64,000 nucleotides of DNA from Steroidobacteraceae bacterium (GTDB lineage: Bacteria > Pseudomonadota > Gammaproteobacteria > Steroidobacterales > Steroidobacteraceae), in assembly GCA_036493615.1 (NCBI GenBank), contig DASXPL010000002.1, forward strand, positions 1,995-65,994. Reading direction: 5' to 3'. Positions 1-64,000 of this stretch are shown here, one piece after another. Each line of letters starts with the position of its first letter. The stretch's first letter is position 1. The notes below the pieces were generated by a model. The model was given only the letters and a program-made list of their open reading frames with translations. It ran no database searches and was not told where the DNA came from. Made by a program: the position numbers and the translations under genes.

Positions 1-1
1 G

Positions 2-838
2 CACGTGATCGCGCTCGAGCGCTTGACGGGAGTGCAGCTGTTTGACCGCCGCCCGCACGCGCTCACCCTCACCAAGGCTGGCCAGCACCTGCTGCCGGCG
101 GTGGCCAAGTCCTTCGACCGCCTCGAATATGCCCTCGACGAGATCCGCAACGAGGGCGCACCGCTGCAGCGGACGCTGCGCGTGCAGATGCCACCGAGTT
201 TCGCCGTACAGCTGGCGGTGCCGATATTGCGGGACTTCCGCCGCGACAGCGCCGGGGTGGACATCGATCTCATCAGCCCGTATGGCGTCGGACCGCCGCT
301 GGGGGATGTGGATGTCGCGGTGGCGTACTCCAAGCCCACGATGACTGACCTGGTGACCGACCTGCTGTGGCCCGTGCGCCTAAGCGTGCTGTGTCATCCG
401 GACATTGCCGCCACCCACCGTGGCAAGGACCTGGGCGCCTTCATCGAGGCGAACGAGATCGTGCACGTGCGCATCGCCGACCTGCCGCGCCACCACATGT
501 GGACGCAGTTCGTGCGTCAGGAAGGCCTCAAGGGAGTGAACATCGAACGTGGCCTGGTGTTCGACACCGCCATTCTCGCCGCGCAGTACGCCCTGGGTGG
601 CCAGGGCATCGCTCTGGTGGACACGCGTCTGTTCGCCGAGCAGATAGGCGCCGGACGGCTGGTCAAGCCATTCGCCGCGACTCTCGATGACGGCTACGGC
701 TACTACCTCACGACCCACCCGGAGGGGCTCGCCGATACGGCCATCGCGCTGTTCCGCTCCTGGCTGATCCGGCGCTTCGGCACCGGCGGCAGCGTACCGG
801 CAACTCCTGCTGTGCAGTTGGCGGTGTCGAACGAATAG
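2..838 (+). CDS. LysR-family transcriptional regulator, 5'-truncated at the window edge (effector-binding domain, GcvA-like)
   Basis: The frame is open from the first base. '...VIALERLTGVQLFDRRPHALTLTKAGQ' is the end of a LysR HTH followed by a LysR substrate-binding domain. The N-terminal HTH is missing. Confidence 0.8.
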   Translation, partial: HVIALERLTGVQLFDRRPHALTLTKAGQHLLPAVAKSFDRLEYALDEIRNEGAPLQRTLRVQMPPSFAVQLAVPILRDFRRDSAGVDIDLISPYGVGPPLGDVDVAVAYSKPTMTDLVTDLLWPVRLSVLCHPDIAATHRGKDLGAFIEANEIVHVRIADLPRHHMWTQFVRQEGLKGVNIERGLVFDTAILAAQYALGGQGIALVDTRLFAEQIGAGRLVKPFAATLDDGYGYYLTTHPEGLADTAIALFRSWLIRRFGTGGSVPATPAVQLAVSNE

Positions 839-871
839 CAACGGCCGGAAGTGGCGCGGGCGCGCTACGGT

Positions 872-1333
872 TCAGGCGATGAAAATCGCCAGCGCATCGG
901 CGGTGAGGGCGGGGCGCTTCTCGCCCTCGATCTCGATGCTGTTGCTCGTCGTGACGAAGTAGCGGCCGCCGCTGCGGGCCTTCACCGACTTCAGCACGAG
1001 GCGGTTGCGCACGCGCTGGCCGGCACGCACCGGCGTCACGAAGCGCACATCGTCGAGCCCATAGTTGACCACGGAGGTCGGGTTGACGCGCGAGACTAGC
1101 ACCTCCATGCCGGTCGGGGCGATCAGGGACAGGGTGAGAAAGCCGTGCGCGATGGCGCTGCCGAACGGACTTTCGCGCGCAGCGCGCTCGGGGTCGACAT
1201 GGATCCACTGGTGATCGCCCGTGCAATGCGCAAACTCCTGGATGCGTGCCTGGTCCAGGGTGATCCACGAGGACACGCCGACTTCCTCACCGACATGCTT
1301 CGCAAGATCCGGGAGCGCAATGATCTGATCCAC
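872..1333 (-). CDS. MaoC-like (R)-specific enoyl-CoA hydratase/dehydratase
   Basis: 153 aa with hot-dog fold motifs: 'FAHCTGDHQWIHVDPERAARESPFGSAIAHGFLTLSL'. Confidence 0.85.
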   Translation of the reverse strand: MDQIIALPDLAKHVGEEVGVSSWITLDQARIQEFAHCTGDHQWIHVDPERAARESPFGSAIAHGFLTLSLIAPTGMEVLVSRVNPTSVVNYGLDDVRFVTPVRAGQRVRNRLVLKSVKARSGGRYFVTTSNSIEIEGEKRPALTADALAIFIA

Positions 1334-1541
1334 AGTCGACCGTCCTCCGAAATGATTCGCTTCTGGGGCGCTGACGTCCCCTGTCAGACGCGGCAGCTTT
1401 TCCAGCGGGACTGAATCTTAGCAAGGCGTGTCCAGCTTGTTGATGCAGACTAGGAGGCGCAGCGGTTGCCTGACATGTTGGCCACGGCGAGGCGCTCGTT
1501 TTAGTTGGAACAGACATAAAGATACGCAATATCAAAAAGAT

Positions 1542-2813
1542 ATGAGTTCTTTCTCCGGTTATTTCTGCTTGGCTGCCGCGAGCCTGACACTAGTGGTAAC
1601 AGCCCCCGCCGAGGTGCTTGCCCAGGGGGCCGATGCTGACGCAACGACCGACATGCAGATGTCGGGCCTGTACGGGCGTTACTCGATGACGCGCGAGGGC
1701 TCCGGCACCAGCTGGCAACCGGATGCGACGCCGATGCAGGGGCTGCAGCAGATGCACGATACGTGGCTGACCATGGAGGCTGGCTTCCTCACTGCCATCT
1801 ACGACGATCAGGGTGGTCTACGCGGTGCAACTCAGACCTTCTCGACCAGCATGCTGATGTTCATGGCGCGGCGCGAACTGACAGACGGCGCGTTCGGGGT
1901 GCGCCTGATGGTCTCTGGTGACCCGCTGATGGGCAAGAGTGGCTACCCGCTGCTGTTCCAAAACGGGGAAACCGCCAACGGGGTCGATCCTTTGATCGAT
2001 CGACAGCATCCGCACGATCTTCTGATGGAGGCGGCCCTGACCTACAGCCACGGCTTCGGGCGCGACAGCTCCGCGTTCGTGTATGCGGCACTTCCCGGCG
2101 AGCCGGCGCTCGGTCCCAACGCTTTCATGCACCGACTGTCGGCACTGGAGAACCCGGAGGCGCCGCTGTCGCATCACTGGCTCGACTCGACCCACATCAG
2201 CTGGGGCGTCGTTACTGCCGGCTACGTGATCGGCGGGGTAAAGCTCGAGGCCTCCGCATTCAACGGCCGAGAGCCTGACGAGGACCGCTACGACATCGAG
2301 GTGCGCGCGCTGGACTCTTATGCCGTGCGTGCTTCGTACAATCCTTCGGAGCGCTGGTCGCTGCAGGGCAGCTTCGGGCGTCTGGCGAGCCCCGAGCAGC
2401 TTGAGCCCACGGTGAGCGTGCGCCGCAGCACCGTTTCAGTGAGCTACAACGCGCCAGTGGCGCGCTGGTGGCAGACGACGCTCGCCTTCGGCCGCAACGT
2501 CCCCTCGGCCGGTGATGCCACGGATGCGTGGTTGCTCGAGTCCTCGGCGGCGGTGTCGCCCGCGCTGACGCTGTTCGCGCGCTACGAGCACGTCGCCAAG
2601 GATGAACTGTTCCTGCCCGCGCAGCCACTCTACGGACAGACCTTCACGATCCAGAAGCTCTCCCTCGGCGGCGTCTACGACTTCGCCCAGGCAGCGCGCA
2701 TCCGCCTTGGCGTCGGCGCGCTGGTGAGTGGCTACGGCTATCCTGCCAGCCTGAACACGAGCTACGGCTCGCACCCGAGTTCCTTCATGGTGTTCATGCG
2801 CGCGCGGTTGTAG
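1542..2813 (+). CDS. Putative outer-membrane beta-barrel protein of unknown function
   Basis: An internal ATG at 1542 gives a signal peptide (MSSFSGYFCLAAASLTLVVTAPAEVLAQG). An AT-rich promoter-like stretch lies just upstream. The C-terminal half has alternating hydrophobic beta-strand patterns. The family is not recognised. Confidence 0.6.
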   Translation: MSSFSGYFCLAAASLTLVVTAPAEVLAQGADADATTDMQMSGLYGRYSMTREGSGTSWQPDATPMQGLQQMHDTWLTMEAGFLTAIYDDQGGLRGATQTFSTSMLMFMARRELTDGAFGVRLMVSGDPLMGKSGYPLLFQNGETANGVDPLIDRQHPHDLLMEAALTYSHGFGRDSSAFVYAALPGEPALGPNAFMHRLSALENPEAPLSHHWLDSTHISWGVVTAGYVIGGVKLEASAFNGREPDEDRYDIEVRALDSYAVRASYNPSERWSLQGSFGRLASPEQLEPTVSVRRSTVSVSYNAPVARWWQTTLAFGRNVPSAGDATDAWLLESSAAVSPALTLFARYEHVAKDELFLPAQPLYGQTFTIQKLSLGGVYDFAQAARIRLGVGALVSGYGYPASLNTSYGSHPSSFMVFMRARL

Positions 2814-2824
2814 CATCGCCTGCC

Positions 2825-3784
2825 ATGAACACCTTTCACGCGACGCGCAGACAGATTCTGGCGGGTGGTATCGCTGGCATGACTACTCTGATGGCACCCT
2901 GGGCGGCAGCCAGCGGCGCACCGACCGATCCCGCGGCGGCTGCGGGGACGCTAACGATCGGCGGGGACCTCACCGTCAATCGCATGGGCTTCGGCGCCAT
3001 GCGCCTCACCGGCGAGGGCATCTGGGGCCAGCCGAAGGATCCGGCGGAGGCGCGCCGTGTGCTCAAGCGCTCGCTCGAGCTGGGTGTGAACTTCATCGAC
3101 ACTGCGGATGCGTACGGCCCGAACGTCGACGAGGACCTGATCGCCGCAGCGCTTTACCCGTATCCGCGCGGTCTGGTGATTGCCACCAAGGGTGGCCATA
3201 CCCGTCCCAGCCGCGGGCAGTGGGTGCCGGACGGGCGCCCGGAACACCTGCGCGCCGCCTGCGAGGGCAGTCTCAAGAGGCTCCGGCTCGAGCGCATCGA
3301 TCTGTACCAGTTTCACACCATCGATTCGAAGGTGGCGCTCGAGGATTCCATCGGTGAACTTGCGCGTCTGCAGAAGGAGGGCAAGATCCGCCACGTGGGG
3401 GTATCCAACTTCAACGTGGACGAGTTGACGCGGGCCCAGCGCATCGTGCCGATCGTCTCGGTGCAGAATCGCTACAACGCCTCGGACCGCAGCTCGCAGT
3501 CAGTGCTCGAGGCGTGCACGCGGCAAAAGCTGGCATTCATCCCCTGGGCACCGGTCGCCAGCGGGTCGGCTGCGAAGCTGGAGAAGGAAAATCAGGGCAA
3601 GGGACTGGAGGCGGTGGCCCAGGCGCGCGGCATCAGCGTGTTCCAGGTGGCGATCGCCTGGCTGCTCGGGCAGTCACCGGTGATGTTGCCGATCCCCGGG
3701 ACCTCCTCGGTCGAACACCTGCAGCAGAACATCGCAGCCGCGGCCATCAAGCTGTCGCCGGCGGAACTGGCCGCCATCGGCTGA
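2825..3784 (+). CDS. Aldo/keto reductase with twin-arginine (Tat) signal peptide
   Basis: N-terminal 'TRRQILAGGIAGMTTLMAPWAAASG' is Tat-like. AKR motifs are 'GVNFIDTADAYG' and 'IDLYQFH'. It starts 12 nt after the preceding outer-membrane protein gene. Confidence 0.85.
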   Translation: MNTFHATRRQILAGGIAGMTTLMAPWAAASGAPTDPAAAAGTLTIGGDLTVNRMGFGAMRLTGEGIWGQPKDPAEARRVLKRSLELGVNFIDTADAYGPNVDEDLIAAALYPYPRGLVIATKGGHTRPSRGQWVPDGRPEHLRAACEGSLKRLRLERIDLYQFHTIDSKVALEDSIGELARLQKEGKIRHVGVSNFNVDELTRAQRIVPIVSVQNRYNASDRSSQSVLEACTRQKLAFIPWAPVASGSAAKLEKENQGKGLEAVAQARGISVFQVAIAWLLGQSPVMLPIPGTSSVEHLQQNIAAAAIKLSPAELAAIG

Positions 3785-3837
3785 AGGCCACGCAGGCGGA
3801 TGCCCCGGGCACCCGCCTGCGTGGCGCCTCATCACCA

Positions 3838-4212
3838 CTAGCCCTGGGGAGGCTTGGTGTTCAAAAGCGCTGCCAGCTGCGAGCTGTGCACCGTGCCCAC
3901 GGCCTGAGCGATCGCCTCGCGCTGACAGACCTGGCTGGCGGCCACTGCGCCCAGGTCGCGGATGTCCCCGGCACTGCACACGCTACGTGCGGCATGCGTG
4001 ATGCGCGCGTACAGCGCATGCGCGCCTTCGGCAGTTGCGAGGTTGAGGTCGCGGTAGCTGACGGTGACGGCATTGCCGGGCCGCGCGGACTGGGCGACGG
4101 CGCAGGCCTCTCCAGCCTGCACGCTGGCGCAGGCACCGACGGCGACGGAGGCAGTGATCAGGGTGTACAGCGCCGCGCGGGTGCGGAACGATTTGGAAGT
4201 GACAGTGTTCAT
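3838..4212 (-). CDS. UrcA-family secreted protein
   Basis: An internal ATG at 4212 is preceded by GGAGAGG. It has a signal peptide and 'VSYRDLNLATAEGAHALYARITHAARSVCS', typical of the UrcA family. Confidence 0.7.
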   Translation of the reverse strand: MNTVTSKSFRTRAALYTLITASVAVGACASVQAGEACAVAQSARPGNAVTVSYRDLNLATAEGAHALYARITHAARSVCSAGDIRDLGAVAASQVCQREAIAQAVGTVHSSQLAALLNTKPPQG

Positions 4213-4549
4213 GAGGCCTCTCCGGTTTGATGTGGGTCGTCGCGACGCACTGTGCGTGACGTGTGCGTATGAGACGCCTCGGCACGGCAGGCGCGAAGGG
4301 TGCAAACCGCGTACTGATCCCTGTGGTTGACGTGTTCGTACCGGAACGCGCGAGCTGGACGGAGGGCGCGCGCTGCAGGCGGCGGGCAAGGCCCTGACGA
4401 GGTTTCCGCTGGTCGCGCGGACTCGTCCCTGCCGCCTACGGCTTCGTCCCTGTGCGCACCTCATTACGCTGACCGCGCGGGCGTTTCCGGCGTACGCTAG
4501 CTCCGATGGGGCTCTGCGGCCCTAGGAAGACGGAGTCGATACAGACAAC

Positions 4550-5761
4550 ATGAGTGCCTCTCCCCTGGAACCGGTGCGGCCGGGATGGCTGGCCCTCGGC
4601 GGCCTGGCGGCGGCGCCGGCCGCTGCGGCCGGCACGCGCTTCATGCCCTACGTGTGGGTGCTGACCGCGTTCTGGGTGTACGTGGCGGTCGCCAACCTCC
4701 TGTACGCAAACAACATGCAGGCGAGCCTGTCCTCGATGCACATCGAGGACGTGTTCGCACCCTCGGGGGCGCGTCTGCTGCAGCACCTGTTCATGTATCC
4801 GCTGTTCATCCTGTGCATGTGGCGCTCACTGCGCACCGGCTGGGTGCCGCTGTGGCGCGTGCTGCCCGTGCAGCTGCTGTTTGCCCTGGTGTTTGCCGTG
4901 CTTGCCTCACCGGCGCTGGTGCTGGGTGAGACGCTGACCAGCACCTGGCACGGCTCGCAGGGACACCAGATGAACTCCTGGAGTGACTTCTTCTCCGGGC
5001 CGGAGATTCCCACCTGGATCGCGAGCGCCACCAACTTCCTGGTCAGCTATTGCTTCGGGATCGCGCTGGCCAACGGGCTGGCCTTCTACCAGCGCCTGCG
5101 CGATGCGCAGCTGCGTGCCAGTGCGCTGGAGCGCGCGCTCACCCAGGCGCATCTGGCGGCCCTGCGCATGCAGCTGTCCCCGCACACCCTGTTCAACCTG
5201 CTGCACACGATTCGCGGGCAGATCGCCTGGGATCCGCCGGCGGCGCAGACGATGGTGGTGCAGCTCGGGGATCTGCTGCGTCGCCTGCTGAGCGCTGGTG
5301 AGCGCGAGTTCTCGCGCCTCAGCGATGAGCTGCAGTTCGTCAGCCTGTATCTGGAGCTGCAGCAGAAGCGCTTTGCGGATCGGCTCGCCGTGTCCGTGCC
5401 CGCGCGTGGCGGCCTGCCCCTGGTATGGGTACCGAGCCTGATCCTGCAGCCCCTGGTTGAGAACGCGGTGGTGCATGGCATGGCCGGGCACGAGGAGCCG
5501 GTCAGGATCAGCGTCGAGGCTGAGGTGTCCGGGGAGACCTTGACCCTGCGCGTCTCCAACACCATGGCGCCTGATAAGAGCACCGCGCCCATCGGCATTG
5601 GTCTGGCCAACGTGCGCGAGCGCCTGCAGGTGCAGTTCGGCGCGCGGGCGAGCTTCACTGCAGCGCCGGCAGGTCCCGCGCTGTGGGTGGCGCAGATCGT
5701 GATGCCGCTGCTGCGCGACGGCCCGGAGGTGGTGCGCACCGAGCCGGGCGTCGCGCGTTGA
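4550..5761 (+). CDS. LytS/YehU-type sensor histidine kinase
   Basis: Multi-transmembrane N-terminus, then the His_kinase motif 'LRMQLSPHTLFNLLHTI' and an HATPase region 'LILQPLVENAVVHG'. The stop overlaps the response-regulator start (TGATG). Confidence 0.9.
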   Translation: MSASPLEPVRPGWLALGGLAAAPAAAAGTRFMPYVWVLTAFWVYVAVANLLYANNMQASLSSMHIEDVFAPSGARLLQHLFMYPLFILCMWRSLRTGWVPLWRVLPVQLLFALVFAVLASPALVLGETLTSTWHGSQGHQMNSWSDFFSGPEIPTWIASATNFLVSYCFGIALANGLAFYQRLRDAQLRASALERALTQAHLAALRMQLSPHTLFNLLHTIRGQIAWDPPAAQTMVVQLGDLLRRLLSAGEREFSRLSDELQFVSLYLELQQKRFADRLAVSVPARGGLPLVWVPSLILQPLVENAVVHGMAGHEEPVRISVEAEVSGETLTLRVSNTMAPDKSTAPIGIGLANVRERLQVQFGARASFTAAPAGPALWVAQIVMPLLRDGPEVVRTEPGVAR

Positions 5762-6546
5762 TGGACGTCATCATCGTGGACGACGAGCCGGCCGCGCGGC
5801 GCAGCGTGCGCGAGGGCTGCGCCCGCGAGCCTGACCTCAACGTGACCGGCGAGTATGGCGATGCGCGCGCGGCCCTCGAGGCGATTCGCATCAAGCCGCC
5901 CCAGGTGCTGTTCCTGGACATCCAGATGGACTCGATGACCGGAATGGAGCTGGCGCGGGCGCTCGACCCGCTGACCCTGCCGTTGATCGTCTTCGTCACC
6001 GCCTACGATCACTACGCGCTCGAGGCCTTCGAGGTGAGCGCGGTCGATTACCTGCTCAAGCCCTTCGACGATGCGCGCTTCCAGGCAACGGCGGCGCGCG
6101 TGCGCCGCCGTCACGAGGCGGCCGGCAGCTTCGATCGGCAGGGGGCGCTTGCGACCCTGCTAGAGCAACTGGACAGCCGCAGCCGCGCGCGCAGCGATGC
6201 CCAGCCGCGCGTGCTCGCCGAGAGCGGTGGTCGCATGCACATGCTCGAGGTGGCGCAGGTGGAACTGGTCGAAGCGGACCGCAATTACGTGCGCCTCGTG
6301 ATCGGCCGCGACACTTTCCACGCCCGCAGCACGCTGGCGCAGGCGGAGAAGTCCTTTCAAGGCCAGCCCATGCTGCGCATCAGCCGCTCCTGTCTGGTCA
6401 ACACACAACACGTACGCGAGATCAGCCGCACCCCGCGCGGTGACTTTATCCTGGTGGTCGCCGGCGGCACCACGGTGACCAGCTCGGAAGGCTACCGCGA
6501 GCCGGTGCGCCAGTACTTCGAGCGTCTGAAGCTCGCTCCCGGCTAA
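5761..6546 (+). CDS. LytTR-family DNA-binding response regulator
   Basis: Receiver domain 'MDVIIVDDEPAARRSV...LFLDIQMDSMTGMELA' plus a C-terminal LytTR domain ('MLRISRSCLVNTQHVREI'). Confidence 0.9.
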   Translation: MDVIIVDDEPAARRSVREGCAREPDLNVTGEYGDARAALEAIRIKPPQVLFLDIQMDSMTGMELARALDPLTLPLIVFVTAYDHYALEAFEVSAVDYLLKPFDDARFQATAARVRRRHEAAGSFDRQGALATLLEQLDSRSRARSDAQPRVLAESGGRMHMLEVAQVELVEADRNYVRLVIGRDTFHARSTLAQAEKSFQGQPMLRISRSCLVNTQHVREISRTPRGDFILVVAGGTTVTSSEGYREPVRQYFERLKLAPG

Positions 6547-6560
6547 GGCGGCAGGGTACA

Positions 6561-7850
6561 GTGGTGGCCGTGGCCACCGCCGATTCCGCGACCCCCGTGA
6601 ACTCCGCCGGCGCCGTCTCGCGCCACGCAGCGCTTTGGACCCTCGGGGTGTTCACGGCGATCAACCTGCTCAATTATCTCGACCGCTTCATCATCTCGCC
6701 GCTGCTGCCGGTGCTGAAGCGCGAGATGGGCCTCTCCGACACGCAGCTCGGGGCACTCGTGCCGGCCTTCATGCTGGTGTACATGTTCGCCGCTCCCGCC
6801 TTCGGGGCCTGGGGTGACCGCCGCTCGCGCACGCGTGCGATCAGCCTGGGCGTCGGGCTGTGGAGCATCGCCACGATGCTGGCTGGGTTCGCGCACGGCT
6901 ACTCGCACCTGCTGGCCGCGCGCGCCGTGGTCGGCATCGGCGAGGCGGCCTTCGTGGCCATCGCCGCGGCGATGCTCGCGGACCTTTTCCCGGCGCGTGA
7001 TCGTGGCCGGGTGTACGCGGTGCTGAACATGGCGATCCCGGTCGGATCTGCGCTCGGGTTCATTCTCGGTGGCGTGATCGGGCACCACTATGGCTGGCGT
7101 GCAGCGTTCTTTGTGGCCGGTGCCCCGGGACTGGCGCTGGCGCTGGCGGTGCTTTGGATGAAGGATCCCCCGCGCGGGGCGCAGGATGCGCTGCCGCGGG
7201 TGCAGGTGGCGGCCGGGCAGGGCCCGGTGGCGATGTACGTAAGCTTGCTGCGGCGCTGGCCGTACATGCTGGTCGTTGCAGGTTATGCCGCCTACACCTT
7301 TGCCCTGGGGGGACTGGCCTACTGGATGCCGACCTTCCTGGAGCGGGTGCGCGGCATCCCCATCGAGAAGGCTTCGGTGAGCTTTGGCGAGATCGTGGTC
7401 ATCACCGGCTTCGTCGGCACCTTCGCCGGCGGATGGATCTCCGACTACCTGTTGCGCTATTCGCGCCAGGCCTATCTGTGGTTCTCCGGGGCGGTCACGG
7501 TGCTGGCGGCGCCGGCGGCTTACCTGGCGCTGTCGGCATCCTCAAGCGCGGTGTACATGCCGGCGATCGTGGTAGCCGAAGTGCTGCTGTTCATGTCCAC
7601 CGGACCTATCAACGCGGCCATCGTCAACGTGGTCTCGCCGCTGGAGCGCGCCTCGGCGGTGGCGCTGAGCATGTTCATGATCCATCTCCTGGGCGATGTG
7701 CCCTCGCCGCTGCTGATCGGCTACCTGTCGGATCACGGCGGATCGCTGGGGCGCGCCGTGCTGATCGTGCCGCTGGCGGTGTTGGTCGGAGGGCTGGTGT
7801 GGCTGCTGGCCGCCCGTGTGAACGCGCGCACCACTACGGCGCGCGCGTGA
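6561..7850 (+). CDS. MFS transporter (Spinster-like)
   Basis: Contains 'FTAINLLNYLDRFIISPLLPVLKREMGLSDTQLG' and 'GAWGDRRSR'. About 12 hydrophobic segments. GTG start. Confidence 0.85.
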   Translation: MVAVATADSATPVNSAGAVSRHAALWTLGVFTAINLLNYLDRFIISPLLPVLKREMGLSDTQLGALVPAFMLVYMFAAPAFGAWGDRRSRTRAISLGVGLWSIATMLAGFAHGYSHLLAARAVVGIGEAAFVAIAAAMLADLFPARDRGRVYAVLNMAIPVGSALGFILGGVIGHHYGWRAAFFVAGAPGLALALAVLWMKDPPRGAQDALPRVQVAAGQGPVAMYVSLLRRWPYMLVVAGYAAYTFALGGLAYWMPTFLERVRGIPIEKASVSFGEIVVITGFVGTFAGGWISDYLLRYSRQAYLWFSGAVTVLAAPAAYLALSASSSAVYMPAIVVAEVLLFMSTGPINAAIVNVVSPLERASAVALSMFMIHLLGDVPSPLLIGYLSDHGGSLGRAVLIVPLAVLVGGLVWLLAARVNARTTTARA

Positions 7851-8428
7851 ACCGCGGCGGCGGCGCGGCGTTGGCGTCACCGGCGCTGCGGCCGCTTGCA
7901 ACCCAGACCCGCACGCAGATCGAGGAGCGCCTCGCGGCCGCGCTGGCCGCCGCCGACGGGCAGCAGGGAGCGCACTGCATCCATGAGCTGTGGATGCGCG
8001 GGGAGTTCTCCACCCGCATCGAACTGGCGCTCGAACGACTCTGGCAGCACGCGGCAGCCTCGATCCCCGAATGGCTGCCCATGCGCTACATCGACTGTCT
8101 GCCGGTGATCTACGAGGTGGCGCTGCGCTTCCGCGCGCAGCGCCGGGGCCGCTCGAACCTGTACCTGGTGCTCCTGGACTACGCGGACCGCACGCGCGGG
8201 CCATTCGGGGTCTACGTCGGCATGAGCTCCTACTCTCCGGCACAACGCTTCGACCAGCACAAGAACGGGATCCGCGCCGCCGGCAGCGTCCTCAAGCGCG
8301 GGCTGGAGGTGCTCACCGGACCCACATTGCACCTGCAGCGCATCGCCCGCGCCGAGGCGCGGCTGCTGGAAGGCTCGCTGGCCGAGGCGCTGGCGGATGC
8401 CGGCCTCCTGGTGGACGGCGGTCACTGA
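7847..8428 (+). CDS. Hypothetical protein with a possible degenerate GIY-YIG-like C-terminal half
   Basis: A coding-like tail of a long ORF frame. A GTG at 7847 overlaps the MFS stop (GTGA). 'NLYLVLLDY...GVYVGMSSYSPAQRFDQHKNG...E' resembles the GIY...YIG...R...H...E layout. The start is uncertain. Confidence 0.5.
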   Translation: MNRGGGAALASPALRPLATQTRTQIEERLAAALAAADGQQGAHCIHELWMRGEFSTRIELALERLWQHAAASIPEWLPMRYIDCLPVIYEVALRFRAQRRGRSNLYLVLLDYADRTRGPFGVYVGMSSYSPAQRFDQHKNGIRAAGSVLKRGLEVLTGPTLHLQRIARAEARLLEGSLAEALADAGLLVDGGH

Positions 8429-8431
8429 TGA

Positions 8432-9208
8432 TCAGCGCGTCACGAAGGCGCGCTCGATGAGGTAATCGCCGGGCGCGCCGATCCCTTCGGAGGCGCGCAG
8501 CCCCTGCGCGTCCAGCAGCGCGCAGGTGTCGGCGAGCATGGCCGCACTGCCACACACCATGGCGCGGTCGGTGGCCGCTTCGAGCGCCGGTATGCCAAGG
8601 TCCGCGAACAGGGCGCCGGAGTCCATGCGCTGCGTGAGGCGCCCGCGGTGGACATGCGGTTCGCGCGTCACGCACGGGTAGTACAAAAGCTGCGAACGCG
8701 CCGCCGCACCGAGCACCTCGTGCTCCTGCAGGCGGCGGATCTGGCTCTCGATCACCGCGCTCTCACTGGCCCAGCGCACTCCGTGCACCAGGATCACCTG
8801 CGCGAAGCGTTCGTAGACTTCGGGGTCCTTGATGAGTGCCATGAAGGGTGCGGCGCCGGTGCCGGTGCTCAACAGGAACAGGCGGCGACCGGGGTTCAGG
8901 TCCGGCAGCAGCAGCGTCCCGGTGGGCTTGCGGCTGACGAGGACCTCGTCGCCGCTTCGGATGTGCTGCAGGCGCGAGGTGAGCGGGCCGCCTGGCACCT
9001 TGATGCTGAGGAACTCCAGGTGCTCCTCGTGGTTGGCGCTGGCGATGCTGTAGGCGCGCAGCAAGGGTCGCTCGGCACCGGCCAGGCCCACCATTACAAA
9101 CTGCCCGTTCTCGAAGCGCAGGCCCGGAGCGCGGGTGGTGGTGAAGGTAAACTGGCTCGGCGTCCAGTGCCGCACCGACAGTACCCGCTCCGCGCCGACG
9201 TTCGCCAT
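8432..9208 (-). CDS. fpr: Ferredoxin--NADP(+) reductase
   Basis: 258 aa with 'RAYSIAS', 'LLSTGTGAAPF' and a C-terminal 'GDYLIERAFV'. GGAGGA lies upstream of the ATG at 9208. Confidence 0.9.
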   Translation of the reverse strand: MANVGAERVLSVRHWTPSQFTFTTTRAPGLRFENGQFVMVGLAGAERPLLRAYSIASANHEEHLEFLSIKVPGGPLTSRLQHIRSGDEVLVSRKPTGTLLLPDLNPGRRLFLLSTGTGAAPFMALIKDPEVYERFAQVILVHGVRWASESAVIESQIRRLQEHEVLGAAARSQLLYYPCVTREPHVHRGRLTQRMDSGALFADLGIPALEAATDRAMVCGSAAMLADTCALLDAQGLRASEGIGAPGDYLIERAFVTR

Positions 9209-9385
9209 GAATCCTCCACCGTGTTGCCGAGGGAGCCATGCTAGCGTCCACAGCAAAGGGCGTCGGACCTTCGGGTCATGGCCACAGAAGCGCCTGTTAT
9301 GAGGAGCCGGACACAGTGCTCACTCCCTAAGGCGGCGGCGCGCAGTACACTGCCGGCCACGAACCCAACGCTGCGCTCTTCCAGG

Positions 9386-10156
9386 ATGCAACGGATGACG
9401 GCCAGCCGAGCTTCAAGGCGCCTCTCATGGGCGTTTGCCTGCATCGCCGCGGCGGCCGCTGCGGCCACGCCACAGCCTCCGCTTGAGCTGCACAGCGGCG
9501 CGCGTGTCGGCATCGTCACGCTGCTCGATGCTGAGGTGACGCACTTCCACGCAGCCGCCCAGGTGATGGCAAGCTCGCTGAAGACGCAGCAGGTTCCCTG
9601 GCGCGTGGAGCCGATGCTAGGTGAGGCGCTGCAGCCGGCGCTGACCGATCTTCACCTGGTGCCGGTGATGCTACCGGCCGGGGATGCGCTGAGCGGCATG
9701 CGCGAGGAGTGCTTTCTCGAGGCGAACCTCAGCAAGCCGCTGTCCAAACAGTGCGCCGCTCCCTATAGCGCCCTGGCCGCCGCGCAGCATCTGGATGCGC
9801 TCGTCATCCTGGGGCCGGGGCTGAACAACTCCGCGCACGCCGAAAGTACGCGTCGCAAGGAGCTGCCGGACTACCTGCGCGGCTTCTGCGTGCTCACCGA
9901 CGGGCGCGTACCGGGCAGTGCGCCCCAGTTGCTGAACCTCACCGAGATGCTGCTCATCGCCAGTACGCCCCAGGGGGCGGTGCTGGCGGGGCGGGCGTGG
10001 GGCGGAGTGAGCAGCAGCAGCTGGACCGGCTTCACCGCCCTTGCGGACCCGAAGCAGCTGAGCGATGCGCAGATCGAACAGCTGCAGCCCCTGTTCGCCG
10101 CGATGGTGCGCGGCCAGGCACAGCTGCTGCTCGGCAACCTGCGCGTGGCGCGCTAG
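9386..10156 (+). CDS. Secreted hypothetical protein
   Basis: Signal peptide 'MTASRASRRLSWAFACIAAAAAAATPQ'. No domain is recognised. The frame is clean of stops and lacks the Arg/Pro shadow-frame bias. Confidence 0.55.
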   Translation: MQRMTASRASRRLSWAFACIAAAAAAATPQPPLELHSGARVGIVTLLDAEVTHFHAAAQVMASSLKTQQVPWRVEPMLGEALQPALTDLHLVPVMLPAGDALSGMREECFLEANLSKPLSKQCAAPYSALAAAQHLDALVILGPGLNNSAHAESTRRKELPDYLRGFCVLTDGRVPGSAPQLLNLTEMLLIASTPQGAVLAGRAWGGVSSSSWTGFTALADPKQLSDAQIEQLQPLFAAMVRGQAQLLLGNLRVAR

Positions 10157-10884
10157 AGGCTCAGGCGCAGCCCCATGTCGATGCCTGCGAGCTGGTAGCC
10201 GCGGCTGAAGTCTGCGATGTGGCGCTGCATCCAGCGCGTGGCCTCGGGCGCATCTTGCGCGCGGATCGATGCACCGAGCCGCGCATGGGCGGCGCCGATG
10301 CGCGTGCGCGCCTGCGGGACCTTGTCGATGATCACCCGCAGCGAGGGCTCGAGCAGCCGCAGCAGCGGTTCCTGCGCCAGGCCAAGGACAGTGTTGTGGG
10401 TGGCGCGCGCGATGCAGCGGAAGACCTCGGATGTGCAGTGCACCGCCACTTCCGCGTCCGCCATCCCGCCGTGGAAGGCGGCCGTGGCGGCATCGAGCGC
10501 CTCCAGGTCCCCAAGGTGGCGCACGCCGGCGGCGGCGGCGGCGATGGGCGGCTCGAGGATGGTCAGTGCCTGCCACACCTCGTGCACCGTGACATCGTGC
10601 AGCAGCAAGGCATCGCTCACGCCCGCGGCGACGCGCTCCTGCGGCGGGCGGCTCACCGACATGAGCCGCGAGCCCGGCCGGCGCGTGAGCAGCCCGCGGC
10701 TCTGCAGCTCGCGCAGTGCCTCGCGCACGGTGGAGCGGTGCACGCCGAACTGCCGCGCGAGTTCGGTCTCCGCCGGCAGTCGCTCGCCCTCGCGCAGGCT
10801 GCGGTTGAGGATGCGCTCGCCGATGGCATCGGCCACCTTACGGTAGGCCGGGGCGAAGGTAATCTGGTCGAACTCCACGCTCAC
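10153..10884 (-). CDS. GntR-family transcriptional regulator (FadR/FCD subclass)
   Basis: Contains '[34 protein letters not shown]' plus an FCD-type C-terminal domain. It is translationally coupled to ivd (4-nt overlap). Confidence 0.9.
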
Positions 10885-12050
10885 GCGGCGGCCTCGAACA
10901 GCTCGCGGCCGATGAGCATGCGGCGGATCTCCTGGGTGCCCGCGCCGATCTCGTACAGCTTGGCATCGCGCAACAGGCGGCCGGTGCTGTAGTCATTGAT
11001 GTAGCCGTTGCCGCCCAGGGCCTGGATCGCCTCCAGCGCCGCCTGCGTGGCACGCTCGGCGGCAAAGAGGATACAGGCGGCCGCATCGCGCCGGGTGACA
11101 GTGCGCGCATCGCAGGCGCGCGCCACGCAATACACATAGGAGCGGGCGGCGTTCAGGGCGGCATACATGTCGGCGATCTTGCCCTGCATGAGTTCAAAGG
11201 TGCCGATGGGCGCCCCGAACTGGCGCCGCTCGCGCACGTAGGGCAGCACGACGTCGAGTGCTGCGGCCATCAGGCCCAGCGGGCCGCCGGCGAGCACCAC
11301 GCGCTCGTAGTCCAGGCCGCTCATGAGCACGCGCACGCCACCGTGCTCGGTGCCGACGATGTTGGCCGACGGCACGCAACACTCCTCGAACACCAGCTCG
11401 CACGTGCCCGAGCCGCGCATGCCGAGCTTGTCGAGCTTCTGCGCGGTGCTGAAGCCGGGGGTGCCGCGCTCGACGATGAAGGTGGTGATGCCGCGCGGCC
11501 CGGCCTCGGCGGTCCTGGCGTAGATGAGGAAGATATCCGCATCCGGGCCGTTGGTGATCCACATCTTGCGCCCGGTGAGCAGGTAGTCGTTGCCGGCGCG
11601 CTCGGCGCGCAGCTGCATCGAGACCACGTCGGAGCCGGCGCCCGGCTCTGACATTGCCAGCGCCCCTACGTGCTCGCCGCTGAGCAGCCGCGGCAAGTAC
11701 TGCTCGCGCTGCGCGTCGCTGCCGTTCAGGCTCAGCTGGTTCACGCACAGGTTCGAGTGCGCACCGTAGGAGAGGCCGACGGCGCCGGAGGCACGCGAGA
11801 TCTCCTCCATGGCGATCACGTGCGCAAGGTAGCCAAGCTCGGCACCGCCGAAGCGCTCGGGCACGGTCATCCCCAGCAGCCCCTGCGCACCGAGCGCCGG
11901 CCACAGGTCGCGCGGGAACTGGTTCGAGCGGTCGATCTCCGCGGCGCGCGGGGCGATCGCCTCACTCGCGAAGCGCCGTACCTGGTGGCGGATCTCGTCC
12001 AGCTCCGGGCCCAGGCCAAAGTCGCTGTCGGTGCAGTTGAGGGTCGTCAT
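10881..12050 (-). CDS. ivd: Isovaleryl-CoA dehydrogenase
   Basis: Acyl-CoA dehydrogenase motifs throughout. 389 aa from the ATG at 12050. It sits next to methylcrotonyl-CoA carboxylase genes. Confidence 0.9.
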
Positions 12051-12117
12051 GGGGCTTGCCATCCCTTGGGCCATGAACCTATCATTGTCGGACAATCCGG
12101 CAACCATGACAAGGGCC

Positions 12118-13716
12118 ATGCCACGCCTCCATTCCCGGGTCGACGTCCATTCCAAGGACTTTCAGGCCAACGCCGGCGCGATGGGCGAGCTGGTGCATGA
12201 CCTCAGGCGCGAGGTGCAGCGCAGCGCCCAGGGTGGCTCCGAGGCGGCCAACCAGAAGCACCAGGCCGCCGGCAAGCTCAAGGCCCGCGAGCGCATCGGG
12301 GTGCTCCTGGACACCGGCAGCCCGTTCCTGGAGTTCTCGCAGCTGGCTGCGCACGGGCTGTACGGGGGCGGGATCTCTGCGGCGGGGATCGTCACCGGCA
12401 TTGGCCGCATCAGCGGGCGCGAGTGCGTGATCGTCGCCAACGACCCGACGGTCAAGGGCGGCACCTACTACCCGATGACCGTCAAGAAACACCTGCGCGC
12501 CCAGGAGATCGCCCGCGACAACCTGCTGCCATGCGTCTACCTGGTCGAAAGTGGCGGAGCCTTCCTGCCGGCCCAGGACGAGGTGTTCCCGGACCGCGAT
12601 AACTTCGGCCGCATCTTCTACAACCAGGCCACGCTCTCGGCCCTCGGGGTGGCGCAGATCTCCGTGGTGCACGGCTCGTGCACGGCCGGCGGCGCCTACG
12701 TGCCGGCGATGTCGGACGAGAACGTCATCGTGAAGAACCAGGGCCGCGTGTTCCTCGGCGGCCCGCCGCTGGTGAAGGCGGCGACGGGGGAGGACATCGA
12801 CGCGGAGTCCTTAGGCGGGGCGGACGTGCACTGCCGCGAGTCCGGGGTGTGCGATCACTACGCGGAAAACGATACCCACGCGCTCGCCATCGCGCGGCGC
12901 ATCGTGGCGCGCCTGAAGCCCGGTGCGCCCGGCACGCCACCCCGGGGGGCATGCGAGCCGCACTACGATGCGCGCGAGCTCTACGGCGTCGTGCCCGCCA
13001 GCCTGCGCAGGCCCTATGACGTGCGCGAGGTGATCGCCCGGGTGGTCGATGGTTCCGAACTGGATGAGTTCAAGGAGCTCTACGGCACCACGCTCGTGTG
13101 CGGTTTTGCGCACCTGGCCGGCTTCCCGGTGGGCATCCTTGCCAACAACGGCGTGCTGTTCTCGGAGAGCGCGCTCAAGGGCGCGCACTTCATCGAGCTG
13201 TGCGCGCGCGAGCAGATCCCGCTGCTGTTTCTGCAGAACATCACCGGCTTCATGGTCGGGCGGCGCGCCGAGGCCGGCGGCATCGCCAAGGACGGCGCGA
13301 AACTGGTGACCGCCGTCGCCTGCGCCAACGTGCCGAAGGTCACCGTGGTCATCGGCGGCTCCTACGGGGCGGGCAACTATGCGATGTGCGGGCGTGCCTA
13401 CTCCCCGCGCTTTCTCTACCAGTGGCCGAATGCGCGCATCTCGGTAATGGGTGGCGAGCAGGCAGCCAGCGTGCTGGCCACCGTCAAGCGCGACCAGCTC
13501 AAGGGCGACGAGTGGCCGGAGGCCGCGGAGGAGGCATTCAAAGCCCCGATCCGCGAGCAGTACGAGCGCCAGGGCCATCCTTATTACTCCTCCGCGCGGC
13601 TGTGGGACGATGGCATCATCGACCCGACCGACACGCGCCGCGTGCTCGCCCTGTCGCTGGCCGCCGCCGCGCACGCCCCGCAGGAGGCGACACGCTTTGG
13701 CGTGTTCCGCATGTAG
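12118..13716 (+). CDS. mccB: Methylcrotonyl-CoA carboxylase beta (carboxyltransferase) subunit
   Basis: N-terminus '[22 protein letters not shown]' and carboxyl-transferase domains. It is divergent from ivd. Alternative start at 12106. Confidence 0.88.
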
Positions 13717-13728
13717 GGCGCCGTCAGC

Positions 13729-15699
<1,971 letters not shown>

Positions 15700-15704
15700 G
15701 GACT

Positions 15705-16388
15705 CTATTTGCCCTTCGGCTTCGCGGCCGCGGGTGCCGCGGCGGGGTGCTCCGCGCGCACCAGGGCGATCACCGCGTCGGTGTGCGCCAGCAGGTCGTG
15801 CTGGAACTTGTCCTCGCCCAGGGAAGCATCCGCCAGCACGTAGTACCTGCCGTTCACGGCAATGGCGGGCACGCTGTCGACGCCGTAGTCCTGCGCCATC
15901 TGGTCCGCTTGCACGGTCTGGTTGTTGACGCCGAATGAACCGTAGGCGCCGGCAAACTTGTCCCCGTCGCCGCCGTTCTTGCTGACCCAGTCGGCCAGAG
16001 CGCCCTGGTCGAACAGGGGCTGGTGCTCGTCGTGGATCGCCTTGAACAGCGCGCCGTCGAGCTTGGCGAAGTCACCGCTAACCTGCAGGGCGTAGAAGGC
16101 GCGCGCCAGGTTCACCCACTCGCGCCGCTCGAACCCCACCGGCACGCGACGGAAGGTCACATCCTTGGGCAGCTTCGCCGCCCACTGCGCCACCAGAGGG
16201 GCGAAGTGCGCGCAATGCGGGCACATGTAGGAGAAGAACTCCACGACCTCGACCTTCTCGGGCGCCGTACTCGGGGTCGGCAGGACGATGGGCCGGTAGT
16301 CGGTACCCGCCACCGGCGGGGCGGCCGCGGCGCTGCAGCCGAGGGCGAGGCCGAGCAGGGCGGCCAGTGACATCACACGAAGACTCAT
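15705..16388 (-). CDS. dsbA: Thiol:disulfide interchange protein DsbA
   Basis: Signal peptide plus the 'FFSYMCPHCAHF' CPHC active site. Confidence 0.9.
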   Translation of the reverse strand: MSLRVMSLAALLGLALGCSAAAAPPVAGTDYRPIVLPTPSTAPEKVEVVEFFSYMCPHCAHFAPLVAQWAAKLPKDVTFRRVPVGFERREWVNLARAFYALQVSGDFAKLDGALFKAIHDEHQPLFDQGALADWVSKNGGDGDKFAGAYGSFGVNNQTVQADQMAQDYGVDSVPAIAVNGRYYVLADASLGEDKFQHDLLAHTDAVIALVRAEHPAAAPAAAKPKGK

Positions 16389-16402
16389 GCGGTTCCCTTC
16401 CA

Positions 16403-17659
16403 TCAGCGTGCCGTGTGGCTGAGTACTTTGGGCAGGTAGCGGTCACGAAGTTCCGTCTGCCGCGAGCGCATGCTCTGGCGCACGCCCTGTATGAACACCT
16501 CGTCGGCCAGCGAGCTGACCTCCAGCGGGTCGGCGCTCCAGAGCACCAGGTCCGCGGGGCGGCCGCGCTCGATCGAGCCGTTGCGGTCCGCGACCCCGAA
16601 GATCTGCGCCGGGTTGCGCGTCATGGCGGCAATGGCCGCCTCGTACGGCAGCCCATGCGCCACCGCCACGCCCGCCCCCTGGCGCAGCTTGAACATGCTG
16701 TGCGGCTGGGGGTCATCGAAGCTGAAGGCGATCCTCACGCCGGCGCGCTCCAGGCGCGCCGCGTTCTCCAGAGTCGACCCCACCGAGTCGAACGTGTCGG
16801 GCAGGTCGATCAGCGGATCGAGCAGCACCGGGATGCCGGCGGCCTTGAGCTCCGGGGCGACGCGCCAGGCTTCCGCGCCGCCGCGGATCGCAGCATGCAG
16901 GTGCTCGCGCTGCGCCAGCGCGATGATGCGGCGGATGTCAGCGGCACGGTTGGCAGCGAACACGACCCGGCCGGTGCCGTTGAGGTAGGAGGCGAACACG
17001 CCGCGTCCGGCAGGGGTGAGCAGCCGCTGGTCGTTGGCGAGCAGCAGCTTCGGCTGCCGGACCTCGGTGATCGCCTGCTCGAGCAGCATGAACTGCGCGG
17101 CGCGGCTGCCGCCGGAGAGCGCGTTGGCCCCGCCGCCGGTCTCGATGAACAGCGAACGCCCCGGGGCGAGCGTGCCATCCAGGCGCACCACCGCGCCTTC
17201 GCCGGAGACGATCGAGCCGCCCTCGCCCTTGCGCCCGGCCTCCGAAGAGGGGGCGAGCTGCGCGAAGGTGACACCGCGGGTGCGGTTGACGCCGAGCACC
17301 GTCCCGTCCGGATCGAAGGCGAGGGTGACGTCGAACTCCGGGCGCATGGCGCCAAGCTTCAGGGCATAGTCGGCAACACTCGGTTCCTGGCCGATCTCCT
17401 CCATGCCCATGTGCCCGATGCCGCCGAAGAACCCGGCGGTCACCGGCCGCCCGCCCGCATCGATGACCTGTGCGCCGGCCGGCGCCCCCAGGTGCGCACC
17501 CAGATCGGCAACGCGGCCGTCGCGGATGAGTATGTCGGTGTGCTGCAGCACGCCTGCGGCGGTACCGGTGTGCACGGTGGCATCGCGGATGAGCACCTGC
17601 GCGTGCGCAGCGCTGCTGAGCGCGCCGAGCAGCGCGACCATCAACCCCCGGGCGCTCAC
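16403..17659 (-). CDS. Periplasmic amidohydrolase-family protein (second of a tandem pair)
   Basis: The GTG at 17659 overlaps the upstream stop (GTGA). Signal peptide 'VSARGLMVALLGALSSAAHAQ'. The metal-dependent hydrolase fold is indicated by 'IRDATVHTG...ILIRDGRVADLG'. Confidence 0.8.
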   Translation of the reverse strand: MSARGLMVALLGALSSAAHAQVLIRDATVHTGTAAGVLQHTDILIRDGRVADLGAHLGAPAGAQVIDAGGRPVTAGFFGGIGHMGMEEIGQEPSVADYALKLGAMRPEFDVTLAFDPDGTVLGVNRTRGVTFAQLAPSSEAGRKGEGGSIVSGEGAVVRLDGTLAPGRSLFIETGGGANALSGGSRAAQFMLLEQAITEVRQPKLLLANDQRLLTPAGRGVFASYLNGTGRVVFAANRAADIRRIIALAQREHLHAAIRGGAEAWRVAPELKAAGIPVLLDPLIDLPDTFDSVGSTLENAARLERAGVRIAFSFDDPQPHSMFKLRQGAGVAVAHGLPYEAAIAAMTRNPAQIFGVADRNGSIERGRPADLVLWSADPLEVSSLADEVFIQGVRQSMRSRQTELRDRYLPKVLSHTAR

Positions 17660-19101
17660 TGGCTCACCCCCGCGGCGGCCGGCTGCCCCAGCAGGAAGTC
17701 CGAGCGCGGCGTCGCCGGCGGGTGGGACCGGTCGTAGCGCAGTGCGCCGTCGATGAATACCAGGTCCGCCTGGGCATAGACGCTGAACGGGGTGCCGTTC
17801 CAGAGCACCACGTCGGCCATCTTGCCAGGCGCGAGCGTGCCGACGCGCGCAAGCAGGCCGATGGCCTTGGCGGGATTGGCGGTGACCCACTCGATGGCCC
17901 GTTCCGGCGGGATGGCAAGGCCGGCCCGTGTCCCCCAGGCGATGGCCTTGGCCGCCTCCTGGTTCAGGCGCTGGATGCCTTCCTCGGAGTCAGAGTGCAC
18001 GATGGCGCAGCCCCCCGGGGCGGCGTCCACGAAGGCGATGTTCTCCGGGATGCCGTCGTAGGACTCCATCTTGAAGCCCCACCAGTCCGCCCACATCGCC
18101 GCGCACACATGGTGCTGGGCGAGCAGGTCGGAGATCTTGTAGGCCTCCACCGCGTGGTGGAAGGCGGCCACGTGGTAGCCGAATTCCTGGCTCATGTCGA
18201 GGACTGCGGCCATCTCGTCAGCGCGGTAGCAGTGCATGTGCACGATGATCTCGCCGTCGAGCGCGGCGGCGAGGGTATCCAGGCGCAGGTCGCGCTTGGG
18301 GGGCTTCGCATCCTTGGTGCCGTCCTTGACCTTGCGCGCGTACTCGAGCTGCTCGCGCCGGTACTCCTGCGCCTCGGCCCACTGCGCGCGGTAGCCGGCC
18401 ATGTTGCCCATGCGCGTAGAGGGAAACTGCTTGCGGTCCCCGTAGACGCTCTTCGGATTCTGGCCGCACGCCATCTTCAGGCCCTGCGGTGCGCCGGGGA
18501 ACTTCATGCCCTGGTAGGTGACGCTCGGGACGTTCTTTAGGATCACCGAGCGCCCGCCGATCAGGTTCGCTGAGCCGGGCAGGATCTGCAGCGTCGTGAC
18601 GCCGCCGGCCAGCGCGGTCGCAAACCCCGGGTCCTGTGGCCACACCGAATGCTCCGACCACACGTTCGCGGTGCTGGGGGAGGTGGCCTCGTTACCATCG
18701 GAGGCCGCCTCGACGCCGGGACTGGCATACACGCCCAGGTGCGAGTGCACATCGATGAGCCCGGGCGTCACCCAGCGGTCCGTGCCATCGATCACCACCG
18801 CACCGGCCGGGGCGCCGAGATTGGCGCCCACCTGGACGATCTTGCCCTCGCTCATCAGCACGTCCGCATGCTCCAGACGGGCACCGGCGCCATCGAGCAC
18901 GGTGGCATTGCGGATGAGCGTCGGCGGGCCCGCGGGCACCTGGTAGGTCGAGGGATAGAGCGCCGCGCGGGCCGGCTCGCTGCTTGCCGCAACGGGGGGC
19001 TTGCTCGCCTGGGCGGCGCAGCCGCACAAGAGCGCCGCGGCGGCGAAGCCATACAGTTTGTTCAAGGGACACTCCGGGGCTTGGGTTCGAGTGGGCGGCA
19101 T
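17656..19101 (-). CDS. Amidohydrolase-family lipoprotein (first of a tandem pair)
   Basis: The ATG at 19101 overlaps the mpg stop (TAATG). Lipobox 'LLCGC'. 'GLIDVHSHLG' is the HxH metal motif. Confidence 0.85.
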   Translation of the reverse strand: MPPTRTQAPECPLNKLYGFAAAALLCGCAAQASKPPVAASSEPARAALYPSTYQVPAGPPTLIRNATVLDGAGARLEHADVLMSEGKIVQVGANLGAPAGAVVIDGTDRWVTPGLIDVHSHLGVYASPGVEAASDGNEATSPSTANVWSEHSVWPQDPGFATALAGGVTTLQILPGSANLIGGRSVILKNVPSVTYQGMKFPGAPQGLKMACGQNPKSVYGDRKQFPSTRMGNMAGYRAQWAEAQEYRREQLEYARKVKDGTKDAKPPKRDLRLDTLAAALDGEIIVHMHCYRADEMAAVLDMSQEFGYHVAAFHHAVEAYKISDLLAQHHVCAAMWADWWGFKMESYDGIPENIAFVDAAPGGCAIVHSDSEEGIQRLNQEAAKAIAWGTRAGLAIPPERAIEWVTANPAKAIGLLARVGTLAPGKMADVVLWNGTPFSVYAQADLVFIDGALRYDRSHPPATPRSDFLLGQPAAAGVSQ

Positions 19102-19715
19102 TATTTCCCAACCCGGGTGCCAGAAGCACGCCGGAACGCACGCGCCCGCGGCGGGGCGGTCGAAACATAGGCTGAATCGGCGGCGAAGAAGCGCCACGGC
19201 TTGTGCGCCCAGTCCAAAGCGTAGTCCACCCCGATGCGCGTGGCGCGGGCGATGCGCGGCCGGGCAGAGCCTGCGGGCGGGTGTTCCAGCCACAGGATCG
19301 GGCCCAGCAGGTCCGCGCCGTTCAGTTCGCGTCCGATCTTGAACGCCTGGCACAGCAGTCCCGGCCCCCAGGTGCGCGCCGCAGGGTCGCTGAGCGGCTC
19401 GAGCGCGCGCAGCAGCACCGCATGCGGGCGCCCTTCGCGGGCGGTGACCACGTTCAGGCAGTTCCACATGCCGTAGATTAAGTACACGTAGGCATGTCCG
19501 GGCGGCCCGAACATCACCTCGGTGCGCCTGGTCCGCCCGCGCGCGGAGTGGGCGGCGAGGTCCTGCGGGCCCTGGTAGGCCTCGGTCTCCACGATACGGC
19601 CGCGGTACAGGCCCTCGCGCGTGCGATGCACCAGGTGCATGCCGATCAGTTCGCGGGCAATGCGCAGGGTGCCCTGGAGGAAGAAGCTGCGGATGGGCTT
19701 TCTGCTGTGACTCAC
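19101..19715 (-). CDS. mpg: DNA-3-methyladenine glycosylase (Mpg/AAG family)
   Basis: Contains 'IVETEAYQGPQDLAAHS', 'FGPPGHAYVYLIYGMWNCLNVV' and 'GPGLLCQAF'. The GTG at 19715 gives the usual ~200-aa size. The ORF could extend to 19805. Confidence 0.85.
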   Translation of the reverse strand: MSHSRKPIRSFFLQGTLRIARELIGMHLVHRTREGLYRGRIVETEAYQGPQDLAAHSARGRTRRTEVMFGPPGHAYVYLIYGMWNCLNVVTAREGRPHAVLLRALEPLSDPAARTWGPGLLCQAFKIGRELNGADLLGPILWLEHPPAGSARPRIARATRIGVDYALDWAHKPWRFFAADSAYVSTAPPRARAFRRASGTRVGK

Positions 19716-19816
19716 CGCGCGCGATACTAATGGAACCCCTACAATAGGAGTATGGCGTGCAGCGCCGGCGGCGCAGGGCCGCCCCGGGCATGGAATACGC
19801 CACACACTTCGAGCTT

Positions 19817-20839
19817 ATGAGGCAGGCGCAGATCAGAGGGTTCGTCACAGGTGGTGCGCTGCTGGCCGCAGTGCTCGCGGCCGCCCCCGCGCTTGCGGCC
19901 GTGTTCGCACTGCCGACGGACGGCTCGGCAGTGGTGGGCACGGACTTAAGCGTGCGCACGGTGTACGAGGACACGCTGCCGGACCTGGCCCACCGCTACA
20001 GCCTCGGCTACTACGAGATCATCCGCGCCAATCCGGGTGTCGATGTGTGGATCCCCGGGGCCGACAAGGACATCGTCCTGCCCGGCCGGCGCATCCTGCC
20101 ACCGGGTCCGCGCGAGGGCATCATCGTGAACCTGCCGGAGCACCGGCTCTACTACTACCCCAAGCCGGGCCCGCACGATAAACCGGTCGTCATCACTTAC
20201 CCGGTGAGCATCGGCAAGATGGACTGGCGCACCCCGCTCGGGGAGACGCACATCATCGCCAAGATCAAGAACCCCGCATGGTATCCGCCCGAGTCGGTGC
20301 GCAAGGAACACCTCGCCAACGACGACCCGCTGCCGAAGGTGGTGCCCGCAGGACCGGACAACCCACTGGGTGACTTCGCCATGCGCCTGGCCGCCGGCGG
20401 TGGCTCGTACATGATCCACGGCACCAACAATCCCACCGCGGTGGGCATGTCCGTGACCCACGGCTGCATCCGCATGTACCCGGAGGATGTCGCCGCGGTG
20501 TTTGCCGCCGTGCCCGTGGGCACCAAGGTGCGCCTGATCAACGAGCCGGTGAAGATCGCCTGGGTGCACGGGCAGCTGCTTCTGGAAGCGCACCCGGCGG
20601 TCGATGAGGAAGGCCAGGAAGACGCTGACGCGGCTCCGCAACCGGAGCCGGACGTGAACGGGCTGGCCAGGATGCTGCAGAAGAGTGGCGTCGACAAGCA
20701 CGCCAAGGTCCAGTGGCCGCTGGCGCGCGCCGCCCTCAAGAGCGCCACCGGCATGCCCACCGCGGTGGGCGCGGGCGCCAACAACCAGGCCGCAGCGGCC
20801 GGCGCCCGCGCGAACCTCGCGCAGGCCGACAGCGACTAG
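19817..20839 (+). CDS. L,D-transpeptidase (YkuD/ErfK family)
   Basis: Signal peptide plus the catalytic motif 'MIHGTNNPTAVGMSVTHGCIRM'. Confidence 0.9.
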   Translation: MRQAQIRGFVTGGALLAAVLAAAPALAAVFALPTDGSAVVGTDLSVRTVYEDTLPDLAHRYSLGYYEIIRANPGVDVWIPGADKDIVLPGRRILPPGPREGIIVNLPEHRLYYYPKPGPHDKPVVITYPVSIGKMDWRTPLGETHIIAKIKNPAWYPPESVRKEHLANDDPLPKVVPAGPDNPLGDFAMRLAAGGGSYMIHGTNNPTAVGMSVTHGCIRMYPEDVAAVFAAVPVGTKVRLINEPVKIAWVHGQLLLEAHPAVDEEGQEDADAAPQPEPDVNGLARMLQKSGVDKHAKVQWPLARAALKSATGMPTAVGAGANNQAAAAGARANLAQADSD

Positions 20840-21189
20840 GCGCGGCCGCCGGCGCGCGGTCCCCTGGCAAGGGCGCCGCGCAGCTGGCTCACCAGGCGCA
20901 GCGCCACCGACGCCTTGCCGGCCAGCGCGACCGCCGAGCGCGCCAGCCCGAGCACGGCGAGGATCTGCCGCGGCCGGCGCAGCAGCAACAGGCCGATGAT
21001 CGCCACGACCCAGGTGAGCGGATGCCGCAGCGGCGCGGCGCCGCTGCTGCTGCCCGGCCTGCCCAGCGCGCCGGCGACCAGACGCACGAGCGGCTCCTGC
21101 CGCAGCGCCCCGACGCGCTGCGCGATCTCGGCGCGCTGCAGCTCACAGCGCTCAAGCAGCACGCGCCGTCGCGACTCAAGCTCCGCCAT
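20836..21189 (-). CDS. YqjK-like protein
   Basis: Contains 'MAELESRRRVLLERCELQRAEIAQR...' and lies downstream of the yqjD/yqjE homologues. Confidence 0.65.
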   Translation of the reverse strand: MAELESRRRVLLERCELQRAEIAQRVGALRQEPLVRLVAGALGRPGSSSGAAPLRHPLTWVVAIIGLLLLRRPRQILAVLGLARSAVALAGKASVALRLVSQLRGALARGPRAGGRA

Positions 21190-21194
21190 GCGGC

Positions 21195-21587
21195 TCACGG
21201 GCCACCTTCCGCGCGGCGCTCGTCCTCGGCCAGCTGCTGCAGGGAGTCTGCGAAGGGGGCCGGGCGCGAGCGCACGCTGCGCAGCCCGAGGTAGCCCAAC
21301 AGCACCCCCAGGCCGATGAATACCCCGCCGCCGGCGAGCAGGCCGAGTGTGCGGTGCGTGTCCCACAGCGCCACGATGAGGGCCACGATGCCGAAGGCGA
21401 GCGCCAGCAGCACGCAGGTGAGGGCGGCGAACCACCATGCCAGCAGCCGCAGGAGCACCAGCACCTGGATCTCGAGTTCCACCGCCGCCAGGTCCAGGCG
21501 CGTGCGCAGTGCCTCGATCGCCGCGGCACCGAAGCGCCGCTGCGCCGCGGCGGCGGGGGCCTGGTTACCGGGGGCGCTCACCGACAC
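21195..21587 (-). CDS. YqjE-like membrane protein (DUF1469 / holin-X superfamily)
   Basis: Two transmembrane segments, 'WWFAALTCVLLALAFGIVALIVALW' and 'GLLAGGGVFIGLGVLLGYLGL'. The GTG overlaps the upstream stop. Confidence 0.7.
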   Translation of the reverse strand: MSVSAPGNQAPAAAAQRRFGAAAIEALRTRLDLAAVELEIQVLVLLRLLAWWFAALTCVLLALAFGIVALIVALWDTHRTLGLLAGGGVFIGLGVLLGYLGLRSVRSRPAPFADSLQQLAEDERRAEGGP

Positions 21588-21871
21588 TATCTGCGGCCCA
21601 TGATCAGCCCGAGCAGCAGCGCCACCCCGGCCACCACGGCCACGCTCTGCCAAGGATTCTCGCGCACGTAGTCATCGACCTCGTGTGCCTTCTCGCCCAG
21701 CTGCTCCTCGAGTGCGCTCAGCCGGCTGCGCAGCTCACGCACGCCAGCTTGCGCGCGCTCGCGCAGCGCGGCCCCGTCAACGTTCAGGTTCGCCTTGAGC
21801 AGGGCCTCGGCGTCCGCGACCAGTGCGCGCAGTTCATCGGCGAGCCGGCCGGCATCGAAGTTCTCCGCCAT
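21587..21871 (-). CDS. ElaB/YqjD-like (DUF883) ribosome/membrane-associated stress protein
   Basis: Contains 'DELRALVADAEALLKA...YVRENPWQSVAVVAGVALLLGLIMGRR'. GGAGGA lies upstream of the ATG at 21871. Confidence 0.85.
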   Translation of the reverse strand: MAENFDAGRLADELRALVADAEALLKANLNVDGAALRERAQAGVRELRSRLSALEEQLGEKAHEVDDYVRENPWQSVAVVAGVALLLGLIMGRR

Positions 21872-21967
21872 GACAGCATCCTCCGGGCTGATTCGAGCGC
21901 CTGATTTACGCATATCCGGCCCAAAACCGCGAGACTCGCGCGGTGTGCTGCGCTAGGCTTTGCAGGC

Positions 21968-23089
21968 ATGAGTAGCCCGCCCCCGAATCCGCTGCTGGAA
22001 CTGCGCAAGCTCGGCGAGAGTGCCTGGCTGGATGGTATCAGCCGCACCATGATCGAGGACGGCAGCCTCGCCGCCCTGATCAAGGATGACGGCATCGCGG
22101 GACTGACCTCCAACCCCGCCATCTTCGCCAACTCGATCACCACCGATGCCCGCTATGGGGCAGCGATCGCGCGGCTGCTGCCGACGGAGCCCACCAGCGT
22201 CGGCGTCTATGAAGACCTTGCGCTCAAGGACCTCAAGGATGCGGCAGCTTTGCTGCGAGGGTTGTACGACGCCACCGGCGGGGCGGATGGATTCGTGAGC
22301 ATGGAGGTCTCGCCGCACCTGGCCTACGACATCCAGGGCAGCCTCGCCGAGGCCAAGCGACTGTGGGCACGCCTGCAGCTGCCCAACGCACTCATCAAGA
22401 TCCCCGGCACCGAGGCCGGTGTCCCGGTGATCCGCGAGCTGATCACCGCGGGCGTGAATGTGAACGTGACGCTGCTGTTCTCCCCGCAGCGTTACCGGCA
22501 GGTGGCGCAGGCGTACCTGGACGGGCTGAGTGCGCGCGCCGCGCGCGGCGAGGGCGTGGCCACGGTGGCCTCGGTGGCGAGCTTCTTCCTCAGCCGCATC
22601 GACACCGCGGTCGATGCGCAACTGGATGCGCTGGTGGCGCGCGGGGAAGGTGCGGCACGGGCGCTGCGCGGCAAGGCGGCGATCGCCAGCGCCTGCCGCG
22701 CCTACGAGATCTACGAGGAGATACTCGCCGGCTCGCAGTGGCAGGCGCTTGCAGGTCTGGGTGCCCGGCCGCAGCGGCTGCTATGGGCCTCGACCTCGAC
22801 CAAGGACCCGACCTTCAGCCCGGTGAAGTATGTCGAGGAGTTGGTGGTGCCCGATACGGTCAACACCATGCCGCTGGAGACGATCGACACCTACCGGCGC
22901 CTCGGCCGCCCGGCGCTGCGCCTGGAGCGCCACATCGCCGAGTGCGCCGACCAGCGCGAGGCGTTCGAGCGGCTCGGGGTCGATCTGGAGAGCATCGCCC
23001 AGCAGCTCGAGCGCGAGGGCGTCAGCAAATTCATCGAGCCGTTCGACAAGCTGCAACAGTGGCTGGAGAACAAGCGCAAGGCCGGCTGA
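21968..23089 (+). CDS. tal: Transaldolase
   Basis: Contains 'GESAWLDGISRTMI', 'GLTSNPAIFANSI' and 'IKIPGTEAGVPVIRELI'. Confidence 0.9.
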   Translation: MSSPPPNPLLELRKLGESAWLDGISRTMIEDGSLAALIKDDGIAGLTSNPAIFANSITTDARYGAAIARLLPTEPTSVGVYEDLALKDLKDAAALLRGLYDATGGADGFVSMEVSPHLAYDIQGSLAEAKRLWARLQLPNALIKIPGTEAGVPVIRELITAGVNVNVTLLFSPQRYRQVAQAYLDGLSARAARGEGVATVASVASFFLSRIDTAVDAQLDALVARGEGAARALRGKAAIASACRAYEIYEEILAGSQWQALAGLGARPQRLLWASTSTKDPTFSPVKYVEELVVPDTVNTMPLETIDTYRRLGRPALRLERHIAECADQREAFERLGVDLESIAQQLEREGVSKFIEPFDKLQQWLENKRKAG

Positions 23090-23116
23090 ACTGCCGCCGG
23101 CCCGCCGGGGGACACA

Positions 23117-23464
23117 GTGGACAGCGATGCGATACGCGAGCGACTGCGGCGCCGGGCCGCCGAGCTGCGTGAGCGCGCGGTGCGGGCGGACCGGAATCTG
23201 CGCCACGAGGCGGATCCTCTGTCTGCCGATTTTGCCGAGCAGGTGACACAGCGTGAGAACGATGACGTGCTGGGAGCGATCAGCGATTCGGCCAGCGCGG
23301 AGCTGGAGCAGGTCGAGGCGGCGCTGCGACGCCTCGAGCAGGGTTACTACGGCATCTGTGTGGTGTGCGGCGAACCGATCGAGTCGGGCCGGCTGGCCGC
23401 CGTCCCGTACGCGCAGCGCTGCAGCGGCTGCGCGGAATCCGCGGAGGCAGCCGGCGGGCGCTGA
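23117..23464 (+). CDS. TraR/DksA-family C4 zinc-finger protein
   Basis: Contains 'CVVCGEPIESGRLAAVPYAQRCSGC' after a coiled-coil region. Confidence 0.85.
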   Translation: MDSDAIRERLRRRAAELRERAVRADRNLRHEADPLSADFAEQVTQRENDDVLGAISDSASAELEQVEAALRRLEQGYYGICVVCGEPIESGRLAAVPYAQRCSGCAESAEAAGGR

Positions 23465-23479
23465 ACCGGCGCCGCTGCC

Positions 23480-24295
23480 ATGAGCGGCACCCAGCCCCCC
23501 GGGCTCATCACCCTCACGACCGACTTCGGCCACGAGGGTCCGTTCGTCGGTGTCATGAAGGGGGTCATCTGGGGCCGCTTTCCCGGGGCGCACCTGGTGG
23601 ACCTCACCCACGAGATTCTGGCGCACTGGCCGGCCGAGGCAGGTTTCTGGCTGTCACGCGCCGCCCGCTATTTTCCGCGCGGCACCGTGCACGTGGCGGT
23701 CGTGGACCCGGGCGTGGGGACCTCGCGCAGCAACCTCGTGGTAGAGGCGGACGGCCAGGTGTTCCTCGCCCCGGACAACGGCCTGCTGGCCCCGGTGGTC
23801 ACGCGCGCCCGCGAGGCGCTCATCGTGCGCCTGGGCGCCGCCCAGCTGGCGCGCCTGGGCATCCAGCGCCCGAGCGCGACCTTCCACGGCCGCGACGTGT
23901 TCGCCCCGGTCGCCGCGGAGCTGGCCGCCGGGCGCGTGAATCCGCGTGACCTGGGCGAGGTGACTGACACCCTGGTGCCCTCCTGGGTAGAGGAACCCAC
24001 GGTGGACACCCGCAGCGTCGCCGGCATCGTGATCACCCTCGACCACTTCGGCAACCTCATCACCAACATCGACGCCTCCCTGATCGAGCGCTTCCGCCTG
24101 CCGCTGGTCCACGCCGGCAATCATCATTTCGACCTGCTGCGCACCTATGCCGATACCCGCCCCGGGGAATATCTGGCGCTCATCAACTCCTTCGGGGTGC
24201 TGGAAATCGCCCGGGCGGAGAACAGCGCCGCCGAGGGGCTGGGCCTGAGCCGCGGGGCACCGGTCATCGTCCGCGATCGCACCGACCAGCCCTGA
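23480..24295 (+). CDS. SAM hydroxide adenosyltransferase / SAM hydrolase (DUF62, chlorinase/fluorinase-like)
   Basis: Contains 'ITLTTDFGHEGPFVGVMKGVI', 'HVAVVDPGVGT' and 'ATFHGRDVFAPVAA'. Confidence 0.88.
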   Translation: MSGTQPPGLITLTTDFGHEGPFVGVMKGVIWGRFPGAHLVDLTHEILAHWPAEAGFWLSRAARYFPRGTVHVAVVDPGVGTSRSNLVVEADGQVFLAPDNGLLAPVVTRAREALIVRLGAAQLARLGIQRPSATFHGRDVFAPVAAELAAGRVNPRDLGEVTDTLVPSWVEEPTVDTRSVAGIVITLDHFGNLITNIDASLIERFRLPLVHAGNHHFDLLRTYADTRPGEYLALINSFGVLEIARAENSAAEGLGLSRGAPVIVRDRTDQP

Positions 24296-24415
24296 AGTGC
24301 CCCGGTTTCACGCCGCTACGCCCACGCCTGCGCCAGTTCCCCCGGGGCTCGGCAGCCGGCAAGTGGTTAAAAGTTGATCGCCGGCGCGAATCCGCTATAG
24401 TTCGCAGCCTTGTCT

Positions 24416-24430
24416 GTGCCATTTTGGCAC
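24416..24430. promoter_or_regulatory. Perfect 15-bp palindrome GTGCCA-TTT-TGGCAC (candidate operator)
   Basis: Read directly from the sequence. It lies in an AT-richer island 38 nt upstream of the ATG at 24468. Confidence 0.3.
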
Positions 24431-24467
24431 CTTACTTATTGAATTAACTCGGGATTTACGCCCCCAG

Positions 24468-24683
24468 ATGTCGGAACGAGACAACGAGAGCTTCGACCTC
24501 GATGATGAATTTCTGGTCGGCCAGCCTGAAGACGGCACCGATTACGACCGCCTGCTGGATCGGGTGGACAAGCGCGTGCGCACCCAGGGCAAGCGGGGCA
24601 AGGCCGCCTGGAGCAAGCTCGAGGAAGTGCTTGCCGACAAGAAACTCGAGAAAGACCTCAAAGACTTCGACGACGAGCTGTAG
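24468..24683 (+). CDS. Small acidic protein (possibly the PA3496-type envelope-integrity family)
   Basis: 71 aa: an acidic N-terminus, a basic centre and 'LEEVLADKKLEKDLKDFDDEL'. The family assignment is from memory only. Confidence 0.55.
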   Translation: MSERDNESFDLDDEFLVGQPEDGTDYDRLLDRVDKRVRTQGKRGKAAWSKLEEVLADKKLEKDLKDFDDEL

Positions 24684-24779
24684 TTTCCTGCGGCGCATGC
24701 GCCCGAGCTACCGGCTCCGCCACGGAAAGGCCGCCCGCTTGCAGGCTTTTGCCTCCCCACACCCCCGCGCAGCGCCCCT

Positions 24780-27359
24780 GTGAGTACGCCTTCGGCCTGG
24801 ATCGTGCTCAAGTTCGGCGGCACGAGCGTCTCGAGCCTGTCCAACTGGACCAACATCGCCGCCATCGCGGCCGAGCGCCGTGCCAGTGGGGCGCGCGTGC
24901 TCATCGTGCACTCGGCCATCTCCGGCATCACCGACCGCCTGGAGCGCCTGCTGGATGCGGCCATCGGCCAGGCCCAGGAAGAGGAGCTGTGCGGGATCGA
25001 GGAGCGCCACCGGCGCCTGGGTGCCGATCTGGATGTCGCGCTGCCCGAGGAAGTCGAGCGCCACCTGGCGGAGCTGCGCGAGATCGCCGCCGGGGTGGCG
25101 CTGGTCGGGGAGGTGAGCGAGCGCACCCGCGCGCGCGTCATGGCGAGCGGGGAGCTGATGGCCACGCACATTGGCGCGCGCTTCCTGCGCGCGCGAGGCC
25201 TGGATGTCGCCTGGATGGACGCGCGCACCATGCTCAGGTCCGAGCGCGCAGGCGGGGCAGTGCGGCCCAGCATGCTCTCGGCGACCTGCAGCTTCGCCCC
25301 CGATGCGGCCCTCGAGGCGCAGCTCACCGGATTGCCGCCGATCGTCATCACCCAGGGCTTCATCGCCAGCGACGAGGACGCCAACACCGTGCTGCTCGGG
25401 CGCGGCGGCTCGGACACCTCCGCGGCCTATCTTGCGGCCAAGCTGCGCGCGCAGCGGCTGGAGATCTGGACGGATGTTCCGGGACTGTTCAGCGCCGACC
25501 CGCGCTTCACCCCGACCGCACGCCTGCTGCGCGCACTGCACTACGACGAGGCGCAGGAGATCGCCACCAGCGGGGCGAAGGTGCTGCATCCGCGCTGCAT
25601 TCTGCCGGCCCGGCAGTACCGCATCCCGCTGCACGTCTACGCCACCCAGGCCCCGCAGCTGCAGGGTACGGTGCTCGGCGCCGAGGCGGTGGACGGGGCT
25701 GCGCAGGTGAAGGCGGTGTGCACCAAGAAGGGCATCACGCTGGTGTCGATGGACAGCCCCGGGATGTGGCATCAGGTGGGCTTCCTCGCCGATGCCTTCC
25801 AGGTGTTCAAGAGCCACGGTATGTCGGTGGACCTGGTGTCCACCTCCGAGACCAACGTGACGGTCTCGCTGGATCCTGCCGCCAACACCCTCGACAACGC
25901 GCGCGTCGCGGACCTGGTGGCCGAGCTGTCACGGCTGTGCCGGGTGCAGGTGATCGGCCCGTGCGCCTCGGTGAGCCTGGTGGGGCGCAACATCCGCGCG
26001 ATCCTGCACCAGCTCGGCGGCGCCTTCGAGTTCTTCGAGGAGCAGAAGATCTACCTGGTCAGCCAGGCGGCCAACGACCTGAACTTCACCTTCGTCGTCG
26101 ATGAGAACCAGGGGCATCGCCTGGTGGAACAGCTGCACGAGCTTCTGATCCGCCCGTCGCCGGCGGATCGCGTGTTCGGTCCCACCTGGCAGCAGCTGTT
26201 CTCCAAACCCGAGGCGCGCGCGGCGCAGGGCACGCCCTGGTGGAATACGCGCCGCGTGGAGCTGTTGAGCGCCTTCGCCGCTCACGATGCCGCCTACGTG
26301 TACGACCTCGCCCAGGTGCGCACGGCGGCGCGCGCGCTGCGCGCTCTGCAGTCGATCGGCCGCGTGCATTACTCGGTGAAGGCGAACCCGCACCCGCAGG
26401 TGCTCACGGCGTTGCGCGCCGAGGGCATCGAGTTCGAGTGCGTTTCGCGCGGCGAGGTCGAGCGGCTGTTGACCCTGTTCCCGGACCTGGACCGCGCGCG
26501 CATCCTCTACACCCCGAACTTTGCCGCACGCGCCGAATACGCCTGGGCGCTCGGGGCGGGCGTGCGCGTCACCGTCGACAACACCTACGTGCTTGCCAGC
26601 TGGCCGCAGTTGTTTCGCGGCCACGACATCTTCGTGCGCATCGACACCGGCGTGGGCCGCGGCCACCATGATCACGTGCGCACCGCCGGCACGCGCTCCA
26701 AGTTCGGGGTGCAGCTGTCCGAGTCGCGCGTGCTCACCGGGCTGGCGCAGGCCGCCGGCGCGCGCATCACCGGGCTGCAGGCGCACGTGGGCAGCGGGGT
26801 GTTCGATGTCACCAGCTGGGAGCACACCGCACGCGTGCTGGCCACAGCGGCCAGGGGGTTCGAGGAGCTCCAGGTGATCGATGTCGGTGGCGGCCTCGGG
26901 GTGCCGGAGCACCCGGAACAGCCGGGCGTCGACCTCGCCAAGCTCGACACGCTGCTCATGGCCGTGCGCGCCGAGCACCCGCAGCTTGAGGTGTGGCTCG
27001 AGCCGGGACGCTACCTCATCGCCGCCGCCGGGGTGCTGCTCGCGCGCGTCACGCAGCTGAAGTCAAAGGGCGGCGTGCGTTTCGTGGGCGTGGCGACCGG
27101 CATGAACTCGCTCATCCGCCCGGCGCTGTACGGCTCCTACCACGAGATCGCCAACCTCACGCGCCTGGGCGAGCCGGCCACCGAGCCAGTGAGCGTCGTC
27201 GGCCCAATCTGCGAAAGCGCCGACGTGCTCGGCCACGACCGGCTGCTGCCGGTCACGCGCGAGGGGGACGTGCTGCTGGTGGCCAACGCCGGCGCCTACG
27301 GGCACGCGATGAGCTCGCACTACAACCTCCGGGACCCGGCGCCGGAGCTGTTCCTCTGA
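24780..27359 (+). CDS. lysA: Bifunctional aspartate kinase / diaminopimelate decarboxylase (LysC-LysA fusion)
   Basis: The N-terminal half is an aspartokinase ('VLKFGGTSV', ACT region). The C-terminal half is a PLP decarboxylase ('YSVKANPHPQVL', 'IDVGGGLGV', 'EPGRYL'). GTG start. Confidence 0.92.
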   Translation: MSTPSAWIVLKFGGTSVSSLSNWTNIAAIAAERRASGARVLIVHSAISGITDRLERLLDAAIGQAQEEELCGIEERHRRLGADLDVALPEEVERHLAELREIAAGVALVGEVSERTRARVMASGELMATHIGARFLRARGLDVAWMDARTMLRSERAGGAVRPSMLSATCSFAPDAALEAQLTGLPPIVITQGFIASDEDANTVLLGRGGSDTSAAYLAAKLRAQRLEIWTDVPGLFSADPRFTPTARLLRALHYDEAQEIATSGAKVLHPRCILPARQYRIPLHVYATQAPQLQGTVLGAEAVDGAAQVKAVCTKKGITLVSMDSPGMWHQVGFLADAFQVFKSHGMSVDLVSTSETNVTVSLDPAANTLDNARVADLVAELSRLCRVQVIGPCASVSLVGRNIRAILHQLGGAFEFFEEQKIYLVSQAANDLNFTFVVDENQGHRLVEQLHELLIRPSPADRVFGPTWQQLFSKPEARAAQGTPWWNTRRVELLSAFAAHDAAYVYDLAQVRTAARALRALQSIGRVHYSVKANPHPQVLTALRAEGIEFECVSRGEVERLLTLFPDLDRARILYTPNFAARAEYAWALGAGVRVTVDNTYVLASWPQLFRGHDIFVRIDTGVGRGHHDHVRTAGTRSKFGVQLSESRVLTGLAQAAGARITGLQAHVGSGVFDVTSWEHTARVLATAARGFEELQVIDVGGGLGVPEHPEQPGVDLAKLDTLLMAVRAEHPQLEVWLEPGRYLIAAAGVLLARVTQLKSKGGVRFVGVATGMNSLIRPALYGSYHEIANLTRLGEPATEPVSVVGPICESADVLGHDRLLPVTREGDVLLVANAGAYGHAMSSHYNLRDPAPELFL

Positions 27360-29575
27360 AGCTCAAGCGCCCCCTGATTTTCGCCGCCGGCGTGCTGCTG
27401 GTCGCCGCGCTCGGCTACGTCTGGTACCTGGATCACCTGGTCACCAGCCAGTTCGAGGGCCGGCGCTGGACGCTGCCGGCGCAGGTATATGCCGCGCCCC
27501 TGGAACTGTACGCGGGCCTGGATCTTGCGCCCGCGGAGCTCGAGCACGAGCTGCAGCGCCTGCACTACCGCCGCGCCGATGCCCTCGAGCGGCCGGGCAC
27601 CTATCGCCTCACGGGCAGTCACCTGGAAGTAGCGCTGCGTCCGGCGCGCTTTGCCGATGAGAGCCGCGCGGCGATGGTGCTCACCATCACGGCCGGGCCC
27701 AAGGCCCTGGAGGGCCTGCGCGATGCCAGCGGGCACGAGGTGCCGGTGCTGCGCCTGGAGCCGCTGCTGATCGGCAGCATCTTCCCCAGCCACGGCGAGG
27801 ACCGCATCGTGGTCTCACCCGCTGAGGTGCCCGCGCTGCTGCCGGCGGCGCTCAAGGCGGTCGAGGACCGCAAGTTCGACACGCACCACGGGGTGGACCC
27901 TGCCGGCATCCTGCGCGCGATGTGGGTGAACGCGCGCGCCGGGCAGATCGAGCAGGGCGCGAGCACGCTCACGCAGCAGCTGGTGCGCAGCTACTTCCTG
28001 GATTCGCGCCAGACCCTCTCGCGCAAGCTGCGCGAGGCGTTCATGGCGATGGCCCTGGATGCGCACTTCACCAAGGCGGACCTCATGAACGCCTACATCA
28101 ACGAGATCTTCCTCGGCCAGGACGGCGAGCGCGCCATCCACGGCTTCGGCCTCGCGAGCCAGTTCTACTTCGGCAAGCCGCTCGCGGAGCTGGACCTGTC
28201 CGAGGTGGCGCTGCTGGTGGCAATCGTGCGCGGCCCTTCCTACTACGATCCGCGCCGCCATGCCGAGCGGGCGCGCGCGCGGCGCGACCTGGTGCTCAAG
28301 GTAATGGCCGAGCAGGGCATCGTGACGCCGGCGCAGGCCAGCGCCGCCGCGCACCGTCCGCTCGGGGTCAGCGCGCGCCCTGCCGGGGCGTACTTCCCCG
28401 CATACCTGGACTTCGTGCGCCGCACGCTGCGCCGCGACTATCACGAGGCGGACCTCACCGAGGCGGGCCTGCGCATCTACACCAGCCTCGAGCCACGCGC
28501 CCAGGAGGAGAGCGAGCGGGCGCTCGAGCAGGAGCTGGCGCGGCTGGACAAGCTGAAGAAGCACGCCGGGCAGTCCCTCGAGGGCGCGGTGGTGGTGACT
28601 GCGCCCCAGAGCGGGGACGTGATTGCCATCGTCGGCGGCCGCGATGTCGGCTACGACGGCTTTGACCGCGCCCTCGATGCCCACCGCTCCATGGGCTCGC
28701 TGGTGAAGCCGTTCATCTACCTGACCGCGCTGGAGAGCGGCCGCTACAATGCCACCACGGTGGTGCAGGATGAGCCGGTGGACGTGAAGCTCGAGGGCGG
28801 CAAGCACTGGAAGCCGGAGAACTTCACCCGCCAGGTGTACGGCCCGGTGCCGGTGGTACGCGCACTCTCCGAGTCGCTGAACCTTGCCACCGTCGGAGTC
28901 GGGCTGGACTTAGGACTGGCGAAGGTGGCGCAGACGCTGACGCGCTTCGGCCTTCCCGAACCGCCGGTGGCGGTGCCGGCGATGCTCCTGGGTGCGGTCG
29001 ATGTCTCCCCGCTCACCGCGGCGCAGATGTTCAATGGCATCGCCAACGGCGGCTTCCACAACCCGCTGCGCGCGGTGCGCGCGGTGATCTCAGGCGACGG
29101 CAAGGCCGTGAAGGCCTTCCCGCTGCAGGTGACCCAGGTGGCATCGCCGGAGAATGTCTACCAGCTGGACCGCATGATGGTGCTGGTGATGGAGCACGGC
29201 ACGGGGCGCTCCGCGCGCGCCGTGCTGCCGCCGGCCCTCACGGTGGCGGGCAAGTCGGGGACCTCCTCGGACTACCGCGACAGCTGGTTCGCCGGCTTCT
29301 CCGGCAGCCACCTGGTGGTGGTGTGGGTGGGGTATGACGACAACGAGCCCACCGGCTTTACCGGCTCGGCCGGTGCGCTGCCGGTGTGGGCGCGCATCAT
29401 GGCCAACCTGGGGACGCGCTCCTGGGAGACGGCGATGCCGGAGAGCCTCACCGAGGCTTCGATCGAGTTCGACACCGGGCTGCGCGCCCAGGCGGACTGT
29501 GGGACGGACCTGGTCGTGGTTGCAGTGCCCGCCGGGACGGCGATCGCGCCCAAGCCCGGCTGCAGCCTGCATTGA
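27356..29575 (+). CDS. mrcB: Penicillin-binding protein 1B (glycosyltransferase/transpeptidase)
   Basis: Contains 'FEGRRWTLPAQVYA', the GT51 motifs 'EDRKFDTHHGVD' and 'GASTLTQQLV', and a transpeptidase domain. The start is inferred as CTG at 27356 (see findings). Confidence 0.85.
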   Translation: MKLKRPLIFAAGVLLVAALGYVWYLDHLVTSQFEGRRWTLPAQVYAAPLELYAGLDLAPAELEHELQRLHYRRADALERPGTYRLTGSHLEVALRPARFADESRAAMVLTITAGPKALEGLRDASGHEVPVLRLEPLLIGSIFPSHGEDRIVVSPAEVPALLPAALKAVEDRKFDTHHGVDPAGILRAMWVNARAGQIEQGASTLTQQLVRSYFLDSRQTLSRKLREAFMAMALDAHFTKADLMNAYINEIFLGQDGERAIHGFGLASQFYFGKPLAELDLSEVALLVAIVRGPSYYDPRRHAERARARRDLVLKVMAEQGIVTPAQASAAAHRPLGVSARPAGAYFPAYLDFVRRTLRRDYHEADLTEAGLRIYTSLEPRAQEESERALEQELARLDKLKKHAGQSLEGAVVVTAPQSGDVIAIVGGRDVGYDGFDRALDAHRSMGSLVKPFIYLTALESGRYNATTVVQDEPVDVKLEGGKHWKPENFTRQVYGPVPVVRALSESLNLATVGVGLDLGLAKVAQTLTRFGLPEPPVAVPAMLLGAVDVSPLTAAQMFNGIANGGFHNPLRAVRAVISGDGKAVKAFPLQVTQVASPENVYQLDRMMVLVMEHGTGRSARAVLPPALTVAGKSGTSSDYRDSWFAGFSGSHLVVVWVGYDDNEPTGFTGSAGALPVWARIMANLGTRSWETAMPESLTEASIEFDTGLRAQADCGTDLVVVAVPAGTAIAPKPGCSLH

Positions 29576-29628
29576 GGATTGCAGCGCGCCCCACCGTACG
29601 GTCAAGTTCAGTCGCGATATCATGCGGC

Positions 29629-30177
29629 ATGCACTCGTGCCTGCCCGCACTCGCCCTGTGTGCCATTGCCCTGAGTGGTTGCGCGCTGCGCGCCCCGGCG
29701 CCGAGCTTTCCCGCAAAACCCTCGCATCCTTCGCCCTCCGGGACCGCCCAGCCGGCCCCGGGCACCCCCGCCGCACCCACGGAAGCCACTCCGGTCCCGT
29801 CCCCCGAGAAGCCCTACACCCCGGCACCCCGGCAGTTTCGGCTCGGGGCCGCCTCGCAGGCCCTGGTGGGTCAGGCGCACCAGCAGTCCGCCGCCGGGGA
29901 CTACGCCGGGGCTGCGGCCACGGTCGAGCGGGCGCTGCGCATCGAACCTGACAACCCGCTGCTGTGGACCGAGCTGGGCCGGATCCGCATGGGGGAGAGC
30001 AACCCCGCGCAGGCCGAGGCCATGGGCCGCAAGGCCCTGGCACTGGCCACCGGCGACCCGGCTGCCCAGTCCGGGGCGTGGCACCTCATCGCCGATTCGC
30101 TGCGTGCACGGGGCAAGAACGGCGAGGCGGCCGACGCGGACCGCCGCTCGGCGGCGGCCAGTCCCCACGCCAGCTGA
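29629..30177 (+). CDS. TPR-containing lipoprotein
   Basis: Lipobox 'IALSGC', a Pro-rich linker, and TPR-like 'YAGAAATVERALRIEPDNPLLWTELGRI'. Confidence 0.7.
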   Translation: MHSCLPALALCAIALSGCALRAPAPSFPAKPSHPSPSGTAQPAPGTPAAPTEATPVPSPEKPYTPAPRQFRLGAASQALVGQAHQQSAAGDYAGAAATVERALRIEPDNPLLWTELGRIRMGESNPAQAEAMGRKALALATGDPAAQSGAWHLIADSLRARGKNGEAADADRRSAAASPHAS

Positions 30178-30261
30178 CCAGGGTCACAACTGGCTGCTCG
30201 GGAGCGCCTTCCTAACCCAGCTTGCTTGCACGCAGCCTCACTCGCCCCGTAGACTTGTCCT

Positions 30262-30382
30262 TACTCATCGAGACCGGCTGAGGGAATAGGCCCAAAGACG
30301 CCGGGGCAACCGCCAGGACCAACCACCCTGGAAAGGTGCTACGTCCTGCGACATCGTCTCCTCGGATGTCGACAGATGAGCG
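30262..30382 (+). promoter_or_regulatory. SAM-I (S-box) riboswitch
   Basis: P1 is CTCATC...GATGAG. Core strings are 'GAGACCGGCTGAGGGAATAGGCCCAAAGACGCCGGGGCAACC' and 'GGTGCTACGTCCTGC', followed by a P4 hairpin (CGACATCG/CGGATGTCG). It lies upstream of metB. Confidence 0.8.
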
Positions 30383-30558
30383 GTCTGCGTGGCCTTTCCG
30401 GCAACGGGAGGATGGACGCGACATATCCGCCCAAGGGTCCCCTTGTACGGATGCGCTCCCCAGGACTGACGATGAGACGTGTCAGTCATTGAGTGGAGTT
30501 TGCCAAATGCGCGCCCCCGATATTTCCGTCCCTGCCGCCCCTGTTTCGGGGGTGTGCC

Positions 30559-31794
30559 GTGAGTAAGCCTCCCGTTCGCCCGCTGTCCCCGGTCAGCCAG
30601 CCGCCGCTCAGCGAGGTCACGCGCGCGGTGCGCGCGGGCATCGAGTGTGACGATGCCACCGGCTGCGTCGTGCCGCCGCTGCACCTGACCTCGACGTTCG
30701 CCTTCCGCGGCTTCGGCGAGAAGCGCAAGTACGACTACACCCGCTCGGGCAATCCCACGCGCGACCTGCTGGCCTGTGCGCTGGCGGACCTGGAGCAGGG
30801 GGCCGGAGCGGTCGTCACCGCCAGCGGCATGGCCGCGGTCACCGTCACCGGCTACCTCGTGCCCGCCGGTGGCCGCATCATCGCCCCGCACGACTGCTAC
30901 GGCGGCACCTACCGCCTGTTCGATGCCTGGAAGCGCCGCGGTGAACGCAACGTGGAGTTCGTGGACTTCGGCGATACGGCCGCGCTGCGCGGGGCGCTCT
31001 CGACCCCGGCCGATCTGTTGTGGATCGAGACCCCGAGCAATCCGCTGCTGCGCATCACCGACATCGCCGCCTGTGCGGCGCTCGGGCGCGCGGCCGGGGC
31101 GCTCACGGTGGTGGACAACACCTTCCTCTCGCCGGCCTGGCAGCTGCCGCTGACGCACGGGGCGGACGTGGTGGTGCACTCGACCACCAAGTACCTGAAC
31201 GGTCACTCGGACGTGGTCGGTGGCGCGGTGGTCGCCCGCGACCCGGCGCTGCACGAGCAGCTGGCCTGGTGGGCCAACTGCTTAGGGTTGACCGGGGCCC
31301 CCTTCGACAGCTTCCTCACCCTGCGCGGCATCCGCACCCTGCACGCGCGCCTGGAACACCACGGCCGCAACGCCCAGGCGCTGGCCGAGTGGCTCACCGG
31401 GTGCGAGCCGGTGCAGAAGGTGTGGTACCCGGGGCTGTCCTCGCACCCGGGACACGAGCTGGCCAAGCGCCAGCAGAAGGGCTTTGGCGCTGTGATCACC
31501 CTGGAACTGGCCGGCGGCCACGAGGCGGTGCGCGAGTTCGTCGGGGGACTCGAGTGCTTCTCGCTCGCCGAATCCTTAGGCGGCGTGGAGAGCCTGGTGG
31601 CGCACCCGGCCACGATGACCCACGCGGCGATGGATCCGGCCGCGCGCGAGCGCGCCGGGCTCACCGACGGGCTGATCCGCCTGTCCGTCGGAATCGAGGG
31701 ACTGGAGGATCTGAAGGAGGATCTCGCGCGCGGCCTGGAGCGCGTGAGCCGCGCGCTCAGCGCGGCGCCGATCCGCGCTGCCGCAGGTTGCTGA
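30559..31794 (+). CDS. metB: Cystathionine gamma-synthase / O-succinylhomoserine (thiol)-lyase family PLP enzyme
   Basis: Contains '[12 protein letters not shown]', '[16 protein letters not shown]' (PLP lysine) and 'LIRLSVGIE'. The GTG start is inferred. Confidence 0.85.
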
Positions 31795-32836
31795 GCACCG
31801 CGGCGCCGGCCTGGGCGGTGCTCGCGGCCGCCCCGGCGGGGGCCATGTCCGCGGTACGCACGCCGGCGGCGAAGGCCGCATAGACACTCGCCTCGAGCGC
31901 CGCGGCTTCCGCCTCCAGCTGAAGCGAGTGCCGCAGCAGCAAGGCGGCGCTGAGGATCGCACCATACGGATTGGCGATGCCGCGCCCGGCGATGTCCGGC
32001 GCCGAGCCGTGGATCGGCTCGTAGAGGCCCTGGCGCGCCTCGCCGAGGGAGGCCGACGGCAGCAGCCCCAGCGAGCCTGCCAGCATCGCCGCCTCGTCGG
32101 TGAGGATATCGCCGAACATGTTCTCCGTGACCAGCACGTCGAAGTCGCGCGGCCGGCGGATCAGGTGCATCGCCGCCGAGTCCACCAGCATGTGCTCCAG
32201 GGTCACGTCCGGGAATTGCTCGGCCACCACGCGCGAGCTCACCTCGCGCCACAGGCGCGAGGTTTCCAGCACGTTCGCCTTGTCGATGGAGGTGAGCCGG
32301 CGGCGCCGGGTGCGCGCGAGCTGGGCAGCCACGCGCACGATGCGTTCGATCTCCTCGACCGTATAGGTACACAGGTCCGAGGCGCTGCGGGCATCGCGGC
32401 GCTTGTCCCCGAAGTAGATCCCGCCGGTGAGTTCGCGCACGAACACAAGGTCCACCCCGTCCACGACCTCGCGCTTGAGCGTCGAGGCATCGGCAAGGGC
32501 CGGATGCACCGCCACCGGGCGCAGGTTCGCGAAGGTCCCGAGCTCGCGGCGCAGGCGCAGCAGGCCCGCTTCCGGGCGCAGGGGGGCCTTCGGATCGGAC
32601 CACTGCGGTCCGCCGATCGCCCCCAGGAGGATCGCATCGGCGCTGCGGCAGGCGGCGAGCGTCCCCTGGGGCAGAGGATCGGCATGGGAATCGATGGCGG
32701 CGCCGCCGAAGGGATGAAAGCTGAGCGTGAAGTCGTGGCCGAAGCACTGCGCCACGGCGGAGAGGCATGCTGCAGCCTCGGCAATGACTTCCGGCCCGAT
32801 GCCATCACCGGGCAGGACGGTGATCGCGGCCTTCAT
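31757..32836 (-). CDS. leuB: 3-isopropylmalate dehydrogenase
   Basis: Contains '[17 protein letters not shown]', '[15 protein letters not shown]' and '[14 protein letters not shown]'. Confidence 0.93.
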
Positions 32837-33405
32837 GGGCGCTGCTCGAAAGCCTCGATCGCCGCGCGCCGCTCGAGCAGGTAACCGAGCTCGTCGATCC
32901 CCTGCAGCAGGCAGTGCCGGTCGAACGCTCCGAGCGGAAAGTGCACGGCGGCGCCGCTGGGCAGGGTGAGCATGCCGGCCGCGACGTCGATGTGGACCTG
33001 CGCCCCCGGGTGGGCGATCAGCCAGGCACTGGTGGATTCGTCCACGATCAGCGGCAACAGGCCGTTCTTGAGCGCGTTCGAGCAGAAGATGTCGGCCAGC
33101 TCGGTGCTGATGACGGCGCGGAAGCCGTAGTCGAGCAGGGCCCACGGTGCGTGCTCACGCGAGGAACCGCAGCCGAAGTTGTGGCCCGCGACCAGCACCT
33201 GGCAGCCGCGCGATTCCGGGCGGTTGAGGATGAACTCCGGGCGCGGTGCGCCGGCGGCATCGTAGCGCCAGTCGGTGAACAGTTGCGCACCCAGGCCGGC
33301 GCGGGTGGTGGTGGTGAGGAAGCGCGCCGGGATGATCTGGTCGGTGTCGATGTTGGCACTCGGCATGACCACGGTGCGCGCGGTGAGGCTCGTGAAGGGT
33401 TGCAT
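32833..33405 (-). CDS. leuD: 3-isopropylmalate dehydratase small subunit
   Basis: Contains '[13 protein letters not shown]' and '[15 protein letters not shown]'. ATGA overlap with leuB. Confidence 0.93.
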
Positions 33406-33428
33406 GGGGGTAGGTGCGCGCGCCCGCT

Positions 33429-34835
33429 TTAGAGCAGTTCGCGCGGGTCGGTGACCCGGCCGGTGAGCGCGCAGGCGGCCGCGGTGACCGGACTTGCCAG
33501 GAGCGTGCGTGCGCCTGCGCCCTGGCGGCCCTCGAAGTTGCGGTTGCTGGTGCTGACGGAATATTCGCCCCTGCCGACCAGGTCCCCGTTCATCCCCAGG
33601 CACATCGAGCAGCCGGACTCGCGCCACTCCGCGCCGGCCTCGAGGAACACCCGGTCCAGGCCCTCGAGCTCGGCCTGGCGCTTGATGTCCTGGGAGCCGG
33701 GCACCACCAGCATGGTGATGCCACGGGCGATGCGCTTGCCGCGCAGCACTGCCGCCGCGGCGCGCAGGTCCGACAGCCGGGCGTTGGTGCAGCTGCCCAC
33801 GAACACCACGTTCACCTTCTGGTGCTTGATCGGCTCTCCGGCCGTGAACCCCATGTAATTGAGCGCGCGCGCAAACGCCGCATCCCCGGGACGCTGCGGG
33901 ATCGAGGCGGAGATCGGCACCACCATGCCGGGGTTGGTGCCGTAGGTAATCATCGGCTCGATCGTGGACGCATCGATCGCCACCTCGCGGTCAAAGGTGG
34001 CGTCGGGGTCTGAGGGCAGGGTGCGCCAGTGCGCGAGTGCCTGCTCCCACGCCACCCCCGCCGGGGCGCGCGGCCGGCCGGCGAGGTAACGGTAGGTGAC
34101 TTCGTCCGGGGCGATCATGCCGGCGCGGGCGCCGGCCTCGATCGACATGTTGCACACGGTCAGGCGCTCATCCATTGCTAGGGCGCGGATGGTCGAGCCG
34201 CGGTACTCGATCACGTGCCCGGTGCCGCCATCGACCCCGATGGTGCCGATGATCGAGAGGATCAGGTCCTTGGCGGTGACCCCGGCTCCCAGCTGCCCCT
34301 CGACATTGATGGCGAAGGTTCTTGGCTTGCGCTGCAGCAGGCACTGCGTGGCGAGCACGTGCCCGACCTCGGTGGTGCCGATGCCAAAGGCCAGTGCGCC
34401 GAGTGCGCCGTGGGTGCTGGTGTGGCTGTCGCCGCAGACGATGGTCTTGCCCGGCTGCGATAGCCCGAGCTCCGGCCCGATGACGTGCACGATGCCACGC
34501 TGCGCATCGCGCAGCGCGAGCAGCTCCACCCCGAACTCGGCGCAGTTGCGCTCCAGCTGCTGCACCTGGCGGGCGGCGGAGTCCACCGCGATCGGCGCCC
34601 CGCCGAACACCTGGGCGGTCTTGGTCGGGGTGGAATGGTCCATGGTCCCGAGCACGCGCTCGGGGCGGCGCACGGTCAGGCCCCGCTCCCGCAGCACCTG
34701 GAAGGCTTGCGGGGAGGTGACTTCGTGGATCAGGTGCAGGTCGATGTACAGCACCGCCGGGGCGGTGTCGGTCTCGGGGCTGACCTCGTGGGCGGTCCAG
34801 ACCTTGTCAAAGAGCGTGCGTGTGCGTTCGGGCAT
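33429..34835 (-). CDS. leuC: 3-isopropylmalate dehydratase large subunit
   Basis: Aconitase-family motifs '[12 protein letters not shown]', '[12 protein letters not shown]' and '[10 protein letters not shown]'. Confidence 0.93.
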
Positions 34836-34850
34836 GGGCGAGCGTGCCCC

Positions 34851-35813
34851 TCAGCGGCCGGCCGCCGCGGTGCGCGGGGCGGACATGTCGACGTAGTCCA
34901 GCCAGCCCCACTTGTCGGGCGTCTTGCCGTTGAAGAGGCCGAAGAAGGCGTTCTGCAGCGTCTCGGTGACCGGGCCGCGCTTGCCGTTGCCGACGCTCAG
35001 GCGATCGACCGAGCGGATGGGGGTGATCTCCACCGCGGTGCCGGTGAAGAAGGCTTCGTCGGCGACGTACAGCAGCTCGCGCGGCAGCGCCGCCTCGCGC
35101 ACCTCGAGCCCGCGCTCGCGGGCCAGACGGATCACCGTGTCGCGGGTGAGCCCGTTGAGCACCGAGTGCGCCAGCCCCGGGGTGAGCAGCACCCCGTCCT
35201 TCACCAGGAACAGGTTCTCGCCGGAGCCCTCGCTCAAGGTTCCGTCCGAGGACAGGCCGATGCCCTCGGCAAACCCCAGGCGCCGGGCCTCCATGCCGAT
35301 GAGCTGGCTGGAGAGGTAATTGCCGCCGGCCTTGGCGATGGCCGGGATGGTGTTGGGGGCCACGCGCTGCCAGGAGGTGATGCAGGCATCGACGCCCGCC
35401 TCGATCGAGTCGGCCCCGAGGTAGCCGCCCCATTCCCAGGCTGCGATCGCCACTTCCGTCGGCGGCTCGACCTTGGGGGTCACGCCGATCTCGCCATAGC
35501 CGCGGAACACCACCGGGCGGATGTAGGCGCCCTTGCTGAGGCTGTTGGCAGCGATCACCTGGCGGCAGGCCTCGTTGATCTGCTCGGCCGAGAACGGCAC
35601 GCCGATGCGGTAGATCTTGGCCGAGTCCATCAGGCGCCTGGTGTGGTCGCGCAGGCGGAACACGGCCACGCCCTGCGGGGTCTGGTAGGCGCGGATGCCC
35701 TCGAACACCGAGGAGCCGTAGTGCAGCGCGTGGCTGAGCACGTGCACGGTGGCCTTCTCCCAGGGGACGAGCTTGCCGTTGAACCAGATGAACTGCGTGG
35801 CCGGGATGGGCAT
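34851..35813 (-). CDS. ilvE: Branched-chain amino acid aminotransferase
   Basis: Contains 'IWFNGKLVPWEKATVHVLSHALHYGSSVFEGIRAY' and 'DKWGWLDYV'. Confidence 0.92.
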   Translation of the reverse strand: MPIPATQFIWFNGKLVPWEKATVHVLSHALHYGSSVFEGIRAYQTPQGVAVFRLRDHTRRLMDSAKIYRIGVPFSAEQINEACRQVIAANSLSKGAYIRPVVFRGYGEIGVTPKVEPPTEVAIAAWEWGGYLGADSIEAGVDACITSWQRVAPNTIPAIAKAGGNYLSSQLIGMEARRLGFAEGIGLSSDGTLSEGSGENLFLVKDGVLLTPGLAHSVLNGLTRDTVIRLARERGLEVREAALPRELLYVADEAFFTGTAVEITPIRSVDRLSVGNGKRGPVTETLQNAFFGLFNGKTPDKWGWLDYVDMSAPRTAAAGR

Positions 35814-35822
35814 GGGATCTCC

Positions 35823-37397
<1,575 letters not shown>

Positions 37398-37450
37398 CCT
37401 CAGACTAGTAAGTCAGTTGAGCCGCGCGCCGCTGCGGCGCGGCGGATGAT

Positions 37451-38446
37451 TCAGCGTTTCTCCTGCAGCCACGGCATGCGCGCCCGCAGGCGCGCGCCGA
37501 CTTTTTCGATCTGGCGGTTCATGTCGGCCTTGAGCAGCTTGTTGTAGTTGCGCTTGCCGGCCTGCTCGTTCTCGCGGATCCACTGCCTGGCGAAGGTGCC
37601 GTCCTGCACCTCCCCGAGGATCTTCTTCATCTGCCGCTTCGTGCGCGCATCCACCACGCGCGGGCCGCGGGTGAGGTCCCCGTACTTGGCGGTCTCGGAG
37701 ATGAACTGATGCATCTTGGTGATGCCGCCCTCGTGCAGCAGGTCCACGATGAGTTTCAGTTCGTGCAGGCACTCGTAGTAGGCAACCTCGGGCTGGTAGC
37801 CCGCTTCCACCAGGGTCTCGAAGCCCTTGACCACAAGCTCGGTGGCGCCGCCGCACAGCACCGCCTGTTCGCCGAACAGATCCGTCTCGGTCTCCTCGGC
37901 GAAGGTGGTCTCGAGCACCCCGCCGCGCGTGCCGCCGATGCCACCGGCATAGGCCAGAGCCCGGGCGTGCGCCTTGCCCGTGGCGTCCTGCGCCACGGCC
38001 AGAAGGCACGGCACGCCGCGCCCCTGCTGGTACTGGCGGCGCACCAGGTCGCCGGGGCCCTTGGGGGCGATGAGCACCACGTCGAGGTCCTTGCGCGCGG
38101 TGATCTGGCCGAAGTGCACGTTGAAGCCGTGCGCAAAAAGCAGGGTGGCCCCTTTCTTCAGGCCGGACTTGATGGACTGGTAGAAGGCCTTCTGCGCGGT
38201 ATCCGGCAGCAGCATGGCCACCAGGTCCGCCCCGGCCACCGCTGCGGCCGGCTCGGCCACGGCCAGGCCGTCTTTCTTCGCCTTTTTCCAGCCCGTGCCG
38301 CCCCTGCGCACGCCGACCACCACGTCGAAGCCTGAGTCGTGCAGGTTGAGCGCATGCGCGCGTCCCTGGCTGCCGTAGCCGAGGATGGCGATGCGCGCCC
38401 CCTTCAGGGCCTTCCGGTCGACGTCTTTCTGCGAATACAGCCTCAT
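37451..38446 (-). CDS. ilvC: Ketol-acid reductoisomerase (class I)
   Basis: Contains '[21 protein letters not shown]' and '[10 protein letters not shown]'. Confidence 0.93.
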
Positions 38447-38490
38447 CTGGGGTCACTCCTCAATGCCCGCGCGTGGGGCGGTTGGCAAAC

Positions 38491-38535
38491 AGAAAAAACC
38501 CCGCAGCGGCTTTGGGCCGGTGCGGGGTCTTTTTG
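38491..38535 (-). terminator. Rho-independent attenuator terminator of the ilvC-leu leader
   Basis: On the minus strand, CCCCGCA...TGCGGGG forms a GC stem followed by TTTTTTCT. It lies between the leader-peptide stop and the ilvC start. Confidence 0.75.
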
Positions 38536-38564
38536 GTGTCTTGTCGCTCGTGCCTGGTGGTTGT

Positions 38565-38696
38565 TCAGGCGTTCGCGAGTGCCCCGCACCGCTCGCTCCG
38601 GCTAAGGAGCAGCAGTACCGGCAGTACCAGCAGCAGCCCACCGCGCACGCATCGCTGCGCGACATCGGGGAGGGGCTGGAGGTCAGTCTTACTCAT
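38565..38696 (-). CDS. ilv/leu operon leader peptide (43 aa, Leu/Val-rich)
   Basis: Hand translation gives MSKTDLQPLPDVAQRCVRGGLLLVLPVLLLLSRSERCGALANA*. It has a run of 8 Leu and 2 Val in 11 codons. AGGA lies ~13 nt upstream. It is too short for the ORF track. Confidence 0.7.
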   Translation of the reverse strand: MSKTDLQPLPDVAQRCVRGGLLLVLPVLLLLSRSERCGALANA

Positions 38697-38721
38697 GCTG
38701 CGAACATATCCTGATCCACCG

Positions 38722-38751
38722 ATGGGAGCACACGGGCAATCGGCTTGTCAA
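38722..38751 (-). promoter_or_regulatory. Candidate sigma70 promoter for the leader/ilvC operon
   Basis: Minus strand: TTGACA (38751-38746), an 18-nt spacer, then TCCCAT (38727-38722). Confidence 0.35.
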
Positions 38752-38773
38752 CGCGAATAGTCGCGCGCGGCGC

Positions 38774-40081
38774 GTGCGTTTAAGCTTGCCGCCCGTGGCC
38801 GCAGGTCGCATCCCCCAGCCCAGTCCCTTCGCTGAAGGCAGCTTCCGCCGCGAGATCCTGCCGTGGGGGCTGCTCGGTCTTGCGCTCGGGCTGGTGGAGG
38901 GGGCTACGGCGGCCGTGCTGGTGAAGCAGCACTTCGGCCGCGCCGCCTCGCTCTTCGGGGTGAACATCGCAGTCGCCCTGGTGAGCGGGGCGCCGGCCTT
39001 CTCCAACGTGCTGTCCTTCGTGTGGGCCAATGTCGCGCACGGGCGCGCGCGCGTCGGGCTCATGGTGACCCTCCAGGCAGGCTTTGCGCTGGCCGTCGGC
39101 AGCGTCGCCTTCGCCTCCGCGGGGGCGCGCGGCCTGCTGTTCACCGTCGCCTCGATCATCGTTGCCCGGGTGCTGTGGGCGGCGATCCTCACCGTGCGCG
39201 CGGCCGTGTGGACGGCCAACTACCCGCGCAACGTGCTGGCGCGCATCACCGGGCGCATCGTCATCGTCAACTCGATCGCCGTGGCAAGTTCGGCGGCGCT
39301 GGTGGGATGGGCGCTCGAGGCACACGTGGTGGATGCGCGCTGGCTCTACGGCGGCGGGGCGCTGGCCGGCTTGGGCGGTGCATGGCTGTACCGGGCGATG
39401 CGCGTGCGGCGCGAGTTCCAGCTGCTGGCCGCCGAGGGGGCGAGCGGGGCGAAGAGCGAGCCCTTCAGCCTGGCGATGCTGACGCTCATCCTCAGGCAGG
39501 ACCCCTCCTACCGCGAGTACATGCTGTGGATGGGGGTGTTCGGGGCCGGCAACCTGATGCTCACCGCGCAACTGGTGTTGCTGTTCTCCGAGCACATGCA
39601 CCTGTCCAGCGGCACGCAGATCGGGCTGCTCGCGGTGGTGCCGCTCATTACCCAGCCGCTGTTCCTGCCGGCCTGGGCGCGCTTGTTCGACGGCTCGCAC
39701 GTGGTGCGCTACCGCGCCCGGCAGGGCTGGGCGCTGGTGCTCGCCAGTGCCGTGCTCGCCCTCGGGGTGTTCACCGCATCGCTCGCGGTGCTTTGGAGCG
39801 GGGCGGTGCTGCTCGGGGCGGCGCAGGCCGGTGCTAATCTAGGCTGGAACCTCGGGCACAATGATTTCGCCTCCGCGGGGCGCGCGCAGCACTACATGGG
39901 TGTGCATGTCACCCTCACCGGGCTGCGGGGCGGGCTCGCCCCGCCGGCCGGGGTGCTCGCCTACATGGGACTCGAGGCGCTGCATGCCGGCGCCGGGGAG
40001 TACGCGCTGGCGCTGCCGCTGGCCATGACGGTCGCCGGGGCGATGGGCTTTAACCGCATGCGCCGGGCGCGCGGCGAATAG
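38774..40081 (+). CDS. MFS-type transporter
   Basis: About 12 hydrophobic segments and a basic C-terminus. The GTG start is uncertain. It lies 22 nt upstream of ilvD. Confidence 0.7.
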
Positions 40082-40103
40082 ACAAGGAACGGGCAAGGGA
40101 CAC

Positions 40104-41810
<1,707 letters not shown>

Positions 41811-41911
41811 GCCATCGCCGCAGTTGTCAGTCAGAAACGCAGCGGTTACAGTTCGCGAAGAGTATTCGTCGCTGCGCGCGAAAGCCGCGCACTCCGTCCG
41901 GGGCCGATTCT

Positions 41912-41917
41912 TATAAT
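41912..41917 (+). promoter_or_regulatory. Perfect TATAAT -10-like hexamer in the ilvD-tonB spacer
   Basis: 'gattcTTATAATcagg' lies in an AT-richer island. No convincing -35 element is present. Confidence 0.25.
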
Positions 41918-42102
41918 CAGGGGCCCATCGGACCGAATGCCAGATAAGATGATTGACCGATGGTGAAGTGGGAAGGTCCTGCGGGGCATGACTGCCGCGC
42001 AGGGTCCGGGGTCCGGGTACTTGGATTGAGGCAGCGGATGCTTCGGCGCCGCTGCCACACTTGCAGGTCCGGCGTACTAGACAGCACGACGATAAGTAAC
42101 TC

Positions 42103-42732
42103 ATGGCTGCTTACACCGAACAGGATTCCCAGTTCTTTACGCGCCGCGGCGTGGTGGTGGCAGCGATCCTGCTCCTGCACCTCTTCATTCTGTGGGCGCT
42201 GGTGAGCGGGCTCGCCAGCCGCGCCATCGAGGCGATCGCACCGCCGGTACAGGCGGTGTTCCAGCCCGAAGAGGTCAAGAACACCCCGCCGCCGCCACCA
42301 CCGCCGCCGACCTTCGAGCGTCCGCCGGTGGAGATCCCGCCGACCGACACGATCGTCGAGGCGCCCGTGGCGGCCGCCACCACCGCCATCAGCAACGTCA
42401 CGACGCATCCGGTGGCCGCAGCGGTGGTCGCGCACGCCGTGGCGCGCACGGCGGCTGGCCCGGGCAAGGGCTTCCCGAACAGCGAAGAATTCTACCCGCC
42501 TGCCTCCAAGCGTCTCGAGGAGCAGGGCATGGCGGTGATCAACGTGTGCGTCGGGACGGATGGCAGGCTCACCGCAGCGCCGACGCTGGATAAGACGTCC
42601 GGATTTCCGCATCTGGATGAGGCGGCGATCAAGCTGACCACCTCTGCGTCCGGGAAGTACCGACCGGCCACGGAAGATGGCAAGCCCATCGCCTCGTGCA
42701 ACAAGTTGGGTATCAGGTTCCAGATCAGGTAA
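42103..42732 (+). CDS. tonB: Energy transducer TonB
   Basis: N-terminal transmembrane helix with 'LLLHLFILWAL', the Pro-rich spacer 'NTPPPPPPPPTFERPPVEIPP', and a C-terminal TonB domain. Confidence 0.9.
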   Translation: MAAYTEQDSQFFTRRGVVVAAILLLHLFILWALVSGLASRAIEAIAPPVQAVFQPEEVKNTPPPPPPPPTFERPPVEIPPTDTIVEAPVAAATTAISNVTTHPVAAAVVAHAVARTAAGPGKGFPNSEEFYPPASKRLEEQGMAVINVCVGTDGRLTAAPTLDKTSGFPHLDEAAIKLTTSASGKYRPATEDGKPIASCNKLGIRFQIR

Positions 42733-42792
42733 TCAATTCAGACGCCGCGCTGACCGTAGTGCGGCATTCTTTTTGTCGATTCGAGGAAAACT

Positions 42793-43551
42793 ATGGAAAA
42801 CACAGCCGCAGCAGCCGCCTCTACCGTCACCACTTCCAACCCTTACGGCCTCGGTGCGCTGTGGGCGGGCGGTGACATCATTGCCCGTTCGGTGCTCATC
42901 CTCCTTCTGATCATGTCGCTCGCCTCCTGGTACGTCATGCTCACCAAGCTGTGGGATCAGGCCAAGCTCAAGAAGTCCGCCAAGGCGGTCGAGAAGGCCT
43001 TCTGGACCGCCCCCTCGATCAAGGACGGCGTCGAGCGCCTGAGCAAGGGCGATGAGTTCCGCGCCATCGCCGAGGACGGCCTGCGCTCGGCCTCGCACCA
43101 TGACGGCCGCCTGACCGACCGCATCGACCTGAACGAGTGGATCACCATGTCCCTGCAGCGCTCGGTGGACACGGTTAACAGCAAGCTGGGCACCGGCCTG
43201 GGCCTTCTGGCCACCGTCGGTTCCACCGCCCCGTTCGTGGGACTGTTCGGCACGGTGTGGGGCATTCTCAACGCCCTCGTCAGCATCGGCGTCGCCGGCC
43301 AGGCGAGCATCGACAAGGTGGCAGGACCCGTCGGTGAGGCACTGATCATGACCGCCATCGGTCTGTTCGTCGCGGTGCCCGCAGTCATGGGCTACAACTG
43401 GCTGCTGGGGCGCAACAAGGCCCTGCAGGACAAGCTGCGGAACTTCACGAGCGACCTGCATGCCTACCTGGTAAGCGGGGCGCGCATGGACGTCGCCGGG
43501 GCCGGTGGGGTGCGTCCGGCGGCCGCCAAGGCCGCCCCGGTCGTCAAGTAA
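42793..43551 (+). CDS. exbB: MotA/TolQ/ExbB proton-channel protein
   Basis: Contains 'LATVGSTAPFVGLFGTVWGI' and 'VGEALIMTAIGLFVAVPAVMGYN'. Confidence 0.92.
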   Translation: MENTAAAAASTVTTSNPYGLGALWAGGDIIARSVLILLLIMSLASWYVMLTKLWDQAKLKKSAKAVEKAFWTAPSIKDGVERLSKGDEFRAIAEDGLRSASHHDGRLTDRIDLNEWITMSLQRSVDTVNSKLGTGLGLLATVGSTAPFVGLFGTVWGILNALVSIGVAGQASIDKVAGPVGEALIMTAIGLFVAVPAVMGYNWLLGRNKALQDKLRNFTSDLHAYLVSGARMDVAGAGGVRPAAAKAAPVVK

Positions 43552-43627
43552 GCTGCCGCCGGGGGTTAGCCGGGTGCGCAGCAGCGCCCCGGCCGCCCCT
43601 TGCGCCTTTGTAAGGAGTGGCTGATCC

Positions 43628-44068
43628 ATGTCAATGAACGTCGGCAGCAGCGATGGCGAGGAGCCGGGTGCGATTTCCACCATCAACACGACGCCCCTGG
43701 TGGACGTCATGCTGGTGCTGCTCATCATCTTTCTCATCACGATTCCGGTCATCAACAAGACGGTGAAGGTCGACCTGCCCAAGGCGGTCAACATCCCGAC
43801 CCAGACCAAGCCGGAAAACATCACGATCGCCGTCGACAAGGACGGCAACATCTACTGGAACGACACACGCGTGCCGAGCCCTGATGCGCTGCTGCTGGAT
43901 GTGAAGCAGGCGGCGGTCATCAAGCCGCAGCCGGAGATCCACATCCGCGGCGACCGGGAAACCCGCTACGAGGCCATCGGCCGGGTGATGTACATGGTGC
44001 AGCGCGGCGGCATCCAGAAGGTCGGGTTCCTCACCGAGCCTGACCACGGCGTGCGCGGCTACCGCTGA
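43628..44068 (+). CDS. exbD: Biopolymer transport protein ExbD (copy 1)
   Basis: Contains 'INTTPLVDVMLVLLIIFLIT'. AAGGAG lies upstream. Confidence 0.9.
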   Translation: MSMNVGSSDGEEPGAISTINTTPLVDVMLVLLIIFLITIPVINKTVKVDLPKAVNIPTQTKPENITIAVDKDGNIYWNDTRVPSPDALLLDVKQAAVIKPQPEIHIRGDRETRYEAIGRVMYMVQRGGIQKVGFLTEPDHGVRGYR

Positions 44069-44087
44069 ACTTCAGGAGTTTTATTCT

Positions 44088-44513
44088 ATGGCAATGAGTG
44101 TCGGTTCAGGTTCGGGCGGGATGATGTGCGACATCAACACCACCCCGCTCATCGATGTGATGCTGGTGCTGCTGGTGACGCTGATCATCTCGCTGCCCGT
44201 CATGACGCACGCAGTCAAGCTCGACATGCCCAACCCCAACGCGCAGCCGCCGCCGCCGGATACCCCGCCGGAGGTGATCGACATCGAGATCGACTTCGAC
44301 GGCACGGTGGCCTGGAACGGCACCCCGGTGCCGGCCCTGGACCAGCTCGAGGGCTACATGCGCACCGAGGCCGCCAAGGACCCGCAGCCGGAGATCCACC
44401 TGCGGCCGGACCGGCGCGCCAAGTACGGTGTCGTGGCGCAGGTGCTGGCGGCGGCCCAGCGCAACCACATGCAGAAGATCGGCTTTACCAACGTTGCGCA
44501 GTTTGGTCAGTAG
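44088..44513 (+). CDS. exbD: Biopolymer transport protein ExbD (copy 2)
   Basis: Contains 'INTTPLIDVMLVLLVTLIIS'. It is a paralogue of the preceding gene. Confidence 0.9.
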   Translation: MAMSVGSGSGGMMCDINTTPLIDVMLVLLVTLIISLPVMTHAVKLDMPNPNAQPPPPDTPPEVIDIEIDFDGTVAWNGTPVPALDQLEGYMRTEAAKDPQPEIHLRPDRRAKYGVVAQVLAAAQRNHMQKIGFTNVAQFGQ

Positions 44514-44539
44514 TCGTTCAGTCCTCGTTCAGTAGTCGT
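44514..44539 (+). repeat. About 2.5 tandem copies of the 11-mer TCGTTCAGT(CC/AG)
   Basis: Read directly: tcgttcagtcc tcgttcagtag tcgt. In addition, 'tcagtagtcgt' occurs at both 44507-44517 and 44529-44539. Confidence 0.6.
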
Positions 44540-44556
44540 ATAGGTAAATGCCAAAC

Positions 44557-45783
44557 ATGAAGGTCACAGTTACGGTTGCCACAGCGCTCCTCGGCGCCGC
44601 GGTTTTGATGACGGGAACCCCCGCCCTGGCCGCCGCCGGCAAGAACACCAACAGCGAGAAGGTGGCGAAGCTGCTGGTGCCGGCGCAGGAAGCGCTGAAG
44701 AACAAGCAGTACGCGGCCGCGCTCGCCAAGATCCACGAGGCCCAGGCACTGCCTGACAAGACGCCGTTCGATCAGTACACGATCGCCGAGTTCGGTTGCA
44801 ACGCCAACATCGGGGCGGCCAATTACGCCGACGCCGCCAAGGACTGCGAGACTCGCCTGGAGAGCAGCTTCATGCCCCCCGGGGACGTGCCGCAGCTCAC
44901 CCGTGCCCTGCTGGCGCTGAACTTCCAGCTCAAGAACTACGACAAGGCGATCGACTTCGGTCAGCGTGCCATCAAGGGCGGCTTCGCCACCGATGACAAC
45001 AAGAACCTCGTCGCCCAGGCCTACTACCTCAAGGGCAACTACAAGGACGCCCTGAAGACCGAGCAGGCCCTGGTTGATCAGGAGCTCAAGGCCGGTCAGA
45101 CACCCAAGGAAGACCAGCTGAAGCTGGTGCTCAGTTCCTGCGTCAAGATCGACGACAAGGACTGCCAGATGCACACCATGGAGCGTCTGGTCACCTACTA
45201 CGCCAAGCCCGATTACTGGGCGCAGCTGCTGTTCTCGCTGCGCCACCAGACCTCGAACAACGACACCAACACGCTGCAGACCTACCGGCTGATGTACGAC
45301 GTCGACGTGCTGAAGGAAGCCGGCGACTACAACGAGATGGCTCAGCTGGCGGTGGATGCCGGCTCCCCGGGTGAGGCGCAGAAGGTGCTGGAGAAGGGCT
45401 TCGAGAAGGGCGTCTTCACCGAGCCGAGGATCAAGGACCGCAACACGCGCCTGCTGGAGACGGTGAAGAAGAGCGCCGCTACCGACCAGGCCTCGCTGCC
45501 GAAGCTGGAAAAGGATGCCGATGCCGCCCAGAACGGGGTGAAGAGCGCGGCCGCAGGGCTCGCCGAGTTCGGCTATGGCCAGTACGACAAGGCTGCGGAT
45601 TACCTGTCCAAGGCCATCTCCAAGGGCGGGCTCGCGAACGAGGCCAACACGCGCATGTTGCTCGGCATCGCGCAGCTGAAGGCTGGCAAGAAGGACGACG
45701 CCGTCAAGAGCTTCAAGGCGGTCAAGGGCGACCCGGCACTCGAGCAGCTGGCGAGCCTGTGGGCAGTGCACGCCCGCGCCTAG
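44557..45783 (+). CDS. Periplasmic tetratricopeptide-repeat protein
   Basis: Signal peptide 'MKVTVTVATALLGAAVLMTGTPALAAAG' and TPR-like helical repeats throughout. It follows exbD2 directly. An alternative ATG is at 44548. Confidence 0.75.
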   Translation: MKVTVTVATALLGAAVLMTGTPALAAAGKNTNSEKVAKLLVPAQEALKNKQYAAALAKIHEAQALPDKTPFDQYTIAEFGCNANIGAANYADAAKDCETRLESSFMPPGDVPQLTRALLALNFQLKNYDKAIDFGQRAIKGGFATDDNKNLVAQAYYLKGNYKDALKTEQALVDQELKAGQTPKEDQLKLVLSSCVKIDDKDCQMHTMERLVTYYAKPDYWAQLLFSLRHQTSNNDTNTLQTYRLMYDVDVLKEAGDYNEMAQLAVDAGSPGEAQKVLEKGFEKGVFTEPRIKDRNTRLLETVKKSAATDQASLPKLEKDADAAQNGVKSAAAGLAEFGYGQYDKAADYLSKAISKGGLANEANTRMLLGIAQLKAGKKDDAVKSFKAVKGDPALEQLASLWAVHARA

Positions 45784-45833
45784 GCGCGGGCGCCGGCGCG
45801 GTCTGAGCGCCGCGGAGCGGGACTGAGACATCA

Positions 45834-45871
45834 GGGCCGGCGAGAGCGTTCATCTCCCGGCCCTTCTCGTT
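45834..45871 (+). terminator. Rho-independent terminator
   Basis: GGGCCGG-loop-CCGGCCC followed by TTCTCGTT, downstream of the TPR gene. Confidence 0.55.
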
Positions 45872-45928
45872 GGAACGGTGCACGCGCAGTGTGCCGCCTG
45901 AACATACGCGCAACAGGAGATGAGGCAG

Positions 45929-46411
45929 ATGACGATCAAGGCAGGCGAGAAGATGCCCGCGGGCACGCTCAAGCGGATGACCAAGGATGGCCCGAAGGAC
46001 ATCAGCACCGAGGAGCTGTTCAAGGGCAAGAAGGTCGTGCTGTTCTCCGTGCCCGGTGCCTTCACCCCCACCTGCGATGCCAAGCACCTGCCGGGCTTCG
46101 TGGAGCTGGCGGGCGCTATCAGGGCCAAGGGCGTGGACACCATCGCCTGCATGGCGGTGAACGATGTGTTCGTGATGAACGCCTGGGGCAAGGCCTCCAG
46201 CGTCGGCGACCAGGTCCTGATGCTCGCCGACGGTAACGGCGATTACGCCCGCGCGCTCGGCCTGGAGCTGGACGCCAAGGGCTACGGCATGGGCCTGCGC
46301 GGGCAGCGCTTTGCGCTGATCGTCAAGGACGGGGTGGCCTCCCACGTCGACGTCGAGGCCCCCGGACAGTTCAAGGTGTCCGCAGCCGAGCACGTCCTCG
46401 GGCAGCTCTAG
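45929..46411 (+). CDS. Peroxiredoxin (Prx5/PrxD type)
   Basis: Contains 'VVLFSVPGAFTPTCDAKHLPGF'. AGGAGA lies 8 nt upstream of the ATG at 45929. Confidence 0.88.
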   Translation: MTIKAGEKMPAGTLKRMTKDGPKDISTEELFKGKKVVLFSVPGAFTPTCDAKHLPGFVELAGAIRAKGVDTIACMAVNDVFVMNAWGKASSVGDQVLMLADGNGDYARALGLELDAKGYGMGLRGQRFALIVKDGVASHVDVEAPGQFKVSAAEHVLGQL

Positions 46412-47349
46412 CCGATCAGCCGCTCGATCTCGGGGATGACCTGGAACAGGTCGCCCACCAGGCCGATGTCGGCCACCTCGAAGATCGGCGCCTCGCCATC
46501 CTTGTTGATGGCGACGATGGTGCGCGCATCCTTGATGCCGGTCAGGTGCTGGATCGCACCGGAGATGCCTACCGCCACGTACAGCTCCGGGGCGATGATC
46601 TTGCCGGTCTGCCCGACCTGCATCTCGTTGGGGGCGTAGCCGGCATCCACCGCCGCGCGCGAAGCACCGACGGCGGCATTGAGCTTGCCGGCGAGGCTGT
46701 AGAGGATCTTGAAGCCATCGGCGCTGCCGAGCGCCCGGCCGCCGGAGATCACGCGCGCCGCGGTCTGCAGGTCCGGGCGGTCGTTCTTGGCGGCCGAGAC
46801 CGAGACGAAGCGGGTGTGGGTGGGCAGGGGCACATCGACCGCGACCTTCTCGATCGCCGCAGTGCCGCCAGCACCGGTTGCCTCGAAGGAGGCCGGGCGC
46901 ACGGTGCCGATCAGCTTTTCCACCCCGGTGGTGTCGACCGTGAGGATGGCGTTGCCGGCATAGATCGGGCGGCGGAAGCGCGTCGCGCTCTCGATCGCCA
47001 TGATGTCCGACAGCTGCGGCGCATCCAGCAATCCTGCCACGCGGGCCATCAGGTCCTTGCCGAAGGTGGTGGAGGCGCCGAGCACCAGCGCGTAGGGGCC
47101 GGCGATCGCGGCGACCTGCGGGGCCAGCACCGCGGCGAGCGCATGCTCGTTGGCCGGGTTGTCGATGACGAGCACGCCGCTCACGCCGGCAAGCTCGGCG
47201 GCCTGCTGGGCGACCGCGGCCCCCTCGACGGCGAACACGGCGATGGTGATCTTGGCATCCGCCAGCGCCCGCGCGCAGGTGACGCACTTGGCGGTGGCGA
47301 GGTTGAGCGTCTTGCCGTCGTGCTCGGCAATGATGAGGATCTGGCTCAC
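46408..47349 (-). CDS. etfA: Electron transfer flavoprotein alpha subunit
   Basis: Contains '[10 protein letters not shown]', '[20 protein letters not shown]' and 'IVAINKD'. Confidence 0.92.
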
Positions 47350-48095
47350 AGGAGTCCCTTCTTCTTCAGCGCATCGACCAGTTCAGCCGCGTCCTTGACC
47401 TTGATGCCCTTCTGGCGCTGCGGCGGCGGCTCGAATTTCACCAGCTTCAGCCGCTGGCGTGCCTCGACCTTCAGGTCCGCCAGCGTCAGGCTGTCCAGCG
47501 GCTTCTTCTTGGCCTTCATGATGTCCGGCAGCTTCACGTAGCGCGGCTCGTTCAGACGCAGGTCGGTGGTCACCACCGCCGGCAGGTCGATGTCCAGGGT
47601 CTCAAGCCCGGCGTCCACCTCGCGTGTGACCCGTGCGCTGCCCTCGGCGAGTTCGAGCTTGGAGGCATAGGTGGCCTGCGGGCGGTTCCACAGGGCCGCG
47701 AGCATCTGCCCGGTCTGGCCGTTGTCATCGTCGATGGCCTGCTTGCCCAGGATCACCAGCAGCGGCTGCTCGCGCTCGACGAGCTTCAGCAGCGCACGCG
47801 CGGCGGTCAAAGGTTCGACGATGCCCTCGGCGACCACGTGCAGGGCACGGTCGGCCCCCATGGCCAGCGCGGTGCGCAGCTGCTGCTGACACTCGGCAGG
47901 TCCCACGGTGGCCACGACGACTTCCTCCGCGCCGCCGCGCTCCTTGATGCGCAGCGCCTCCTCGAGGGCGATCTCGTCGAAGGGGTTGACGCTCATCTTC
48001 ACCCCGTCGGTGACGACGCCCGTGTTGTCCGGCTTGACCCGGATGCGCACGTTGTAGTCAACGACGCGCTTGATACCGACCAGGATGCGCTTCAT
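47346..48095 (-). CDS. etfB: Electron transfer flavoprotein beta subunit
   Basis: Contains 'MKRILVGIKRVVDYNVRIRV' and 'LILGKQAIDDDNGQTGQMLA'. 4-nt overlap with etfA. Confidence 0.92.
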   Translation of the reverse strand: MKRILVGIKRVVDYNVRIRVKPDNTGVVTDGVKMSVNPFDEIALEEALRIKERGGAEEVVVATVGPAECQQQLRTALAMGADRALHVVAEGIVEPLTAARALLKLVEREQPLLVILGKQAIDDDNGQTGQMLAALWNRPQATYASKLELAEGSARVTREVDAGLETLDIDLPAVVTTDLRLNEPRYVKLPDIMKAKKKPLDSLTLADLKVEARQRLKLVKFEPPPQRQKGIKVKDAAELVDALKKKGLL

Positions 48096-48226
48096 TCCTC
48101 AGGACTCTTCACACTTGGCCCGCGGACGGGCAACAGGGGGCGCAGTATAACGGGCGCCCCGCGGCCGGTGTTGCCGGCAGAAGCCGTGGCGTTGACGAAT
48201 TGCGCACCGCCTCCCTAAAGTCCCGC

Positions 48227-49150
48227 ATGCTGCGTTACCTGCTCCAGCGCACCCTGGGACTTGTGCCCACACTCCTGGTCATCGTCTCGGTGTCCTTTCT
48301 CATCCTGCGCCTCGCCCCCGGCGGCCCGTTCGACCAGGAGCAGGGTCTGAGCGCGCCAGTGCGGGCAAATCTGGAACGCGCCTACGGCCTCAACGAGAGC
48401 CTGCCCAGGCAGTACGCCCACTACCTGCGCGCGCTCGCACACGGGGACTTCGGGCCCTCGTTAAGACAACGCGACTTCAGCGTGCGCGAGCTGATCGCGC
48501 AGGGGCTGCCGGTGAGCCTGACCCTCGGCCTTGCAGCCCTGGTGCTGGCCATCGCCTGTGGCATCCCGGCGGGCATCGCCGCGGCGCTGCGGCATGCCCG
48601 CTCGACCGACCACACGCTCTCGGCGCTGAGCGCTCTGGCACTGGCACTGCCGAGCTTTGTCACCGGCCCGCTGCTGGCCCTGGTGTTTGCCATCCACCTG
48701 CACTGGCTGCCGGTGGCTGGCTGGCAGGGCGGTGCGCTGCGCTTTCTGGTGCTGCCGGTGCTGACCCTGGCGCTGCCGATGGGCGCTTACCTGGCGCGGC
48801 TGACGCGTGCCAGCCTGCTCGAGAGCCTGCGCAGCCCCTACGTGCGCAGCGCGCGCGCACGCGGGCTCGGGTCCGCGCGCGTGCTCTGGTGCCACGCGCT
48901 GCCGCCGGCGCTGTTGCCGGTGGTCAGCTACCTCGGGCCGGCGAGCGCCTTCGTGGTGACCGGCTCGCTGGTCGTGGAGAGCGTGTTCGGCCTGCCGGGC
49001 ACCGGGCGTTACCTGGTGCAGGGGGCGATCGATCGCGACTACCCCCTGGTGCTCGGCATGGTCGTGGTCTACGGCGCGCTCACCCTGCTGCTGAATCTGC
49101 TCGCGGACCTGCTGTACGGGTGGCTCGACCCGGCCGTGCGGCATGGTTGA
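48227..49150 (+). CDS. ABC transporter permease (OppB/DppB/YejB type)
   Basis: Contains 'MLRYLLQRTLGLVPTLLVIVSVSFLILRLAPGGPF' and an EAA-loop region. Confidence 0.88.
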   Translation: MLRYLLQRTLGLVPTLLVIVSVSFLILRLAPGGPFDQEQGLSAPVRANLERAYGLNESLPRQYAHYLRALAHGDFGPSLRQRDFSVRELIAQGLPVSLTLGLAALVLAIACGIPAGIAAALRHARSTDHTLSALSALALALPSFVTGPLLALVFAIHLHWLPVAGWQGGALRFLVLPVLTLALPMGAYLARLTRASLLESLRSPYVRSARARGLGSARVLWCHALPPALLPVVSYLGPASAFVVTGSLVVESVFGLPGTGRYLVQGAIDRDYPLVLGMVVVYGALTLLLNLLADLLYGWLDPAVRHG

Positions 49151-49983
49151 GCTGTCGGTGAGCCATTCGCCAGCGAGTAGCGCCGCGGCGCGGCTGTGGG
49201 CGCAGCAGGGGGCGCGCGCGGCGCTGGCCGTGCTGCTGGCACTGGTGCTGCTGGCCTGCCTGGGCCCCGCCTTAAGTCCCTGGCAGCCCGAGACGCTCGA
49301 CTGGCATCACCTCGCTCAGGCCCCGGGCCTTGCGGGTGCGCACTGGTTGGGCACCGACCGCCTGGGACGTGACCTGTACGTGCGCACGCTGCACGGGGTG
49401 CGCCTGTCGCTGCTGCTGAGCGTGGCGGCGAGCGCGATCAGTCTCGTGATCGGCATCGGCTGGGGCATGGTGGCAGGGTATGCAGGCGGCCGGCTCGACG
49501 CGGTGATGATGCGCTTCGTGGACGTGCTGTACGCACTGCCGTACCTGTTCATCGTCATCATCCTCACCAGTCTCCTCGCGCGCGGCAGTCTCGTGGTGCT
49601 GCTGCTGGGCCTGGGCGGGGTGGGGTGGCTGACGATGGCGCGCATCGTGCGCGGGCAGACACTGGCGCTGAAGCGCCGTGAGTTCATCGAGGCTGCCCGC
49701 GCCACCGGGGTGGGCAGCGCGCAGATCCTCTGGCGGCACGTGCTGCCCAATCTTCTGGGCCCGGTGCTGGTGTACGCCGCGCTCATCGTCCCGCAGATGA
49801 TCCTGTTCGAGAGCTTCCTGAGCTTTCTGGGATTGGGTGTGCAGGAGCCGCAGGCGAGCCTCGGCAACCTGGTCTACGGTGGCGCCCAGGAGATGGAATC
49901 CGCGCCCTGGATGCTGCTGGTGCCGGCGGCAGTGCTGGTGGCGCTGTTGGTGTGCCTGAACCTGCTGGGCGACCGCCTGCGCG

Positions 49984-50009
<26 letters not shown>
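49143..50009 (+). CDS. ABC transporter permease (OppC/DppC/YejE type)
   Basis: Contains 'HWLGTDRLGRDLYVR' and 'ARATGVGSAQILWRHVLPN'. Confidence 0.88.
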
Positions 50010-51810
<1,801 letters not shown>

Positions 51811-51887
51811 CGAGGCGGGCCTGCCTGCATCACGAAATCGCGCGCGCGCGCGGCGCGCAGCGGCCCAGCTGGTATTCTCCACCGCCT

Positions 51888-53162
51888 ATGACCGAGCAAA
51901 GCATCCGCCCCAGCGAGGGCCTGAGGCACGTGCGCTACGAGATCCGCGGCCGCCTGGCACGGCGCGCCCACGAGCTCGAGCGACAAGGTTACGAGATCAT
52001 CTCCCTGAACATCGGCAACCCGCGCGCCTTCGGGCTGCGCACCCCCGAGACCATGCGCCTGGCGATGATCGAGAACATGGGTGAGGCGGAAGGCTATTGC
52101 CACCAGAAGGGCATCTTCCCGGCTCGCGAGGCGGTGGTCATGCAGCAGCAGGGCCGTGGCGTCAGCGGCGTCACGGCCGAGGAGGTGTTCATCGGCAACG
52201 GGGTGAGCGAGCTGATCGATCTGACGCTGCGGGCGCTGCTCAACGAGGGCGACGAGGTGCTCATCCCCAGCCCCGACTACCCGCTGTGGACCGCGGCGGT
52301 CACGCTCAACCGCGGGCGCGCAGTGCACTACCCGTGCCGCCCCGAGAACGCCTTCATCCCGGACCCGGAGGAAGTGGCCCGTCTGCTGAGCCCGCGCACG
52401 CGCGCGATCGTCATCATCAACCCCAACAATCCGACCGGCGCGGTCTACCCCAGGGCCGTGCTCGAGAGCCTCGCGCGGCTGGCCGAGCGCGCCGGCCTGG
52501 TCGTCTTCAGTGACGAGATCTACGACCAGATGACCTATGATGGGGCGCAGTTCGTGCCGATGGCGACCCTGGTGCACGACACGGTGTGCGCAAGCTTCTC
52601 CGGGCTCTCCAAGGTCTACCGCGCCTGCGGCTACCGCGTGGGCTGGGTGAGCTTCTCCGGGCGCACCCACGCGGCGGCCGACTACCTGAGTGCGCTCGAG
52701 CTGTTGTCCTCCCTGCGCCTGTGCAGCAATGTCGCCGGCCAGTGGGCCGTGCAGACCGCCCTGGGCGGCCACCAGAGCGTGCGCGAGCTCGTAGCCCCCG
52801 GCGGGCGTCTGCATGACTCGCGCGCGGCGATCCTGCACGCCACCGCCCGGAGCCACTACCTTAAGCTCGCCCCGCCCGGCGGGGCCATGTACGCCTTCGT
52901 CGGCGTGGACAGCACCGCGCTGCCCGGGTTCGACGACCAGCAGTTTGCGCTCGATCTTCTGGAGCAGAAGCACGTGCTGGTCGCCCCGGGGGTGAGCTTC
53001 AACGTGCCCTACCGGAATCACTTCCGCATCACCAACCTGCCGGATGCGGCGACGTTGCGCGAGGTGTTCTCCCGCACCGAAGAACTCCTGGCCGAGTACG
53101 CCCGGGGCGAGGCCAAAGGCTCCGGCAGTGGCGGCAAGGTCATCAACGTCAGCTTCAAGTAG
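51888..53162 (+). CDS. PLP-dependent aminotransferase, AlaA/YfbQ-like
   Basis: Contains 'YEIISLNIGNPRAFGL', 'NPNNPTGAVY' and 'SGLSKVYRACGYRVGW'. Confidence 0.88.
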   Translation: MTEQSIRPSEGLRHVRYEIRGRLARRAHELERQGYEIISLNIGNPRAFGLRTPETMRLAMIENMGEAEGYCHQKGIFPAREAVVMQQQGRGVSGVTAEEVFIGNGVSELIDLTLRALLNEGDEVLIPSPDYPLWTAAVTLNRGRAVHYPCRPENAFIPDPEEVARLLSPRTRAIVIINPNNPTGAVYPRAVLESLARLAERAGLVVFSDEIYDQMTYDGAQFVPMATLVHDTVCASFSGLSKVYRACGYRVGWVSFSGRTHAAADYLSALELLSSLRLCSNVAGQWAVQTALGGHQSVRELVAPGGRLHDSRAAILHATARSHYLKLAPPGGAMYAFVGVDSTALPGFDDQQFALDLLEQKHVLVAPGVSFNVPYRNHFRITNLPDAATLREVFSRTEELLAEYARGEAKGSGSGGKVINVSFK

Positions 53163-53192
53163 GCGCGCGCGCCCGCGCCGCCTGCCACCGCA

Positions 53193-55853
53193 TTGTTCAG
53201 GCTTTCCAACGAGCTGAGCGAACACCTGCAGCGCGGCGGCACGCTGCTCGTGCCCCAGCACGCCCGCGTGCGCGCGGTGGCGCTCGCCTATGCCGCGGCG
53301 GAACTTGCCCCGGGCGCTTGCGTATGGCGCAGCCCCGATGTCCTGACACCCGCCGCCTGGGCGCGCCGCAGCGCCGAGCGCCTCGCGCAGGCGGCTCCCG
53401 GGGAGTGGCCGCGGGTGCTGTCGGCCACCGAGGAGTGGCTGTTGTGGCGCGAGAGCGCGCGTGCTGCCGCGGCTGCCCAGCCGTTGCTCGATGCCGGCGC
53501 GCTCGCCGACAGCCTGCGCGCCGCTCACGATGAGGCCGCGCTGTTCGGCATCCGGCCGGCGGCCGCCCCGGCCGGCACCGAGGCGGGCCTGTTGCACGAG
53601 GCGTGCGTCGCCTTCGAGGCACGCTGCCTGAGTCTGCAGGCCGTGAGCGCAGGCATGCTGCTGCCGCGGCTGGTTGCATCGCCGGCCACCGAGGGCGTGA
53701 TGCTGCGCGGCCTGGCGCCAGTACCGCCCGCACTGCGGCCGCTCTTGGCACAGCTGCCGCCGCGCGCACAGCCGCAGGCGACGCCCCGGCTGGTGGTCTG
53801 TGCGGACCCGCAAGAGCAGGCCGACGCCATCACGGCATGGGCACGCGCGGCGCTGGATGCAGGCCCGCGCACGCGCCTGGCAGTAGTCTTTCCCGGGCCA
53901 GCCGGGGCGCGCGAGCGGCTCGCCGCGCAGCTGCGCGATGCGCTCGCACCGGGCGCGGCGCTGGCGCCGGAAACCCGGGTGCCGGTGGGCGTCGAGGGCG
54001 GCGCGGCGTTCGCGGCCAGGGCGCTGCCGGCACACGCCTTCACCGCGCTCGAGATCCTGCTGGGCCGGGAGATCGAGATCGGCGTGGTCGCCTCCTGGCT
54101 GGCGAGCCTGCAATGGTCGGCGCCGCCGCTGGCCGCGCGCGCCGCCCTTGCCCTGTTGCTGCGCCAGCGCGGGCTCACCACGCTGGCGCTGCCGGAGCTG
54201 CAGGGCGTGCTGCAGCTCGCACCGCGGCACTTGCAGCCGGCGGCCCGCGAGCTCGAGAGCCGGCTCAAGCGCGCCCGTGAGTCGCTGGGTAGCGCTGCTG
54301 CAAGCCCGCGGCACTGGTCCGAGCGCATCGAGCGCGCGCTCGCCGCGCTCGGCTGGCCCGGACTTCCCGGCGGCGGCGTGGCGGCCGCGGAACGGCTGCG
54401 CTGGCGCGAGCTGCTCGAGGACTTCGGCGGCCTCGAGGGCACCCTCGGGATCCTCCCGCAGCGCGAGGCACTGTCGCTCGTGCGCGCGCTCGCACAGCAC
54501 ACCACCTTCAACACCGGCACCGAGGATGTGGCGGTCCTGATCCTGCCGGCGCTCGTGGACCCGGTCGTGCACTACGACGGCATCTGGGTGGCGTCACTGA
54601 GCGCGGACGTGCTGCCCCAGCCGGTCGCACCCGACCCGTTCCTGCCGCGCCTGGCGCAGGTTGCGGCCGGCATCCCGGGCGCGAGCCTCGAGGGCCGGCG
54701 CGCGCAGGCGGCGGCGCAGCTGGCCGCCTGGTCGGTGGCGACCCCGGCGCTCACGCTCTCCTATGCGCGCCGTGAGGGGGATCTGGAGCTGCTGCCGAGC
54801 GCGCTGCTTTCGCGATTGCCGCCTGCAGCCCCTGCGGCGCGCCTGGGCTGGCTGCCGCTGCGCCTGCATCGAAGCGGCGCCACCGAGTCATGCGCCGATG
54901 CGCGCGGCACCACCTGGAACCCGCTGGTACCGCTGCCGCGCGGCACGCGCGCGCTCACCCTGCAGACCGAGTGCCCATTCCGCGCCTACGCGGAGCTGCG
55001 CCTCGGCGCATCCGAACCGGAGCGCGCCGAGCCGGGCGTGACGGCGAGCCAGCGCGGCCTGCTGCTGCACGCCGCGCTCGAGGCGCTGTGGCGCCGGCTC
55101 GGCGGCTCGGCCGGGCTCGCCGGGCACGAGGGTGCCGCGCTCGAGCGCCTGATCGCAGACTGCGTCGCGCAGGCCGCGCAGGGGCGGCTCGTGGAGCGAC
55201 CCGGGCGCCGCCGGCGCCGTACCGTGCCCGACGCGCAGTTCGACTTCTTCAGCACGCTGTCGCCGGCGCTCACGCGCGAGTCACGCCGCGCGGAGCGGCT
55301 GATCCGCGAACTGTGCGCGCTCGAGCGTACCCGCACACCGTTTGCGGTCGCCGCGCTCGAGGAGGGCGCCGAGCTGGCGCTTGGCGGCGGACGGCTGTCG
55401 ATGCGGCTCGACCGCGTCGACCTCGTGGACGGCGCGCGCGTGATCCTCGACTACAAGAGCGGGCGGCCGCACACCCCGGACTGGTACGGTGAGCGTCCCT
55501 CGCAACCCCAGCTGCTTGCCTACCTCGCAGCCCTCGGCGGTGCAGTCGCCGGACTTGCCACCGTGCACCTGACCGCCGGCAAGATCTGCTTCAGCGGCGT
55601 CACGGGGACGGCCGCGGTGCTGCCGCAGGTGAAGGCCTGGGCGCCGCAGCCCGGCGGCCTCGACTCGTGGGCGCTGCAGCAGGCGCGCTGGTCGGAGGTC
55701 GTGGCGGGACTGATCGCCGCCTTCCTGCGGGGCGATGCGGCAGTCGACCCGCTCCCCGGGGTTTGCAAGCACTGCCACCTCGCAGACGTGTGCCGCATCG
55801 GCGCGCACGCCGCCCCCGAGGATCCGGGGCACCCGGGCGAGTCCGATGACTGA
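53193..55853 (+). CDS. AddB-like PD-(D/E)XK nuclease-family protein (no Walker A)
   Basis: C-terminal nuclease motif 'RLDRVDLVDGARVILDYKSG' and the Cys cluster 'CKHCHLADVC'. The TTG start is uncertain. There is an 8-nt overlap with the next gene. Confidence 0.75.
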   Translation: MFRLSNELSEHLQRGGTLLVPQHARVRAVALAYAAAELAPGACVWRSPDVLTPAAWARRSAERLAQAAPGEWPRVLSATEEWLLWRESARAAAAAQPLLDAGALADSLRAAHDEAALFGIRPAAAPAGTEAGLLHEACVAFEARCLSLQAVSAGMLLPRLVASPATEGVMLRGLAPVPPALRPLLAQLPPRAQPQATPRLVVCADPQEQADAITAWARAALDAGPRTRLAVVFPGPAGARERLAAQLRDALAPGAALAPETRVPVGVEGGAAFAARALPAHAFTALEILLGREIEIGVVASWLASLQWSAPPLAARAALALLLRQRGLTTLALPELQGVLQLAPRHLQPAARELESRLKRARESLGSAAASPRHWSERIERALAALGWPGLPGGGVAAAERLRWRELLEDFGGLEGTLGILPQREALSLVRALAQHTTFNTGTEDVAVLILPALVDPVVHYDGIWVASLSADVLPQPVAPDPFLPRLAQVAAGIPGASLEGRRAQAAAQLAAWSVATPALTLSYARREGDLELLPSALLSRLPPAAPAARLGWLPLRLHRSGATESCADARGTTWNPLVPLPRGTRALTLQTECPFRAYAELRLGASEPERAEPGVTASQRGLLLHAALEALWRRLGGSAGLAGHEGAALERLIADCVAQAAQGRLVERPGRRRRRTVPDAQFDFFSTLSPALTRESRRAERLIRELCALERTRTPFAVAALEEGAELALGGGRLSMRLDRVDLVDGARVILDYKSGRPHTPDWYGERPSQPQLLAYLAALGGAVAGLATVHLTAGKICFSGVTGTAAVLPQVKAWAPQPGGLDSWALQQARWSEVVAGLIAAFLRGDAAVDPLPGVCKHCHLADVCRIGAHAAPEDPGHPGESDD

Positions 55854-58800
55854 GCCATTGCCGCCACAGGCTCCCGCGGACGACAGCGATGCGCGCCGGG
55901 CCGCGAGCGATCCGCGCCGCTCGGTGCTGCTCGAGGCGCCTGCCGGCTCGGGAAAGACCGCGGTGCTCACCGAGCGGTTCCTGCGCCTGCTGTGCACGGT
56001 CGAGCGCCCGGACGAGATCCTCGCGATCACCTTCACGCGCAAGGCGGCCGCGGAGATGCGGGCACGCGTCACGCGCGCACTCGCCGGCGAGGTACCGGCC
56101 AGAGACCCCAACGCGCCGGTGCTGCACGCGCTCGCCGCCGCCGTGCACGCGCACGGCGCGCCCCGCGGCTGGCGCCTGGCCGAGGAGCCGCAGGCACTGG
56201 CCATCCAGACCATCGATTCCTTCAACTACTGGCTCGCGAGCCAGCTGCCGGTGGCGGCGCGGATCGGCGGTGCGCTCGAGGTGACCGAGCAGCCACACGC
56301 ACTCTACGCGCGCGCGGCGCGACGCACGCTGATCGCCGCCGACAGCGAGGCGGAGCTGCGCGAGGACGCGCAGCTGCTGTTCGAGCGCCAGGACAACCGC
56401 TGGATGCGCCTCGAGCAGCTGCTGGCGCAGATGCTCGCCGAGCGCGGCCACTGGCTGCGCTTCGTCATCGGTGAGGACCCGGGCCTGCTGTGCGCGCGCG
56501 TCAACGAGGCGCTCGCCGCGCTCGCGCGCCGTGAGCTCGCCTCGGCCTGCGCGCGCATTCCCGCAGCGCTGCGCACCCGGGCGCAGGCGCTGCCCGGAGT
56601 CGGGACGCTGGGCGCGGACGGCGCGCAGCTCCCGCACTGGAAGGCGCTCGTGAAACTCACGCGCACCGGTACTGGCTGGCGCAAGAAGCTCGATCCCCGT
56701 CATCTGGGCGACGCCTACTGCGATGCCGCGCAGCGGGCGCGGCTGCGCGACGTCATCGATGACCTCGCCGCCAGCGCGGGCGCGGAGGCCGCGCTCACCG
56801 CGCTCGCGGCGAGCCCGGCCGCAGCGCTGGCAGACGATGAAGCGGCTGCCATCCGCGCACTGTCGCGCCTGCTGGCGCGCGCGGCCGCCGAGCTGCACGG
56901 CGAGTTCGCCGACGCGCGGCAGGTCGACTACGCCTACGTGACCGGAGCCGCGCGCCAGGCGCTCACCGAGGCCGGCGAGCCGACCGACCTCGCGCTGCGT
57001 GCCGGGCTCAGTCTGAAGCACATTCTGGTGGATGAGTTCCAGGACACCTCGCTCGACCAGTACGAGCTGCTGCGCACCCTCACCGCCGGCTGGGAGCCGG
57101 GCGACGGCCGGACTCTTTTCGTGGTGGGGGACCCGATGCAGTCGATCTACCGCTTCCGTGACGCGGAGGTGGGGCTGTTCCTCAAGGCGCGCGCGGCCGG
57201 CATCGGCGAGCTGGTGCTGACGCCGCTGCGGCTGATGCGCAACTTCCGCGCTGCGCCGGCGCTGGTCGAGTTCTGCAACGACACCCTGGCGCGGCTGTTC
57301 CCGCCGGCCGATGACATGCGCCACGGCGCGGTGGCCTACCGGCCGAGCGTGGCCGCCCGCGCAGCGCCCCCGGCGCTCGGGGACATCCCCACGGTCACGC
57401 TGCTGTTGTTCCCGGACGCGCGTGCGCGCGAGGCGCAGGAGCTTGCCAGCCGCATCGCGCAGGTGCGCGTGCTGGACCCGGGCGGCTCGGTGGCAGTGCT
57501 GGTGTCCGCGCACGCGCACGCGGTGCCGGTGGTCAGTGCACTCGAGGCGCGGGGCATACCGGTGCTGGGCGTCGATCTCGTGCCGCTGCGCGAGCGCCTG
57601 GTGGTGCGCGACCTCGTGCAACTCGCCCGCGCACTGTCAGACCCCGCCGATCGCGCCGCATGGCTCGCGGTGCTGCGCGCCCCATGGTGTGGTGCGCAGC
57701 TTGGATCCCTGAGCGCGCTTTCGCAGCTGTACGACGCTGCCCTCATGCCCGAAGCACTCGCCGATCCCGCGCGCCTGGCACGCTGCCTGCCCGAGGACCA
57801 GCCACGTCTCGTGCGCGTGCGTGACATCCTGGCGGCAGCGGTGGTGCGCCGCGGCGAGCTGCCCGTGGCCGGGTGGCTGGAGGCTACCTGGCTGCAGCTC
57901 GGCGGCGCCGATGCCTACCCGGAAGCGGACCTTGTCGACGCGCGCACCTTCCTCGCCGCGCTCGCCGAGCGGGCCGCACGCGGTGAATGGCGCGGCCCCG
58001 AGGACTTCCCGTCGCTCCTCGGGAGGCTGTTCAGCAGCGGCGGCCCCACCGCGGACGCGCCGGTGCAGGTGATGACGATTCACCGTGCTAAGGGACTCGA
58101 ATTCGAGCACGTGTTCGTGCCGGCGCTCGAGCGCGCGATGCCATCGGCGGAGTCGCGCCTGCTGCGCTGGGTAGATCTGCCCGCGCAGGGTACCTCGAGC
58201 GAGCTCCTCATCGCCCCGGCGCCCGTCGTGGGCGCGCACAACGTCGACGCGCTCGACGGCTACATCAAGGAGCTGCTGCGCGCGCGCGATGCGTTCGAGC
58301 GCCAGCGACTCCTGTACGTCGCTGCGACGCGCGCGCGGCGGACGCTGTGGCTGTCGGGTGCCCCGAAGGCGACGGAGGAGGGCACTCCCAGGCCGGACCG
58401 GCGCAGCCTGCTGGCGATCCTCTGGCCCGCACTCGGGGAGCGCTTCGCCGTCCCCGCCGCGGCACCCCTGGCCGCACTTCCAACCGTCACCGCGGTGCCC
58501 CTGACCCGACTGCGCGCCGACTGGCAGCCGGCTGAACTGCCCGCAGACGTGGCCATCAGCCTGCTGCCGGCCTCGCAATTGCCCGCGGCACCACCGGAGT
58601 TCAGCTGGGTGGGCGAGACGCAGCGCCACATTGGTACCGTGGTACACGCCCGGCTGGCCGCCTGGGCGCTCGAGGGGAAGCTGCCGGAGCCAGGCGCCGC
58701 GCTCGGGGCACGCGCCGCGCTCGCCGCGCAGCTGGCGCGACTGGGAGTGCCGACCGCCGAGCAGCCGCGCGCGGTGGAGCTGGTCGTGAGCGCGCTCACC

Positions 58801-59145
58801 CGGACACTTTCCGATGCGCGTGGCCGCTGGATCCTGAGCAGTGCGCACCGCGCCTCCGAGGCGGAACTGGCGCTGACCGGGGTCAGCGGCGGCCAGCTGC
58901 GCAGCAGCGTCATCGACCGCACGTTCATCGATGCCGACGGCACCCGCTGGGTGATCGACTACAAGACCAGCCGTCACGAGGGCGGTGGCGTCGAGGCGTT
59001 CCTCGATGCGGAAGTGGAGCGCTACCGCGCCCAGCTGACAGTCTACGTGGCGCTGCTCCGGGGCCTGGGGCCGGAGCCGGTGCGCGCGGGGCTGTACTTC
59101 CCGCTGCTCGGCGCGTTCCGCGAAGTCACCGGCCTGGCAGGCTGA
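55846..59145 (+). CDS. AddA-like UvrD/Rep-family helicase with C-terminal RecB-type nuclease
   Basis: Contains 'APAGSGKT', 'ILVDEFQDTS', 'VVGDPMQSIYRFRDA', 'VMTIHRAKGLEFEHVFVP' and 'YVAATRARRTLWL'. The nuclease motif is 'GTRWVIDYKTS'. Confidence 0.85.
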   Translation: MTEPLPPQAPADDSDARRAASDPRRSVLLEAPAGSGKTAVLTERFLRLLCTVERPDEILAITFTRKAAAEMRARVTRALAGEVPARDPNAPVLHALAAAVHAHGAPRGWRLAEEPQALAIQTIDSFNYWLASQLPVAARIGGALEVTEQPHALYARAARRTLIAADSEAELREDAQLLFERQDNRWMRLEQLLAQMLAERGHWLRFVIGEDPGLLCARVNEALAALARRELASACARIPAALRTRAQALPGVGTLGADGAQLPHWKALVKLTRTGTGWRKKLDPRHLGDAYCDAAQRARLRDVIDDLAASAGAEAALTALAASPAAALADDEAAAIRALSRLLARAAAELHGEFADARQVDYAYVTGAARQALTEAGEPTDLALRAGLSLKHILVDEFQDTSLDQYELLRTLTAGWEPGDGRTLFVVGDPMQSIYRFRDAEVGLFLKARAAGIGELVLTPLRLMRNFRAAPALVEFCNDTLARLFPPADDMRHGAVAYRPSVAARAAPPALGDIPTVTLLLFPDARAREAQELASRIAQVRVLDPGGSVAVLVSAHAHAVPVVSALEARGIPVLGVDLVPLRERLVVRDLVQLARALSDPADRAAWLAVLRAPWCGAQLGSLSALSQLYDAALMPEALADPARLARCLPEDQPRLVRVRDILAAAVVRRGELPVAGWLEATWLQLGGADAYPEADLVDARTFLAALAERAARGEWRGPEDFPSLLGRLFSSGGPTADAPVQVMTIHRAKGLEFEHVFVPALERAMPSAESRLLRWVDLPAQGTSSELLIAPAPVVGAHNVDALDGYIKELLRARDAFERQRLLYVAATRARRTLWLSGAPKATEEGTPRPDRRSLLAILWPALGERFAVPAAAPLAALPTVTAVPLTRLRADWQPAELPADVAISLLPASQLPAAPPEFSWVGETQRHIGTVVHARLAAWALEGKLPEPGAALGARAALAAQLARLGVPTAEQPRAVELVVSALTRTLSDARGRWILSSAHRASEAELALTGVSGGQLRSSVIDRTFIDADGTRWVIDYKTSRHEGGGVEAFLDAEVERYRAQLTVYVALLRGLGPEPVRAGLYFPLLGAFREVTGLAG

Positions 59146-59152
59146 ACGCTTC

Positions 59153-59168
59153 GGCGGCGGCCGCCGCC
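59153..59168. terminator. 16-bp perfect GC palindrome between convergent genes (possible bidirectional terminator stem)
   Basis: GGCGGCGGCCGCCGCC lies between the addA-like stop and the TIR-gene stop. There is no U-tract. Confidence 0.3.
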
Positions 59169-59172
59169 TGAG

Positions 59173-61188
59173 CTAGGGCGGAAGATTCATCTTGCGTACA
59201 AACGCCGCGTAGCGCGGGTCCGGGCGCAGGGAGTCGAGCAGAGGATCGCTCTTCAGCCGCGTCAGCCCGCCGTCGCGCTGCAGGTAGGCGCGCTCGAGCC
59301 AGCTGAACGCCTGGTCCGTCTCGCCGCGCCAGGCGTACATCTCGGCGATCTGGAACGCCGCGAAGCGGCCGGCCTCGGCGATCACGCGCTCAAGGGCCGC
59401 CTTCGATTCCGGCTCGTGCCCCAGGGCGTGCTGCACCAGGCAGGCGGCGATGTCCCGCCAACCGCCGAGGTTGCCCACCTGGGGACCGGAGATGCGGGCC
59501 AGGCCCTGCTCGGGGTGGCCGGCGAACATGTCGACGATGGCCAGCTGGGCGATGGCGCGCGAGTTGTCCGGGTCCAACTCGAGCCAGCGCTCAAAATCGG
59601 CACGGGCCCCGGGCAGGTCGTGGGCGGCGATCAGGATCAGCCCGCGCGTGTTGAACCAGGCGGCCCGCAGCGGATCCAGGCGGATCACCTTGTTCACGGC
59701 CGCCAGCGCGCCCGGCACGTCACCGGTCGCCTCGAGCAGCAGGACGTAGCCGTACAGGGCCTCGGCATTGTTCGGGTCCAGCGCCAGTGCCTTCTGGAAA
59801 TCAGCGCGCGCACCTGCAAAGTCCCACAACCACAGAGTGCGCAGGTAACCGCGGGCGAAGTAGCCGTCCGCCTGCCCGGGCGCGAGGGCGATGGCGCGCT
59901 CGGCATCCCCGACACCGCGCTTCAGTCCCGACTCGTCCCCGGTCTGGTCAGTGTAGTAGGCCTCCGCGAGTGCGAGCCGCGAGTAGGCGCTGGCGTAGCG
60001 CGGATCCAGCGCGATGGCCTTGCGGAATGCCTGTTCGGCGGCGGCGAACCCTGCCGGGGTCGCCCGCTCCAGCAGGTTCCTGCCCAGCAGGTACTGGTTG
60101 TAGGCCTCGGTATTTGCCGCGCGCCCGGTGCTGGCGGAGGAGGGCAGCGACACCTGCAGCGCCGCCACGACCTGCGCGGCGATCTCGTCCTGGACCTTGA
60201 AGATGTCCTGCGCGGGGCGGTCGTAGGTCTTTGACCACACGTGGTAGCCGTTGTCGGCACGGATCAGCTGCGCGGTGATCCTCAGGGTGTTGCCGGACTT
60301 GCGCACGCTGCCCTCGAGCACGTGGGCGACACCGAGGGCCTTGGCGATCTCGGCGATGGTTGCGTGCTGTCCCTTGAAGTAGAAGGAAGAGGTGCGCGCC
60401 GGCACGTGCAGGTCCGGGACCTTGCTGAGCATGTCGATCAGCTCCTCCGACAGCCCGTCCGAGAAATACTCCTGGTCCTTCTTCTCGCTCATGTCGGCGA
60501 AGGGCAGCACGGCGATCGAGCGCTCGGGGGCTTCGGCCCTGGCCACCGGCGGCGGGGCGGGCGGGCTCGGTGTGAGCGGGGCCTGCCCGCGCCAGGGCTT
60601 CAGGAGCAGTGCGCCGGCCACCGCGAGCGCGGCGAGACCGCCCAGGATCCAGCCGGTGAGCCTCGGGCTCTTTGCCTTCGTCGCCGGCAATGATGCGACC
60701 TGCGGCTGCTGGGGCGCCGGGGTTGCCTCGACTCCGGTAAGGAGCGTGGCAATGCGCTGGCAGAATGCCGCGGGCGTGGCGCCCTGCGGCAGGCGCGTCC
60801 ACTGCACGCGGTGGAACGAATCCGGCAGGTCGGCCGTGCCTTCGGGGGTTGCGTCCACGCACACCGGGACGATGAAGGCCTTGTTGCGGGCGATCATCTG
60901 CGTGCGGTGATCGGCGATCGCCCACTCGAGGCGGAAATAACCCTCGGGCCGTGAGGCGGTGTGCTCGGAGATGATCGGCACGAAGAGCGCGCAGTCACGG
61001 ATCTGGTTGCGGATCTTCTGGTCCCAGGCGTCCCCGCCGCGCAACTCGCTCTGATCGAACCAGACCTCGAGGCCGGCCGCGCGCAGCGACTCGCAGATGC
61101 GCCGTGCCGCGGTCGCATCCTGCGAGGCGTAGCTGAGGAAGACGGCGTGCCCGGCGGGGGTGCTCATGGTGGGCACGACCGCGGGCAC
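59173..61188 (-). CDS. TIR-domain transmembrane protein with periplasmic TolB-N-like module and TPR repeats
   Basis: TIR motifs are 'AVFLSYASQD', 'EVWFDQSELRGGDAW' and 'FVPIISEHTASRPEGYFRLEWAIA'. The transmembrane helix is 'LTGWILGGLAALAVAGALLL'. The periplasmic module is 'SIAVLPFADMS...YFSDGLSEELI...LEGSVRKSGNTLRITAQL', followed by TPR-like repeats to the C-terminus. Start is GTG 61188 or ATG 61167. Confidence 0.8.
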   Translation of the reverse strand: MPAVVPTMSTPAGHAVFLSYASQDATAARRICESLRAAGLEVWFDQSELRGGDAWDQKIRNQIRDCALFVPIISEHTASRPEGYFRLEWAIADHRTQMIARNKAFIVPVCVDATPEGTADLPDSFHRVQWTRLPQGATPAAFCQRIATLLTGVEATPAPQQPQVASLPATKAKSPRLTGWILGGLAALAVAGALLLKPWRGQAPLTPSPPAPPPVARAEAPERSIAVLPFADMSEKKDQEYFSDGLSEELIDMLSKVPDLHVPARTSSFYFKGQHATIAEIAKALGVAHVLEGSVRKSGNTLRITAQLIRADNGYHVWSKTYDRPAQDIFKVQDEIAAQVVAALQVSLPSSASTGRAANTEAYNQYLLGRNLLERATPAGFAAAEQAFRKAIALDPRYASAYSRLALAEAYYTDQTGDESGLKRGVGDAERAIALAPGQADGYFARGYLRTLWLWDFAGARADFQKALALDPNNAEALYGYVLLLEATGDVPGALAAVNKVIRLDPLRAAWFNTRGLILIAAHDLPGARADFERWLELDPDNSRAIAQLAIVDMFAGHPEQGLARISGPQVGNLGGWRDIAACLVQHALGHEPESKAALERVIAEAGRFAAFQIAEMYAWRGETDQAFSWLERAYLQRDGGLTRLKSDPLLDSLRPDPRYAAFVRKMNLPP

Positions 61189-61266
61189 TGCGGGGTTTCA
61201 GGGGCGGCAGTCACCGTCCTAGTCTAGCTGAAGGCACCGTCCGCCTCCGGGGGCACCGCGCGCGCT

Positions 61267-62004
61267 TCAGAAGGTGCCCGAGAGCGAGAACTGCCGCCGG
61301 CCGGCGGCATCCGGGCTGCCGAGGTAGCGCAGGTTGTCGGTCAGCTCCGCGGGCGCATCGGGCCTGGGTGCGACCGTGCCCTGGACGTCGAAGCCGCCCT
61401 GGCGCGTAAGCCGCAGCGTGCCTGCCACGGACAGCGGCCCGTCCAGGTCCTTGATCACTCCGGTGGGATCACCTGCGGTGGGCGCGAAGGTGACCGCGTA
61501 GCTGCCGAGGCGCGTCGTGCGACCGGACCGATCCTCCAGGTCGTGCACCTCGATGCGTCCCTGCAGCTCCTGGAGCGCACCCTTCGCGAGCACCACGCGC
61601 GTGAGCGCAAGGTGTGCCTGCCCGCGCAACTGCGGCGGCAACCCGGGCATGAGCGCCGGGTCCAGTGGCACTTCCGCGCTGAGGTTCTGCGCCAGCAGGT
61701 ACTCGTGCAGGCCGAGTTCCGCATCGGCGCTGCCATGGGCGAGCGGGCTCGCCAGCGTCACGTGCGCGGCGAGGCGGCCGGCCAGAAGCCGCAGCGGCCT
61801 GAGCTCCCAGGTGAGATCCCCGACCGGCATGCGCTGTACGAACAAGCCGCTGCAGCTGCCGCTCCACAGCGTGCCGTCGACGCCCGTGCAGCCGATGGCA
61901 GCCCTGCCGCTCGCCGGAACGACCCAGGAGGCCGGCAGGCGCGCCAGGATGATCCCCGCGAAGGCGAGCAGCGCGGCCAGAGTGATCCAGAGCCCGCGCT
62001 TCAC
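61267..62004 (-). CDS. gspN: Type II secretion system protein N
   Basis: N-terminal transmembrane helix 'VKRGLWITLAALLAFAGIILARLPASW'. The GTGA overlap with gspM and its position after gspL/M support the call. Confidence 0.75.
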   Translation of the reverse strand: MKRGLWITLAALLAFAGIILARLPASWVVPASGRAAIGCTGVDGTLWSGSCSGLFVQRMPVGDLTWELRPLRLLAGRLAAHVTLASPLAHGSADAELGLHEYLLAQNLSAEVPLDPALMPGLPPQLRGQAHLALTRVVLAKGALQELQGRIEVHDLEDRSGRTTRLGSYAVTFAPTAGDPTGVIKDLDGPLSVAGTLRLTRQGGFDVQGTVAPRPDAPAELTDNLRYLGSPDAAGRRQFSLSGTF

Positions 62005-62510
62005 ATCATGCCGGGGCGCAGGACCAGGGCCGCGTTGACCAGCCCGGTGTCGCCGGTCTTCTCGATGGTCGCCGAATCGATGACCACCCCGTTCTGCTGT
62101 GCCAGTCGCGCCAGCCACGCCACCAGGGTGTCGAAAGGGGCCTTCTCCAGGCGCAGCGACAGGCTGCCGGCGGCGCCCTGGTCGCTGCCGCGCATGGCCG
62201 TGTCCAGGTGCAGCTCGCGCGTGGAGCGGTCGACCAGCACCAGCAGCGACTCGCCGTTGGGGTTGGGCGCGGGCGCGTTACGCAGCACCGGCACGGCCAC
62301 GTTCTGCATCCACGCCAGATCGGTGCGCTTCTGCTCCAGCCGCGTGCGCGCGTGGGCGACCGAGCGGTCCAGCGGGATCAGGATGCTGAAGAGCAGGATG
62401 GCGGCGAGCATCGCCGCGCCGGCGAGTGCCAGGCGGCGGTCGCGCTGCGAGAGCGCAGCGTAGGCATCGAAGAGTGCCTCCAGCGAGAGGTCTTTCATCT
62501 CAAGTGCCAT
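62001..62510 (-). CDS. gspM: Type II secretion system protein M
   Basis: About 165 aa with a single transmembrane helix 'LALAGAAMLAAILLFSILI'. The periplasmic domain ends 'GLVNAALVLR'. An alternative ATG is at 62498. Confidence 0.8.
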   Translation of the reverse strand: MALEMKDLSLEALFDAYAALSQRDRRLALAGAAMLAAILLFSILIPLDRSVAHARTRLEQKRTDLAWMQNVAVPVLRNAPAPNPNGESLLVLVDRSTRELHLDTAMRGSDQGAAGSLSLRLEKAPFDTLVAWLARLAQQNGVVIDSATIEKTGDTGLVNAALVLRPGMM

Positions 62511-63732
62511 TGGCGTGTACCTGAATGCGGCCCAGGTAGCCGTCGGCGGTATTGCTGCCGCTGCCCAGCTCCGCGGTCCAGCCGTTCTCGCGCAGCGTCT
62601 GGCTCAGGTGCGCGAGGCTTGCGGCATCCCGGGCGCCGAGGGTCATCTCCAGCGAACCGCCGTGGAAGTTGAGTTCCCGGACGCTGGTGCCCGGGGTCGA
62701 AGTGCGCGCCTGCGCCAGCGCCTGCAGCGCCGGCAGCAGGCCGCCGCCGGCACCGCGCGCGGCGGCCACGCGCGCCTCCAGGTGCTTGCGGACATCCAGC
62801 AGCGAGGTTTCCCCGACGCTGTGCGCCACGTCGCGAATGGAGGCATCGACGGTGTGCTCGCGGCTCTTGAGTACGCGCAGCTGGATGACCTTGCCGCCGA
62901 TGTGCAGCACCAGCAGGGCGGCCAGCAGCATGGCGGCGACCCGCCAGGCCCTGAGGTGCGCGCCGCGTCCGCTGGCCGGCGCGTAGTCGGCCTGCAGCAG
63001 GTTGATGGCCGTCTCGCGCGGCAGCTGCTGCGCGAACAGTGCCAGCGGCCCGTCGGTGAGCAGCTGCACCTTGATGCCATCGAAGCTCGGGCGCACCGCC
63101 TCGACCTGCGCGGCGTGCCGCTGCCACTCGGCAGCACCGGTGTAGAGAATGAGGCCGCTGCCGCCGCTGGCCGCGCTGTCGGCACTGGCGTGCGCGATCT
63201 GCAGGGCCTGGTCGAGCGCATCGGCCGGCAGCGTGACGGGCGTGCCGTGCGGCGGGCGCACGAACACCGCATCCTCTTCCAGCAGCGCCACTGCCTGCCC
63301 GGGGTTCAGCGGCAACAGGTCGCTGTCCGCATACAGCGCGTTGGGCTCGATGCCCGCAGCGCGCAGCTGCGCGAGCCACTCGTCCATGAGACGGCGCGCC
63401 ACGACCGCCACGCGCGTGCGCGTGGCGTCACCCTGGCGCTTGCCCAGGGCGAAGTGCAGGTCCTCGATCGCATCGGCCAGATGCTCCTCGAGCGCATAGG
63501 GCACGAGCGTCGCAAGCTTCGCCCCGGCCTTCAGCGGCAGGTCCGGCTGTGCCAGCAGCACATCGGTTCCCGGGACCAGCACGCACACCCGCCGGGTCGC
63601 GGCGCGTGGTGCGGCGAGGGTGAGCGGACCGCTCTGCGGCGGCCCGGTCGGGGCACCGCTGCCATCGACGACGAGCCAGGTGGCCGCCTGGTCCGGGGCG
63701 CGCGCCAGGCGCAGCAGCAGCGTCTCAGCCAT
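62500..63732 (-). CDS. gspL: Type II secretion system protein L
   Basis: 410 aa with 'VLVPGTDVLLAQPDLPLKAGAKLATLVPYALEEHLADAIEDLHFAL', a mid-protein transmembrane helix, and gsp operon context. Confidence 0.85.
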   Translation of the reverse strand: MAETLLLRLARAPDQAATWLVVDGSGAPTGPPQSGPLTLAAPRAATRRVCVLVPGTDVLLAQPDLPLKAGAKLATLVPYALEEHLADAIEDLHFALGKRQGDATRTRVAVVARRLMDEWLAQLRAAGIEPNALYADSDLLPLNPGQAVALLEEDAVFVRPPHGTPVTLPADALDQALQIAHASADSAASGGSGLILYTGAAEWQRHAAQVEAVRPSFDGIKVQLLTDGPLALFAQQLPRETAINLLQADYAPASGRGAHLRAWRVAAMLLAALLVLHIGGKVIQLRVLKSREHTVDASIRDVAHSVGETSLLDVRKHLEARVAAARGAGGGLLPALQALAQARTSTPGTSVRELNFHGGSLEMTLGARDAASLAHLSQTLRENGWTAELGSGSNTADGYLGRIQVHANGT

Positions 63733-63787
63733 CTGCGCCTCCTGTCATCGTCGGTCCCTGGGTGTGCATGGTTCCATCCGCTGGGCT

Positions 63788-64000
63788 CTAGTCCGGCGTG
63801 AAGCTGCGCTGGATCGGGCGCAGTGCGTAGGACGTCGGGTCCATGTACAGAAGACTGTACAAGTTGATCTCGGTACTGCCAATAGTGACCACGCTGGTGA
63901 GGCGGAAGTAGTTCGAACTCTGGCCGACGAGGCTCACGACCCCCTGGGCTACGGGCGCACCGGCTCGGGGACCGGTGCCGGTGTCGGTCCCGATCGTGGT
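63788..64000 (-). CDS. gspK: Type II secretion minor pseudopilin K, C-terminal fragment (runs off the window)
   Basis: Hand translation of the minus strand gives '...VSLVGQSSNYFRLTSVVTIGSTEINLYSLLYMDPTSYALRPIQRSFTPD*'. This matches the GspK C-terminal 'S.YF.l...v' pattern and the position upstream of gspL. Confidence 0.65.
   Translation of the reverse strand, partial: TTIGTDTGTGPRAGAPVAQGVVSLVGQSSNYFRLTSVVTIGSTEINLYSLLYMDPTSYALRPIQRSFTPD

Follow-up and report, generated by a model that had tools for sequence, protein, structure and literature searches.

A single gene in the window, as we call the whole 64,000-nucleotide stretch of Steroidobacteraceae DNA analysed here, encodes a TIR domain, a predicted transmembrane helix and a TolB-like/TPR ectodomain in one polypeptide (Table 1). 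We propose, giving this reading a chance of about one in two, that the protein is a stand-alone, single-pass receptor with N-in/C-out topology, in which self-association driven by the ectodomain activates a cytosolic TIR NADase. The domain composition, the folds, the conservation of the catalytic site, the absence of a partner gene and the expansion of paralogues were obtained directly with search and modelling tools.

The gene and its locus

The GC3 of the ORF is 0.90, typical of real genes in the window. Its probable true start is the ATG at 61167, giving a protein of 664 aa, which is the start used by homologues and by the public gene call. The identical protein is already public as NCBI HEY2807299.1, from a Steroidobacteraceae MAG, and named "TIR domain-containing protein". 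The gene sits among housekeeping genes: it comes after gspG-N on the same strand, with a gap of about 99 bp and no predicted terminator between them (the same-strand genes upstream are gspL/M/N), and the convergent genes are addB/addA-like. A promoter and terminator scan around the gene gave nothing informative. No defence island or mobile element was found around it in the window, and no ThsA, SIR2, SLOG, STING, CD-NTase or PycC gene was found among its window neighbours.

Table 1. Features of the TIR gene and its product, in window coordinates
Feature	Residues	Coordinates	Strand	Basis
Whole ORF	671 aa from GTG 61188	59173..61188	(-)	
TIR domain, TIR_2 type, predicted cytoplasmic; BB-loop motif SELRGGDAWD	14-150	60739..61149	(-)	Pfam and PDB profile matches
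Codon of E88, predicted catalytic glutamate	88	60925..60927	(-)	Invariant motif R80-x-E-G-Y-F-R-x-E88-W
Pro/Ala-rich low-complexity linker, predicted cytoplasmic	151-176	60661..60738	(-)	pLDDT <50; 18% mean identity in family
Predicted single transmembrane helix, LTGWILGGLAALAVAGALL	177-195	60604..60660	(-)	Kyte-Doolittle mean 1.96
Juxtamembrane alpha/beta domain of TolB-N/PelC/FlgO fold, predicted periplasmic	222-350	60139..60525	(-)	Model and Foldseek
TPR superhelix, about 7-8 helix pairs, predicted periplasmic	355-606	59371..60126	(-)	Pfam, model, Foldseek
C-terminal TPR end-cap	610-664	59197..59361	(-)	NCBIfam NF047558 TPR_END_plus, E=1.9e-8, 34.1 bits against a cut-off of 32

The TIR domain carries an invariant glutamate

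The N-terminal part of the protein matches Pfam TIR_2 (PF13676; aa 16-142, E=8.4e-23, 81.6 bits against a cut-off of 28) and contains the TIR motifs AVFLSYASQD, EVWFDQSELRGGDAW and FVPIISEHTASRPEGYFRLEWAIA. Profile matches in the PDB were PdTIR, AbTIR and SPARTA TIR-APAZ. We assign E88 as the predicted catalytic glutamate on the basis of the SPARTA profile alignment, its conservation and its position in a helix. More specifically, in a profile alignment spanning the entire TIR, E88 is aligned with E77 of SPARTA TIR-APAZ, whose E77A catalytic mutant is the catalytic-dead control (PMC10474274); E88 is invariant in the relatives inspected (35/35, and 96/96 cluster representatives); and in the predicted structure it sits in helix alphaC (84-100), one turn after its start. 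Y84, four residues before E88, and G51-G52-D53 of the BB-loop are invariant or nearly so among the 96 cluster representatives, and in SPARTA the NADase activity requires self-association of the TIR via the BB-loop (PMC10474274). The profile alignments with AbTIR and PdTIR end before helix alphaC, and in single-sequence phmmer alignments with these two proteins the register around alphaC is inconsistent (R86/E88, or W89 with D93). D93 was considered as the catalytic residue and rejected, since V, D, A and I all occur at this position in the family. Judged from its sequence, the TIR domain is probably an NAD-cleaving enzyme.

A distinctly unlikely alternative is that the TIR works as a non-enzymatic interaction scaffold, as in TLR/MyD88, recruiting an unlinked partner or paralogues when the ectodomain is engaged. 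The TIR is the most conserved part of the protein, with a mean pairwise identity of 63% among the 96 cluster representatives; its entire surface is highly conserved, with many invariant surface motifs, as would be expected of a scaffold, and the conserved TIR and TolB-like parts could permit paralogues to co-assemble. However, non-enzymatic TIRs commonly lose the catalytic glutamate, whereas here all relatives inspected keep this residue and the motif around it unchanged, and no candidate partner was linked at any of the 86 loci surveyed below.

Membrane topology

A hydrophobic segment equivalent to the predicted transmembrane helix is present in 219 of 232 relatives (94%), although the residues themselves are not conserved; about 6% of TIR relatives lack the helix. 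The ORF has no N-terminal signal-like segment, its first 170 aa forming a domain without a signal peptide. As the positive-inside bias points only weakly toward N-in (net charge +2.6 vs +1.5), we used cysteine content as the topology indicator instead. Across 201 TM-containing relatives, cysteine amounts to 1.98 per 100 aa in the TIR vs 0.16 in the ectodomain, a 12-fold depletion, and this depletion is relaxed in the ectodomain-equivalent region of TM-less relatives (0.58 per 100 aa). The absence of a signal peptide, the cysteine depletion and the fold relatives of the TolB-like domain, which are envelope proteins without exception (TolB, PelC, FlgT, LpoB, GNA1162 and the CadC periplasmic domain), strongly suggest that the protein is a bitopic inner-membrane protein, with the N-terminal TIR in the cytoplasm and the repeats in the periplasm.

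It is highly improbable that the hydrophobic segment fails to span the membrane, or that the topology is reversed, so that the TIR and the repeats share one compartment or the TIR lies outside. In that case the protein would resemble the TM-less relatives, as a TIR-TPR protein of the cytoplasm. The TM-less relatives, together with one examined rhizobial cyclase that also lacks the helix, are consistent with such an arrangement, as are the weak charge bias and the low confidence of the AlphaFold model across the segment. Against it stand the hydrophobicity of the 19-residue segment (mean 1.96), the fact that 94% of relatives keep it hydrophobic despite an unconserved sequence, and a cysteine depletion that is found specifically C-terminal to the segment and is relaxed where the segment is missing.

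The TolB-like/TPR module

After the transmembrane helix, aa 224-310 carry the module SIAVLPF...YFSDGLSEELI...LEGSVRKSGNTLRITAQLI. A Foldseek search with the full-length model was swamped by TPR proteins, so the TolB-like domain was modelled separately, reaching a pLDDT of 90.8. Foldseek then returned GNA1162, PelC, FlgT, the TolB N-domain and LpoB with E-values of 8e-8 to 7e-6 and TM of 0.57-0.68 (8e-8 to 2e-4 when CadC is included). The domain of the window protein scores 19.6 bits with Pfam FlgO (PF17680) against a cut-off of 22.6, and all 17 family members match this model, with a best E of 2e-5; Pfam TolB_N (PF04052) gave a weak match in one of the 17. In the repeats, TPR_17, TPR_19, TPR_11 and TPR_2 match above Pfam cut-offs (E 1e-15 to 1e-8, aa ~380-565), and the predicted structure has paired helices over residues 360-636, with pLDDT mostly >90, for which Foldseek returns TPR proteins.

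The same module occurs without a transmembrane helix in the TM-less TIR relatives and in the rhizobial cyclase mentioned above, and the HilA model matches the window protein over aa 222-521 (E=1e-10), HilA being a cytoplasmic protein. Because of these TM-less occurrences, the module is not intrinsically periplasmic, and its presence alone does not indicate periplasmic sensing. A regulated module for self-association or ligand binding describes it better than a sensor dedicated to the periplasm. Cyclase and wHTH outputs, like TIR, function only as dimers or oligomers, and the module appears suited to outputs of this kind.

The first-pass annotation had described a TIR_2-like N-terminal domain without a signal peptide, a glutamate near position 88 as the catalytic one, a single hydrophobic helix, the SIAVLPF module behind it and TPR-like repeats up to the C-terminus. 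All these elements were recovered here, with the glutamate aligned to the proven catalytic residue of SPARTA, the module assigned to a TolB-N fold (Foldseek E of about 1e-7 to TolB, PelC, FlgT and LpoB) and the repeats closed by TPR_END_plus. Its further claim, that a cytoplasmic TIR is coupled to a periplasmic repeat sensor, holds in part: the topology evidence favours this arrangement, but the module itself does not imply a periplasmic location.

A large family of paralogues in varied genomic contexts

The gene is not a one-off of the window but a member of a very large, already annotated family. Every one of the best 150 cluster representatives (50%-identity clusters) matches at E<1e-96, and species-representative genomes contain at least 598 family loci. 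Single genomes carry 3-5 or more matches, in tandem arrays of up to 4 copies in some cases. The TolB-like domain has a mean pairwise identity of 58%; that of the TPRs, the most variable part, is 26%. The family pattern is thus one of conserved TIR and TolB-like parts and diversified TPRs. In this it behaves like a repertoire of diversified receptors, with a constant output, variable sensors and several paralogues per genome.

The conservation of the TIR reaches far outside the active site; a conserved protein partner could explain this extent equally well.

In order to survey neighbourhoods, every high-GC3 ORF from 86 related loci was clustered. No conserved partner gene was found across the 86 loci, where only the family itself and an antisense-ORF artefact were widely recurrent. 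PAS histidine kinases, the next commonest neighbours, occur at 8 of the 86 loci, which looks like background, and were rejected as a partner. Other loci have differing contexts, e.g., MltF-like or glycine-cleavage/ispG genes. Linkage to the T2SS was seen in the window genome only and was absent from the other loci examined; since no neighbour gene is conserved, we regard this adjacency as incidental. As the first-pass annotation stated, no partner gene lies adjacent in the window, and none is conserved in the related loci. Its view of the gene as the most plausible candidate for a novel system in the window needs qualifying, given the size of the family and the multiple copies in single genomes, and the T2SS link behind one of the phenotype tests that it suggested is not conserved.

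These data also bear on whether the protein serves chiefly in envelope assembly or as a structural factor, for example as a T2SS accessory or a peptidoglycan or secretion scaffold resembling PelC, LpoB or FlgT, with the TIR secondary. Its close position behind gspG-N and the fold relatives of the TolB-like domain, which are components of envelope machines, point in this direction. We nevertheless give this explanation very little credence, as T2SS adjacency was found at no other locus examined, multi-copy tandem arrays are unexpected for a machine subunit and the TIR is the part of the protein under the strongest conservation.

A mobile-element or phage origin was rejected. No phage relatives were found by tblastn against 50,697 phage records; IMG/VR contained a single TIR fragment as well as some relatives with the TolB/TPR part only; and the plasmid matches were nearly all cyclase-TolB-TPR proteins on rhizobial megaplasmids, with one TIR+TolB match, of 33% identity, in Novosphingobium. 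Our literature search found no description of the TIR/TM/TolB-like/TPR architecture, and the family is not known to have been studied experimentally; a survey of TIR proteins mentions only actinobacterial TIR-TPR proteins.

Comparison with known systems

The best PADLOC match, Aga_TIR (E=6e-15), is confined to the TIR domain, the SAVED_TIR matches span the TIR part only (aa 8-78), and ThsB models match partially (E=0.002-0.01). As the PADLOC and NCBIfam matches are partial and limited to the TIR domain, membership in a known defence system was rejected. With regard to Thoeris, no ThsA-type gene (SIR2/SLOG or Macro/TM) is adjacent in the window or conserved in the 86 loci. With regard to CBASS and Pycsar, the protein has no fused STING, SAVED or cNMP-binding domain, and no CD-NTase or PycC gene lies nearby; with regard to SPARTA, it has no APAZ domain and no adjacent pAgo gene.

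The TIR itself resembles that of SPARTA TIR-APAZ, being of TIR_2 type with the motif (R/K)-x-E-G-x-x-(R/K)-E that places E88 on E77, and shares with AbTIR and PdTIR a BB-loop of G-D type. As in these proteins, TIR-TIR assembly is expected to build the active site. It differs from SPARTA in being, by prediction, tethered to the membrane and linked to an extracytoplasmic domain, without an Argonaute partner or nucleic-acid sensing.

The overall layout recalls CadC/ToxR regulators, with a cytoplasmic N-terminal output, one transmembrane helix and a periplasmic part made up of an alpha/beta subdomain and then a helical-repeat one. Consistent with this, Foldseek matched the CadC periplasmic domain (3ly7/8/9/a) over ~300 residues with E-values of 5e-6 to 2e-5, and the NCBIfam CadC model gave a weak match. 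However, identity is about 12%, the TPR array here is canonical and much longer, and the output is a TIR instead of a wHTH: the protein has TIR_2 at its N-terminus and no Trans_reg_C match. Rhizobial adenylate/guanylate cyclases (e.g., WP_024318501.1) have a TolB-like module 58-59% identical to that of the window protein, followed by TPRs, and share with HilA/EilA the arrangement of an N-terminal output needing dimerisation and then the TolB-like/TPR module. The outputs differ, being a class III cyclase domain in the former and a wHTH in the latter, and in the cyclase examined, which has no transmembrane helix, the module is cytoplasmic.

With Toll-like and IL-1 receptors the protein would share a single-pass layout in which a cytoplasmic TIR is paired with a solenoid-repeat sensor outside the cytoplasm; the families on both sides combine conservation of the TIR with diversification of the ectodomains and have several paralogues. 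In contrast to the animal receptors, its TIR is N-terminal (type II), its ectodomain is built of a TolB-like domain and TPRs instead of LRR or Ig domains, and the TIR retains the catalytic glutamate, so that it probably acts as an enzyme and not as an adaptor scaffold. We regard the similarity as analogy or convergence, not orthology. Finally, SARM1, TIR-STING, TIR-SAVED and TIR-NLR/Avs-type proteins also combine a sensor and an oligomerisation-activated TIR NADase in one polypeptide. They are cytosolic and respond to intracellular ligands, whereas the sensor of the window protein is predicted to lie across the membrane and no STING, SAVED, ARM/SAM or NTPase domains are present.

A model for activation

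The NADase activity, its activation through oligomerisation and the kind of signal involved are proposals that we draw from these data. In the resting state the TIR domains would be held apart and inactive. A periplasmic or envelope-derived ligand may bind the variable TPR surface and shift the self-association state of the ectodomain; alternatively, the trigger may be altered interactions of the conserved TolB-like domain. The change in the ectodomain would gather the cytoplasmic TIR domains head-to-tail, so that the BB-loop (SELRGGDAWD) of one TIR would complete the active site of its neighbour around E88 and NAD+ would be cleaved. The outcome may be NAD+ depletion or an ADP-ribose-derived signal. 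As it would be hazardous for a genome to encode several NADase "suicide" receptors, a signalling or otherwise tightly regulated role seems favoured over simple NAD depletion.

A variant of this model keeps the architecture and has the TIR make a diffusible nucleotide, a cADPR isomer or another ADPR adduct, that is read by an unlinked effector or regulator without depletion of NAD+. Such a system would amount to genuine outside-in signalling through a second messenger, by analogy with the cyclase-TolB-TPR proteins. Production of signalling nucleotides by TIRs is established for Thoeris and for plants; the modules closest in sequence to the TolB-like one belong to adenylate/guanylate cyclases, which are second-messenger enzymes; and many paralogues per genome in a housekeeping context suit signalling better than suicide. 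This variant is nonetheless unlikely in our estimate, considering that a receptor or effector gene was linked at 0 of the 86 loci and that the best similarity of the TIR is to NAD-depleting SPARTA-type TIRs.

Extending the preferred reading, that of a receptor whose ectodomain drives TIR self-association, to the family as a whole, we tentatively suggest, as a possibility held with less confidence than the reading itself, that Proteobacteria of soil and fresh water (for the most part Steroidobacteraceae and related Gamma- and Betaproteobacteria) possess an expanded repertoire of transmembrane TIR receptors in which variable periplasmic TPRs recognise differing ligands, extracellular or derived from the envelope, and pass the signal through the inner membrane by clustering the conserved cytoplasmic TIR NADase. 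Ligands of the TPR ectodomains could be components of phages or predators, peptides or fragments of the cell wall.

Significance

To our knowledge, every experimentally characterised bacterial TIR system senses intracellular events, such as phage proteins, nucleic acids or second messengers. If the present reading is true, coupling of a TIR enzyme to a periplasmic sensor would make surveillance of the envelope or exterior a new input to the TIR/NAD+ immune and signalling toolbox. If instead the TIR were inactive, or the protein a structural envelope factor, the finding would shrink to an ordinary domain fusion. Since the family is large and multi-copy, and the same sensor module is found on cyclases and DNA-binding domains, solving one member of this modular family would annotate thousands of genes, and the TolB-like/TPR module could serve as a transferable means of dimerisation under ligand control. 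A bacterial equivalent of the TLR arrangement would also bear on how often the combination of repeat ectodomain, transmembrane helix and TIR has evolved. The proposed repertoire, if true, would be the first bacterial outside-in TIR pathway, and a functional analogue of the Toll-like receptors with enzymatic TIRs.

Gene model and domain layout

The TIR gene is a minus-strand reading frame that stays open for 671 codons counted from a GTG, with a GC3 of 0.90, in line with the real genes of the window (G+C 72%), and every motif quoted in the first-pass annotation was found there in its place. The mechanically listed GTG at 61188 is probably not the real start. The homologues begin 7 residues downstream, as does the public gene call, HEY2807299.1, an exact match to the 664-aa product from ATG 61167, and this ATG is therefore favored; no clear Shine-Dalgarno sequence was found ahead of either codon. 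JGI names the product "TolB-like protein".

Pfam placed the TIR_2 domain well over its cut-off. As the sequence reading had proposed, no signal-like segment was found at the N-terminus and a single hydrophobic segment divides the TIR domain from the remainder of the protein.

Coordinates of features of the TIR gene product, of the window and of related loci
Feature	Location	Details
TIR gene	window 59173..61188 (-)	from GTG 61188
TIR_2	aa 16-142	Pfam, E=8.4e-23, 81.6 bits (cut-off 28)
Hydrophobic segment	aa 177-195	LTGWILGGLAALAVAGALL
HilA/EilA match	aa 222-521	NCBIfam, long but weak
CadC match	aa 234-416	NCBIfam, long but weak
TPR, several families	aa ~380-565	Pfam
TPR end-cap domain	aa 610-664	NCBIfam
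Perfect 16-bp GC palindrome	window 59153-59168	GGCGGCGGCCGCCGCC
Antisense ORF, 130-170 aa	window 60392-60910 (+)	antisense to TIR/TolB-like coding region
Aspartokinase (AA_kinase + ACT) fused to diaminopimelate-decarboxylase-type domain	window 24780-27359 (+)	one ORF
PBP1b-like gene	window 26993-29575 (+)	UB2H + transglycosylase + transpeptidase
SIR2_2-TIR_2 fusion gene, then nSTAND1 NTPase with TPRs	L001:3737-8359	related locus
Tandem paralogues	L061:3797-5809, L061:5992-8004	MAG contig CAWDKU010000001.1
Four head-to-tail family genes	L083:641-11152	~830-aa ORFs
Cyclase-TolB-like-TPR protein WP_024318501.1	L087:2398-4176	Rhizobium sp. T136 plasmid pT136c

An invariant glutamate in the TIR domain

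In a set of 96 full-length sequences, each representing a 50%-identity cluster, the TIR domain shows 63% mean pairwise identity and the motif R80-x-E82-G-Y84-F-R-x-E88-W89 is invariant, as are L49, G52 and W55 of the BB-loop, with R50, G51 and D53 almost so. Single-sequence alignments to AbTIR and PdTIR conflicted with each other and were unreliable around helix alphaC. The family profile aligned the entire TIR domain to SPARTA TIR-APAZ chains and set E88 opposite E77 in "REGVLKE77L", the residue changed in the catalytic-dead control E77A (PMC10474274). Helix alphaC runs from residue 84 to 100 in the AlphaFold model, so E88 lies one turn past the aromatic Y84, in the canonical W/Y-x-x-x-E geometry. 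D93 was considered as an alternative acidic position and rejected, the position varying between V, D, A and I across the family. On these grounds we accept E88, by homology, as the predicted catalytic glutamate, in agreement with the first reading. It is unlikely that the TIR domain acts as a non-enzymatic scaffold, a role that the invariance of E88 speaks against. In SPARTA, NADase activity needs TIR self-association via the BB-loop and the active site takes a contribution from the neighboring TIR (PMC10474274).

The TolB-like/TPR ectodomain and its topology

Modeled alone, residues 216-352 gave a confident structure (pLDDT 90.8) whose best matches were the lipoprotein GNA1162, PelC, FlgT, the TolB N-terminal domain (TM ~0.63-0.65, rmsd ~3.5 A), LpoB and the CadC periplasmic domain, cell-envelope proteins without exception. 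Pfam FlgO was matched, slightly under cut-off, by 17/17 family members tested, with scattered CsgG, FlgT_M and TolB_N matches among them. The full-length AlphaFold model (mean pLDDT 79, above 90 over most repeats) contains ~8 helix pairs and matched the whole CadC periplasmic sensor domain (3ly7/8/9/a; E 5e-6 to 2e-5), besides pure TPR proteins. Judged from these models, CadC is the nearest characterized analogue of the whole ectodomain, and the structural matches, the FlgO-type Pfam matches and the TPR-type full-length model together make "TolB-N-like/TPR ectodomain" an accurate description. A role as a factor of an envelope machine, for which this fold kinship would speak, appears very improbable.

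The positive-inside rule lent little to the proposed cytoplasmic TIR and periplasmic repeats (net flank charge over 219 relatives +2.6 N-terminal vs +1.5 C-terminal to the helix), an arrangement that is favored on other grounds. Exported domains are expected to be poor in cysteine, and in 201 TM-containing relatives the cysteine content per 100 aa fell from 1.98 in the TIR domain to 0.16 in the ~450-aa C-terminal part, which is cysteine-free in 112; the few TM-less relatives carry 0.58 per 100 aa in the equivalent region. Because of this depletion, the large folded N-terminal domain without a signal peptide and the envelope kinship of the juxtamembrane fold, we strongly infer that the TIR is inside and the repeats outside, and a wrong topology is highly unlikely.

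Occurrence of the TolB-like/TPR module outside the periplasm

The nearest non-TIR relatives (aa 224-336, 58-59% identity) are rhizobial "adenylate/guanylate cyclase domain-containing proteins". Matches of this cyclase type occur in 567 plasmid records, with up to 12 places per rhizobial megaplasmid, and the shared module accounts for the name "adenylate cyclase" given by JGI to TIR family members. WP_024318501.1 consists of Guanylate_cyc, a proline-rich linker without a hydrophobic helix, the TolB-like domain and TPRs. HilA, a cytoplasmic protein, also carries the module, and in ~6% of the TIR relatives a Pro/Ala linker takes the place of the TM helix. The cluster representatives P0190, P0204, P0212, P0230, P0257 and P0266 have such a linker and no hydrophobic segment ahead of the TolB-like domain; their C-terminal part is richer in cysteine (2-6), and they are presumably fully cytoplasmic versions. 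Thus the module is not periplasm-restricted, while the evidence argues strongly that it lies outside in the protein studied and in 94% of its relatives. The winged helix-turn-helix, class III cyclase and TIR outputs each function only as dimers or oligomers, which points to a module that self-associates under ligand control, on whichever side of the membrane it stands.

Family size, paralogues and variability

By number of members this is a very large family. A full-length search gave at least 8000 candidates (identity 72% to ~50% among the 120 matches listed), and a search with aa 1-350 gave 10,603 matches at E<=1e-30 among 1.84 billion cluster representatives, the best 150 all at E<1e-96 and mostly of TIR-TM-AVLPF layout. 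Two TIR-specific peptide patterns confirmed at least 598 loci in species-representative genomes; the best 80 came mostly from Steroidobacteraceae and unclassified Gammaproteobacteria, with some Burkholderiales and Casimicrobiaceae and one Verrucomicrobium, and single genomes contributed 3-5 of them.

Mean TPR identity across the 96 representatives is 26%, against 58% for the TolB-like domain and 63% for the TIR, a contrast inflated by selection of the set with aa 1-350; the gradient recurs in a set fetched with the full-length protein and between tandem paralogues, whose TPRs share 22-66% in most pairs. Tandem arrays reach four copies, as in L083 (TIR 85-99%, TolB-like domain 74-90%, TPRs 57-66% between copies). 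The L061 pair is mosaic, with 59-84% identity over the first ~360 nt (TIR core), 99-100% over the following ~450 nt (TIR C-terminal end, linker, TM helix, TolB-like start) and 82-100% over the rest, a sequence pattern that suggests gene conversion or module swapping. Seven predicted proteins of 1843-2837 aa (P0121, P0124, P0149, P0183, P0192, P0222, P0256) lack a TIR motif, and their 4-7 matched stretches all correspond to the TolB-like region; such proteins could be genuinely multi-module or could result from tandem arrays called as one gene.

Genomic context

The TIR gene lies downstream of gspG-N on the same strand and convergent with addAB, in core chromosome (leuA/C, ilvD, ETF, exbB, PBP1b, an oligopeptide ABC transporter). 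The addA-like and TIR stop codons converge across a gap of 27 bp, most of which is taken up by the palindrome; this could be a bidirectional terminator stem, though without a T-run. Elsewhere in the window, the aspartokinase fusion overlaps the mechanically called PBP1b-like start by 367 nt, and the real PBP1b-like start is probably further downstream.

In the nearest relatives the family gene follows an MltF-like gene, often with a paralogue downstream, and other relatives have it flanked by pterin dehydratase/ispG on one side and ubiH-like genes on the other. Clustering the ORFs of 86 loci gave no conserved neighbor, only the family itself, an antisense-ORF artefact and background histidine kinases, in line with the earlier statement that no partner gene lies adjacent. 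The conserved-looking antisense ORF occurs once in each of 64 related loci and was rejected as a gene, since it overlaps the family gene in 71/77 cases, a high-GC artefact. At L001, a homologue with 70-72% identity has the SIR2_2-TIR_2/nSTAND1 genes ~2-6 kb upstream; these look like a defence-type pair and are missing from L002 and L003, both syntenic. The TIR gene had no phage matches, its family has essentially no viral-contig association, and PADLOC assigned it to no system.

A serious rival, possible but clearly the lesser reading, is that the output is a diffusible ADPR-derived signal; in its favor are the setting among housekeeping genes, the number of paralogues and the relatedness to cyclase proteins.

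Proposed mechanism and novelty

Our preferred reading, to which we give a probability of about 0.5 as a whole, is a stand-alone bitopic receptor in which ectodomain clustering leads to TIR NAD+ cleavage. The variable TPR surface would be the diversified specificity element, and the conserved TolB-like domain and TIR would be the transmission and output elements. On ligand binding, ectodomains would cluster and draw the TIR domains together, creating a composite BB-loop/E88 site that would cleave NAD+, with NAD+ depletion or an ADPR-derived diffusible product as the result. Such a mechanism would resemble SARM1, SPARTA and TIR-STING, whose NADase is turned on by oligomerization; the layout is like that of CadC/ToxR one-component transmembrane sensors, and resembles TLRs by analogy only. 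The product is a TIR_2 + TPR protein with a TolB-N-fold domain, and membership of Thoeris, CBASS/Pycsar, SPARTA, CadC or TLR was rejected, the defining features of each being absent from it.

The first-pass annotation saw a candidate novel system. No description of a TIR-TM-TolB-like-TPR protein was found in the literature searched, whose incomplete coverage makes this absence no proof, but a generic annotation of the gene exists already and its relatives number in the thousands. The novelty is therefore not in the window locus; it lies in an unstudied family and in the outside-in TIR signaling that it implies.
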